From the IMG/VR virus record IMGVR_UViG_3300029133_000019, positions 1-40,932 of that record: a stretch of 40,932 nt of DNA, one strand, 5' to 3'. Source of the stretch: a virus. Position numbers and translations under genes: made by a program. Position 1 is the stretch's first letter; each line of letters begins with the position of its first letter. The notes below the pieces were generated by a model, which was not told the DNA's origin, ran no database searches, and saw nothing but the letters and a program-made list of their open reading frames with translations. Positions 1 through 40,932 of this stretch are shown in pieces.

Positions 1-176
1 ACTCCGCCCGGATTGGCAGTTCCGGGTACTCCGCCCAGATTGGCAGTTCCGGGTACTCCGCCCAGATTGGCAGTTCCGGGTACTCCGCCCGGATTGGCAG
101 TTCCGGGTACTCCGCCCAGATTGGCAGTTCCGGGTACTCCGCCCGGATTGGCAGTTCCGGGGACTCCGCCCGGATT
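1..176 (+). repeat. 27-bp coding tandem repeat, left part (about 6.5 units)
   Basis: The unit tactccgccc(a/g)gattggcagttccggg is repeated head to tail. Only cag/cgg and tac/gac positions vary. Confidence 0.9.
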
Positions 177-407
177 AACTGCACTGGAAGTGATTCTGTG
201 ATCTGCTGTGCCGGACATGGCTCTGTGGTAAAAGCGCCAATTGGTTGCTGGATTACACTTGCAGAGTGGAAATACGATGGAGCAAAGCAACGATACGTTC
301 CGGCATGTGTGAAAACGGAGTATGTCGATGGCGAAAAAATCAAAGCGGATACACCGTACACGCTGAAAAACGGGGAGTTTGTGGAGGTTGAGAGTGATGG
401 AGAATAA
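1..407 (+). CDS. C-terminal part of a DUF7666-like tandem-repeat protein (gene continues from 40398..40932 across the contig junction)
   Basis: Frame 3 is open from the left edge to TAA 405-407. It encodes (Y/D)SA(R/Q)IGSSG nonapeptide repeats, then NCTGSDSVICCAGHGSVVKAPIGCWITLAEWKYDG... The repeat and frame match the ORF running off the right edge. Track ORF 198..407 is only its GTG-truncated tail. Confidence 0.7.
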   Translation, partial: SARIGSSGYSAQIGSSGYSAQIGSSGYSARIGSSGYSAQIGSSGYSARIGSSGDSARINCTGSDSVICCAGHGSVVKAPIGCWITLAEWKYDGAKQRYVPACVKTEYVDGEKIKADTPYTLKNGEFVEVESDGE

Positions 408-684
408 ATCTGACAAGTGTTCCAGCTGCAAGTACCGAATTGCCCCGGATGGATGGGCGGCTTGTGACGGCTGCATTCACGATGAAGGCTTGAAAGATCG
501 GTATGAGCCGATGACCAACGCCGACCGCATCCGGAACATGACGGATGCGGAGCTGGCGAAGTTACTCAGCACCGGAACGTTTATTTGCGAGGGGTGTAAA
601 GATATCTGCGAGAATATGCCGGGGTGCGAGGAATGCAGGTTGGCATGGCTCAAAGCCCCGGCAGAAAGCGAGGGGGAGAAATGA
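397..684 (+). CDS. Small Cys-rich protein, function unknown
   Basis: ATG 397 lies 9 nt after GGAGG. The protein carries several CxxC-type pairs (CSSC, CDGC, CEGC, CEEC). It overlaps the upstream stop by 11 nt. Confidence 0.55.
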   Translation: MENKSDKCSSCKYRIAPDGWAACDGCIHDEGLKDRYEPMTNADRIRNMTDAELAKLLSTGTFICEGCKDICENMPGCEECRLAWLKAPAESEGEK

Positions 685-1301
685 AAGTTCTGATAGCCTG
701 CGAGGAATCGCAAACCGTGTGCATGGCGTTCCGGGCGCTGGGGCATGAGGCTTATTCCTGCGATATTCAGTGGCCGTCCGGCGGGCACCCGGAGTGGCAC
801 ATCCTGGGGGATGCCCTGGAAGCCATCAAGGGCGGCACAATCGTCACCATGGACGGACAGACGCATGATGTGGGGAGGTGGGATTTGCTGATTGCACACC
901 CACCGTGTACCCACTTGTCGGTGTCAGGTGCAAGATGGTTTAAGGAAGGGGTTAAACCTCTCAGTTTGAAATATGAAGCCGCCGCTTTTTTCTTGAAGTT
1001 CGCAGAAGCGGATGTTGAAAAAATCGCAATAGAAAATCCGATTTGTGTTATGAGTTCGCTCTACCGCAAACCCGATCAAATCATCAATCCATGGCAATTC
1101 GGTCATCCTGAGCAGAAAAAGACGGCTTTGTGGCTTAAAAATCTTCCGCTGTTACAGGAAACGGACAATGTGCATGAGCACATGATGACGCTCCCCGAAA
1201 AAGAAAGAGCCAGGATATGGTGGTTGGGTAGCAATCACGCAAAAGAGCGAAGCAAGACCTTCCCCGGGATTGCAAAAGCTATGGCCGAACAGTGGGGATA
1301 A
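681..1301 (+). CDS. DNA (cytosine-5) methyltransferase-like protein (orphan, atypical N-terminus)
   Basis: ATG 681 follows GAGGGGGAG. Motifs seen: IAHPPCTHLSVSG (PC catalytic motif IV-like), IAIENP (motif VI ENV-like), C-terminal RSKTFPGIAKAMAEQW. The N-terminus MKVLIACEESQ replaces the canonical FxGxG. No cognate restriction gene is adjacent. Confidence 0.55.
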   Translation: MKVLIACEESQTVCMAFRALGHEAYSCDIQWPSGGHPEWHILGDALEAIKGGTIVTMDGQTHDVGRWDLLIAHPPCTHLSVSGARWFKEGVKPLSLKYEAAAFFLKFAEADVEKIAIENPICVMSSLYRKPDQIINPWQFGHPEQKKTALWLKNLPLLQETDNVHEHMMTLPEKERARIWWLGSNHAKERSKTFPGIAKAMAEQWG

Positions 1302-1339
1302 CACAAGCCCGGGGCAACCCGGGCGGGAAGGAGATAACA

Positions 1340-1732
1340 ATGGATGAAATCGAACTGAAGCCATGCCCGATGCTGCGGAAATATTTAAATACGGGGCTGA
1401 CGCCGGAACAGTGTGAAACCGCAAAGGTAATCATCGAATCTGCCTTTAGCGATGACACGTCAAAGGCAGAACGGATTCGGGAGCTGTTGAAAGCCGACAG
1501 GGACGGGCGGCTGGTGGTGCTACCGTGCAAGGTGGGCGATACGTTATTCAGAGTGTTCGCCGGAGAAATCTTAGAGCACAAAGTCGGAAACATGAGATAC
1601 CTCGCAATACAGGGACGGTGGGACATTGATACAACCCCGTTCTGCTCATACGTGGAAAGTTCCATGGGAAAAACGATTTTCTTAACCCGCGAAGAGGCGG
1701 AGAAAGCATTGGAGGCGATGAAAGATGTTTGA
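1340..1732 (+). CDS. Hypothetical protein
   Basis: ATG 1340 follows GGAAGGAG. The gene is translationally packed with its neighbours. No recognised motif. Confidence 0.55.
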   Translation: MDEIELKPCPMLRKYLNTGLTPEQCETAKVIIESAFSDDTSKAERIRELLKADRDGRLVVLPCKVGDTLFRVFAGEILEHKVGNMRYLAIQGRWDIDTTPFCSYVESSMGKTIFLTREEAEKALEAMKDV

Positions 1733-1907
1733 CCTAAAACCCTGCCCGTTTTGCGGGGGAAAAGGTGTAGAGATACTTGAAGACGAAAACAAGTACTTAT
1801 ACTATCGGTACATGGCACAGTGCCAGAAATGCGGAGCCAATGCAAAACTAGGCCGCACAAAAGAAGAAGCTCGTAAAGCCTGGAACAGGAGGGCTGACAA
1901 TGGCTAA
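1725..1907 (+). CDS. Lar-family restriction alleviation-like zinc-ribbon protein
   Basis: MFDLKPCPFCGG...CQKCGA...EEARKAWNRR matches the remembered Lar-family pattern (KPCPFCGG start, AWNRR end). Length is 60 aa. Confidence 0.6.
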   Translation: MFDLKPCPFCGGKGVEILEDENKYLYYRYMAQCQKCGANAKLGRTKEEARKAWNRRADNG

Positions 1908-2430
1908 AGCGGTACTTATCAGCATCCGCCCGGAGTGGGTGGAGAAGATTGCCAGAGGCGAAAAGACCGTTGAGGTGCGAAAAACCAGGCCAAAGCTGGA
2001 CACGCCGTTCAAATGCTACATCTACTGCACGCAAGGCAACGACGCACGCAGACTGCGCGGCTCATGGGGCAAGGTCATTGGGGAGTTTATTTGCGACCGG
2101 GTTGAAGCTATCAAGGCGGCAACAGGACCATATGGAATCTACGATGTGGATGATGACTTTGTGGCGCAGACTGGGCTTGTGGACGGTGCTTTGTGGGACT
2201 ACGGAAAAGGTGCAACGCTTTACGGCTGGCATATTTCCGATATGAAAATATATGAAACGCCGAAGGAACTGACAGAATTTCACACTTGGAAAAAATGCAA
2301 ATCATGCAGCCAAAGCGGGTACGAAAGCACAGCCTGCGCCTACGATGAAAATTGCATGGTTCCGGCTGTGATCACCAAAGCACCGCAAAGCTGGTGCTAT
2401 GTGGAGGAACTGGGCAATGGCGGATTATAA
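1900..2430 (+). CDS. ASCH domain-like protein
   Basis: The N-terminus AVLISIRPEWVEKIARGEKTVEVRK is typical of ASCH/PUA-like domains. AGGAGGG lies 6 nt upstream of the ATG. Confidence 0.6.
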   Translation: MAKAVLISIRPEWVEKIARGEKTVEVRKTRPKLDTPFKCYIYCTQGNDARRLRGSWGKVIGEFICDRVEAIKAATGPYGIYDVDDDFVAQTGLVDGALWDYGKGATLYGWHISDMKIYETPKELTEFHTWKKCKSCSQSGYESTACAYDENCMVPAVITKAPQSWCYVEELGNGGL

Positions 2431-2602
2431 CAAACCGGTTTACAAATCGGTAAAATGGAAGCTGGGCAGTTCGTTCGGATGGTGGAACGTCCCATATTGC
2501 CCTCATTGCAAACGGAGATTAGGATTGCTGGTTGCTGAACAAAAACCGTATGAATGCCCAATGTGCCACGGCACGTTAGATTGGAGGATTGACAATGGCT
2601 GA
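2417..2602 (+). CDS. Small zinc-ribbon protein
   Basis: ATG 2417 lies 7 nt after GGAGGA. Two Cys pairs are present (CPHC...CPMC). Confidence 0.45.
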   Translation: MADYNKPVYKSVKWKLGSSFGWWNVPYCPHCKRRLGLLVAEQKPYECPMCHGTLDWRIDNG

Positions 2603-3020
2603 TTACATAAGCCGGGAGGCGGCGAGTGCGGATGAGTGCAAGCACAAGATAAAAACGCCATTCGCAAAAATTATTGTGGGCGGAACACCCGAAAAGCCGT
2701 GCTACAACATCTTGTACTTTGACCCAGCGGACGGAAAATGTCATATTGGGTTTGGATCGTACTGCCGTGACAACGTGTTTCGTTGGCTTGCAGAGGAATT
2801 CGAGATCACGGAACCAGCCGCCGATGTGGAGCCGGTGCGGTATGGGAACTGGAATATCCGGCTTGCAGATGAAATGACCCTCTGCCTGGAATGCTCCATC
2901 TGCGGGCGCAAGGTAGACAATATCGACTTGCACCACCTGCTGGAAGCCGGAGAATACGGCGAGGCTTGCCGGAGATACACATATTGCCATTGCGGCAGCA
3001 AAATGGATTTGGAGGTATAA
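2595..3020 (+). CDS. Hypothetical protein (Cys-rich C-terminus)
   Basis: ATG 2595 lies 6 nt after GGAGGA. MADYISREAA... opening is common in phage early proteins. CLECSICG...CHCG motifs are present. Confidence 0.5.
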   Translation: MADYISREAASADECKHKIKTPFAKIIVGGTPEKPCYNILYFDPADGKCHIGFGSYCRDNVFRWLAEEFEITEPAADVEPVRYGNWNIRLADEMTLCLECSICGRKVDNIDLHHLLEAGEYGEACRRYTYCHCGSKMDLEV

Positions 3021-3021
3021 C

Positions 3022-3570
3022 ATGACAAGAGAAGAAGCAATTAAACATGCCGAAGCCGTGATGGATTATATGGCTGATGTGGCGGATTTGTTGGAAAAAC
3101 AGCAGAATAAAATCAGGGATCTTGAATACGAGGCCCAGGAGCGCGAGAAAGCCGTCGTCCAGCTTCGGAAGAAGTGGCAGGATGCCGAAATGTTCATTTG
3201 TACCATGTGCGGTCATTTTGACCACAATATAGACGGAAATATTGTCTACGGGAACAAGGATTGTGGTGAGATCGTCGGCTACCCCTATTGTAAGAAGTTC
3301 ACCCCATGGATTCCTGCGTCTGTTCGGTTGCCGGAAGAACTTGAGCCTGTAAATGTGGTGTGGGTAAATCACAACCCAGAGCCGTACTACCGGTACATGA
3401 AGGACGTTCCGCAAAAAGCGACTGCTGTCTATTACAGGGAGGCTTGGTATTGGTGGTCGTGTGTTTGCGAAGATTTGCTTGCAGAGTACGGCGTGAACGA
3501 AACAGACCAAGTGGATGACGATGTTGAAATCACCCACTGGCAGCCGCTTCCAGAATTGCCGAAGGAGTGA
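3022..3570 (+). CDS. DUF551-like protein
   Basis: GGAGGT lies 5 nt upstream. The C-terminal ITHWQPLPELPKE resembles the DUF551 signature (W-x-PLPxxP). Confidence 0.5.
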   Translation: MTREEAIKHAEAVMDYMADVADLLEKQQNKIRDLEYEAQEREKAVVQLRKKWQDAEMFICTMCGHFDHNIDGNIVYGNKDCGEIVGYPYCKKFTPWIPASVRLPEELEPVNVVWVNHNPEPYYRYMKDVPQKATAVYYREAWYWWSCVCEDLLAEYGVNETDQVDDDVEITHWQPLPELPKE

Positions 3571-3576
3571 CGGAAA

Positions 3577-3759
3577 GTGACAGATTGCTTCAATTACCAA
3601 TGCTTGTGCAGGGGGAATGAGAGCAAGCCTCCCTACAAGTGCGAGTGCGTGGCTTGCCCCAACAGGGTTACAGAATCACATATTATCATGAGCAACCGAA
3701 CACTGACGCAAGAATCAATTAAATATCTTACGAAAAATGGAGGTATCGGGAATGAGTGA
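3577..3759 (+). CDS. Small Cys-rich protein
   Basis: GTG start lies 9 nt after GAAGGAG. Length is 60 aa. Confidence 0.35.
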   Translation: MTDCFNYQCLCRGNESKPPYKCECVACPNRVTESHIIMSNRTLTQESIKYLTKNGGIGNE

Positions 3760-3916
3760 AAGACAAGAACACCGTCAGCGCCTTAACGCTAGAATTGCTT
3801 ACGCCGCCGCTATTGAGCGGTGGGCGAAGAATCAGCCGTCACGCATTCGGTTCTTTGCCGTCAGACGCTGGCTGAAACAGATGCCGAGGAGGGAGGATTT
3901 TTATGAGGCTGATTGA
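3752..3916 (+). CDS. Small hypothetical protein (54 aa; below the ORF-track cutoff)
   Basis: Hand translation gives MSERQEHRQRLNARIAYAAAIERWAKNQPSRIRFFAVRRWLKQMPRREDFYEAD. The ORF fills an otherwise empty gap and overlaps both neighbours slightly. Confidence 0.35.
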   Translation: MSERQEHRQRLNARIAYAAAIERWAKNQPSRIRFFAVRRWLKQMPRREDFYEAD

Positions 3917-4343
3917 GGGGCGATCATTTTACAAAGAGCCGTGGTACGGTAGTTATCATTCGATGATGGACAGATGTTACAGGAAGAAAGCACATAATTA
4001 CCTCCAGTATGGCGGACGTGGTATTGCTGTTTGCGAAGAATGGCATGATATCGAATTGTTTGAGCAATGGGTAAAAGGCTCAAAATATAAGCCGGGGATG
4101 TCGTTGGAACGAATAAATGTCAACGCTGATTATTCTCCTGAAAATTGCACTTGGGCAACAGCAAAGGAACAAGCGAATAACCGGAGAAACACGGTGAGAA
4201 TCAAGTACATGGGCGAAAACCGCACTGTAGGAGAGTGGGCAGAGGCTTTAGGAATGAGTAGGAGTACAATTTCCAGCCGATATTACCGAGGGCTTCCCAT
4301 TGAAAAAGTGCTTGCGAAGGAGAATTTGAGATGCCACGCTTAA
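3903..4343 (+). CDS. AP2/HNH-associated-type DNA-binding protein
   Basis: The pattern YHSMMDRCYRKKAHNYLQYGGRGIAVCEEW...SLERINVNADYSPENCTWATAKEQANN is the recurring phage AP2-like/HNH-associated fold signature. A C-terminal HTH-like segment follows (TVGEWAEALGMSRSTISSRY). Confidence 0.55.
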   Translation: MRLIEGRSFYKEPWYGSYHSMMDRCYRKKAHNYLQYGGRGIAVCEEWHDIELFEQWVKGSKYKPGMSLERINVNADYSPENCTWATAKEQANNRRNTVRIKYMGENRTVGEWAEALGMSRSTISSRYYRGLPIEKVLAKENLRCHA

Positions 4344-4630
4344 TTGATGCAGAGGAATTGGAACTCCAATTTGATGTTTCCGACGAAGATATTATAGCAA
4401 AGGAGATAATCCGGAATGCCCCCACCGTGGACGCCGTCCCCGTTGTCAGGTGTAAGGATTGCGTTGCGTTCGAGCAAAAAGGTAAGTATCCAGCCGGAAT
4501 GCCTGAATATCCGGACGAGATGCCATATGGGTATTGCTATCATTGGGACTACGAGGAGGGCATGCTCCCTAACGAGGTAGACGGCGATGATTTTTGCAGT
4601 CATGGGAGAATACGGGAGGCCGAAGAATGA
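4331..4630 (+). CDS. Hypothetical protein
   Basis: AAGGAG lies 8 nt upstream of the ATG. The ORF is packed with its neighbours. Confidence 0.5.
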   Translation: MPRLIDAEELELQFDVSDEDIIAKEIIRNAPTVDAVPVVRCKDCVAFEQKGKYPAGMPEYPDEMPYGYCYHWDYEEGMLPNEVDGDDFCSHGRIREAEE

Positions 4631-4800
4631 GCTATAAACCCACTTACATGGACTGCTGGCATTTTATAGCCCCTCTGATTCCGGTGAACACTGACTACAC
4701 AATGGATATTTACATCATGGTGTTTAACGCCCTGAAAGAAGCGGAGAAAAAACGGATTGCAGAAAAGAAAGGGGGGAGGAAAGCTACACATGACACGTAA
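4627..4800 (+). CDS. Small hypothetical protein
   Basis: An ATGA overlap joins it to the upstream stop. Length is 57 aa. Confidence 0.4.
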   Translation: MSYKPTYMDCWHFIAPLIPVNTDYTMDIYIMVFNALKEAEKKRIAEKKGGRKATHDT

Positions 4801-4921
4801 ACGCTTTATCAAACTCCTGATGGGGAAGCTTCTGCTTTCACAGAACGAGGCAAACTACATTGCCGATATTGTAAGAATTTACGATCGGGTTGTAAGAATT
4901 TGTGATCGGAGGGAATCATGA
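4790..4921 (+). CDS. Small hypothetical protein (43 aa), contains a 20-bp direct repeat
   Basis: Hand translation gives MTRKRFIKLLMGKLLLSQNEANYIADIVRIYDRVVRICDRRES. An ATGA overlap joins it to the next gene. Confidence 0.3.
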   Translation: MTRKRFIKLLMGKLLLSQNEANYIADIVRIYDRVVRICDRRES

Positions 4922-5217
4922 GCAAAAAACCGGACTATCTCACCCTGTGCTCCATAGCCGCCCAGAAGGCCGGGACGAGCTACGGGAAGTACATGGCAAT
5001 GCACGGATACCACCCGCCAATTCATGCCGATACAGATGGCGTGGGAGCCCCACAGGGCATTGTTAAAATCTGCCCCCAGTGCGGGAAGGAATTCACACAG
5101 GGAAAGATCAAGCAGAAAATCTATTGCAGCTTGGAGTGCCAGAAAGCCCACGCTCAGAGAGCCGCTAAAAGGAGATACCGCGATAGAAAAAATAAGGAAT
5201 TGGAGGTACATGGATAA
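4918..5217 (+). CDS. Zinc-ribbon protein with basic C-terminus
   Basis: GGAGGG lies 4 nt upstream. Motifs CPQCGKEF...YCSLECQ are present, followed by a basic tail. Confidence 0.5.
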   Translation: MSKKPDYLTLCSIAAQKAGTSYGKYMAMHGYHPPIHADTDGVGAPQGIVKICPQCGKEFTQGKIKQKIYCSLECQKAHAQRAAKRRYRDRKNKELEVHG

Positions 5218-5618
5218 TGGCAGAACAGGATTTCAAATTTGATGATGCGTTGCTCATGAAGACTGCACGCGAGATGCTTGCAAAAAAATTGACCGAAACA
5301 GTGAAAGAGGCCGCCAAGTCCGGGGAATGGGAGATAACCACCATCGAGCAGGAAGAACCTGACCCGGAAAAGATTCTCCGGAGGATGTTTGCAAAATACG
5401 CCTACGGCAACGTCCCGGAGTGGTTCGCCTCTGCGGTATCTGCGACGTCCTATGTGCTGTCTGTGGACAAGGGAAAGGGGATTGAGTGTATTTCCGTCTT
5501 GCACACGGCAGCGGAACGGGCACCGGCTGAAATTCGGATGACGGCGCAGACAAAGTTGCTTATGATATGCCAAGAAACCGGAATGCTCGGCGGGATTGGG
5601 AGCCTGCCTGTTCTCTAG
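5217..5618 (+). CDS. Hypothetical protein
   Basis: ORF of 133 aa abutting the upstream gene. No recognised motif. Confidence 0.5.
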   Translation: MAEQDFKFDDALLMKTAREMLAKKLTETVKEAAKSGEWEITTIEQEEPDPEKILRRMFAKYAYGNVPEWFASAVSATSYVLSVDKGKGIECISVLHTAAERAPAEIRMTAQTKLLMICQETGMLGGIGSLPVL

Positions 5619-5789
5619 GGGCAACATGGAGTACAAGGATAGCAGGAAGTACTGCGTCGGGTGATGGTATTTCTTCGGGTACCACGACGGCGGAAAGTGC
5701 TGCAATTACATATTCGTCCGTGGGGAAAAGCGGCCTTGCCCGCCTGGGAAGGATTGTACAGAAAGAAGGGAGAAAACGAAAAACAGGAG

Positions 5790-5900
5790 ACGGCATTTAA
5801 TATTATAGCTTTATCCATGTATAGTATATATTAAATATAATCTTATATCTTGTGTGTATTGTGTATATCTATACAGGGATTTAATAAGATATGCAAGGAG
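5790..5900 (+). promoter_or_regulatory. AT-rich putative promoter/regulatory region upstream of the late activator gene
   Basis: AT content rises sharply here. TATAAT sits at 5836-5841. Inverted GTATAG/CTATAC arms and TGTGTAT repeats are present. Confidence 0.3.
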
Positions 5901-5907
5901 GAACGGA

Positions 5908-6345
5908 ATGAACTGGAAGTATGAAGCCATTGAAAAGCTAAAGGAGTACAGTGCAAAGAAACAGTCCCTGAAAAGCATTCCCGAAGAAATGGCGCGGCTG
6001 GAATCCGCTATGCAGAGCATCCGAAGTGCCACGGCTGACGGTACGCCGGTAAGCGGCGGTGGTTCCGGCCGGGAGGATATGATGCTATCGAATATCGTTC
6101 ACCGTGAGGAACTGGCGCGTTCGCTGGAACAGGCAAAAAAGTGGGTTTCGCTGGTGGATTCCGGGCTTGAAACTCTCTCAGACGATGAACGCAAGATTTT
6201 GGATAGATTCTACATAAAGCCCGCGAGGGGAAATGTGGACAGGCTGTGCGAAGAATTCGGGATTGAAAAGTCTCAGGTTTATGCGCGAAAGGATTCGGCA
6301 CTTCACCATTTTACGATTTGCCTGTACGGATGCGCAGAAATTTGA
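5908..6345 (+). CDS. Sigma-70 region-4-like late transcriptional activator (RinA/ArpU/DUF1492-type position)
   Basis: AAGGAGGA lies 6 nt upstream. The C-terminal LSDDERKILDRFYI...VDRLCEEFGIEKSQVYARKDSALHHF looks like a sigma region 4 HTH. The gene lies upstream of terS, as in RinA-type regulators. Confidence 0.55.
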   Translation: MNWKYEAIEKLKEYSAKKQSLKSIPEEMARLESAMQSIRSATADGTPVSGGGSGREDMMLSNIVHREELARSLEQAKKWVSLVDSGLETLSDDERKILDRFYIKPARGNVDRLCEEFGIEKSQVYARKDSALHHFTICLYGCAEI

Positions 6346-6384
6346 AAAACCGGAAAAAAACCGGAAGATTTTTCGGTTTGAATG

Positions 6385-6393
6385 TGCTATACT
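6385..6393 (+). promoter_or_regulatory. Possible extended -10 element (TGCTATACT) upstream of the tRNA
   Basis: The match is TGnTATACT. No good -35 was found. Confidence 0.25.
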
Positions 6394-6480
6394 GGTAAAA
6401 AAGAAAAAGCGCAAGAGGCTTGGGATTGCTCCTGAGCCTCTTTTACCAGAAATGGTGTTGGAAGCCCTTCTTTTTTCCAC

Positions 6481-6554
6481 TGCGGCATAGCCAAAAGGTA
6501 AGGCACATGGTTCTGACCCATGTAATGGAAGTTCGATTCTTTCTGCCGCAACCA
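6481..6554 (+). tRNA. tRNA-Gln (anticodon CTG)
   Basis: Folded by hand. Acceptor stem TGCGGCA/TGCCGCA with a U1-A72 pair. D arm GCC-AAAAGGTAA-GGC, close to E. coli tRNA-Gln. Anticodon arm CATGG-TTCTGAC-CCATG. Variable region TAAT. T arm GGAAG-TTCGATT-CTTTC. Discriminator A and an encoded CCA. Confidence 0.9.
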
Positions 6555-6836
6555 GCGGGGGGCTGGACAATTCAAGCACGCCGATAACTGCCGTATGCGC
6601 AAGGCAGCCAAAGCGAAGGAGAAGGAACAGCATTGTGTGATAAGTGTACATAAGCGCACGATAGCTCAAAGTAGCTTACCCCGTCCCACAAAAATATTTC
6701 CTCGGCAAAAAGCCGAGTACATGAAGAATAGAAGGCTAAAATTTGGCGCGGTAGAAAACGAGTTGGGTTCACTCTCCCCAACAGAAGGCCGTTTGAATCG
6801 GCCTCGCGCCAATTATTTTGTATGAGAGGTGGTGCT

Positions 6837-7256
6837 ATGGCTGCAAGGATTACAGATCGGAAGAAAAAGAAAATAATCGCCGACTGGATAGAAATGCAGT
6901 CGTACAGCGCCGTTGCAAAAAAGCATGGCGTAACTCACCAGACTGTGAAAAGAATTGTTAGCGCTTCACCGGATATCGCCCAAAAAGTGCAGCAAAAAAA
7001 AGAAGAGAATACCGCCGATATGATGGCATACATGGAATCACAAAAAGCGGCGATGCAAGAAGCAATCACTTTGCATCTGAAAGCGCTCACTGACCCCGAA
7101 AAGATTTCGGCCGCAACATTAAGCCAGATCGCAACATCTTTCGGGATTATTGTTGATAAGGCCACAAGAAACACGGCAAGCGGTAATGATAGCCTAAATA
7201 AGCTGGATGGGCTAATTAAGGAGTTCAGAGATGCTATTAAGCCCGAAACAGATTGA
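6837..7256 (+). CDS. terS: Terminase small subunit
   Basis: GAGAGGTGG RBS is present. An N-terminal HTH is seen (MQSYSAVAKKHGVTHQTVKRIV). The gene lies directly upstream of and overlaps terL. Confidence 0.7.
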   Translation: MAARITDRKKKKIIADWIEMQSYSAVAKKHGVTHQTVKRIVSASPDIAQKVQQKKEENTADMMAYMESQKAAMQEAITLHLKALTDPEKISAATLSQIATSFGIIVDKATRNTASGNDSLNKLDGLIKEFRDAIKPETD

Positions 7257-8433
7257 ATTCGCAAGGTACGGTAATCACCGATGGAATTTCAAGGGCGGCG
7301 CGACCAGAAGCGGGAAAACATATCTTGATTTCAAATGGATTATTCCCATGCGGATTCGAGAACGAGCCGGGAAAGATGGGCTTTCCGTTATTTTGGGCGT
7401 TACAAAATCCACAATAGAGCGAAATGTGCTAGAACCTATGCGGAATCTGTACGGCGATAAACTTGTTGGGGCGATTTCCAGCGATAATACGGCGTGGATT
7501 TTTGGAGAGAAATGCTATTGCCTTGGCGCGGAAAAAGTGTCTCAGGTATCGAAGATTCGCGGCGCGTCCATCAAGTATTGCTACGGCGACGAGGTCGCGG
7601 ACTGGTCGGAGGAAGTTTTTGCCCTCCTGAAAAGCCGGCTTGATAAGGAGTATTCCTGCTTCGATGGCACATACAATCCACAGTATCCCAACCACTGGCT
7701 AAAGAGATTCCTTGATAGTGATGCCGATATTTTCAGCCAAGAATACACAATAGACGATAATCCATTTTTACCCCCCGCTTTTGTTGAAAATCTGAAAAAA
7801 GAATATGCCGGAACGGTGTTCTATGATAGGTACATTCTGGGGAAATGGACGCTGGCAGAGGGGCTTATATACGATTTTTCCGAAGCGAATATCACGGATG
7901 AAGTGCCGGAATTCGCGGACTATTACATAAGCATTGACTACGGCACCCTAAACCCGTTTTCATGTGGCTTGTGGGCGGTAGATGGCAACAAGGCGGTAAG
8001 AATCAAAGAGTATTACTACGATGGAAGAGCCAACTATAAGCAGCTCACAGACGAGGAATATTGCGATGCTGTGGAGCGCCTGACGGACGGCTACGAAATC
8101 AAGAGGGCGATTATTGACCCTTCGGCAGCGTCTTTCATTACCGCCCTGAAACGCCGTGGATTCCGCGTCCAGCAGGCGGACAATGCCGTTCTTGATGGCA
8201 TTCGGCGCACGGCGGTATATCTCAAGAATGGGAATATAAAAATTCATCGGTGCTGCACGGACGCTATAAGAGAGTTTGGGCTGTACCGATGGGACGATAA
8301 GAAAACGGAGGACGCCGTCGTGAAGGACAACGATCATGTTATGGATGATATCAGGTACTTTTGCAGCACCATCATGAAATACAAAGTGGAGAAGAAAAAC
8401 GAGATTTCACCCGCGGCCGCGTTGCTGTTGTGA
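7231..8433 (+). CDS. terL: Terminase large subunit (PBSX/Terminase_3-like)
   Basis: Walker A motif GGATRSGKT. Walker B-like YGDEVADW. C-terminal nuclease-like DHVMDDIRY. Length is 400 aa. Confidence 0.9.
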   Translation: MLLSPKQIEFARYGNHRWNFKGGATRSGKTYLDFKWIIPMRIRERAGKDGLSVILGVTKSTIERNVLEPMRNLYGDKLVGAISSDNTAWIFGEKCYCLGAEKVSQVSKIRGASIKYCYGDEVADWSEEVFALLKSRLDKEYSCFDGTYNPQYPNHWLKRFLDSDADIFSQEYTIDDNPFLPPAFVENLKKEYAGTVFYDRYILGKWTLAEGLIYDFSEANITDEVPEFADYYISIDYGTLNPFSCGLWAVDGNKAVRIKEYYYDGRANYKQLTDEEYCDAVERLTDGYEIKRAIIDPSAASFITALKRRGFRVQQADNAVLDGIRRTAVYLKNGNIKIHRCCTDAIREFGLYRWDDKKTEDAVVKDNDHVMDDIRYFCSTIMKYKVEKKNEISPAAALLL

Positions 8434-8465
8434 TTTTTTGAGATTTCTGCTATTGGAGAAAATGC

Positions 8466-9833
8466 ATGAAGATTTATCAAGATTTGGAAGAAGCCATTGC
8501 AAAGGGAACTACCGGGAAATTCATACGTGATGCAGTGCGGGAGCACCAGAGCAGCAAGGCGTGCAAAGACGCCGCTGACGGTATGGCGTACTATAATAAG
8601 CACAATATCACCATTGAGAAATTCCAGAAGTTCCTTTTTACCTTATCCGGGAACAAAACTCCTGATATTTGGAGCAGCGACTACCGGCTTAAAACACTAA
8701 CGTTTCGGCGGCTTGTGACGCAGGAAGTGGGCTACGTTTGCGCTAATGGCGTAAGCATGGACGAAAAAGAAAAGCTTGGTGCAGATTTTGATATTAAGCT
8801 TCAAGCGGCGGCAAAATTGGCGCTGGCGCAGGGCGTTTCCTATGGCTATTGGAATCTCGATCATCTGGAAGTGTTCTCGTTCGCCGATACTCCCGGGAAT
8901 CCGGGATTCGTTCCGCTGCTGGATGAAAAAACGTCTGAGCTGATGGCCGGTATCCGGTACTGGTTCCGTGAAACTGGCCAGAAAACAGTTTTCCGGGCTA
9001 CGCTTTACGAGCTGGACGGCGTTAGCGAATGGAGCGCAGAGGGAAGCGACGATGCGCACCTGATTGCAAATAAACGCGCGTATATCCACAAGGAACTGCG
9101 CAACGCCTTGGGCGTTGTGGATGTCTGCGACGAGAATTATACCCGCCTGCCTATTGCTGTGCTGTATGGAAACGATACCCACGAAAGCGAACTCGTTGGG
9201 TTGCGTGGCTCCATCGACTGCTATGATTTCATCAAATCCGGGTTCGCCAACCAAATCGACGATACCAGCGGAATTTACTGGATTCTGCACAATACCGGTG
9301 CTATGGATGATAAGGATTTAGCTCAGTTCATTCAGAGAATGAAGAGCGTAAAGGCCAATGTGGTAGATAGCGCCGATGGAACAGCAGCAGAGGCTCACAC
9401 CCTTGATGTTCCCGTAGAAGCCCGAAAAACCATGCTGGATATCTTGCGGCGTGACCTGTATGAAGATGCCCAGATGCTTGACGTTACAGCTTTGGCGGGC
9501 GCTGAGAAAACGGCTACAGAGATTTCGGCGGCGTATCAGCCGCAGGACAACAAATGCGCCGATTTCGAGTATTTCCTGATAGATTTCATTCGGCAGATTT
9601 GCGCTGTTGCTGGCATCGGCAATCCACAGCCGGAATTTACGTGGAACAAGGTAATAAATCGCACCGAGGAAACAAATATGGTGCTTTCGGCGGCTGCGTT
9701 CCTTGATGAAGAAACGGTTCTGAAACACCTCCCGTTTCTTTTGCCGGAGGAAGTGCCGGAAATCCTGAAAAGGAAAGCGGACGCTGACATAAATACGGTT
9801 TACGGCGGTGATGAGGATGGCCAGACCGAATGA
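8466..9833 (+). CDS. Portal protein (SPP1 gp6-like)
   Basis: A 455-aa protein immediately after terL and before the MuF-family gene. The acidic C-terminus fits a portal. Confidence 0.8.
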   Translation: MKIYQDLEEAIAKGTTGKFIRDAVREHQSSKACKDAADGMAYYNKHNITIEKFQKFLFTLSGNKTPDIWSSDYRLKTLTFRRLVTQEVGYVCANGVSMDEKEKLGADFDIKLQAAAKLALAQGVSYGYWNLDHLEVFSFADTPGNPGFVPLLDEKTSELMAGIRYWFRETGQKTVFRATLYELDGVSEWSAEGSDDAHLIANKRAYIHKELRNALGVVDVCDENYTRLPIAVLYGNDTHESELVGLRGSIDCYDFIKSGFANQIDDTSGIYWILHNTGAMDDKDLAQFIQRMKSVKANVVDSADGTAAEAHTLDVPVEARKTMLDILRRDLYEDAQMLDVTALAGAEKTATEISAAYQPQDNKCADFEYFLIDFIRQICAVAGIGNPQPEFTWNKVINRTEETNMVLSAAAFLDEETVLKHLPFLLPEEVPEILKRKADADINTVYGGDEDGQTE

Positions 9834-11355
9834 AGCCGATAGAGGAACCGATAGGGCGCTTGCCGATCTGGAACGCCGCATTAACTCCGTATATTCTCAG
9901 GCGGCCAAAGAACTGCAAGAGGAAATAGATGCTTTTTTCAAGCATTTTGCCGATCAGGATAAGAAGATGCAGGACTTGATAGGCCAGAAGCGCAACGGTA
10001 AGGAGTGGACTGAAAAGGACTACCAACAATGGCGACTGAACCAGATGGGGCGCGGGGCACGGTTAGAAGCGCTTCGGGACAAGCTGGCCGAACGTGCGAC
10101 GGAAGCAAAAGAGGTGGCGCTTGCGTATGTGAACGACGCTACGCCTGGAATCTACTCCCTGAATCGGAATTACACCGCCTATACCATTGAGAGCGTTCAC
10201 CCGAGTGCGGATTTTACGCTTTTTGACGAGCAGACCGTAAAGCGCTTAATTGTGGAGCAGCCGGACGTAATGCCATACTACCCCGAAAGGCTTGCGCTAA
10301 AGCGGGGCATTGATTTGGCTTTTGGCAAGCAGCAGATTACAGCAAGCATTACAGGCTCCATCTTGCAAGGCAGAAGCATCAAGCAGATATCCGATGATTT
10401 GCAGTCCAGAATCGTCACAATGAGCCGTGTAAGCGCCATTCGAGCGGCAAGAACGGCAGTTACCGCCGCACAGAACGCCGGGAGAATGGACAGCTACGCC
10501 GCCGCTGACGAAATGTGGGGCATTAAATCCAGGAAAAAGTGGGTAGCCACAAAGGATTTGCGCACCCGCCACGATCACGGTATGGCAGACAATCAGATTG
10601 TGGACTACGATCAGCCGTTCGACGTTGGCGGATACAAAATGATGTTTCCCGGTGATGGTTCGTTGGGAGCGCCGGGACATGAGCTGTATAATTGCCGCTG
10701 CACGGTTGTGAATGCCACTGACGACGATCTGGAAGCGGAACGCCACATGATGCGCGTGAAGAACCCAGAAACCGGGGAATATGAGCTTGTAAAGAAAAAA
10801 TCGTACAAAGAATGGTACGACGAAAAGAAAGCACAGTATCCTCCGGAAAAATGGGCGGGCATGGTGAAAGCTGGTAAAAACTATCAGGCCGACAAACGGC
10901 AATATGCTGATTTTGTAAATGTTTTGGGGAATAAAGCCCCGAAAACGTTTGCAAAGTTCCAAGATTTGAAGTATAATAATATTGATGGGTGGGAGACGCT
11001 CAAAACAACGAAACGGCAGACCGATGTTGTAAAGAATGCTGAGTGTATAACTACTCCGAAGAAATACACGGAATATTTCTTGAAAGATGGGGCAAAGCAC
11101 GCCGACCAGTTCTTCGATGCTGGCTACACAGCAGATAATCCGCTTAGGCTGCGATATGATATGGCAAGGCAGTTTGATATGAGCAAAGCTGTGGAGTTCA
11201 GGGAATTGGGCGGTGGGGCAACTAAATTTAACATCTACATGGAGCTGGGAGTTACAAAAAAGCGATCTTTTGTTACTGGGTGGATACAGGATACGCCGGA
11301 TAGCAAACCGAGAATTGTAACCAGTTTTAGAAAAAATAGAGGTGGAGAAGCATGA
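9808..11355 (+). CDS. Head morphogenesis / minor capsid protein (SPP1 gp7 / Mu F family) with DUF6883-like C-terminal extension
   Basis: The MuF core ends at ...DHGMADNQIVDYDQPF...PGHELYNCRCTV. About 200 extra residues follow, ending in KYTEYFLKDGAKHADQFFDAGYT...FNIYMELG...SFVTGWIQD...PRIVTSF. The exact start (9808 or 9817) is uncertain. Confidence 0.8.
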   Translation: MMRMARPNEADRGTDRALADLERRINSVYSQAAKELQEEIDAFFKHFADQDKKMQDLIGQKRNGKEWTEKDYQQWRLNQMGRGARLEALRDKLAERATEAKEVALAYVNDATPGIYSLNRNYTAYTIESVHPSADFTLFDEQTVKRLIVEQPDVMPYYPERLALKRGIDLAFGKQQITASITGSILQGRSIKQISDDLQSRIVTMSRVSAIRAARTAVTAAQNAGRMDSYAAADEMWGIKSRKKWVATKDLRTRHDHGMADNQIVDYDQPFDVGGYKMMFPGDGSLGAPGHELYNCRCTVVNATDDDLEAERHMMRVKNPETGEYELVKKKSYKEWYDEKKAQYPPEKWAGMVKAGKNYQADKRQYADFVNVLGNKAPKTFAKFQDLKYNNIDGWETLKTTKRQTDVVKNAECITTPKKYTEYFLKDGAKHADQFFDAGYTADNPLRLRYDMARQFDMSKAVEFRELGGGATKFNIYMELGVTKKRSFVTGWIQDTPDSKPRIVTSFRKNRGGEA

Positions 11356-11513
11356 TTAAAGAATACGACCATGTAAAAGTCATCAAGACAGGCGACGCAG
11401 GAATTGTCGTCGATATTCGTGATACTGGTGGCATTTTCTACCTTGTAGAACTGGACAAAAACAACGAACTATTGGACTGCAAGAGGGAAGATATAGAAAA
11501 GCTTGGCAATTAG
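11352..11513 (+). CDS. DUF4926-like small protein (53 aa; candidate immunity/antitoxin partner)
   Basis: An ATGA overlap joins it to the MuF stop. Hand translation gives MIKEYDHVKVIKTGDAGIVVDIRDTGGIFYLVELDKNNELLDCKREDIEKLGN, an SH3-like pattern. It is below the ORF-track cutoff. Confidence 0.5.
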   Translation: MIKEYDHVKVIKTGDAGIVVDIRDTGGIFYLVELDKNNELLDCKREDIEKLGN

Positions 11514-11530
11514 AATATGGCAAGGACTGA

Positions 11531-11565
11531 AAGCACTGTGCAAAAATGCATGGTGCTTTTTCTAT
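11531..11565 (+). terminator. Rho-independent terminator
   Basis: An 11-bp stem AGCACTGTGCA/TGCATGGTGCT (two G-U pairs) with loop AAAA is followed by TTTTTCT. Confidence 0.6.
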
Positions 11566-11688
11566 GCCCAAATCTTCCAACCGGATAAAAAAGAAGCGGG
11601 CTGGAACCCCCGCTTGTGGCGGATTATGCGTATGCGCCGCCACGAACCGCACAAGACCGGCTCTGGAAGAAGCAGAAAAGGAGGGAAA

Positions 11689-12093
11689 ATGAGCGTTACC
11701 TTTGTGGATAACTCTGACGAAATCCTCCGCGCCCTTGGTGAAGCGTGTGAGCGCGGGTTGGAACGCTGCGGAGAAAAAGCTGTAGAATATGCCAAGGATT
11801 TATGCCCCGTTGATACTGGGAATTTGCGCAACAGCATTACACATACCGTGGAGGATGGGAAGAAAGCCATTGTTGGAACTCCTACCGAATACGCCATTTA
11901 CCAGGAAATGGGAACGGGCAAATACGCCGAGGGAGGCGGAGGCCGTCCTACGCCGTGGAAATACCAGGACGCGCAGGGAATCTGGCATTGGACAGCTGGC
12001 AATCGGGCGCACCCGTTTATTAAGCCGTCAATCGCCGATCATCAGGAAACGTACAAGAATATTCTGAAAGACGAACTCAGCAAAGGAGATTGA
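11689..12093 (+). CDS. HK97 gp10-family head-tail joining protein (in an unusual position)
   Basis: A GGAGGGAAA RBS is present. The motif CPVDTGNLRNSITH is characteristic of the HK97 gp10 family. Confidence 0.65.
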   Translation: MSVTFVDNSDEILRALGEACERGLERCGEKAVEYAKDLCPVDTGNLRNSITHTVEDGKKAIVGTPTEYAIYQEMGTGKYAEGGGGRPTPWKYQDAQGIWHWTAGNRAHPFIKPSIADHQETYKNILKDELSKGD

Positions 12094-12099
12094 CAGGGC

Positions 12100-12441
12100 G
12101 TGGTTACCAGAAAAATAAATATGCTTGGGGCTGAATACACACTTTCCGTCTGCTGTGAAGACGAAGATTCGCGGCTGGCAGAATGTGATGGGTTTTGCGA
12201 CGAAACCAGCAAAGAACTGGTTGTGGATAGCTATAGTAAGCACGTCGGAGACCGAACTTGTAAGAAAAACTTACAAGTTCAGATTAGAAAGAACAAGCGG
12301 CATGAGATCATTCACGCATTCCTATTTGAAAGTGGCCTTGCGGAAAACTCCGAATGGGCACAAAACGAGGAAATGGTAGATTTTTTCGCTATCCAGTTTC
12401 CCAAATTTATGGAAGCGTTCAAAAACGCTGACGCGATTTGA
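12100..12441 (+). CDS. Small HExxH-motif protein (putative zinc metallopeptidase-like)
   Basis: GTG start lies 11 nt after AAGGAG. The motif HEIIHAFLFESG is a HExxH followed by E. Confidence 0.5.
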   Translation: MVTRKINMLGAEYTLSVCCEDEDSRLAECDGFCDETSKELVVDSYSKHVGDRTCKKNLQVQIRKNKRHEIIHAFLFESGLAENSEWAQNEEMVDFFAIQFPKFMEAFKNADAI

Positions 12442-12575
12442 GGGGCGATACAGTACGTAGATTTTGCGTGCTGTTCGGCCTTTTTTGTTTATTTCGGTAA
12501 AACCCGCGAAGTATAGCGGCTTTTATATCACAGTCGTCCCCGAAGAATAGGGGCGAAGAAAGGAAGACTGAAACA

Positions 12576-13190
12576 ATGGCATTAACTCGCAAACTTTTGA
12601 AGGGGATGGGTCTTACCGACGAACAGGTGGACACCATCATTGAAGCACACACCGATACCGTGGACGGCCTGAAAGCCGATATCGGGAGGTACAAGGCCGA
12701 CGCTGAGAAACTTCCTGGCATTCAAAAGGAATTGGATGACCTGAAAAAGGACGACGCTGACGGCGGCTACAAGGCCAAGTACGAGAAGGAAAAGAAAGAC
12801 TTTCAGGATTTCAAAGACGGAGTTGCCGCTAAGGAGAGCGCCGCCGCCAAGGAAAAGGCCGCGCGGGCGTACTTCCAAAGCAAGGGCATTCCCGCCGAGA
12901 GCATGGGGCTGGTAATCCGTGGAGCCAAAGCTGAAATTGATGGCCTGAAACTGGACGGCGAAAGTATCAAAGATACCGCCGCACTGGATGGGCTGCTTTC
13001 CGGCGATTACAAGGGCTTGATCGGCAAGACTACCACCACCGGCACCCAAACACAGACCCCGCCTGACACCTCTGGTGGCGCAAAGAGCCGCGCTGAAATC
13101 TACAAAAAGGATGATAAAGGCCGGTATATTTTGTCCACCGCTGAGAGACAGGCCGCGCTTGCTGAAAGCATGGCAAGCGAAAACAAATAA
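12576..13190 (+). CDS. Scaffolding protein (Phage_GP20-like)
   Basis: The protein is highly charged, with K/E/A-rich coiled-coil character. It lies directly upstream of the major capsid gene. Confidence 0.7.
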   Translation: MALTRKLLKGMGLTDEQVDTIIEAHTDTVDGLKADIGRYKADAEKLPGIQKELDDLKKDDADGGYKAKYEKEKKDFQDFKDGVAAKESAAAKEKAARAYFQSKGIPAESMGLVIRGAKAEIDGLKLDGESIKDTAALDGLLSGDYKGLIGKTTTTGTQTQTPPDTSGGAKSRAEIYKKDDKGRYILSTAERQAALAESMASENK

Positions 13191-13213
13191 CTTTTTTGAA
13201 AGGAGCTGTACAA

Positions 13214-14116
13214 ATGGCAGCAAAAACGAACGTAACTACAACTGCGCAGTACACGACTACCGCCCGTGAGGTGGACTTTGTAACCCGGTTCAATGATAAC
13301 TGGGACGCGCTGCGCACCATTCTGGGCATTACGCGGCCTATCCGCAAAGCCCCCGGCACTAAGTTGGTATCCTATAAGGCCGAAGTAGACGGCGGCCTGA
13401 AGGGCGGTTCTGCCGTAGCAGAAGGCGACGAGATTCCCTTTACCAAGATGAAGGTTTCCCCCGTCGCCTATGGCGACATCGAGGTGGCCAAGTACGCAAA
13501 GAGCGTTACCATCGAGAGCGTGGCCAAATACGGCGCAGAGGTCGCCGTAGAAAAGACGGACGACGCGTTCCTGGTTGCCCTGCAAAACAAGGTTTTGGGT
13601 GACTTCTACACTTTCCTGGCTACCGGCTCTCTGGCACTGACCCCCAAGACCTGGCAGCTGGCGCTTGCACAGGCCAAGGGCAAGGTGCTGGCGAAGTTCA
13701 TGGGCATGGACAAGGACGTGACCGAGGTTGTTGGTTTTGCCAACATCATGGATTTTTACGACTACCTGGGCGATAAGGAGATTACCACCCAGACCATGTT
13801 CGGCCTTACCTATGTCCAGAACTTCCTGGGCTACAACACCCTTTTCCTACTGCCTGACAAGTACGTCGCCGCCGGTAAGGTGATTGCAACCCCGGTTGAG
13901 AACATCGATCTGTACTACGTTGACCCGAGCGACAGCGACTTTGCCAAGCTGGGTCTGAACTACACCGTCAAGGGCGAAACGAACCTGATCGGCGTACACG
14001 TCGAGGGCGACTACTCCCGGGCTACCGGCGATATGTATGCCATCATGGGTATGAAGCTGTGGGCGGAGTACCTGGACGGCATCGCCGTTGCCACTGTCAC
14101 CCCGGCGGGGGGTTAA
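13214..14116 (+). CDS. Major capsid protein
   Basis: ATG 13214 lies 8 nt after AAAGGAG. The roughly 300-aa protein follows the scaffold gene. Strong codon bias suggests high expression. Confidence 0.8.
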   Translation: MAAKTNVTTTAQYTTTAREVDFVTRFNDNWDALRTILGITRPIRKAPGTKLVSYKAEVDGGLKGGSAVAEGDEIPFTKMKVSPVAYGDIEVAKYAKSVTIESVAKYGAEVAVEKTDDAFLVALQNKVLGDFYTFLATGSLALTPKTWQLALAQAKGKVLAKFMGMDKDVTEVVGFANIMDFYDYLGDKEITTQTMFGLTYVQNFLGYNTLFLLPDKYVAAGKVIATPVENIDLYYVDPSDSDFAKLGLNYTVKGETNLIGVHVEGDYSRATGDMYAIMGMKLWAEYLDGIAVATVTPAGG

Positions 14117-14169
14117 GGGCGGCTCTGACAGCTGACAAAACCGCACCGGAGACCGTGGACTTTGACGGA

Positions 14170-14274
14170 ATGACGAAAGCGCAGCTTTTGGAGTACGCCA
14201 AAGAAAACGGTATTTCCGGGGTCAGCGCCGCAATGAACAAAGCGGACATTCTGGCCGTTGTAAAGAGCCGGTAA
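14170..14274 (+). CDS. HeH/Rho_N-like 34-aa ORF, or the -1 frameshift extension of the capsid protein
   Basis: TKAQLLEYAKENGISGVSAAMNKADILAVV resembles a SAP/HeH (Rho N-terminal-like) motif. Its frame stays open back across the capsid stop. The RBS for an independent start is weak. Confidence 0.4.
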   Translation: MTKAQLLEYAKENGISGVSAAMNKADILAVVKSR

Positions 14275-14287
14275 AGGAGGGAATCAC

Positions 14288-14722
14288 ATGGGACATGCGG
14301 TAAGCCTGTATGAGCTGCTTGTGTACCTGCGTAATTTCTTCCCCGGCTTGCACTGGCAGTTTACCGGGGAGGAAATCACCGGGAACCGGATCGTTATTCC
14401 TGGCCTTGAAACCGGCGATTACTACCTGATCGAAGGAAGCCGGAGGAATAACGGGATTCACGTGTACGGGGATGCTGATTTGCGGAACGAAACTTATACC
14501 GGAATCGTTACGGAAATCTGCGTACCGCCGGAGGTGCTGGCAATTCTGGAAGAAATCAACACATGGCAGGAGAAGAACGCCGAGGCCGTACAAAGCCCGT
14601 ATCAAAGCGAATCTTTCGGGGGCTACTCGTACACAAAGGCAAGCAGTTCTTCCGGCTCTGGCGAAAGCACGAGCTGGAAAACGGTGTTTGCGCCGCGCTT
14701 ACGGATATGGAGGAAGATATGA
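14288..14722 (+). CDS. Putative head-tail connector/adaptor protein
   Basis: The call rests on position after the capsid gene. The C-terminal ...SESFGGYSY...W..F...L.IWRKI recurs in Firmicutes siphophage connector-region proteins. Confidence 0.4.
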   Translation: MGHAVSLYELLVYLRNFFPGLHWQFTGEEITGNRIVIPGLETGDYYLIEGSRRNNGIHVYGDADLRNETYTGIVTEICVPPEVLAILEEINTWQEKNAEAVQSPYQSESFGGYSYTKASSSSGSGESTSWKTVFAPRLRIWRKI

Positions 14723-15072
14723 GCTTGCTTGACTACTACCTGAATAACACGTGCGCACTGATGGAAAAGAAGCGCACCCCGGATGGTGAGGGCGGCTGGG
14801 CAACGGAATGGACACCGGGCGCGGAGTTCGACGCGGCTATTATTCTGGATACCTCCATGCAATCCAGAATCGCGGAGAAGGAGGGCGTTACCAGCGTGTA
14901 CACCATTACCACCCGCCGCGCGAATCCGCTTTCTTTTCATGATGTATTCAAGCGGCTTTCCGATGGCGCAATTTTCCGGGTGACGAGCAACGGGAGCGAT
15001 AAGCAAGCGCCCACGGTCGGCACTTTGGATATGTGCCAAGTCACCGCCGAGAAATGGGAGCTGACAAAATGA
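14719..15072 (+). CDS. Head closure / head-tail adaptor protein (SPP1 gp16-like)
   Basis: An ATGA overlap joins it to the upstream gene. Size and position are typical of this protein. Confidence 0.55.
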   Translation: MSLLDYYLNNTCALMEKKRTPDGEGGWATEWTPGAEFDAAIILDTSMQSRIAEKEGVTSVYTITTRRANPLSFHDVFKRLSDGAIFRVTSNGSDKQAPTVGTLDMCQVTAEKWELTK

Positions 15073-15437
15073 CGGCAACAGAAGCGCTCTACAAGTTTTT
15101 TTCCGGCTTTAATCTCCCCGCGTATCCGGATACAGCGGTACCGAGCGATACCGTAATGCCCTACCTAACCTATTCCGTCTCCATCGGCGGGTGGGGCGAT
15201 ATGGCGAACTCGCTGACGGTAAAACTGTGGTATCACACGGAGAAAGAGGCAGAGCCGAACGCCAAGGCAGAGGAAATTTCCCGCACGATAGGACGCGGAG
15301 GCGTTCAGCTGCCTTGTGATACCGGCACAGTTTGGCTTATGCGCGGTGAGCCGTGGTGCATCAATTCCACATTTGAATCAGATCAATCCATCAAATTGCG
15401 GCAACTGAACGTTGCCGCAATTTTCAATACCATATAG
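15069..15437 (+). CDS. Tail completion protein (DUF3168/gp17-like)
   Basis: An ATGA overlap joins it to the upstream gene. It lies immediately upstream of the major tail gene. Confidence 0.45.
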   Translation: MTATEALYKFFSGFNLPAYPDTAVPSDTVMPYLTYSVSIGGWGDMANSLTVKLWYHTEKEAEPNAKAEEISRTIGRGGVQLPCDTGTVWLMRGEPWCINSTFESDQSIKLRQLNVAAIFNTI

Positions 15438-15447
15438 GAGGAAATCA

Positions 15448-16035
15448 ATGAAATTTACACAGATTCCGCAGGATACCTTTAAGGAGCTTGTGCTGAATGC
15501 CGGTGTTCTGCTTTCGGCCTTTTCGCCTGATGCGGGGGAAGTGGCCGACGACGCCATTATTGGCGCTACCAGCGGCGGCATCAACTTTTCTGCCGTTCCC
15601 AGCTTTTCCGATTTCGGCGAGGATATCGATAACTGCCCCAAGAACACAATGGAGTTGAAACGGCTGGAAGGCTGGGAAGTGAAGCTCAGCGGCACTTTCG
15701 TATCCATGAACGCCGCTAACGCAAAAACGCTGGTGGCCGCCGCTGATGAAGCCGTCGGAAAAATCACGCCCAGAAACGATATTGACACCAAGGATTTCAA
15801 GGATATCTGGCTTGTGGCCGACTACTCCGATAAAAACGGCGCGAAAAAGGGCGGCTGTGTTGCAATTCATATGCTGAACGGCCTTTCTACTGGCGGTTTC
15901 CAGCTGAAAACCAATGACAGGAACAAAGGTCAGTTCGCATTTGAGTTTACCGGGCATTATTCCATCACGGCGCAGAATACGCCGCCCTTTGAGATTTACG
16001 TGAAGGCCGGAGAGGCCGAATCCGCTACGAAGTAG
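15448..16035 (+). CDS. Major tail protein
   Basis: AGGAGGAAA RBS is present. The 195-aa protein precedes the chaperone pair and the tape measure gene. Confidence 0.7.
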   Translation: MKFTQIPQDTFKELVLNAGVLLSAFSPDAGEVADDAIIGATSGGINFSAVPSFSDFGEDIDNCPKNTMELKRLEGWEVKLSGTFVSMNAANAKTLVAAADEAVGKITPRNDIDTKDFKDIWLVADYSDKNGAKKGGCVAIHMLNGLSTGGFQLKTNDRNKGQFAFEFTGHYSITAQNTPPFEIYVKAGEAESATK

Positions 16036-16045
16036 GAGGCTAAGC

Positions 16046-16417
16046 ATGAGAAAATTATCGCAACTTGGTACGGACGAGTGCCTGGACGTGCTGTGCGAGA
16101 TTACCCCGCACATTGTGAATCTCGTTTCTGATGAGGAAATCATGAATGCCATCGGTAAGCCGGTGGACAAGAAAAACTCCACAAAAGTCGGCGTTATGCT
16201 GATTGGTGCGCAGAGGATTACCACCGTTGTTCCGTTGCTGCTGAAAACGCACCGCGCCGACATTTATGCTATTTTGTCCATCATGGGCGAAAAGAGCATT
16301 GAGGAAGTGGCCGCGCAGAGTACCATGGCGACGCTTTGGCAGATTAAGGAGCTTTCCAACGATAAGGAACTGCTGAGTTTTTTCAAATCGTGGGGGCGTG
16401 GGGAGCAGAGCGAATAA
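16046..16417 (+). CDS. Tail assembly chaperone (G-like)
   Basis: The gene lies between the major tail and tape measure genes. It contains a slippery heptamer near its 3' end. Confidence 0.7.
   Translation: MRKLSQLGTDECLDVLCEITPHIVNLVSDEEIMNAIGKPVDKKNSTKVGVMLIGAQRITTVVPLLLKTHRADIYAILSIMGEKSIEEVAAQSTMATLWQIKELSNDKELLSFFKSWGRGEQSE
16378..16384 (+). promoter_or_regulatory. Programmed -1 ribosomal frameshift site T_TTT_TTC (G/GT chaperone)
   Basis: The zero-frame reading is agT TTT TTC. The -1 frame is open from here to 16716. Confidence 0.75.
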
Positions 16418-16716
16418 TCAGCGCGCTGTGCGCCCTCCCCAGAGTACGGGCGAGGGCGTACCTCTCCATTCTTCCCATGGAGTTGAAAAAGCAATGCGAA
16501 CGCGAAATTCTTCGGCGCTACATTACCGACGGTATCCAGATGATAACGCAAAACACGGCGGGGTGTGACAAGCGATTGTATCTATCTATCGGATACGAGG
16601 ATATCATCAGCCCGAAGCCGGAGGAAAGCCGGTCTGCGGAGGATATCGTGGCGGATGTGATGAAAAATGCCGGGCTGAAACTGGTGACGAAAGGCGGTGG
16701 ACAGGATGGGAGCTAA
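16384..16716 (+). CDS. Tail assembly chaperone -1 frame extension (GT fusion product)
   Basis: The -1 frame ORF (...QIVGAWGAERIISAL...) has no convincing start of its own. This is the canonical arrangement upstream of a tape measure gene. Confidence 0.65.
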   Translation, partial: QIVGAWGAERIISALCALPRVRARAYLSILPMELKKQCEREILRRYITDGIQMITQNTAGCDKRLYLSIGYEDIISPKPEESRSAEDIVADVMKNAGLKLVTKGGGQDGS

Positions 16717-19216
16717 TGTATTTGAGCTGTTTGCGACGATCTCGCTGGATACAGATGAATATGAGCGTAAACTAAAGGATTCTGAAAACAAAACAAGCAC
16801 ATTCGCCGACGTTCTGAAAGCCAACCTTGCCAGTGGCGCGATTATTGCCGGAGTAAAGAAGCTTGCCGGGGTAGTTGCAGACGTTGGCAAAGCGGCCTAT
16901 ACAAGTTACGCGCGGTATGAGCAGTTAGCCGGTGGCGCACAGCTGATGTTCGGCGACGCTTACGATTTTGTGGCGGAGAAAGCGAGAAACGCCTACAAGT
17001 CCGTGCAAATGAGCCAGAACGACTATTTGCAGCAGGTGAATGGATTTGCTACCGGCCTGAAAACCGCCCTTGGCGGCAATGTGCAGGCAGCTGCCGAACT
17101 TGCTGACAAAGTTATCACCGCCGAGGCCGACGTTGTGGCGGCAACCGGAAACACCCAAGAAGCCGTGCAGAATGCCTTTAACGGCATCATGAAATCCAAC
17201 TACACCATGCTGGACAATTTGCAGCTGGGTATCACCCCAACAAAAGAGGGATTCCAGCAGCTGATTGATAAGGTAAACGAGTGGAACGCAGAAAACGGCG
17301 AGGCTACTGCCTATACCATTGACAATCTGGCTGACTGCCAGGCCGCCCTTGTGGACTATATCGAAATGCAGGGGCTTGCGGGGTATGCGGCAAATGAAGC
17401 GGCGGGCACCATCGAGGGTTCTACGGCATCCATGAAAGCAGCATGGCAAAATCTGGCTACCGGCATGGCTGACAGCAGCGCCGACATGGAAGGACTTACC
17501 AAGGACTTCGTGGACAGCGTATTTACAGCCGGAAAGAACATTATACCCCGTGTACAGCAAATCGTTACCGGCGTTGGAACTGCCACGGCAGAAGCTATTT
17601 CGTATCTCCGGGAAACGAATAGCGCTATTGATCTTCTCGCCACGGCGTTTGAGTTCGCGGCCACAGCGGCGACCGTTGCCGGTGCTGCAATCGGGGCGAA
17701 TATGGCCGGAAAAGCCATTGCGAATATTGCTACCGTGTTCACAGCGAATGCCTCGGCGCTTGCGTTTTTTACAGCGGAAAGCGGGAAAGCGGCGGTTGCG
17801 GAAGCCACGCTAAACGGTGTGTTTTCCGTCAGTGAAATCGCCGTTGGTGTACTCACCGGCCAGATTTCCCTTGCAACTGCGGCGCAATACGCATGGAATA
17901 CGGCGATACAAGCAAACCCAATAGGTTTGATTGCCGCTGCTGTAGCGGCTCTGGCGATTGGCATTGGAAAGGCAACCAAGGCACACAAGGCGTTCGTCAA
18001 AGAGTTAGCCGGAGAGCCGCAGACGGTAGAAGAAGCACGCGCAAAGGTAGAAGAGCTTGAGCAGCAGTATGAGGAAGCTTCAAAAGCCAGGCTGGAAATG
18101 TTCTCGTCTGATGCTGGTTTCAGCGGCGATACCGTCGAGATGGAGAGATTAGCTGAAGCCATAAAGCAGGCGAAGCAGAATCTTGCCGATTTGGAAGCGC
18201 AGGAGCAGGCCGCCGCCGAGGAAGCGGCAAAGCCCGCAAATGTGATAAAGGCTGCTTCTGAGGAATACGCGGCCGCCGCACAGTCCATTTTGGAGGATTA
18301 CCAGAATACTTATACCACCATCTATAACGGGTTGCATGATGTGGGGTCCGCATTTACTTCCCAAATAGAAGTTGTGAAAATGTCGTGGGATGGCCTCATG
18401 GGGAATTTGCACGGTAATACCGAAGTTCTCCAGCAGATTGACGAAGATTTTGCGTTCATTCGTGAAAAAGCAGACCTCGCAGGCGTTAGCATTGATGGGC
18501 TAGGCAAGTATCTTGCAGCCATGAGTGATGGGGAAAAGGCCGGATTCCTTGCGGGAGTGCGTGAAGAACTTGAAGATATGTCCGGCGGCACCGAGGGGCT
18601 AAGCAAAAAACTTGCGGAGCTTATGGATAATGTTTCTGCATATGAGGCCGCAGGAACCGAAACTTCTGATGGATTGGCGTTGGCGGTGGAGAATGTGAAC
18701 GCTCGTATGCAGGAGGCCGCAGACAGCTACGTGGAAAAGGTGGGCGATCTCGACCAGGAGGCGGCGGCTACAGAGGCGGCAACCAATACCATGAGCGGAC
18801 TGGTTGCTGGTATCGATAGCAGCACCCCCGGAGTTCTGGCAAAGCTTGATTCTCTCGCCTCCCAGATGAAATCACGGCTGACAAATAGCTTTGCCAACTA
18901 CACGCTCACGATAAAGGCCAATATCAAGGGTAGCAACATTCCCGGTGCGAAGAGCGGCCTTGATTATGTACCATACGATGACTACCTAGTGCGCCTCCAT
19001 AAGGGGGAAAAAGTTCTCACCGCCAAGGAAGCGCGAGCGTATAGGGCTGGAAAATCTGCTGGTGCGTCCGGCGGGGCGGACTACGACGGAGCGGGCTTTG
19101 CTGGTGGTGGACGCGGCGTGATAATTATCCAGAATATTAATTCTCCTGTGCAATCCGAAGTGGAGCTGGCAGCAGCCACAGAGGCTTATTTCACACAAGC
19201 GAGGTGGACGATTTGA
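16697..19216 (+). CDS. Tape measure protein
   Basis: An 839-aa Ala-rich helical protein with a hydrophobic central segment. It is the largest ORF and lies in the tail module. The start may be ATG 16706. Confidence 0.85.
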   Translation: MDRMGANVFELFATISLDTDEYERKLKDSENKTSTFADVLKANLASGAIIAGVKKLAGVVADVGKAAYTSYARYEQLAGGAQLMFGDAYDFVAEKARNAYKSVQMSQNDYLQQVNGFATGLKTALGGNVQAAAELADKVITAEADVVAATGNTQEAVQNAFNGIMKSNYTMLDNLQLGITPTKEGFQQLIDKVNEWNAENGEATAYTIDNLADCQAALVDYIEMQGLAGYAANEAAGTIEGSTASMKAAWQNLATGMADSSADMEGLTKDFVDSVFTAGKNIIPRVQQIVTGVGTATAEAISYLRETNSAIDLLATAFEFAATAATVAGAAIGANMAGKAIANIATVFTANASALAFFTAESGKAAVAEATLNGVFSVSEIAVGVLTGQISLATAAQYAWNTAIQANPIGLIAAAVAALAIGIGKATKAHKAFVKELAGEPQTVEEARAKVEELEQQYEEASKARLEMFSSDAGFSGDTVEMERLAEAIKQAKQNLADLEAQEQAAAEEAAKPANVIKAASEEYAAAAQSILEDYQNTYTTIYNGLHDVGSAFTSQIEVVKMSWDGLMGNLHGNTEVLQQIDEDFAFIREKADLAGVSIDGLGKYLAAMSDGEKAGFLAGVREELEDMSGGTEGLSKKLAELMDNVSAYEAAGTETSDGLALAVENVNARMQEAADSYVEKVGDLDQEAAATEAATNTMSGLVAGIDSSTPGVLAKLDSLASQMKSRLTNSFANYTLTIKANIKGSNIPGAKSGLDYVPYDDYLVRLHKGEKVLTAKEARAYRAGKSAGASGGADYDGAGFAGGGRGVIIIQNINSPVQSEVELAAATEAYFTQARWTI

Positions 19217-20070
19217 CGAACTTCAATAATTTAAGCAAGTTGTTCCGCTACGTGAACGAAAACGGGGATAGCGTTACCTTTGATTATGCCGGAGGATATC
19301 TTATCAATAAGCCCACGGGCATCGATACGGTAACGGTATCCCTGTCCCAGGCGAAGGGCATTAACCAGACGGGCGCGACAATTCAGAGCAAAAACGTTCA
19401 GCCCCGGCCTGTAAATGTCAACGGGCGTCTGGTGGGAGACGGACAAGCAGCGAATAAAGAAAAGCTGCTTTCCGTTATCCGCCCCGATATTTCCGGGAAG
19501 CTATATGCGGATGATTACTATCTGAATGTTTGGCCTACGGCGACACCCAACATTGAGGCGAAGCAATGGGGCGCGCAGTTCCAGTTTTCCCTTTTGGCGG
19601 CGTACCCGTACTGGTGCAAGGATGATTCCGCAGCGGTAACGTTGTCCGGCATTCAAAAGCTATTCAAATTCCCGTGGAACATTTCAAGGCCGTATCGTTT
19701 CGGACAGCTGTTTGAAGCGAAATTTATCAATGTGGAGAACCGCGGCCAGGTTCCCGTCCCGTTTACTGCTACTCTTTCGGCAAGCGGTGATGTGGAAAAT
19801 CCCAAAATCACCAACGCCGCGACGGGAAAATTTCTGCTGATAAATAAAACTATCGTCAGCGGGGAGCGGCTGATTGTAGAGATTACGCACGATCGGACAA
19901 CTGTAACGTCATCCGTCGACGGAGATTGCCGGGGCGCGTTGAGCCTGAAAAGCACTTTGTTTCAGCTGGAAGTTGGGGATAATGTGCTGAAGCCGGAAGC
20001 GACAAGCGGGCTTGCGAATTTGCAGGTGGATATTGATTTCGCAACGGAGATCGTGGGGATCGCGCTATGA
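19204..20070 (+). CDS. Distal tail protein (Dit, Sipho_tail-like)
   Basis: A GTG start overlaps the end of the tape measure gene. Size and position are typical of Dit. Confidence 0.65.
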   Translation: MDDLTNFNNLSKLFRYVNENGDSVTFDYAGGYLINKPTGIDTVTVSLSQAKGINQTGATIQSKNVQPRPVNVNGRLVGDGQAANKEKLLSVIRPDISGKLYADDYYLNVWPTATPNIEAKQWGAQFQFSLLAAYPYWCKDDSAAVTLSGIQKLFKFPWNISRPYRFGQLFEAKFINVENRGQVPVPFTATLSASGDVENPKITNAATGKFLLINKTIVSGERLIVEITHDRTTVTSSVDGDCRGALSLKSTLFQLEVGDNVLKPEATSGLANLQVDIDFATEIVGIAL

Positions 20071-21095
20071 GCTTTGAAATCTATAAAGAGGACTTTTCCA
20101 CACGGTACGAAATCCGGCACGCAATCAGTGTTATCATGAATATTTACTACAACGATGTCGGAAAGCTGATACTGGTTGCGCCGGTAAGCGACTACAACAT
20201 TAACGTGCTGAAAGTCGGCAATCTCCTGTATGATACGAGCAGAAACGTAACATTTGTGATAGAAAACACAAAGATTGACACGACCACGAACCGCATAACG
20301 GCGAACGGCTACACCGCGAACTGGCTTTTGAATAAGCGCATCATTGCAGCGGAATACCACATGACAACTATTGAGACGGGCGTGTACAAGCTGGTAAGCG
20401 ATAATCTCCGGGGAATGACAAGGATTCAGGTTGCACAGGCAACCGGGATGACCGATAAAACGGACAATGTTTTCATGGGCGGGAATTTGCTGGATGAAAT
20501 TATCCCGTTTCTTGAAGAAAAAGGCATAGGCCACACAATGGAGTGGAACCCCGACGACATGACACACACTTTCCGCCTTTACAAGGGGCGCGACCTGACG
20601 GCTGGCATTCACGCTATTGTCTTTTCGGAGGAACAGGGAAGCGCAAAAGACCTTGTGATCAACGACGACGATTCCACCCTCTGTAATGTGGCCTATGTGC
20701 AGGGAAGCCTTAGCGGAGAGGATAACACATTTGTTGAAATCGTCGGCGATGCAACCGGGGACAATCGCCGGGAAGTGTGGTTCAAAACTGCCGTTCGGCA
20801 GGAAAATGACGAATCTGCGGCTGATTGCAAAGCCCGCGCGCGTGCCTACGGCCAAATGGAGCTCGGGAAGCGAATCCGGCGAAAGTCCTTTTCCGTATCC
20901 ATCGACCCGGAAGACCTGGGCAAGTATTACGCTCTGGGAGACATTGTGTCGTGCGTATCTGCCCGGTTTGGGGTATCGTTCAGCGCCCGGATTACGGGCG
21001 TTAAGTACACCTTGGACAGCAACAAAGCCCGGACAGAAGTTATCCTGGGCGACCCTATTCTTACAGCATTGGGGGCAATGAAATTAAATGGCTAA
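20067..21095 (+). CDS. Tail-associated protein (siphovirus ReqiPepy6 Gp37-like family)
   Basis: An ATGA overlap joins it to the upstream gene. The sequence pattern and its position after Dit resemble the Gp37-like family, recalled from memory. Confidence 0.6.
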   Translation: MSFEIYKEDFSTRYEIRHAISVIMNIYYNDVGKLILVAPVSDYNINVLKVGNLLYDTSRNVTFVIENTKIDTTTNRITANGYTANWLLNKRIIAAEYHMTTIETGVYKLVSDNLRGMTRIQVAQATGMTDKTDNVFMGGNLLDEIIPFLEEKGIGHTMEWNPDDMTHTFRLYKGRDLTAGIHAIVFSEEQGSAKDLVINDDDSTLCNVAYVQGSLSGEDNTFVEIVGDATGDNRREVWFKTAVRQENDESAADCKARARAYGQMELGKRIRRKSFSVSIDPEDLGKYYALGDIVSCVSARFGVSFSARITGVKYTLDSNKARTEVILGDPILTALGAMKLNG

Positions 21096-22053
21096 TATCA
21101 AAAGTTTCCCGAATAACCAAGATACATACATAGGCGCAGAAGACGTTATGCGCTGGCATCATGGCCGCACATCCGGCGTTTTTGCCGCTGGCAGCAATGC
21201 ATCCGTGCAGGCGCTTTCCACTCCCGGAATGGCGGTGGAAGTCTCAGACGGAACCGGATGGATGGCGAATTCCGGCAGGAACGGCATTGTGTGGTGGATT
21301 GATAATGAATCCGTTGATGGCGCCAAATTGCAGCTTGCCGTTGACGCGGCAGACGGCGTTCTGAATCGGATTGACCGCGTAATCGTGGAGTGGAAAACCA
21401 CAAACTATGTGGACTATCCGGAAGTGAAGATATTGAAAGGCGCAAAATCCGGGACGGCAGCAGCACCGGCGCTGACAAACAACAGCACAATCCGGCAAAT
21501 CAGCCTTGCGCGGATTTCCATTGCGGCCGGTACAACTGCTATCACAGCTTCCATGATTACGGATGAACGGCTTGATGCTTCTGTGTGCGGGCTGGTGACG
21601 GAAAAGGTGGGCATTGATACAAGCACAATGCAGAGCCAGTTTTCCACGCTCCTGCAAGAAACGCAGGCACAAGTAAAAGATGTGCTTGATGATACCACGG
21701 CGCAAGCCACATCGGTGCTGGATTCCATCAACCGGGAGTTGGCCGATCTGGAAGCCGGCACGGCGGTGGAGCTGAAAAAGCTTCTGTTCACGGATACTAA
21801 CGTACCGGTATCCGCGTTTGTGGCTGATTCTACATATCAGGATTATCCATTCCGCGCGGCGATTGCGCTGACGGGGGTGTTGGATACCATGATTCCAGAG
21901 GTGGTTCTTGGCGTGGCAGACGCAATTGACGGCAATTTTGCCCCTGTTGCGGCTACCTATAACGGCGGTGTGTATCTGTATGCTGCAAGCGCCCCGGAAT
22001 CGGCAATTACAATTCCCACCATTATTTGCTGGAAAGGCGGTGCAAGCGCATGA
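21088..22053 (+). CDS. Tail fibre / baseplate-associated structural protein
   Basis: The call rests on position. A coiled-coil middle segment is present (QSQFSTLLQETQAQVKDVLDD). Confidence 0.45.
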   Translation: MANIKSFPNNQDTYIGAEDVMRWHHGRTSGVFAAGSNASVQALSTPGMAVEVSDGTGWMANSGRNGIVWWIDNESVDGAKLQLAVDAADGVLNRIDRVIVEWKTTNYVDYPEVKILKGAKSGTAAAPALTNNSTIRQISLARISIAAGTTAITASMITDERLDASVCGLVTEKVGIDTSTMQSQFSTLLQETQAQVKDVLDDTTAQATSVLDSINRELADLEAGTAVELKKLLFTDTNVPVSAFVADSTYQDYPFRAAIALTGVLDTMIPEVVLGVADAIDGNFAPVAATYNGGVYLYAASAPESAITIPTIICWKGGASA

Positions 22054-23048
22054 TTGGCAGAGTTAACACTGGTGGAGGAGGTTCCGGCGGTACCCTGACC
22101 GTCACAGCCCCGGCAAACGTCACCGTGACTGTTTCCAAGGACGGCAAGACAAAGACCAAGAACTCCGGAACAACGGGTGTTGTGGTGTTCAAGGGGCTTG
22201 CAAGCGGGACGTGGACAGTTACCATCACCGGCGACGGAAAGACTGCCCAAAAGAATGTTGTGATCACAACTGATTACAGCACGGCAATTTCGTTTAACAC
22301 CATCCCAGAATTCACCTATACCGGCGACTACGAGATTGTCAACGATTCCGACGAGCCTATCACCGTGTCTCAGGACAACTGGAAAATCCGCTTCCTCACC
22401 TCTGGTACGCTGACGTTTACCAATCTCAATGGTGCAGAGGGCGGTATCGACGTCTTCCTTGTTGGAGGAGGAGGTGGAGGTGGGCAAGGCTGGAACAGCG
22501 CAGGTGCTGGCGGCGGTGGCGGCTATACAAAAACCGTGAAGGCTGTAACTGTAGCTGCTGGCACGGCATATACAATAACCGTAGGCGCAGGAGGTACGGT
22601 GACATCAACCGCAAAGAGCAATGACGGAGGTATCACAAGTGCTTTCGGGTCTTCGGCGTCTGGCGGACAAGGTGGCGGCGGAATAAATCAAAGTAACATT
22701 GATTGGGTCGGCGGAAACGGCGGCTCTGGTGGTGCTAACTATCCTCACAATTATGGCGGAACTGATGGCAGCAACGCCAATCCCGGCGGAACTGGGCAGG
22801 GGACTACCACGCGGGAGTTTGGGATCTCCGGTGGAAAACTGTATTCAGGCGGTGGCAGTAGTGGTACGTATATTTACGGCGATGGCACGACTATTGGTGC
22901 CGTTGATGTAACGGCAGGTGCCGCAGGTGTTAGCCCCCCCTCAAACCGCGGAGGAGGTGGCGGAGGGTCAAACCACGCTGGCTATAACAATGCTACGGCT
23001 GGCGGCTCTGGCATCGTAATCATCCGCAATGCAAGGGGGGCTGCATAA
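22050..23048 (+). CDS. Glycine-rich tail fibre-like protein
   Basis: An ATGA overlap joins it to the upstream gene. An N-terminal Ig-like segment is followed by long GGGGG/GxGG tracts and a GSGIVIIR end, typical of glycine-rich phage fibre proteins. Confidence 0.6.
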   Translation: MIGRVNTGGGGSGGTLTVTAPANVTVTVSKDGKTKTKNSGTTGVVVFKGLASGTWTVTITGDGKTAQKNVVITTDYSTAISFNTIPEFTYTGDYEIVNDSDEPITVSQDNWKIRFLTSGTLTFTNLNGAEGGIDVFLVGGGGGGGQGWNSAGAGGGGGYTKTVKAVTVAAGTAYTITVGAGGTVTSTAKSNDGGITSAFGSSASGGQGGGGINQSNIDWVGGNGGSGGANYPHNYGGTDGSNANPGGTGQGTTTREFGISGGKLYSGGGSSGTYIYGDGTTIGAVDVTAGAAGVSPPSNRGGGGGGSNHAGYNNATAGGSGIVIIRNARGAA

Positions 23049-23302
23049 TGGCAAAATCAATGGCGCTTATTGAAAACGGCACCGTGGCCAATATGCTATG
23101 GTGTACCGATTCTGAACCGGAGACGGAATCCCTCATCAACCCCGCAGATCGCCCCGTGGCTATCGGCGATACCTACAGCAATGGTAAATTCTATCGGGAC
23201 GGGGTGGAAATCCTCACCCCGCTGGAAGAGTCGTTGAAAAAGAACGCCGAATATGAATCTGCGTTGACTGAAATTGAAACCGCTCTGGGGGTGAACGCAT
23301 GA
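23048..23302 (+). CDS. Hypothetical tail-module protein
   Basis: An 84-aa ORF abutting the fibre gene. Confidence 0.45.
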   Translation: MAKSMALIENGTVANMLWCTDSEPETESLINPADRPVAIGDTYSNGKFYRDGVEILTPLEESLKKNAEYESALTEIETALGVNA

Positions 23303-23421
23303 CGATAGAAGAACGCAAAAACGCTATCCTTGCTAAAATTGCGGAAATAAAAGCCAGCGGCGGCGAGGAACAGCTTAAAGAGCTGGATGAAGCCTACAAG
23401 AAAGGGGTTGACAGTCTGTGA
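23299..23421 (+). CDS. Small helical protein (40 aa)
   Basis: Overlaps of ATGA and GTGA join it to both neighbours. Hand translation gives MTIEERKNAILAKIAEIKASGGEEQLKELDEAYKKGVDSL. Confidence 0.35.
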   Translation: MTIEERKNAILAKIAEIKASGGEEQLKELDEAYKKGVDSL

Positions 23422-23867
23422 CACAAGAGGAAAGAAAAAGCATCATGTATGCCCAGGGGCGGGCGAACGCACTTGCCCTACAAGAGAAAGCCCCGGACAT
23501 GACAGGCACCGAACTGAACGCGGCGGATAGCGACATTCCCAGTTTCAAGGCCGCTGTCGCAAACACAAACATGTTGGAGCGCAAGGCCGGGTTTGTGTGC
23601 CGATCATCTGCTGGCCGTGTGGTGCGGCTGGTGCAGCCCTATGACAGCACTATCTACACCCAGGAGCCAGAGGAACTTCCTGCACAGTGGGGGTTTGCTT
23701 GGAGCACCGACCCAGCGAAAGCGTTGCCGTTCGTCGCCATGTCTACCAGCCCCTATAATAAGGGAGACTGCTGCACGGAGGGCAGTAAAGTGTACCGCTC
23801 CACGTTGGACAATAATGTATGGTCGCCGTCCGCATACCCTCAGGGCTGGAAAGAGGTGAACGTATGA
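23418..23867 (+). CDS. Protein with CBM5/12-like carbohydrate-binding C-terminus
   Basis: The C-terminal YNKGDCCTEGSKVYRSTLDNNVWSPSAYPQGWKEV resembles the chitin/carbohydrate-binding module 5/12 pattern. Confidence 0.45.
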   Translation: MTQEERKSIMYAQGRANALALQEKAPDMTGTELNAADSDIPSFKAAVANTNMLERKAGFVCRSSAGRVVRLVQPYDSTIYTQEPEELPAQWGFAWSTDPAKALPFVAMSTSPYNKGDCCTEGSKVYRSTLDNNVWSPSAYPQGWKEVNV

Positions 23868-24478
23868 CGGTAAAGCAAATCCAATGCCTGTTGACTTACC
23901 TTGGCTATTCTCCCGGCACGATTGACGGCATTGAGGGCAGGAACACCCAAGGAGCTGTCCGAGCGTTTCAGGCCGGCTATGGACTTACCGTGGACGGGAT
24001 TCCGGGGGCGGCTACCCAGAAAATGCTGATTGGTGCTATCGCCGGGACGGCGGTAAAGGTGGAAAAGCCGGAGGACAGCACCGCGCCGACGACCGGGACT
24101 TTCTGGGACGATATCAAGTATTTCACCCGGGAGGAATTCCGGTGCCAGTGCGGCGGGAAATACTGCAATGGATTCCCCGCAGAACCCGCAGAGGAAACCG
24201 TCCGCATGGCGGATGAGATACGCCGCCGGGCTGGGGTTCCCCTGAATGTGAATTCCGGTGTGCGGTGCAAGCGGCACAATGCCGAGGTAGGCGGGGTATC
24301 CAACTCCCTGCACACCACGGGGCAGGCTGTAGACCTCTCAGGGGCTATCTCCCCGGAGAAGCTGTATGCCATAGCGCAGGAGGTACAGGCTGAGAAAATC
24401 CCCGAGCGGGGCGGCCTGGGGCTGTACGGATGGGGCATTCACGAGGACAACGGGAAATACAGCCGGTGGAACGGCTGA
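23864..24478 (+). CDS. Endolysin: PG_binding_1 domain plus Peptidase_M15 (zinc D-Ala-D-Ala carboxypeptidase-like) domain
   Basis: The N-terminus LLTYLGYSPGTIDGIEGRNTQGAVRAFQAGYGLTVDGIPG is a peptidoglycan-binding motif. The C-terminus SGVRCKRHNAEVGGVSNSLHTTGQAVD carries the M15 H/D metal-ligand pattern. Confidence 0.85.
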   Translation: MTVKQIQCLLTYLGYSPGTIDGIEGRNTQGAVRAFQAGYGLTVDGIPGAATQKMLIGAIAGTAVKVEKPEDSTAPTTGTFWDDIKYFTREEFRCQCGGKYCNGFPAEPAEETVRMADEIRRRAGVPLNVNSGVRCKRHNAEVGGVSNSLHTTGQAVDLSGAISPEKLYAIAQEVQAEKIPERGGLGLYGWGIHEDNGKYSRWNG

Positions 24479-24493
24479 GAAGGGAGTATGCCA

Positions 24494-24793
24494 ATGGAAG
24501 AAACGGAAATCGCTGGGCGGCTTTCTGCGGTAGAACAGCGGAGCAAATCCAACTCCCACCGTCTGGACGCGCTGGAGAAGCATACGGAAGCGCTGAACAC
24601 GCTGGCAACGTCTGTTGCTGTCATGGCGGAGAAGGTGGAGGTCACCGGGGAGAAGGTTGACGGCCTCTGCACGGACGTGCAGGAGCTGAAATCCGAACCC
24701 GGCAAGCGGTGGAAGTCGGTGGTAGAAAGGGTCATATACATCGTCGTAGCCGCTGTAGTAGGGTTTATTCTTGCCCGGCTTGGGCTGGGCTAA
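24494..24793 (+). CDS. XhlA-like lysis-associated membrane protein
   Basis: An N-terminal coiled coil (RLSAVEQRSKSNSHRLDALE) is combined with a single C-terminal TM helix (VIYIVVAAVVGFILARLGL). Confidence 0.5.
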   Translation: MEETEIAGRLSAVEQRSKSNSHRLDALEKHTEALNTLATSVAVMAEKVEVTGEKVDGLCTDVQELKSEPGKRWKSVVERVIYIVVAAVVGFILARLGLG

Positions 24794-24814
24794 ATTTAAG
24801 GAGGAAAACAAAAA

Positions 24815-25087
24815 ATGATTGTCACAGGAATGGATCACTTTCAGAGCGTGTGCAAGCGAAAGCTCGTGGAGCATTACAATGCCACAACGGGAGAATCCAC
24901 GCAAATCGACCTCAGCAATGTATTTGTAGTTTGGGCGTGCAAGACGTTGCAGAACTACAAAGCGTTGCTTTCGACTACCGTTTCCGGTGATGGTGTGTAT
25001 GTGGAATACACATACAACGGAGACAAGCAGGAACTCTACGAGGACTTCTACATCAAATCCACAAATCGGAAAATTGTGGAAGAATAA
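24815..25087 (+). CDS. Hypothetical protein in the lysis module
   Basis: A 90-aa ORF with AAGGAGGAAAACAAAAA upstream. No recognised motif. Confidence 0.45.
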   Translation: MIVTGMDHFQSVCKRKLVEHYNATTGESTQIDLSNVFVVWACKTLQNYKALLSTTVSGDGVYVEYTYNGDKQELYEDFYIKSTNRKIVEE

Positions 25088-25101
25088 GGAGGAAAACAAA
25101 A

Positions 25102-25359
25102 ATGATTAACTGGATTGTACGTATCAAGAACAAAAACTTCTGGCTGGCCGCGATTCCCGCGCTGCTTCTGCTGGTGCAGACGGTAGCCGCCCTGTTCGGC
25201 TTTACGCTGGACTTGGGCGAAATTGGCGACAAGCTGCTGGCCGTGGTGAACGCCGTGTTTGCTCTGCTGGTGATCCTGGGCGTGGTCAATGATCCTACCA
25301 CCGCCGGTATCGCTGACAGCAAACTGGCAAGAACTTACAGTTCCCCCAAGGAGGACTGA
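25102..25359 (+). CDS. Holin (phi-LC3 / Phage_holin_1-like)
   Basis: MINWIVRIKNKNFWLAAIPALLLLVQ...VVNDPTTAGIADS matches the remembered holin family pattern. Two TM helices are present. Confidence 0.7.
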   Translation: MINWIVRIKNKNFWLAAIPALLLLVQTVAALFGFTLDLGEIGDKLLAVVNAVFALLVILGVVNDPTTAGIADSKLARTYSSPKED

Positions 25360-25367
25360 TGTGATAA

Positions 25368-25604
25368 GTGGATAAAGTCCCGTGGAATCGGGTGATTCTG
25401 GATGAGTTCTGTTCTCTGGCGATTCTCACGCCGTTGGAGGAAAAGATCATCCGCACCCGAGCCGCCGGATGGAGCCGTGTACAGCAGTGCCACGCTTACG
25501 GCATGTCCCTTGCCACATTAGATAGGTACATTAGGAAGTTGAAAAACTCCTATAGCAGTGTGCAGGAGTATAGCTACATACTCCCCAAAAACATAGACTT
25601 CTGA
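25368..25604 (+). CDS. Small sigma-region-4/LuxR-like HTH protein
   Basis: GTG start. The segment LTPLEEKIIRTRAAGWSRVQQCHAYGMSLATLDRYIRKLK resembles a sigma-70 region 4 HTH. Confidence 0.45.
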   Translation: MDKVPWNRVILDEFCSLAILTPLEEKIIRTRAAGWSRVQQCHAYGMSLATLDRYIRKLKNSYSSVQEYSYILPKNIDF

Positions 25605-25630
25605 TAGCTTTTTGAAGGATATGCGATTGT

Positions 25631-25671
25631 AAGTCGGTAGGGAAACGAGAGTTTCCCTACCGACTTTTTTG
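25631..25671 (+). terminator. Strong Rho-independent terminator ending the late/lysis operon
   Basis: A 16-bp perfect stem AAGTCGGTAGGGAAAC/GTTTCCCTACCGACTT with loop GAGA is followed by TTTTG. Confidence 0.85.
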
Positions 25672-25702
25672 TTATTCTATAGGCAGGAAGGGGGCGTTGC
25701 CT

Positions 25703-26083
25703 ATGGCTGAATTTCAAAGCTTTAATCCAAATCCCCGCGCCGCGAAAGTCGGCGATTGCGCAGTTAGAGCTGTGGCAAAGGCTCTGGGAATTGACTGGTA
25801 TCAATCATACGTTGAGCTGGCCAGCGAGGGGCTGACTCAATGCGATATGCCTAGCGCAAATAACGTATGGGGCGCGGTGTTACGGCGGCACGGATTCAGG
25901 CGGGCGGCAATCCCGGCGGAATGCCCGGATTGCTACACCGTAGGCGATTTTATCCGGGAATACCCTGACGGGATCTACGTTGTCGCGCTGAAAAACCACG
26001 TTGTTGCCGTGGAAAACGGCGTTTTGTACGATACTTGGAACTCAATGGACGAAAATCCTATCTATTTTTGGAGGCGTGAATGA
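25703..26083 (+). CDS. Accessory gene 1: small Cys/His/Asp protein (papain/transglutaminase-like arrangement, unassigned)
   Basis: A GGAAGGGGG RBS is present. The residues GDC19AVRA...NH99VVAV...YD110TW give a C...H...D spacing compatible with a thiol hydrolase/transferase fold. Confidence 0.5.
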   Translation: MAEFQSFNPNPRAAKVGDCAVRAVAKALGIDWYQSYVELASEGLTQCDMPSANNVWGAVLRRHGFRRAAIPAECPDCYTVGDFIREYPDGIYVVALKNHVVAVENGVLYDTWNSMDENPIYFWRRE

Positions 26084-26502
26084 TGGCAAATCCTTATATG
26101 CAGCCCAACTACCAATCCGGCTATTTTCAGCCAAACTATTTCCAGCCGCAAATGCCAATCGGGCAACCGCAGATGCCCGCACAACCCCAACAGCCGCCCC
26201 TTGATGACCGAATTTGGGTAGCTTCGGAATCTGCGGCGGAGGCGTTTATTGTCACGGCAAACGGATTCGTGCGGCTCTGGGACAGCAACAAGCCTGTATT
26301 CTACGAAAAGCGGACAGACGCGCAAGGGCGACCAATGCCGATTGTAGCGTATGAATACAAAATCCGGGACGCAGGAGCTACCCCGGAGGCAGTCAGCGCA
26401 GGATTTGAGCAGCGGCTTTCCGCTGTAGAGGAACGGCTGAACCAGCTGACGGAGGGAAAACGCGATGCCAAGAAAGCGGAGGTAAAACGCAATGATGCCT
26501 AA
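26080..26502 (+). CDS. Accessory gene 2: P/Q/Y-rich N-terminus, beta-rich core, coiled-coil tail
   Basis: An ATGA overlap joins it to gene 1 and a GGAGG RBS is present. The N-terminus reads MMANPYMQPNYQSGYFQPNYFQPQMPIGQPQMPAQPQQPP. Confidence 0.55.
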   Translation: MMANPYMQPNYQSGYFQPNYFQPQMPIGQPQMPAQPQQPPLDDRIWVASESAAEAFIVTANGFVRLWDSNKPVFYEKRTDAQGRPMPIVAYEYKIRDAGATPEAVSAGFEQRLSAVEERLNQLTEGKRDAKKAEVKRNDA

Positions 26503-26704
26503 TCCTATGCAGATGATTTCCCATTTTCCCCAATTTATGCAGCAGATGAGGGGGCAAGACCCGCAGCAATTGCTTAATCAGCTTGTACAGAGCGGGCGCG
26601 TAAACCAGCAGCAGCTTAACCAAGCCCAACAAATGGCACAGCAGATGCAGGGGCAGTTTGAGCAATTCCGGGGCATGTTCGGCTTCGGAGCGCCTAGAAG
26701 GTAA
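26492..26704 (+). CDS. Accessory gene 3: 70-aa Gln-rich protein
   Basis: A GGAGGT RBS is present. About 30% of residues are Gln (QQLLNQLVQSGRVNQQQLNQAQQMAQQMQGQFEQF). Confidence 0.55.
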   Translation: MMPNPMQMISHFPQFMQQMRGQDPQQLLNQLVQSGRVNQQQLNQAQQMAQQMQGQFEQFRGMFGFGAPRR

Positions 26705-26724
26705 ACAATAATCTGGCCAGATTT

Positions 26725-26733
26725 TGTTATATT
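26725..26733 (+). promoter_or_regulatory. Possible internal extended -10 element (TGTTATATT)
   Basis: The match is TGnTATATT within the 54-nt gap before accessory gene 4. The -35 is weak. Confidence 0.25.
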
Positions 26734-26758
26734 TTTCATCTTTTGAAAGGAGAACAAA

Positions 26759-27553
26759 ATGAGTATTACAGCAAGCGAAATGACCCCCGCTGATATCAGA
26801 GCTGTCACCGATGGCAACAACGGCGGCTATGGCGGAGGCTGGGGCGGTGATTGGTCTGCATGGATCATCATTTTCCTGATCTTTGGCTTCTTTGGCTGGG
26901 GCGGCAACGGCTGGGGCGGAGGCTTTGGCGGCCGTGGTTCCGGCGCTGGCGTGGTGGACGGGTATGTTCTCGCGTCCGATTTTTCCAACATCGAGCGGAA
27001 AATTGACAGCGTGAACAACGGCGTTTGCGACGGCTTCTATGCCATGAATACCGGTATGCTCAATGGGTTTGCAGGCGTGAACCAGAATATCAGCAACGGT
27101 TTCCAGGCAGCGGAGCTTTCCCGGTGCAATCAGCAGGCTGCCTTGATGCAGCAGCTTTTCCAGATGCAGATGGCAAATCAGGAGTGCTGCTGCGAAAACC
27201 GCGCCGCTATCCAGGGCGTAAATTACAACATGGCTACCCAGAGCTGCGACACCCGGAACACCATCCAGAACACCACCCGTGATATCATCGACGCTATGAA
27301 CTGCGGTTTCCGCTCCATTGACCAGCGCTTGACTGCCCAGGAGCTGGCGGCGAAAGATCAGAAAATCGCCGATCAGAATCAGCAACTCTTTATGGCGCAG
27401 CTGGCCGCTTCCCAGAATGCCCAGAATCTCACGATCAAGGGCTATGTGGAGAACCAGTTCGCGTACTACAATCCCCGCCCGGTTCCCGCTTATCAGGTGC
27501 AGAATCCCAACTGCTGCTACGGTAACGGCTACGGCTGCGGGAGTGTAGCGTAA
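26759..27553 (+). CDS. Accessory gene 4: Gly/Trp-rich single-pass membrane protein with Q/N-rich, Cys-rich domain
   Basis: An AAGGAG RBS is present. The N-terminal region reads GGYGGGWGGDWSAWIIIFLIFGFFGWGGNGWGGGFGG. It continues with CDGFYAMNTGMLNGF...ECCCENR...NPNCCYGNGYGCGSVA. Confidence 0.6.
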   Translation: MSITASEMTPADIRAVTDGNNGGYGGGWGGDWSAWIIIFLIFGFFGWGGNGWGGGFGGRGSGAGVVDGYVLASDFSNIERKIDSVNNGVCDGFYAMNTGMLNGFAGVNQNISNGFQAAELSRCNQQAALMQQLFQMQMANQECCCENRAAIQGVNYNMATQSCDTRNTIQNTTRDIIDAMNCGFRSIDQRLTAQELAAKDQKIADQNQQLFMAQLAASQNAQNLTIKGYVENQFAYYNPRPVPAYQVQNPNCCYGNGYGCGSVA

Positions 27554-27565
27554 GGAGGGACTAGC

Positions 27566-28000
27566 ATGGCGGTTGAACTTACTGCGAACGCTGTCCAGGC
27601 GGTGCCCGCCGGGCAAAACGTGCTGTTTACCGATACGCCGGTGAAATGCGGGCGGGGGTATGTTGTTCACCGTGAAGGCGCTGGGCTGGTGACACTTCGG
27701 GGCATTTGCAATGGATGTTCCCCAATCGCGCGGTATCGCGTGCTTTTCGTGGGAAACATCTCCGTGCCTACCGGCGGAACCGCTGGGGCTATCAGCGTAG
27801 CGCTGGCGCTGGGCGGTGAAGCGCTTCCCACCACTACGGCGACGGCAACCCCCGCCGCCGTGGGAGATGCATTCAACGTGGCGACTTCCGCGTTTGTGGA
27901 TGTTCCCCGTGGGTGCTGCGTAGCGTTATCCGTGCGCAATGTCTCCACGCAGGCAATCGATGTTGCCAACGCCAATCTAATGATTGAGCGCGTGGCCTAG
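27566..28000 (+). CDS. Accessory gene 5: BclA C-terminal-domain-like (TNF/C1q-like jelly-roll) protein without collagen repeats
   Basis: An AAGGAGGG RBS is present. The beta-strand pattern and the ending NANLMIERVA resemble the B. anthracis BclA C-terminus ...ASIIIEKVA. The central VALALGGEALPTTTAT compares with IQVNGVPVPGTGSS. Confidence 0.55.
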   Translation: MAVELTANAVQAVPAGQNVLFTDTPVKCGRGYVVHREGAGLVTLRGICNGCSPIARYRVLFVGNISVPTGGTAGAISVALALGGEALPTTTATATPAAVGDAFNVATSAFVDVPRGCCVALSVRNVSTQAIDVANANLMIERVA

Positions 28001-28011
28001 GAGGTGAAATT

Positions 28012-28395
28012 ATGAAGCACTGGGAACAGTTGAGAGATACACTTTGCCGGGAACTGGACGAAATCGCCGAAAAAGGCGAACTGTCCGCCGGTGATCTGGA
28101 AACCGTGGACAAGCTGACGCACACCATGAAGAATCTGGATAAGATTATGATGGGTGAAGGATACAGCAGTGCCGGGGACTGGTACGCCATGGGCAACTAT
28201 GGACGGGATGGCTATAGAGCCGATTATCGCGACGGCGTGAGCTATCGAGGCCGTAAACGCGATAGCATGGGGCGCTACAGCCGCGCAGACGCCAAGGAAG
28301 ATATGGTGGATAAGCTGCGGCGCATGATTGATGAAGCGCCGGACAGCCGGACGCGAGAGGCTCTGGAAAAGGCCGTCCGTTGTATGGAGGATTAA
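28012..28395 (+). CDS. Accessory gene 6: helical protein with R/D/Y/G-rich linker
   Basis: An AGGAGGTGA RBS is present. The sequence reads ELDEIAEKGELSAGDLETVDKLTHTMKNLDKI...GRDGYRADYRDGVSYRGRKRDSMGRYSR. I have seen this as a recurrent Clostridia hypothetical family but cannot name it. Confidence 0.5.
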   Translation: MKHWEQLRDTLCRELDEIAEKGELSAGDLETVDKLTHTMKNLDKIMMGEGYSSAGDWYAMGNYGRDGYRADYRDGVSYRGRKRDSMGRYSRADAKEDMVDKLRRMIDEAPDSRTREALEKAVRCMED

Positions 28396-28398
28396 AAA

Positions 28399-28731
28399 AT
28401 GTTAGCGGAGCGGGATTTGCTGGAAACAATCGAAGAATGTAAAGCAGTGAAGCGCCCGACAGCGGCGACATGCCAGCTGATGGCCTCATGCTATACAATT
28501 CTAGATCATATGTTTCCGGAACATTCCCGCTCTGCTGATATTTCCCCCGTAAGCCTGTATTCCGCTGCTCCTGCACCGCAGAGTGATGAAATATCCGGGA
28601 GCGAGTTTGCAATTGCCGCAAATTCAGCGGGAATGAAACGGCTATTAGAAGTGATGGACGAACACATGGAGTGCATTCGGCTTATGTACCCCAAGGAATA
28701 CGCGGCGATTATGCGGCGGCTCAGAGAATGA
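28399..28731 (+). CDS. Accessory gene 7: helical hypothetical protein
   Basis: A GGAGGA RBS is present. The start lies 3 nt after the stop of gene 6. Confidence 0.5.
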   Translation: MLAERDLLETIEECKAVKRPTAATCQLMASCYTILDHMFPEHSRSADISPVSLYSAAPAPQSDEISGSEFAIAANSAGMKRLLEVMDEHMECIRLMYPKEYAAIMRRLRE

Positions 28732-28869
28732 GCGGCAAAATTCCGTTGCCAATCCGTTTCCAATTTGCACCATAAAAACGTACCGAACGCGGGAAAATAT
28801 TAAAATCTGCGGTAATATTTTCACGTAGAATAGTTCGAAGAACGTGGGAATATAGCTGATAAAGCAATA

Positions 28870-28903
28870 AAAAAGCCCTAGAATAAGTTTCTAGGGCTTT
28901 TTC
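28870..28903. terminator. Bidirectional Rho-independent terminator
   Basis: A 10-bp stem AGCCCTAGAA/TTCTAGGGCT is flanked by an AAAAA run on the 5' side and a TTTT run on the 3' side. It sits between the accessory operon (+) and int (-). Confidence 0.75.
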
Positions 28904-28907
28904 TGCA

Positions 28908-28935
28908 TGGTGACCCGTACGGGAATCGAACCCAG
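28908..28935 (-). other. attP core: 3' fragment of a tRNA gene (T-loop, acceptor 3' strand, CCA)
   Basis: The reverse complement reads CTGGGTTCGATTCCCGTACGGGTCACCA, giving T-loop TTCGATT, acceptor ACGGGTC, discriminator A and CCA. No 5' half of a tRNA is present. The site lies 39 nt downstream of the int stop codon. Confidence 0.65.
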
Positions 28936-28973
28936 CGCATTATTTCTTAAACATGTTGCGGCTCTAATGAATT

Positions 28974-30065
28974 CTATTTTTCGTTTCCAATTTTGTTGCC
29001 AATTTTACCGTTCGCCGATGGGCTGGACGAGAAAAAGTTCCGAAAGTCCTGCGCTCTTTTGGCAATATCCTTCTGCGCTAAGTGCGTGTAAATTTTGTGC
29101 ATCGTCCCGTCATCTGCCCAGCCGCCGATTTCCATAGCTATCTTTTCCGGGATTTGGAGATGGTAAGCCAGAGATGCGAAGCTGTGCCGCAATCCGTGAT
29201 TTCCAACTTTTGGTAATCCATTTGCCGAACAGATTTCGTTTATCCTCGTCCCCACCCAGCCGCCGGTCAGGTTGACAACATATCCCTCTCTGTGATCAAC
29301 CAGTTTCAACGCCTCCATCAGCGGCTCGATGATTGGCACGACGCGCCGGGAAGAATCGTTTTTGTTCTGCTTCTTGTGAACCAGTTTGCCGCCGTCTCCG
29401 GCCACTCTTGCCCCGCGAACGTATATGATCTCGTTTTCGAGGTCAACGTTGTCCCACGTCAGCGCAAGCATTTCAGACCGGCGCAAACTGGACAGTTCCA
29501 GCAGAGCGGCTATTTCTATCGGTTCGCCCTTTATGGCGTTTACAAACACCGGTATCTGGTCTGGGTCGAGGAACGGCTTTTCGTTGTATTCCTTTTCCGG
29601 CAGGGTCACCCGCGGCCTGCGTCCGGTTTCCTCGAATATCGCCGCGGAAATCAGCATCCACACATTTTTGATGTATTTCGGGGACAGTGATTTTGCTTCC
29701 CTGCGGATGGCGGCTTGCCACTGTTCGTCCGTGGTGGTGTACACGTCAGCCACCATCATGCTTTGGAAGCGCTGCTTGCGGTAGGATTCATACGCATAAA
29801 TCGTTGACGGCGACTTGAACCCCTTCCGGGCGGCTATATATTTATCAAGCGTGTCCCCCAGCGTCTTCCCCCGCTTACCGGGCGCGGCCTTCGCTTCGAT
29901 AACGCCGTTTTTCAAGGCGAGATATTCGGCCACGCATTCATCGTATGTGTCTTTTGTAATTGATACGCGGCGATCCTCTATCAATACACGTGTGTGCCAC
30001 GCCCCTGATGGGAGCTGCTTAATTTTTGGGAGCCTGATTTCCGGCTCCTTTTTTCTTTTCGCCAT
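28974..30065 (-). CDS. int: Tyrosine recombinase / phage integrase
   Basis: Catalytic-region motifs are LRRSEMLALTW, HGLRHSFASL and the terminal ...MHKIYTHL (R..H-x-x-R..Y). The start is at MAKRKKEP, after GGAGGTG. Confidence 0.9.
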   Translation of the reverse strand: MAKRKKEPEIRLPKIKQLPSGAWHTRVLIEDRRVSITKDTYDECVAEYLALKNGVIEAKAAPGKRGKTLGDTLDKYIAARKGFKSPSTIYAYESYRKQRFQSMMVADVYTTTDEQWQAAIRREAKSLSPKYIKNVWMLISAAIFEETGRRPRVTLPEKEYNEKPFLDPDQIPVFVNAIKGEPIEIAALLELSSLRRSEMLALTWDNVDLENEIIYVRGARVAGDGGKLVHKKQNKNDSSRRVVPIIEPLMEALKLVDHREGYVVNLTGGWVGTRINEICSANGLPKVGNHGLRHSFASLAYHLQIPEKIAMEIGGWADDGTMHKIYTHLAQKDIAKRAQDFRNFFSSSPSANGKIGNKIGNEK

Positions 30066-30738
30066 CCCGTTCACCTCCACTTAAAAGCTTGTGGAAAATC
30101 AAAAATGCCGTGAGCATAAAAACAGCGGCGATTCCTGCCGCGCCAAATAAAATCACCGCAGAAATCTTTTCGGAGCGAATCAGCCCCATTTCCGTGTTCC
30201 GGGCATCCAGCACCATATAGATTATGAGTACCGCCGCCAGCAGAATGTTTAATGCGCACTGCCCGTAAATCAAGGGCTTATCTTCCCTTTGCGCGGATGC
30301 AAGCGCACTGTCTTTTTCTGAAAGGGCGTCGCTTTGCTTGCGGATTCTGGTATCCCGGGCAGATATTCCCGCCTCCTGAATCCGGCTCCGATCAAGGAGG
30401 CGGGATATTGCGGCGTCCTTTTCTTGCAACATTTCGTCTTTGTGATCGAGTTCAAGCTGCAAAAAATCCACGGTAACGGAATCGCCGCTTTTCTGCGGGG
30501 AAAGCCCGATAAGCTCGTCTGCGGATAATTCCAGGCTTGCGCATAGAGCGCACACATCCATGAAGCCCGGGTTCATCAGCGTACCGGCAAAGAAACGGTT
30601 TAGGGTCGTTCGCGGTATCCCGGTCTCGTCGGCCAGCTGCTGAACGGTTTTGCCTTGCTGCTGCTTGGCGGCCTTGATTTTTTCCACCAACGTCAGGCTT
30701 TGCTCATGCAGCGCCAAAATACGTTCCTCCGTGGGCAA
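30019..30738 (-). CDS. Membrane-tethered XRE-family HTH protein (HTH, coiled coil, two TM helices)
   Basis: TTG start lies 7 nt after AAGGAG. The HTH reads KTVQQLADETGIPRTTLNRFFAG. TM segments are LIYGQCALNILLAAVLIIYMVL and AVILFGAAGIAAVFMLTAFLIF. The 3' end overlaps the int start by 47 nt. Confidence 0.6.
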   Translation of the reverse strand: MPTEERILALHEQSLTLVEKIKAAKQQQGKTVQQLADETGIPRTTLNRFFAGTLMNPGFMDVCALCASLELSADELIGLSPQKSGDSVTVDFLQLELDHKDEMLQEKDAAISRLLDRSRIQEAGISARDTRIRKQSDALSEKDSALASAQREDKPLIYGQCALNILLAAVLIIYMVLDARNTEMGLIRSEKISAVILFGAAGIAAVFMLTAFLIFHKLLSGGERDGEKKKGAGNQAPKN

Positions 30739-30878
30739 AATAACTCGCTCCTTTCATTTTGGCACGCAAAATCTACGCCGTGTAAACGGATTGTCCGATT
30801 TGCGCGTTTACTTTTATAGTGGTAGGGACTATGGTAAAGGTGCAACCGGCAAGGGACGCACGGCGTTACCGGCGGCAA

Positions 30879-30910
30879 GCCCCGCCACCTTGTGGCACGG
30901 GTGGCGGGGC
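30879..30910 (-). terminator. GC-rich hairpin just downstream of the zinc-ribbon membrane gene (terminator-like, no U tract)
   Basis: An 11-bp stem GCCCCGCCACC/GGTGGCGGGGC. Confidence 0.35.
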
Positions 30911-30920
30911 ATATCAGAAA

Positions 30921-31478
30921 TTAGTGAATTTTCTTATAGGTAACTTCCAGCCCTGTATTGGGATGATATTTCCACGTTACGGTTACATTCTTACTATTGT
31001 ATGTTTCGGTTTGCCTTCCATCGGATGCGGATGTTTCGTTCATCTGATTGAAAAGAGAATCAGGAAGCCCCAACAGCCCATTGATGGTAGGGATTGTAAC
31101 GTAGGCCTCGCGGCAATCAAGGCCAGAATCGTCATAGTTGTACGGATTTGTATCAACGCTCAAATAACTGCCATCCGCCCCTACTTCTGCCCATGTGGAA
31201 TCACATAGGGTATCGTATATCCACTTAAAATCAGGTTTAGTAGCTCGCTGAATGAATATGAACGCTACGACAAAAATTGCGACCATTGCAATAATTGCCG
31301 GAACAAAATAGCTTTTCTTCTTGGGTTCGGCTTTTTGCTTGGGTGGAGCGTTTAGATCAGCGCCGCAGTTATCACAAAATTTTTGATTTTCTCTTATGGC
31401 AGCGCCGCACGACGGGCATACCATTTGGGGGGTATTTTGTTCGCCTGATGTTTCGAGTTCATTTGTTAAATCTTCCAT
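30921..31478 (-). CDS. Zinc-ribbon membrane protein (N-terminal CxxC...CxxC, one TM helix, extracytoplasmic domain)
   Basis: The start at MEDLTNEL follows AGAGGT. The zinc ribbon reads CPSCGAAIRENQKFCDNCG. The TM helix reads FVPAIIAMVAIFVVAFIFI. Confidence 0.6.
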   Translation of the reverse strand: MEDLTNELETSGEQNTPQMVCPSCGAAIRENQKFCDNCGADLNAPPKQKAEPKKKSYFVPAIIAMVAIFVVAFIFIQRATKPDFKWIYDTLCDSTWAEVGADGSYLSVDTNPYNYDDSGLDCREAYVTIPTINGLLGLPDSLFNQMNETSASDGRQTETYNSKNVTVTWKYHPNTGLEVTYKKIH

Positions 31479-31695
31479 AGTGATACCTCTTTCTTTTTTA
31501 TTTTCTACCCCGGGGCACAGGATATGCTTTTGCAACGGGGACCATACAGGAAAATAATACCACGTTCGATACATATTTTCAATGAATAGAAAGATTTTTT
31601 GTGCAACTTTTTAATTAGTCCGATTTATTGGACATTTAGTGTGCTACTGTATGTTATGCAAACAATTGTTCTGAATATAAAAGGAGGAACGGCCA

Positions 31696-31884
31696 GTGAC
31701 GAAAAATGCATTGCGAAACAGAGTAAACCGTGATATAATGGAAGAAAGGAGAACATTGCCGAACATTCGCGAACAGTTGGCGGAGAATATTCTTTCCCTA
31801 ACTGATGAACAGGCTGCATATGTGCTAAGGAGGGTAAAATGTTTGTTACAAAGCGAGCGCTCAGAAAAGAGAATCGAAAACTAA
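31696..31884 (+). CDS. Small helical protein (62 aa)
   Basis: GTG start lies 8 nt after AAGGAGG. The gene lies on the opposite strand to the surrounding lysogeny genes. Confidence 0.4.
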   Translation: MTKNALRNRVNRDIMEERRTLPNIREQLAENILSLTDEQAAYVLRRVKCLLQSERSEKRIEN

Positions 31885-32126
31885 AAGAACTGCTCCAAAA
31901 ATGCCAGAATCTGCAAAGCGAAGTCAAAGACTCCTGCCTTAATGCCAACTGCATTCTGTGCGAACACTGTGTAATGCCGCAAAGCGACTTGCCATTTGTT
32001 TTGGTTGGATGCAGGTTGGAGCGCGCCTGTGCCCACTTTTCACCAAATCAAATCTGTAAGGAACTTCACAAACAATGCGGAACAGACGCCGAGGAAAAAA
32101 CCGATTGCCTCGTGGAAAATGGCTGA
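31839..32126 (+). CDS. Coiled-coil plus Cys-rich small protein (95 aa)
   Basis: ATG lies 4 nt after AAGGAGGG. The 3' end overlaps the convergent ORF 32040..32387 by 87 nt. Confidence 0.4.
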   Translation: MFVTKRALRKENRKLKELLQKCQNLQSEVKDSCLNANCILCEHCVMPQSDLPFVLVGCRLERACAHFSPNQICKELHKQCGTDAEEKTDCLVENG

Positions 32127-32387
32127 CCGCCATTCCTTGTGCCGAAGTTCCTTATAATTTCGCCCCTTCTCCGTCAAGCGGAAATCGCTGTGGGCGTCGT
32201 TCACCCATTCGATACATTTACATTCGGCAAGGTATGCCAAAATGCCGGTATAATCTGAATAGCTGTGAATTTTCTTTTCATCAATAACGCCCATCCAAGC
32301 TATTACGTTGTATGTGTTGGAGTCCCCGAGCGGGGGATTGGCAATCAGGATATCCAGCACATATTTGGAATCTTTCGTTAATCTCAC
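32040..32387 (-). CDS. Winged-helix-like protein with C-terminal TM helix, co-transcribed with the repressor
   Basis: A GTGA overlap joins it to the repressor stop. The C-terminus AIGFFLGVCSALFVKFLTDLIW is hydrophobic. Confidence 0.45.
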   Translation of the reverse strand: MRLTKDSKYVLDILIANPPLGDSNTYNVIAWMGVIDEKKIHSYSDYTGILAYLAECKCIEWVNDAHSDFRLTEKGRNYKELRHKEWRSAIFHEAIGFFLGVCSALFVKFLTDLIW

Positions 32388-32773
32388 AATAAATTTATAG
32401 CCTCCTTGATAATGTTGGAAAGCTTACCGCACTGATCGTCGGACAGGCTATCAATTAAATCCAGAAGTTCCCGTTTTTCGGGGCTGACCTCGCCATTCGT
32501 GGCGGGGTCTTTTTTTATAGTCTCGTCACGTTCCATGGGGACGTCATATCCCATAAGCCACGTTTCGCTTACATTCAGTGCCAAGCCGAGGACGGTCAAC
32601 TTTTCCTGCCCCGGCTCAACCTTTCCGCTTACGTACTGGCTGAGATCGTTTTTCGCCAACTTAACACCGTATTTCTCGCAAAAAGGCTTTGCAGCTTCAA
32701 GAATATCAACCTGCCGAAGCGATCTTTCATTCATGATCTGCTTTAATCTCTCACTTGTGCTACTACTTTTCAT
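32384..32773 (-). CDS. CI-like XRE-family repressor (no S24 peptidase domain)
   Basis: The HTH reads LKQIMNERSLRQVDILEAA...LSQYVSG. GGAGGTG lies 6 nt upstream. The gene is divergent from the cro-like gene. The 129-aa length leaves no room for a LexA-type autocleavage domain. Confidence 0.75.
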   Translation of the reverse strand: MKSSSTSERLKQIMNERSLRQVDILEAAKPFCEKYGVKLAKNDLSQYVSGKVEPGQEKLTVLGLALNVSETWLMGYDVPMERDETIKKDPATNGEVSPEKRELLDLIDSLSDDQCGKLSNIIKEAINLL

Positions 32774-32795
32774 TTGTTACACCTCCGGTAACTGA

Positions 32796-32824
32796 ATAAT
32801 AGCACATCTTGAATTAAAGTTCAA
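32796..32824 (-). promoter_or_regulatory. Repressor promoter (-35 TTGAAC, 17 bp spacer, -10 TATTAT with TG extension)
   Basis: Read on the - strand. Operator O1 overlaps the -35 element and the spacer. Confidence 0.55.
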
Positions 32825-32825
32825 G
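32808..32825. promoter_or_regulatory. Operator-like palindrome O1 CTTGAA-N6-TTCAAG
   Basis: Perfect 6-bp inverted arms. Confidence 0.55.
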
Positions 32826-32841
32826 AACCAAATAAAAATAA

Positions 32842-32856
32842 TTCAAAACTTTTGAA
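32842..32856. promoter_or_regulatory. Operator-like palindrome O2 TTCAAAA-C-TTTTGAA
   Basis: Perfect 7-bp inverted arms. Confidence 0.5.
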
Positions 32857-32864
32857 CAAAGTGG

Positions 32865-32893
32865 TTGACAAATGGGAAATGATGGTGTATACT
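32865..32893 (+). promoter_or_regulatory. Early (PR-like) promoter: -35 TTGACA, 17 bp spacer, -10 TATACT
   Basis: A near-consensus sigma70 promoter 43 nt upstream of the cro-like ATG. Confidence 0.7.
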
Positions 32894-32900
32894 TAAGCCA

Positions 32901-32917
32901 GTTCAAGTGAATTGAAC
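32901..32917. promoter_or_regulatory. Operator-like palindrome O3 GTTCAA-N5-TTGAAC
   Basis: Perfect 6-bp inverted arms immediately downstream of the -10 element. Confidence 0.6.
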
Positions 32918-32935
32918 CGAAAGCGAGGTGAGAAT

Positions 32936-33145
32936 ATGCCGTACAATTATTCCAAACTGCTAGGCCGCATTGTTGAAAAGGTTGGTACGCAGAGCAGGTT
33001 TGCCGAAAGAATGGAAATGTCCGAACGCACCATTTCCTTAAAGCTTAATGGAAAAGTTGGCTGGAAGCAGACTGAGATAGCAAAAGCCTGTAACGTTCTC
33101 GATATTCGGGACGTTGAGATCCCCAATTATTTTTTTGCCTTATAA
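32936..33145 (+). CDS. Cro-like XRE/DUF739-type HTH regulator
   Basis: A GAGGTGAGAAT RBS is present. The HTH reads TQSRFAERMEMSERTISLKLNGK. The gene is divergent from the repressor. Confidence 0.7.
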   Translation: MPYNYSKLLGRIVEKVGTQSRFAERMEMSERTISLKLNGKVGWKQTEIAKACNVLDIRDVEIPNYFFAL

Positions 33146-33162
33146 GTTCAATTTAATTGAAC
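33146..33162. promoter_or_regulatory. Operator-like palindrome O4 GTTCAAT-TTA-ATTGAAC
   Basis: Perfect 7-bp inverted arms immediately after the cro-like stop. The half-site matches that of O3. Confidence 0.5.
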
Positions 33163-33214
33163 AATAGGCTGCACAAACAAGCCTAGCAAACCAGATAACG
33201 GGAGGGAGTTGCCG

Positions 33215-33340
33215 ATGGCGTCCAACACATTCACACATTTCACAGGGAAAACAAAACGGATTCAGACGCCGAAGCGAAAAAAGAAGCCAAAGCAAAAACG
33301 AGTTCACATGAACAAATACGAGCATTCGCGGAGGAGGTGA
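33215..33340 (+). CDS. Very basic 41-aa ORF (doubtful)
   Basis: GGGAGGGAG lies upstream. Hand translation gives MASNTFTHFTGKTKRIQTPKRKKKPKQKRVHMNKYEHSRRR. Confidence 0.25.
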   Translation: MASNTFTHFTGKTKRIQTPKRKKKPKQKRVHMNKYEHSRRR

Positions 33341-33348
33341 GGGCGCAA

Positions 33349-33489
33349 ATGGACGCATCCGTGATTCTTTCAATAATCGGAATCGCGCTTGCCTGCTATT
33401 CGCTGGGATACAGCGTCAGGGGGTTGGCGGAATCATCGAGAAAGCGAAATAATCAGCGAAGCGACACTGATAAGAATGGAAGCTGCTGA
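33349..33489 (+). CDS. Small TM peptide (46 aa)
   Basis: GGAGGAGGTGA lies 8 nt upstream. Hand translation gives MDASVILSIIGIALACYSLGYSVRGLAESSRKRNNQRSDTDKNGSC. Confidence 0.3.
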   Translation: MDASVILSIIGIALACYSLGYSVRGLAESSRKRNNQRSDTDKNGSC

Positions 33490-33624
33490 AAGAGTAACGT
33501 GGATAATTTCAAAACGGTTTTCTTTCATGTATTCTTTTCTATCTTGCTTCTGGGCTTCTCGCCGCTGAGCCTGAAACAGATCGTATACACTGATTTTGCC
33601 GTTATCCGCTTTCTTTTTGCGCAT
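33433..33624 (-). CDS. Small membrane protein (63 aa) with its own consensus promoter, antisense to the early operon
   Basis: A GGGTGGTG RBS is present. The sequence reads MRKKKADNGKISVYDLFQAQRREAQKQDRKEYMKENRFEIIHVTLSAASILISVASLIISLSR. Confidence 0.45.
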   Translation of the reverse strand: MRKKKADNGKISVYDLFQAQRREAQKQDRKEYMKENRFEIIHVTLSAASILISVASLIISLSR

Positions 33625-33646
33625 GTAATCACCACCCTTCTGGGTG

Positions 33647-33675
33647 ATTGTAGCACGGCAAAAACCATTTATCAA
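33647..33675 (-). promoter_or_regulatory. Near-consensus sigma70 promoter on the - strand (-35 TTGATA, 17 bp spacer, -10 TACAAT)
   Basis: Read on the - strand as TTGATAaatggtttttgccgtgcTACAAT. It lies about 22 nt upstream of the ATG at 33624. Confidence 0.6.
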
Positions 33676-33914
33676 TAGCCGAAACGGTCTGAAAAGACCG
33701 TCCGCCGGAACCGCCCACCCGGCGCTGATGATGGCAGGGCAAACACCGTGACAATATGAGCGCCCCCGCTTTTATGGCTCTGGGTATTGGGTATCCATCC
33801 CCATGTAAAAGGCACGACCACCCGGAAATTGCTCGACGGGGCTTGACGGTGAAGCAAATATCGGGGAGCTGGCATTCAGCTTGAATGAAAAATTTAGTAA
33901 AGGAGGAAATGAAA

Positions 33915-34061
33915 ATGCCTGAGAAAATCGTAACTGTTCTCGAAAATATCGCGGCCGTAAAAGGCCAGGACTACGTTGAGGGGCTGGTGGATATGGCGAA
34001 TATCCTTGCTCCCAAGGTAAAGCCCGCAGATAAAGAGAGCGAGGGGAAAGACAATGCCTAG
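33915..34061 (+). CDS. Small hypothetical protein (48 aa)
   Basis: AGGAGG lies 8 nt upstream. The ORF overlaps the next ATG. Confidence 0.35.
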   Translation: MPEKIVTVLENIAAVKGQDYVEGLVDMANILAPKVKPADKESEGKDNA

Positions 34062-34344
34062 AATCCGGCAGTATGCCGAGCGCTACGCAGTGGAGGATTT
34101 TTGGAAGGAAATCGACCGCTGCTGCCCCCTGGCGGGGATTCAGAGCGATAATGCGTCGGCGCTTGGGAAAAGAATCGGCGAGGGATACCAAAACCTGCTG
34201 AACTACCAAAAAGGAAAAACCGAAATGCGGGTAAGCGTCCTGCGAAAGCTGGTGACCACCCTCCACCCCAACCCGGCGGTGATTCTGAAAACCCTGGGGT
34301 ACTCTGAGAAGGAGATACGGGCGTTTGCAAGGGAATTGCAGTGA
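34054..34344 (+). CDS. Hypothetical protein (possible HTH)
   Basis: A 96-aa ORF. The segment ASALGKRIGEGYQNLLNYQKGK is HTH-like. Confidence 0.45.
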   Translation: MPRIRQYAERYAVEDFWKEIDRCCPLAGIQSDNASALGKRIGEGYQNLLNYQKGKTEMRVSVLRKLVTTLHPNPAVILKTLGYSEKEIRAFARELQ

Positions 34345-34391
34345 TTTGAAATCTACGGCAGAATGCCGAAATTGAAAGGATGGGCTAAATA

Positions 34392-34658
34392 ATGCGCAAA
34401 GCATTTTTGCTATTGATGCTTGTTTTCGGGTTTATTCTTGGGGCGTGCGCCACTACCGTGGCAAAAGCCGAACAGAATTACCCGATAAAGATTTGGGCGC
34501 AGAACTCAAACGGAAAGTACGAGACACTATGCGTTGTGGATGAAGCAACTGGCGTTAATTACATTGTTATAAGCGGCGAACTGTACCAAAAAGGAATCGG
34601 GCTTGGAGTTACCCCTAGGCTGAATAGTGATGGCAGCTTGTACGTAAGCGAAAAGTAA
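34392..34658 (+). CDS. Lipoprotein (DUF6440-like C-terminus)
   Basis: The signal peptide ends in a lipobox, LLMLVFGFILGAC. The C-terminus GVNYIVISG...GLGVTPRLNSDGSLY resembles DUF6440, recalled from memory. Confidence 0.55.
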   Translation: MRKAFLLLMLVFGFILGACATTVAKAEQNYPIKIWAQNSNGKYETLCVVDEATGVNYIVISGELYQKGIGLGVTPRLNSDGSLYVSEK

Positions 34659-34691
34659 TCCACATTTTATGAAAATTGAAAGGAGTTATTT

Positions 34692-35315
34692 ATGGCGAAA
34701 TACAAAGTTGGGGATAAGGTGCGGATTGTGAGCAAGAGGCCGCAGAAGAACTGGAACCCTTATATGGACAAGTATCTGGGAAAGACCATGACGATCATAA
34801 AATCCGGAATCAACGCTGAAGGAGTTTACTATTGCATGGAGGAGGATCGCGACGATTTTCTTGGGCATTGGTGCTGGTACGAAGACATGATCGCTGGTCT
34901 TGCAGAGCCTGGGCGGGAACCCTGCACCGTGGAACTCCGCTTTGACGGGATGATTACCACGGCCACGCTGAAACGGGGCGGGCGGGATGTGAAGACCGCA
35001 GAAGCCCGGTGCAATCCGAAGGATACCTACAGCAGAGCGGAGGGCGCAAAGGCCGCCGTTGGGCGGCTGTTTGAGAAGAAGCGCAAGGGGGAGGACAAGC
35101 CAAAGGAGAGCAAGCTGAAGGTGGGAGATAAGTTCGTGATTACCGGAAATCGCCCTGTCGGAAAATGCCACCACTATTTCAGAATCTGCGAAATCGTAAC
35201 GCTGGTTAATCCGGAAATATCCAGCAAGGGGGAGGGCAGGTTCAAAAATAGAGAGGGGCGGGAACAGTATGTTCGTATGGAGTGTGTCCGTCCCTACAAG
35301 GAGAAATCCAAATGA
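34692..35315 (+). CDS. Hypothetical protein with two SH3-like KVGDK segments
   Basis: Two related segments are present, KVGDKVRIV... and KVGDKFVIT... The central segment reads AEARCNPKDTYSRAEGAKAAVGRL. Confidence 0.5.
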   Translation: MAKYKVGDKVRIVSKRPQKNWNPYMDKYLGKTMTIIKSGINAEGVYYCMEEDRDDFLGHWCWYEDMIAGLAEPGREPCTVELRFDGMITTATLKRGGRDVKTAEARCNPKDTYSRAEGAKAAVGRLFEKKRKGEDKPKESKLKVGDKFVITGNRPVGKCHHYFRICEIVTLVNPEISSKGEGRFKNREGREQYVRMECVRPYKEKSK

Positions 35316-35491
35316 TGCCGAACGAGGTTGCCCAGCTTCGCACCATGGCGGAGATATTCCGCCGCTTGCGGGAGGAAAACGTCAAGTTGCGGGAATCCTT
35401 GGGCATGGAAACGAAGGAACGCAAGGCGTTTGACAATGAGAACGTGGAGCTTTTCTACGTAGTCCACCGAAATCATGCGGTCAGGGGGTGA
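35312..35491 (+). CDS. Small coiled-coil protein
   Basis: An ATGA overlap joins it to the upstream gene. Confidence 0.4.
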   Translation: MMPNEVAQLRTMAEIFRRLREENVKLRESLGMETKERKAFDNENVELFYVVHRNHAVRG

Positions 35492-35495
35492 GGAT

Positions 35496-35729
35496 ATGGC
35501 AAGCAGGAATAAACCCGTGGATGCCCGGTGGGAGCCGGTGCCGGAGAACCGGAAGCCGTTCAATGTTAAGGAATGTGTTTTCCGTGTTTGCCCCTATGCG
35601 GGGCTGAATCTGGTGCTTTTCTGGTGGCAGCAGGCGGATTTGCTGGCAGACAGGGCGGCAGTTCCGGCCATGTGGGTGTGCGCTATCCTGATGGGTGCCG
35701 GTATCGGACGTTGCATCAGAGGGAGATAA
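35496..35729 (+). CDS. Small membrane protein
   Basis: A GGGGGTGAGG RBS is present. Two hydrophobic segments are seen. Confidence 0.4.
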   Translation: MASRNKPVDARWEPVPENRKPFNVKECVFRVCPYAGLNLVLFWWQQADLLADRAAVPAMWVCAILMGAGIGRCIRGR

Positions 35730-35819
35730 AAAGCCGCCCCCGATGTTACAGCACCGGGGACGGCAAGCGATATAAAAACTCTTCCATTTACAGTATATCA
35801 AATGGAGAAAGGAAAGTCA

Positions 35820-36008
35820 ATGGATGATGTTGGTGTGAATCCGGATTACGATTATCTGTACGATTCCCAGGCAACGGACGAGAAAAGGCCGGTGTGCATC
35901 TGCTGCGGAAGAACCGTGGGGCACAAATACTGGAAAATCCGGGACGATGCCATTTGCGACCTCTGCATGGACAGCCGGGAGGAATGGCGGGAGATTTCCT
36001 ATGATTGA
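35820..36008 (+). CDS. Small Cys-rich protein
   Basis: Motifs CICCGRTVGH...CDLC are present. The start could instead be 35802. Confidence 0.4.
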   Translation: MDDVGVNPDYDYLYDSQATDEKRPVCICCGRTVGHKYWKIRDDAICDLCMDSREEWREISYD

Positions 36009-36016
36009 GGTGGATT

Positions 36017-36247
36017 ATGGCGGATAAAAAAAGCTGCCTGTGGTACGAGAAAGCCACGGCAAGCATTTATTTCCCGGAGGGGCATGTGTGCTGTGACCTC
36101 TGCCCGTGTATGGAAACATACGCCCGGAAGCAGTGCCGGTTGACCGGGGAGTATCTGCTGGATACAAGAGCGACAGTTGGGTATGAATGCCCGCTGGAAT
36201 TTAAGGAGGAAGACGATGGCAAGAATGTTTCGGTTTCTGACCGCTGA
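36017..36247 (+). CDS. Small Cys-rich protein
   Basis: A GAGGTGG RBS is present. Motifs CCDLCPC...C are seen. Confidence 0.4.
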   Translation: MADKKSCLWYEKATASIYFPEGHVCCDLCPCMETYARKQCRLTGEYLLDTRATVGYECPLEFKEEDDGKNVSVSDR

Positions 36248-36755
36248 CGAGATTGAGGTCAAGGTCAAGCAGGTCAAGGAAAATGGTCTGGTGTGTCTGC
36301 TGTACAAGACGGCAAGGACGGATATGGACTTGCTGGACGAGACGGTAGGCGCGGGCAACTGGACGAACGACTACAAGGAGATCAAGGGCAATCTCTACGC
36401 CGGTATCGGGATTATCCAGGAGAACGGCGGTATTCAATGGAAATGGGACTGCGGTATCGAAAGCCGCGAGGACGAGGAAGGCAACCAGAAAAAAGGCGAG
36501 GCAAGCGACGCCTTCAAGCGTGCCGGGTTCCGCTGGGGTATCGGAAGAGAACTGTATACGTCCCCGTTTGTATGGATTCCCAACAACAAGGCGGAGATCA
36601 AGGCATCGTCCTTCAACGGAAAGACCAGGTTCAACTGCTACGATAAGTTCAGCGTTGAGAAAATCGCCTATGACGAAAAGACCGGGCGGATCACCGGCCT
36701 TGCAATCCGCAATGACACAAAGAACCTTCGGGCGTTTGTGTGGCAGCAAGCATGA
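36216..36755 (+). CDS. Rad52/Sak-family single-strand annealing protein
   Basis: An AAGGAGGA RBS is present. The motif KGEASDAFKRAGFRWGIGRELY is the Rad52-like SSAP signature. Confidence 0.7.
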   Translation: MARMFRFLTADEIEVKVKQVKENGLVCLLYKTARTDMDLLDETVGAGNWTNDYKEIKGNLYAGIGIIQENGGIQWKWDCGIESREDEEGNQKKGEASDAFKRAGFRWGIGRELYTSPFVWIPNNKAEIKASSFNGKTRFNCYDKFSVEKIAYDEKTGRITGLAIRNDTKNLRAFVWQQA

Positions 36756-37279
36756 CGGAGCTTACATTCACCGAGGCAAAGCTTGAGGGCGGCTGGCTGA
36801 TGGTAAAGCCTTCCCGTTCCGAGCTGGGCAAGGCGATGGCCTTTATCCGGAAGATGAAGGACGCGCCCTACGACTTATCCCTAAAGGAGCATCGGGAAAA
36901 GCGGAGCCTGGACGCAAACGCCTATGCCTGGGTGCTGATTCACAAGCTTGCCGCCGCTATGGGGATTCCCCCGGTAGAGGTATACCGGAACGCCATTCGG
37001 GGCGTGGGAGACAATTACACGCCCATGTGCGTCCGGGAGCAGGATGTGGAGCGGTTCACACGGAGCTGGCAGAAAAACGGCCTTGGATGGCTGGTGGACA
37101 GCCTGGGCGCGTCTCAGGTGCCTGGGTGCCGGAACCTGGCGGCATACCACGGTTCCAGCACCTACGACACCAAACAGATGGCGCGGCTGATCGACAATCT
37201 GATACAGGACTGCAAGGCGCTGGACATTGAAACCCTGCCCCCGGACAAGCTGGAACTGCTCAAGGAGGAATGGCGTTGA
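36752..37279 (+). CDS. NinB/Orf-like recombination mediator (tentative)
   Basis: An ATGA overlap joins it to the upstream gene. KRSLDANAYAWVL and GSSTYDTKQMARLIDNLIQ resemble lambda NinB RSLDQNRKLWA / STSRM..EF..L. Confidence 0.4.
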   Translation: MTELTFTEAKLEGGWLMVKPSRSELGKAMAFIRKMKDAPYDLSLKEHREKRSLDANAYAWVLIHKLAAAMGIPPVEVYRNAIRGVGDNYTPMCVREQDVERFTRSWQKNGLGWLVDSLGASQVPGCRNLAAYHGSSTYDTKQMARLIDNLIQDCKALDIETLPPDKLELLKEEWR

Positions 37280-37605
37280 GGAAGGACACCAAAGCGAGGG
37301 ACTTCACCCGGGACGAGAAAATGGCGATTGCCCAGCGGGACAGCATTGACGGCTGGACGTGCTGCGTATTCTGCGGCGCTCCCGCCCCTGCCCCTCTGGC
37401 ATGGAGCAACGCCCACTACATATCCCGGGCGCAGGGAGGGCTTGGCATTGCCCAGAACGGGCTTACCCTCTGCCCCAGATGTCACAGTCGGTACGATCAA
37501 ACCACGGCGAGAATGGAAATGAGGGCGTATTTCCGGGAGTACCTGATGGGCATTTATCCCGGCTGGAACGAAAACGATCTGATTTACAGGAAGGAGAACA
37601 CATGA
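37270..37605 (+). CDS. HNH endonuclease-like protein
   Basis: The sequence CVFCGAP...NAHYISRAQGGLGIAQNGLTLCPRCHSRYD fits the HNH pattern C..C...H...N...C..CH. Confidence 0.6.
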   Translation: MALRKDTKARDFTRDEKMAIAQRDSIDGWTCCVFCGAPAPAPLAWSNAHYISRAQGGLGIAQNGLTLCPRCHSRYDQTTARMEMRAYFREYLMGIYPGWNENDLIYRKENT

Positions 37606-38063
37606 ATAATTGTCAATTTGTCGGGCGGCTCACCGCCGACCCGGAGCTGAGAAGAACCCAGGAGGGAACGGCGGTTTGCTCCTACAGCCTTGCCGTCAAG
37701 CGGCCGATGGCGAAAGACGTCACCGATTTTCTGGACTTCGTCACGTGGCGGCAGGGGGCTGAGTACCTGACGCAGTACGGCCATAAGGGCGACATCGTAG
37801 CCGTTTCCGGAGCGCTGCAAGCCAGGGACTGGACGGACAAGAACGGGAACAAGCGCCGGACGTTTGAGATAGTGACCACAAACGTTGAGCTGCTTTCCAG
37901 CAAGCGCAACTCGCAGGAGGCAGCTAATACCGGAACGGCACAAAACGCCGGATACGGGCAGCCCAGCGCCCCACAGCAGACGAACCGGGGCAACGGATAC
38001 AGTCAGCAGAGGCCCTGGGGATATCAGGAGATCACCGAAGACGACCCCGCCTTGCCGTTCTAG
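37602..38063 (+). CDS. ssb: Single-stranded DNA-binding protein
   Basis: The OB-fold N-terminus reads NNCQFVGRLTADPELRRTQEGTAVCSYSLAV. A Gly/Gln-rich linker and an acidic tip EDDPALPF follow. An AAGGAG RBS is present. Confidence 0.9.
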   Translation: MNNCQFVGRLTADPELRRTQEGTAVCSYSLAVKRPMAKDVTDFLDFVTWRQGAEYLTQYGHKGDIVAVSGALQARDWTDKNGNKRRTFEIVTTNVELLSSKRNSQEAANTGTAQNAGYGQPSAPQQTNRGNGYSQQRPWGYQEITEDDPALPF

Positions 38064-38167
38064 GCCGGAAAAATCAATCTTTACTTAAAAAGATTGACAG
38101 TACAGTTTGCATTTTCCCCTTGGCGGTGGGAGGTGAAACCGCCAACTCCAAAGGAAGGAGCGAAAAC

Positions 38168-38593
38168 GTGACGATTGAATTTACGATTCCCGGCGTTCCG
38201 CAAGGGAAGGAGCGCCCCCGCTTCACCCAGAACGGTGAGACATACACCCCAAAGAAAACGAAGGGCTATGAAAAGCTGGTGGCATGGGCATACCAGTGCG
38301 AAGCCCACGGGGCAAAGTTCACCGGCACTATCCGGGTTGACATTGCGGCAATCTACCCCGTTCCCCATTCGTGGAGCAAGCGCAGGCAGGCCGAAGCGAT
38401 TGACAACCGGATTCTTCCCATGGTGAAACCCGACTGGGACAACATAGGAAAGATTGTGTGTGATGCCCTGAACGGTATCGCCTACAAGGATGATGCAGCT
38501 ATCACAGACGCCACAGTCTGCAAGCGGTACGGCACCCGCCCATGCGTGGCGGTTCGTCTTACCGGAGAGGAGGCACCCCGTGACACAGTGTGA
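38168..38593 (+). CDS. rusA: RusA-family Holliday junction resolvase
   Basis: GTG start follows AAGGAAGGAG. The motifs are IPGVPQGKERPRF...KPDWDNIGKIVCDALNGIAYKDD. Confidence 0.8.
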   Translation: MTIEFTIPGVPQGKERPRFTQNGETYTPKKTKGYEKLVAWAYQCEAHGAKFTGTIRVDIAAIYPVPHSWSKRRQAEAIDNRILPMVKPDWDNIGKIVCDALNGIAYKDDAAITDATVCKRYGTRPCVAVRLTGEEAPRDTV

Positions 38594-38795
38594 GCGTATC
38601 CTGCGGCATTTGCAAGACTATGGGAGTATCACTCAGGCCGAGGCTGTTACCGAGTACGGCTGTTACCGTCTGGGCGCAAGGATCTGGGATTTGAAAGCTC
38701 AGGGCGTACCCATCAAGAGCGAAACCGTCACCGGGAAGAACCGATACGGGGAGCGGACGTGCTTCGCGCGGTACTCCATCATTAAAGAGGATTAG
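38580..38795 (+). CDS. Winged-helix DNA-binding protein
   Basis: GTG start follows GGAGAGGAGG. The sequence reads ILRHLQDYGSITQAEAVTEYGCYRLGARIWDLKAQG. Confidence 0.45.
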   Translation: MTQCERILRHLQDYGSITQAEAVTEYGCYRLGARIWDLKAQGVPIKSETVTGKNRYGERTCFARYSIIKED

Positions 38796-38798
38796 ATA

Positions 38799-39488
38799 AT
38801 GGCGATTGAATATTTCTGCGCTTATCACAGTTATCTGGACAGTATGGAGGAACTGAATGACACGGAGAGGGGGAGGCTTTTCACGGCTTGCCTAATCTAC
38901 AGCAAGACGGGCGAAGCACCGCAACTCCGTGGTAATGAAAGATTCGTATTTCCAACTTTGAAAGCACAGATAGACCGAGATAAGGCAACATACGACAGCC
39001 GGTGTAAGAAAAACTCCGATAACATCCGAAAACGATGGAATACGGACGTATACGACGGCGAACAACCGTGTACGAATGATACCAAGACAAAGGAAAAGGA
39101 AAAGGAAAAGACAAAGACAAAGGAAAAGGCAAAGGATAATATACCTCCTTCGGAGGTTTGCGGCGAGCTGCCGAGCAGCCCCCCGCCTGCGGCGGTGCTT
39201 CCGCTGGTTGACGGCACGGATTTTAAGATTTCCGTGGAGATGGTTGCCGAGTTGTCCGGTCTGTATCCCGCCGTGGATGTAGCCCAGCAGTTGCGGGGTA
39301 TGCGTGGCTGGCTACTGGCAAATCCCAAAAACAGGAAAACAAAAGCCGGGATCATGCGCTTTGTCAACTCCTGGCTCTCCCGGGAGCAGAATTCGGCTAG
39401 ACCTGCGGCAAACCAGAAGCAGGGCGGCTATACCAGCGGCGTTGACCGTCTGGCGGAGATGTACAGGGAGGAATTTGGAAATGGATAA
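38799..39488 (+). CDS. DUF6291-like / replisome-organizer-like replication protein
   Basis: The N-terminus YLDSMEELNDTERGRLFTACLIYSKTGE...LKAQIDRDK resembles DUF6291, recalled from memory. A KEKEKEKTKTKEKAK linker follows. The C-terminus reads MRGWLLANPKNRKTKAGIMRFVNSWL. Confidence 0.5.
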   Translation: MAIEYFCAYHSYLDSMEELNDTERGRLFTACLIYSKTGEAPQLRGNERFVFPTLKAQIDRDKATYDSRCKKNSDNIRKRWNTDVYDGEQPCTNDTKTKEKEKEKTKTKEKAKDNIPPSEVCGELPSSPPPAAVLPLVDGTDFKISVEMVAELSGLYPAVDVAQQLRGMRGWLLANPKNRKTKAGIMRFVNSWLSREQNSARPAANQKQGGYTSGVDRLAEMYREEFGNG

Positions 39489-40041
39489 ACAGGAAGCGTA
39501 CCAGATTCTCACGCTTTTACAGGCAAATTATCCCGATTCTTTCCGGGGAATGTCCAAAGAGGCGGCAAACGTGAAAGTCAATCTTTGGGCGGATATGTTC
39601 TCCGAGGAGCCATTTGAGGCCGTTGCCGCCGCTGCAAAAGCGTACATAGCGACGGATACCGGCGGCTTTATGCCCACCATCGGGAAGCTGAAAGATATGC
39701 TCCACCGGATGCAGTCGCCCCAGCAGATGACCCAGATGGAAGCATGGGGGCTGGTTGCCGGTGCGCTGAGAAACAGCGTGTACGGCGCAGATGACGAGTT
39801 CCGGAAGCTGCCACCGGCGGTACAGCGGACGGTGGGAAGCCCCGCCCAGCTCAAGGAATGGGCGCTGATGGATGCAGAAACGGTGCAGTCCGTGGTTGCA
39901 TCGAATTTCCAGAGATCGTTCCAAGTGTGCCAGAAGCGGGAGGACGATTACCAGAAGCTCCCCGGAGCAGTAAAGAGCTTTATCGCCGAGCTGGCCGGGA
40001 AGATGGAATTTGAAAAGCTACCGGAAGGCGGTGGAGTATGA
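39481..40041 (+). CDS. G39P-like replicative helicase loader
   Basis: MDKQEAYQILTLLQANYPDSF...VNLWADMFSEEPFEAVAAAAKAY...PTIGKL resembles the loader/inhibitor of phage G40P family. Confidence 0.5.
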   Translation: MDKQEAYQILTLLQANYPDSFRGMSKEAANVKVNLWADMFSEEPFEAVAAAAKAYIATDTGGFMPTIGKLKDMLHRMQSPQQMTQMEAWGLVAGALRNSVYGADDEFRKLPPAVQRTVGSPAQLKEWALMDAETVQSVVASNFQRSFQVCQKREDDYQKLPGAVKSFIAELAGKMEFEKLPEGGGV

Positions 40042-40373
40042 AAAACGAAGTAGGCGGGGAAAAGGAACGCCCCGGCCAGTACATCGATTCGGGAAGCCCA
40101 TTTTGCAGGAACTGTACGCGGGACGATTGCCCCACCAACGGGGACGGCTGCAAGGCGTGGGAAGAATATTTCGTAGCGAATTGGAACGAAAACATCATGA
40201 AATCAATTGGAAGCCACAAAAAACAACGCCAGTTTTTCCGGTACGAACACCCGGATTTGGTGAGAGAGGGGATTGTTTTTGAGCATGAGCAAGGCGAAAA
40301 TGTACGGCTGTTTCAAGCCGGTGAAGCGGAATTGCACCCAGCCCAGGTGGGGGAAAGTTCCTCGGGGGAATAA
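40038..40373 (+). CDS. Hypothetical protein
   Basis: An ATGA overlap joins it to the upstream gene. Length is 111 aa. Confidence 0.45.
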   Translation: MKNEVGGEKERPGQYIDSGSPFCRNCTRDDCPTNGDGCKAWEEYFVANWNENIMKSIGSHKKQRQFFRYEHPDLVREGIVFEHEQGENVRLFQAGEAELHPAQVGESSSGE

Positions 40374-40397
40374 AGGAAAACAGAAAGGAAATGCAAA

Positions 40398-40932
40398 ATG
40401 AAAGGTTACAAAGGATTCAACCCCGGCTTGATCTGCAAGGATAAGCAGTACCAGGAAAATACCATCTTCGAGGAACCAGAGGCGAAAATCTGTGAAAAGG
40501 GAATGCACTTTTGCGAAAATCCTTTTGACGTGCTGGACTATTACGATTTGATTCGCTCTGATGGCACACCGAACGAGTTCACGGAAGTTGAAGCGCTGGA
40601 CGAGCCAAAGACGGATGATAAGAAAAAATTCTGCTCCCGAAAACTGAAAATCGGCGTAAAACTGGGACTATCCGGATTTATCAAGGCATGTGTGGATTTT
40701 GTACTGGAAAAGACTATTGCTGAGGCACCGAGTGAAAACGTTTATTCCAGGGACTCCGCCCGGATTGGCAGTTCCGGGGACTCCGCCCAGATTGGCAGTT
40801 CCGGGTACTACGCCCAGATTGGCAGTTCCGGGTACTCCGCCCGGATTGGCAGTTCCGGGTACTCCGCCCAGATTGGCAGTTCCGGGTACTCCGCCCAGAT
40901 TGGCAGTTCCGGGTACTCCGCCCGGATTGGCA
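40398..40932 (+). CDS. N-terminal part of a DUF7666-like tandem-repeat protein (runs off the right edge; continues at 1..407)
   Basis: ATG 40398 has no stop before the window end, so the ORF is absent from the track. Translation gives MKGYKGFNPGLICKDKQYQENTIFEEPEAKICEKGMHFCENPFDVLDYYDL... followed by DSARIGSSG-type repeats. Confidence 0.7.
   Translation, partial: MKGYKGFNPGLICKDKQYQENTIFEEPEAKICEKGMHFCENPFDVLDYYDLIRSDGTPNEFTEVEALDEPKTDDKKKFCSRKLKIGVKLGLSGFIKACVDFVLEKTIAEAPSENVYSRDSARIGSSGDSAQIGSSGYYAQIGSSGYSARIGSSGYSAQIGSSGYSAQIGSSGYSARIG
40752..40932 (+). repeat. 27-bp coding tandem repeat, right part (about 6.7 units)
   Basis: The unit is the same as at 1-176. The variants are gac/tac, cgg/cag and one tac-tac unit. 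Confidence 0.9.

Follow-up and report, generated by a model that had tools for sequence, protein, structure and literature searches.

The window analysed here, the 40,932 nucleotides of virus record IMGVR_UViG_3300029133_000019, holds seven closely packed genes, g1 to g7, between two terminators and next to an integrase gene (Table 1). All seven open reading frames proposed by the initial annotation are present where it placed them, between 25703 and 28731 of the + strand, and its account of their spacing holds: g2 overlaps g1 by 4 nucleotides and g3 overlaps g2 by 11, gaps of 54, 12, 11 and 3 nucleotides separate g3-g4, g4-g5, g5-g6 and g6-g7 respectively, and a GGAGG-like ribosome binding site lies 6-12 nucleotides upstream of every start. 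The overlapping starts of g1/g2 and g2/g3 suggest translational coupling. However, the count of seven left out an eighth conserved member, the HTH gene upstream of the first terminator. The hairpins that bound the cassette, already recognised in the initial annotation, are the two best terminator-like sites within positions 24000-31000, and the second closes the cassette as well as the integrase gene that converges on it. An integrated prophage (L167) is identical to the window up to about 28934 and then runs into a complete tRNA-Glu(UUC) gene, so that the window holds only the 3' end of the tRNA. Integrated copies thus place attP at the tRNA-Glu 3' end, beside the cassette as had been supposed.

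Table 1. Coordinates of the cassette and of the features around it in the window
Feature	Position	Strand	Description
HTH gene	25368-25604	+	Small sigma70-region-4-like HTH protein, 78 aa; sequence pattern LTPLEEKIIRTRAAGWS..MSLATLDRYIRKLK
Intrinsic terminator	25631-25671	+	16-bp stem (25631-25666), 4-nt loop, T-run
Candidate weak extended -10 element	25670-25678	+	TGtTATTCT, read from sequence, immediately 3' of the terminator
g1	25703-26083	+	126 aa; in-frame TTG at 25697 as alternative start
g2	26080-26502	+	Open reading frame
g3	26492-26704	+	70 aa
g4	26759-27553	+	Open reading frame, single-pass membrane protein
g5	27566-28000	+	Open reading frame, TNF/C1q-type jelly roll
g6	28012-28395	+	Open reading frame; helix, low-complexity centre, helix
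g7	28399-28731	+	110 aa, helical, acidic
Bidirectional terminator	28869-28903	both	15-pair hairpin, T-runs on both strands
attP core	~28908-28934	-	3' end of host tRNA-Glu(UUC), from alignment with integrated prophage L167
Integrase gene	28974-30080	-	Convergent with the cassette

The seven genes recur elsewhere as a cassette: we found the same order, g1 to g7, in 73 loci, and partial versions in about 90 more. Synteny extends over more than 160 loci that differ in their flanking genes, and the gene order is kept even where identity falls to 25-50%. With dN/dS values of 0.03-0.18 for all seven genes, this recurrent order places the cassette far above chance, and its genes form a real module. 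None of the proteins has a virion, lysis, replication or defence annotation; they match no curated family and nothing in PADLOC, show no homology to spanins or holins, and their PHROG matches are all to families of unknown function, none structural. The synteny and the lack of virion, lysis or replication annotation agree with the initial suggestion of a coherent, undescribed accessory module.

The composition of the cassette varies in an orderly manner. Its core is formed by g2 and g4, present in 155 of 163 loci. The g3 slot is occupied by g3 (95 loci) or g3b (63 loci), never by both, and 7 of 165 loci have neither; in 30 loci g5 is replaced by an unrelated Cys-rich beta protein, c13cys, with which it never co-occurs; and g6, g6b or a DUF7841-type protein fills the g6 slot in 149 of 165 loci. 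Likewise, g1 and a SprT-like peptidase variant are alternatives that do not co-occur. Mutually exclusive replacements of this kind are expected if the products are parts of one machine. Both g1 and g7 are absent from many loci, g7 being the least conserved member (78 loci, dN/dS 0.08-0.18). In its generalised order the locus opens with a small sigma70-region-4-like HTH gene, followed as a rule by a terminator; then come a peptidase gene in some cases, g2, g3 or g3b, g4, g5 or c13cys, the gene of a Tyr/Arg-rich protein and, optionally, g7 and a peptidase gene.

The carriers are siphoviruses of gut and rumen Clostridia and Erysipelotrichales-like Bacilli, host lineages belonging to Firmicutes classes that include spore formers; larger phages that encode a polymerase of their own carry the cassette too. 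All seven genes, g7 included, are intact in Butyrivibrio phage Ceridwen, which infects Butyrivibrio fibrisolvens, has no integrase and has been observed in lytic growth only. The genus Butyrivibrio is described as non-sporulating. Usually the cassette has the lysis genes on one side and attP on the other, and in integrated prophages it is found at the attR end; the attP-proximal accessory position seen in the window is typical. There, the cassette directly follows, in the same orientation, holin and endolysin genes that belong to many families unrelated to one another, and a recombinase adjoins it in 54 of 99 loci. Other positions occur: in Dulem virus 35 the cassette lies within the head-gene cluster, and in Dulem virus 39 it stands 3' of a co-oriented integrase gene, among early genes.

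The core protein g4 combines a Gly/Trp-flanked hydrophobic segment, a Q/N-rich helical region, an invariant Cys cluster, a Pro-rich part and a Cys/Gly/Tyr-rich tail. Its description as a Gly-rich single-pass membrane protein stands, with 13% Gly, one hydrophobic segment at about residues 33-50 and conserved cysteines. This segment is the only one among the cassette products, none of which has a signal peptide. Conserved motifs include GLCDGFYAMNT.MLNGF, CCC(E/D), TRDIID, AASQ..QN, PxPAY and a terminal CGC. The family comprises 1,421 clusters at 50% identity, all of about 200-300 aa and without fusions, and has no relatives in Pfam, NCBIfam or PDB.

For g5, the AF2 model (pLDDT 91) shows a TNF/C1q-type jelly roll. 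Its top Foldseek matches are BxpB (8d02), the F-BclA C-terminal domain (9h38), ExsF (9h3d) and ExsFA (7r1m), with E values around 1e-7 and TM scores of 0.73-0.76; the fold is also shared with BclA structure 1wck. A profile search against PDB sequences returned BclA and ExsFA alone, at E values (0.08-0.5) below significance, and g5 has no Pfam match. Both searches thus lead to BclA/ExsFA-type proteins, in agreement with the BclA-C/C1q-like fold initially assigned. ExsFA and g5 are alike in being stand-alone domains, about 140-170 aa long, that have no signal peptide. However, g5 lacks a collagen-like region and the known BclA or ExsFA targeting motifs, and its partner genes are unrelated to ExsY, CotY and CotE.

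In g1, the Cys19, His99 and Asp110 singled out by the initial annotation are invariant across 66 diverse homologues, as are N8, N10, D18 and R22. The AF2 model (pLDDT 95) sets Cys19 at a helix N terminus and His99 and Asp110 on adjacent strands, as in papain-like (clan CA-type) peptidases, and size and residue spacing also resemble those of C39 and Josephin domains. On this modelled scaffold, g1 is a minimal papain-like Cys-His-Asp protein. Nevertheless, matches to these domains are weak (Josephin-2 is the best PDB match, with E 0.047 and TM 0.45; a viral C39-annotated model matches at E 9e-3), there is no Pfam match, and the closest relatives, which g1 matches strongly, are uncharacterised proteins of many unrelated phages. 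The family is pan-phage, extending to phages of Pseudomonas, Sphingomonas and Prevotella (Lak). It also occurs alone, without the cassette, and given these phages g1 may have no mechanistic tie to the other genes.

The remaining products are of low complexity or helical. According to its alignment, g2 begins with a P/Q/Y-rich N terminus, continues with some 60 aa of folded domain and a coiled coil, and ends in a charged tail; it has no relatives in Pfam or PDB. The helical, Gln/Met-rich g3 contains 28.6% Gln, close to the 30% first estimated. Of the two proteins initially called helical, g7 fits the description but g6 does not: two helices flank a conserved Tyr/Arg/Gly/Ser-rich low-complexity centre, in which Y51, Y63, Y78, G80 and Y89 are near-invariant.

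How might the cassette be expressed? Related or analogous genes for HTH proteins of about 80 aa lie on the same strand less than 400 nucleotides upstream in 98 of 151 loci, and Ceridwen has an analogous 73-aa open reading frame ahead of its terminator. One class of these proteins matches Pfam Sigma70_r4_2 (1.3e-9); that of the window matches only HTH_29 (E 0.007) and is probably a regulator of the cassette. A strong hairpin with a T-run lies at most 160 nucleotides 5' of the first cassette gene in 65 of 141 distinct loci, with stems of many unrelated sequences. In many loci the ribosome binding site comes only 4-40 nucleotides after the terminator, which leaves scant space for a promoter. The putative extended -10 element of the window is replaced by TGTTATTAT in relatives. 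Among 83 non-redundant loci, 7 have clear TGnTATAAT-type elements at -30 to -38, in 5 cases immediately behind a terminator; overall, the motif is not enriched. Upstream k-mer enrichment yielded T-tracts and ribosome binding sites only; no CATA-type sporulation promoter motif emerged. At the other end, the bidirectional hairpin is kept along with the cassette in prophages using different att sites.

We tentatively propose, with confidence somewhat short of even, that the cassette is a self-contained, horizontally mobile accessory module of the moron type, host-directed and membrane-anchored, neither a part of the virion nor a spore-specific kit. In the cytoplasm its products would come together as a single complex that g4 tethers to the cell membrane, and the coiled-coil stalk and Cys-rich tail of g4 would bear a presumably trimeric g5 cap; the Pro-rich region and occasional poly-Thr tails of g4 could equally fit a C terminus outside the cell. 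Scaffolding or chaperoning might fall to the low-complexity g2, g3 and g6, and processing of some component to the protein in the peptidase slot (g1 or SprT-like), and the HTH protein may govern transcription through, or just 3' of, the terminator. Late in infection, and possibly from the prophage too, the module would target vegetative host cells and alter their membrane or envelope to the phage's advantage. Our best guess is that it either excludes competing phages or controls the envelope as infection ends. Since no effector-type domain (nuclease, NTPase, pore) was found in the cassette proteins and PADLOC gave no match, the suggestion of exclusion or defence is guesswork from position.

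Reviews by Brussow and Canchaya reportedly place moron or lysogenic-conversion cassettes of temperate Firmicutes prophages between the lysin gene and attR. Such cassettes occur in Sfi21-like phages and in the converting phages of S. pyogenes and S. aureus. The present module shares with them its place behind the lysis genes and at the attR end, its bounding terminators and its mobility between phage backbones. However, they comprise one or two genes, against seven to eight co-adapted ones here, and our module, in which neither a toxin nor a known exclusion protein nor a defence system is encoded, is carried by the integrase-less Ceridwen and occupies other genome positions as well.

Could the genes instead act in lysis? 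A late egress accessory read through from the lysis operon, in which g4 would be a membrane-anchored coiled-coil factor of spanin-like logic that helps to time or complete envelope disruption in monoderm hosts, is possible, though unlikely. The position directly after holin and endolysin genes, the scant promoter space and the retention in Ceridwen would suit it, and g4 shares with two-component spanins (Rz/Rz1) an N-terminal membrane segment, a coiled-coil region, conserved cysteines and a lysis-gene neighbourhood. Yet spanins belong to phages of diderm hosts, g4 has neither homology to them nor a lipoprotein partner but is accompanied by many extra components, in about half of the loci strong terminators stand between the lysis genes and the cassette, and the cassette follows the integrase gene instead of lysis genes in Dulem virus 39 and lies among head genes in Dulem virus 35. 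With seven to eight genes, one of them for a TNF-fold protein, it resembles no known lysis accessory.

The initial annotation suggested lysogenic-conversion cargo with the logic of an exosporium or spore coat. In a fuller form of this view, a spore surface or a layer like the exosporium would be built or modified, with assembly in the mother-cell cytoplasm, from a g4 anchor, a trimeric g5 knob, a Gln/Tyr/Cys-rich matrix and g1 as cross-linking or maturation enzyme. The nearest neighbours of g5 in structure and sequence are indeed Bacillus exosporium proteins, its partners are Cys-, Tyr-, Gln- and Gly-rich like coat and exosporium proteins and lack signal peptides, the small HTH protein resembles the GerE/sigma region 4 class, and the lysin-attR slot and host classes would fit. 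We nonetheless regard this proposal as unlikely, since coat or exosporium family matches are confined to g5, the host of at least one carrier has no known sporulation, and no CATA-type motif was found. Its likeness to GerQ/Tgl is compositional only (Gln-rich g3, Cys-His-Asp protein g1): g3 has no family match, g1 shows no sequence or fold match to Tgl among the PDB matches listed, and its family extends to phages of Gram-negative hosts. As g1 is optional and swapped for a Zn-peptidase in some variants, proteolysis fits better than transglutamination. Carriage by Ceridwen and the non-attP positions favour the mobile, host-directed, membrane-anchored module over a spore-surface kit.

That the products are virion-associated (fibre tip, decoration or assembly chaperones, with g5 as receptor-binding or decoration knob) seems clearly improbable. 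TNF-like knobs are known from the spikes and fibres of phages, Foldseek matched g5 to the phi812 central spike knob among others, one g5 homologue was named a collagen/carbohydrate-binding protein by its depositor, and the cassette follows tail and lysis genes or, in Dulem virus 35, sits in the head module. However, the core protein g4 carries a membrane segment, g5 lacks an N-terminal attachment or collagen region, no PHROG match is structural, and the cassette lies behind lysis genes and a terminator, adjoins integrases and moves among phages whose structural modules are unrelated. That unrelated small morons merely stand in a row here by chance, a reading to which the solitary g1 genes and the dispensability of g1 and g7 might point, is scarcely credible and already largely refuted by the synteny, as well as by the exclusive replacements, overlapping starts and uniform purifying selection.

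Many phages of gut and rumen Firmicutes thus share a conserved set of seven genes, together with a small regulator gene, that had hitherto been undescribed.

The seven cassette genes (g1 to g7) form a unit. A search with back-translated g4, the membrane anchor, retrieved at least 596 contigs from IMG/VR and, from species-representative genomes, 80 loci; prophage copies are found in Oscillospiraceae, Lachnospiraceae, Acutalibacteraceae and Bacilli MAGs. For 163 loci, the ORFs were searched iteratively with profiles to count each gene (see the table). The exact order g1-g7 is kept in 73 loci, and in about a dozen others g1 is shifted to the end. Identity within the cassette goes down to 25-50%, with the holin, endolysin and integrase genes beside it completely exchanged, and dN/dS against relatives lies between 0.03 and 0.18 for all seven genes. 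In the window, the initial annotation had described seven closely packed ORFs with GGAGG-type RBSs; this description holds, with spacings of -4, -11, 54, 12, 11 and 3 nt.

Features of the window and of related cassette loci (locus counts refer to 163 loci unless stated)
Feature	Genome	Position	Strand	Loci	Remark
End repeat	Window	1-99 and 40834-40932			Exact
tRNA-Gln (anticodon CTG)	Window	6481-6554			Between early-region ORFs
XhlA-like protein (PHROG 'hemolysin') and DUF6275 protein	Window	24488-25087			Between endolysin and holin genes
HTH gene	Window	25368-25604	+		Upstream partner of the cassette
Upstream terminator	Window	25631-25666			16-bp stem plus T-run
Weak extended -10	Window	25670-25678			TGtTATTCT
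Cassette	Window	25703-28731	+		g1-g7
g1				about 107-108 (of 163-165)	Papain-like
g2				155	P/Q/Y-rich
g3				about 94-95 (of 163-165)	Gln/Met-rich
g4				163	Membrane anchor
g5				118	Jelly roll
g6				103	Tyr/Arg-rich
g7				78	Acidic, helical
Antisense ORF	Window	26393-27670	-		425 aa, across g3-g5
Bidirectional terminator	Window	28869-28903			15-bp hairpin, T-runs on both strands
attP core	Window	~28908-28934
Integrase gene	Window	28974-30080	-
XRE-type HTH protein	Window	30019-30738	-		239 aa; overlaps integrase gene 5' end
HNH-type homing endonuclease gene	Dulem virus 33 (L001)	5046-5597	Opposite to cassette		Between g3 and g4
Extra ~50-aa ORF	Ceridwen (L170)	4870-5076			Between terminator and g1
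Extra ~50-aa ORF	Dulem virus 33 (L001)	3843-3992			Between terminator and g1

Several positions in the cassette are slots with alternative occupants. The g3 slot holds either g3 or g3b, an unrelated-looking 75-aa Met/Gln-rich protein found in 63 loci; the two never co-occur, and 7 of 165 loci have neither. Likewise, g5 is never found together with c13cys, a Cys-rich, beta-rich protein (30 loci) that takes its place, nor g1 with the SprT-like zinc peptidase (14 loci) that shares the peptidase slot. Of 165 loci, 149 fill the g6 slot, whether with g6, g6b or a Tyr/Arg/Asp-rich protein of the DUF7841 type. Comparison with hhalign found no relation between g5 and c13cys, nor between g3 and g3b, and these pairs are positional analogues without detectable homology. 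Such non-homologous swaps within fixed slots are what one expects of a multi-component machine. These data show the cassette to be a mobile module that is under selection and built from slots. It encodes one membrane protein, one protein with a TNF fold and one that is papain-like, besides several of low complexity, and a small HTH gene and a terminator usually come before it.

Two kinds of additional ORF were observed. An HNH-type homing endonuclease gene lies between g3 and g4 in Dulem virus 33 and about seven IMG/VR loci, so the cassette tolerates insertion of a selfish element at its 54-nt gap. Ceridwen and Dulem virus 33 each have an extra ORF ahead of g1, absent from the window, with the common pattern ..RL..G......A...Y..G....LE..

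The first 99 bases of the window recur exactly at its end as the overlap of a circular assembly, and the window is hence a complete phage genome of 40,833 bp. This phage is a siphovirus, with genes in the order tape measure, Dit, Tal, fibre genes, M15 endolysin (with a PG-binding domain), XhlA-like protein, DUF6275 protein, Phage_holin_1 holin, 78-aa HTH protein and cassette; the two genes between endolysin and holin make up a four-gene lysis module with them. The phage also carries its own tRNA-Gln. An antisense ORF across g3-g5 was dismissed as spurious because it lacks homology support and the genes opposite are under strong purifying selection.

Both terminators that the initial annotation had placed around the cassette were recovered, and they are the two best terminator-like sites in a 7-kb scan. 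The proposed attP is real. The integrated copy L167, on a 182-kb bacterial contig, matches the window identically to about position 28934 and then runs on into a complete tRNA-Glu(UUC) gene, of which the window therefore holds the 3' end only. The sister prophage L169 retains both cassette and terminator and is integrated at a tRNA-Ser; in both prophages the cassette is the final phage DNA before attR. Near-identical cassettes and terminators (L169, L167 and window 28732-28934) are thus joined to different att cores, tRNA-Ser and tRNA-Glu, which indicates that the integrase or att module was swapped immediately 3' of the terminator. Next to the integrase gene, the window encodes an XRE-type HTH protein with a hydrophobic C-terminal part, a membrane-tethered, repressor-like protein whose homologues adjoin the integrase in 41 of 83 related loci.

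By position, the cassette belongs to a well-known class of accessory cassettes that Firmicutes phages carry where lysin and att meet. In a set of 60 non-redundant loci, the genes next to it on the upstream side serve lysis and come from many unrelated families: M15, Amidase_2/3, GH25, NlpC/P60, C39_2, M23 and five holin families. Of the 99 loci with enough sequence, 54 have a tyrosine or serine recombinase no more than 4 kb downstream (median distance 265 nt), and many of the loci without one are integrated prophages in which bacterial DNA comes next. This is the place taken by moron or lysogenic-conversion cassettes, between lysis module and attachment site at the prophage end, and here too the cassette has its own terminators. 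Other locations occur: between the minor- and major-capsid genes in Dulem virus 35, and after a co-oriented integrase among early genes in Dulem virus 39. In bajarodcaudo virus 5, and in contigs of 63-138 kb that encode PolIII-alpha and NrdD, it closes the late operon, opposite the genes for replication. Ceridwen, too, departs from the usual placement. Structural and lysis flanks differ between loci while the cassette is retained. Two of the large contigs (L164 and L165, 63 and 138 kb, with PolIII-alpha, NrdD/NrdG and dUTPase) carry g2-g3b-g4-g5-g6b-SprT; their genes as called cannot be translated with table 11, and ORFs there are truncated, a pattern that suggests stop-codon recoding in this phage. 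Two related loci have AgrB-family genes, for maturation of quorum-sensing peptides, on the upstream side, no more than 2.6 kb from the cassette.

All seven genes of the initial annotation are members of the module, which has a conserved eighth member that had been overlooked. This is a sigma70-region-4-like HTH gene (median 81 aa, same strand) upstream of the cassette: of 151 loci, 98 have it no farther away than 400 nt and 119 no farther than 1.5 kb. One HTH class matches Pfam Sigma70_r4_2 at 1.3e-9. Of 141 distinct loci, 65 have a strong hairpin and T-run after it, no more than 160 nt ahead of the cassette's first gene, with stems of many unrelated sequences. K-mer enrichment upstream of the cassette returned only RBSs and terminator T-tracts, with no conserved promoter or sporulation-type motif. 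Extended -10 elements occur there in 8 of 83 non-redundant loci, not above background; seven of the eight are at -30 to -38, and five directly follow a terminator. Where the window has a weak version of this element, near relatives carry TGTTATTAT. The cassette may be an autonomous unit (terminator, promoter, genes, terminator) or may be expressed by attenuated read-through from the late operon.

None of the seven proteins scored above threshold against Pfam, NCBIfam or PADLOC, whose defence models gave nothing significant, and all PHROG matches are to families of unknown function. A further 45 diverse members of g2 and g4 returned only scattered coiled-coil noise from Pfam and NCBIfam, and profiles of g2, g4, g6 and c13cys found nothing usable among PDB sequences. 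No product has a signal peptide, and g4 alone has a hydrophobic segment, single and short, with Gly/Trp on both sides. Its conserved motifs are GLCDGFYAMNT.MLNGF, an invariant CCC, TRDIID, AASQ..QN and PxPAY, and its Cys/Gly/Tyr-rich tail ends in CGC. The 1,421 clusters of the g4 family at 50% identity are all about 200-300 aa long, with no domain fusion. In three loci (L094, L132 and L150) the g4 homologue has a run of Thr residues in place of this tail, perhaps a sign that the end is glycosylated and extracellular; the C-terminus of g4 may thus lie on either side of the membrane. Weak matches of g4 to ZorA tails (7 of 45 members) are probably compositional and were set aside, as was a YjcZ-like sporulation membrane peptide for its Gly-rich segment, which NCBIfam does not support. 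Among the low-complexity proteins, g2 is P/Q/Y-rich at its N-terminus and has a coiled coil as well as a folded domain of some 60 aa, g6 has a conserved Tyr/Arg/Gly-rich centre with helices on either side, and g3 may resemble the Met/Gln-rich domains of STI1/ubiquilin.

In g1, N8, N10, D18, C19, R22, H99 and D110 are invariant, and the Cys-His-Asp set C19/H99/D110 is so in 29 and in 66 diverse sequences. In the AF2 model (pLDDT 95), Cys19 opens helix 19-28 and His99 and Asp110 sit on neighbouring strands (99-104 and 107-110), a predicted papain-like arrangement. Matches to solved structures (Josephin-2, E 0.047, TM 0.45) and to annotated viral models (C39, E 8.9e-3; Josephin, 0.07) are weak, Pfam returned nothing above threshold and the profile nothing usable among PDB sequences. 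Matches to predicted viral structures are strong, in phages of Pseudomonas, Enterococcus, Sphingomonas, Acidovorax, Cellulophaga and others, and tblastn finds g1 without the rest of the cassette in Geobacillus phage GBK2, Tsamsa-like Bacillus phages and Lak phages. With relatives across so many phages, alone in some, g1 looks like a generalist phage enzyme rather than the Tgl-like cross-linker suggested initially: Tgl appears neither among phmmer and profile matches nor among the 50 Foldseek PDB matches listed. The likeness of g1 to C39 and Josephin peptidases lies in the Cys-His-Asp set and the Cys-helix/sheet layout, although family matches are weak. A C39/double-glycine-leader reading, in which g1 cleaves the N-terminus of g4, was rejected since that N-terminus is not conserved and g1 is optional. 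As a minimal pan-phage papain-like fold, this protein family deserves its own study.

The proposal that g5 is BclA-C/C1q-like proved right at the level of the fold. In the AF2 model (pLDDT 91) the jelly roll begins at residue 2 of 144 aa, and the top 13 Foldseek matches are all BxpB, F-BclA, ExsF or ExsFA (TM 0.68-0.76), ranking above eukaryotic TNF ligands. The nearest are B. anthracis BxpB, B. cereus ExsFA/ExsF and BclA-type C-terminal domains (E ~1e-7, TM 0.73-0.76), whose TNF/C1q-type jelly roll g5 is predicted to share. The six matches of its profile among PDB sequences are weak and all to BclA or ExsFA (E 0.076-0.49), and no match was found in Pfam or NCBIfam. Unlike BclA proper, g5 has no N-terminal collagen-like repeat region. 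Its cassette partners match no coat or exosporium family in Pfam or NCBIfam and include no ExsY/CotY-type basal-layer partners. This phage branch of the BclA/ExsFA TNF-like fold also merits a study of its own.

What does the module do? We tentatively favour a complex tethered by g4, processed by the peptidase slot, regulated by the HTH protein and acting on the vegetative host envelope. The products would join in the cytoplasm, with g4 as membrane tether, g5 as cap and g2, g3 and g6 as scaffold or chaperones; the peptidase would process a component, and the HTH protein would control the module. The envelope would be targeted during infection, possibly also from the prophage, and our best guesses for the role are exclusion of competing phages or envelope control at the end of infection.

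A bolder reading, which we regard as doubtful, is that the phage builds a new cellular structure, a membrane-anchored proteinaceous layer or appendage. Here g4 would be a Cys-rich coiled-coil anchor, g5 or its analogue an exosporium-type TNF-fold cap and the Gln/Tyr/Arg-rich proteins prion-like scaffolds, with a dedicated peptidase and a sigma-region-4-like factor as switch; the logic of an exosporium-like coat would be applied to vegetative cells or, in sporulating hosts, to spores. That the cassette is an accessory of late lysis or egress seems unlikely.

Is the cassette a spore-surface operon, as initially proposed? What still speaks for this model is how g5 folds and which amino acids its partners are rich in, and we hold it to be quite unlikely, given a full cassette in a phage of Butyrivibrio fibrisolvens. 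The Butyrivibrio genus is described as non-spore-forming. Butyrivibrio virus Ceridwen (MN882553.2), a cultured rumen siphovirus, has g1-g7 in order with one 264-aa insertion. Ahead of them come the genes for its endolysin and a small membrane protein, then an HTH-like ORF of 73 aa and a predicted terminator. A single strand carries all its genes, and the profiles built in this analysis detected no recombinase. The authors who described it reported lytic growth only and considered it probably virulent (PMC7372960). Seven intact genes in a phage like this argue that the module works in vegetative, infected cells. In literature searches on exosporium or BclA and prophages, phage sporulation genes, lysogenic conversion in Oscillospiraceae and Ceridwen, the cassette was not described, and a paper on gut-phage sporulation genes does not mention coat or exosporium genes; by content, the cassette is without a described counterpart in the literature searched.

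That the products are virion components is very improbable: their PHROG families give no structural annotation, and flanking structural genes change where the cassette is kept. A chance string of unrelated morons is essentially excluded by the synteny data.

The cassette is among the more widespread multi-gene modules without assigned function in gut and rumen Firmicutes phages, and its slot-wise non-homologous replacements point to a genuine multi-protein machine, not loose cargo. Since both Ceridwen, which carries it, and B. fibrisolvens DSM 3071 are in culture, the question is directly testable by experiment. If the module does alter the envelope, phage susceptibility or, less likely, spores, it would represent a common, unrecognised influence of phages on abundant gut commensals.
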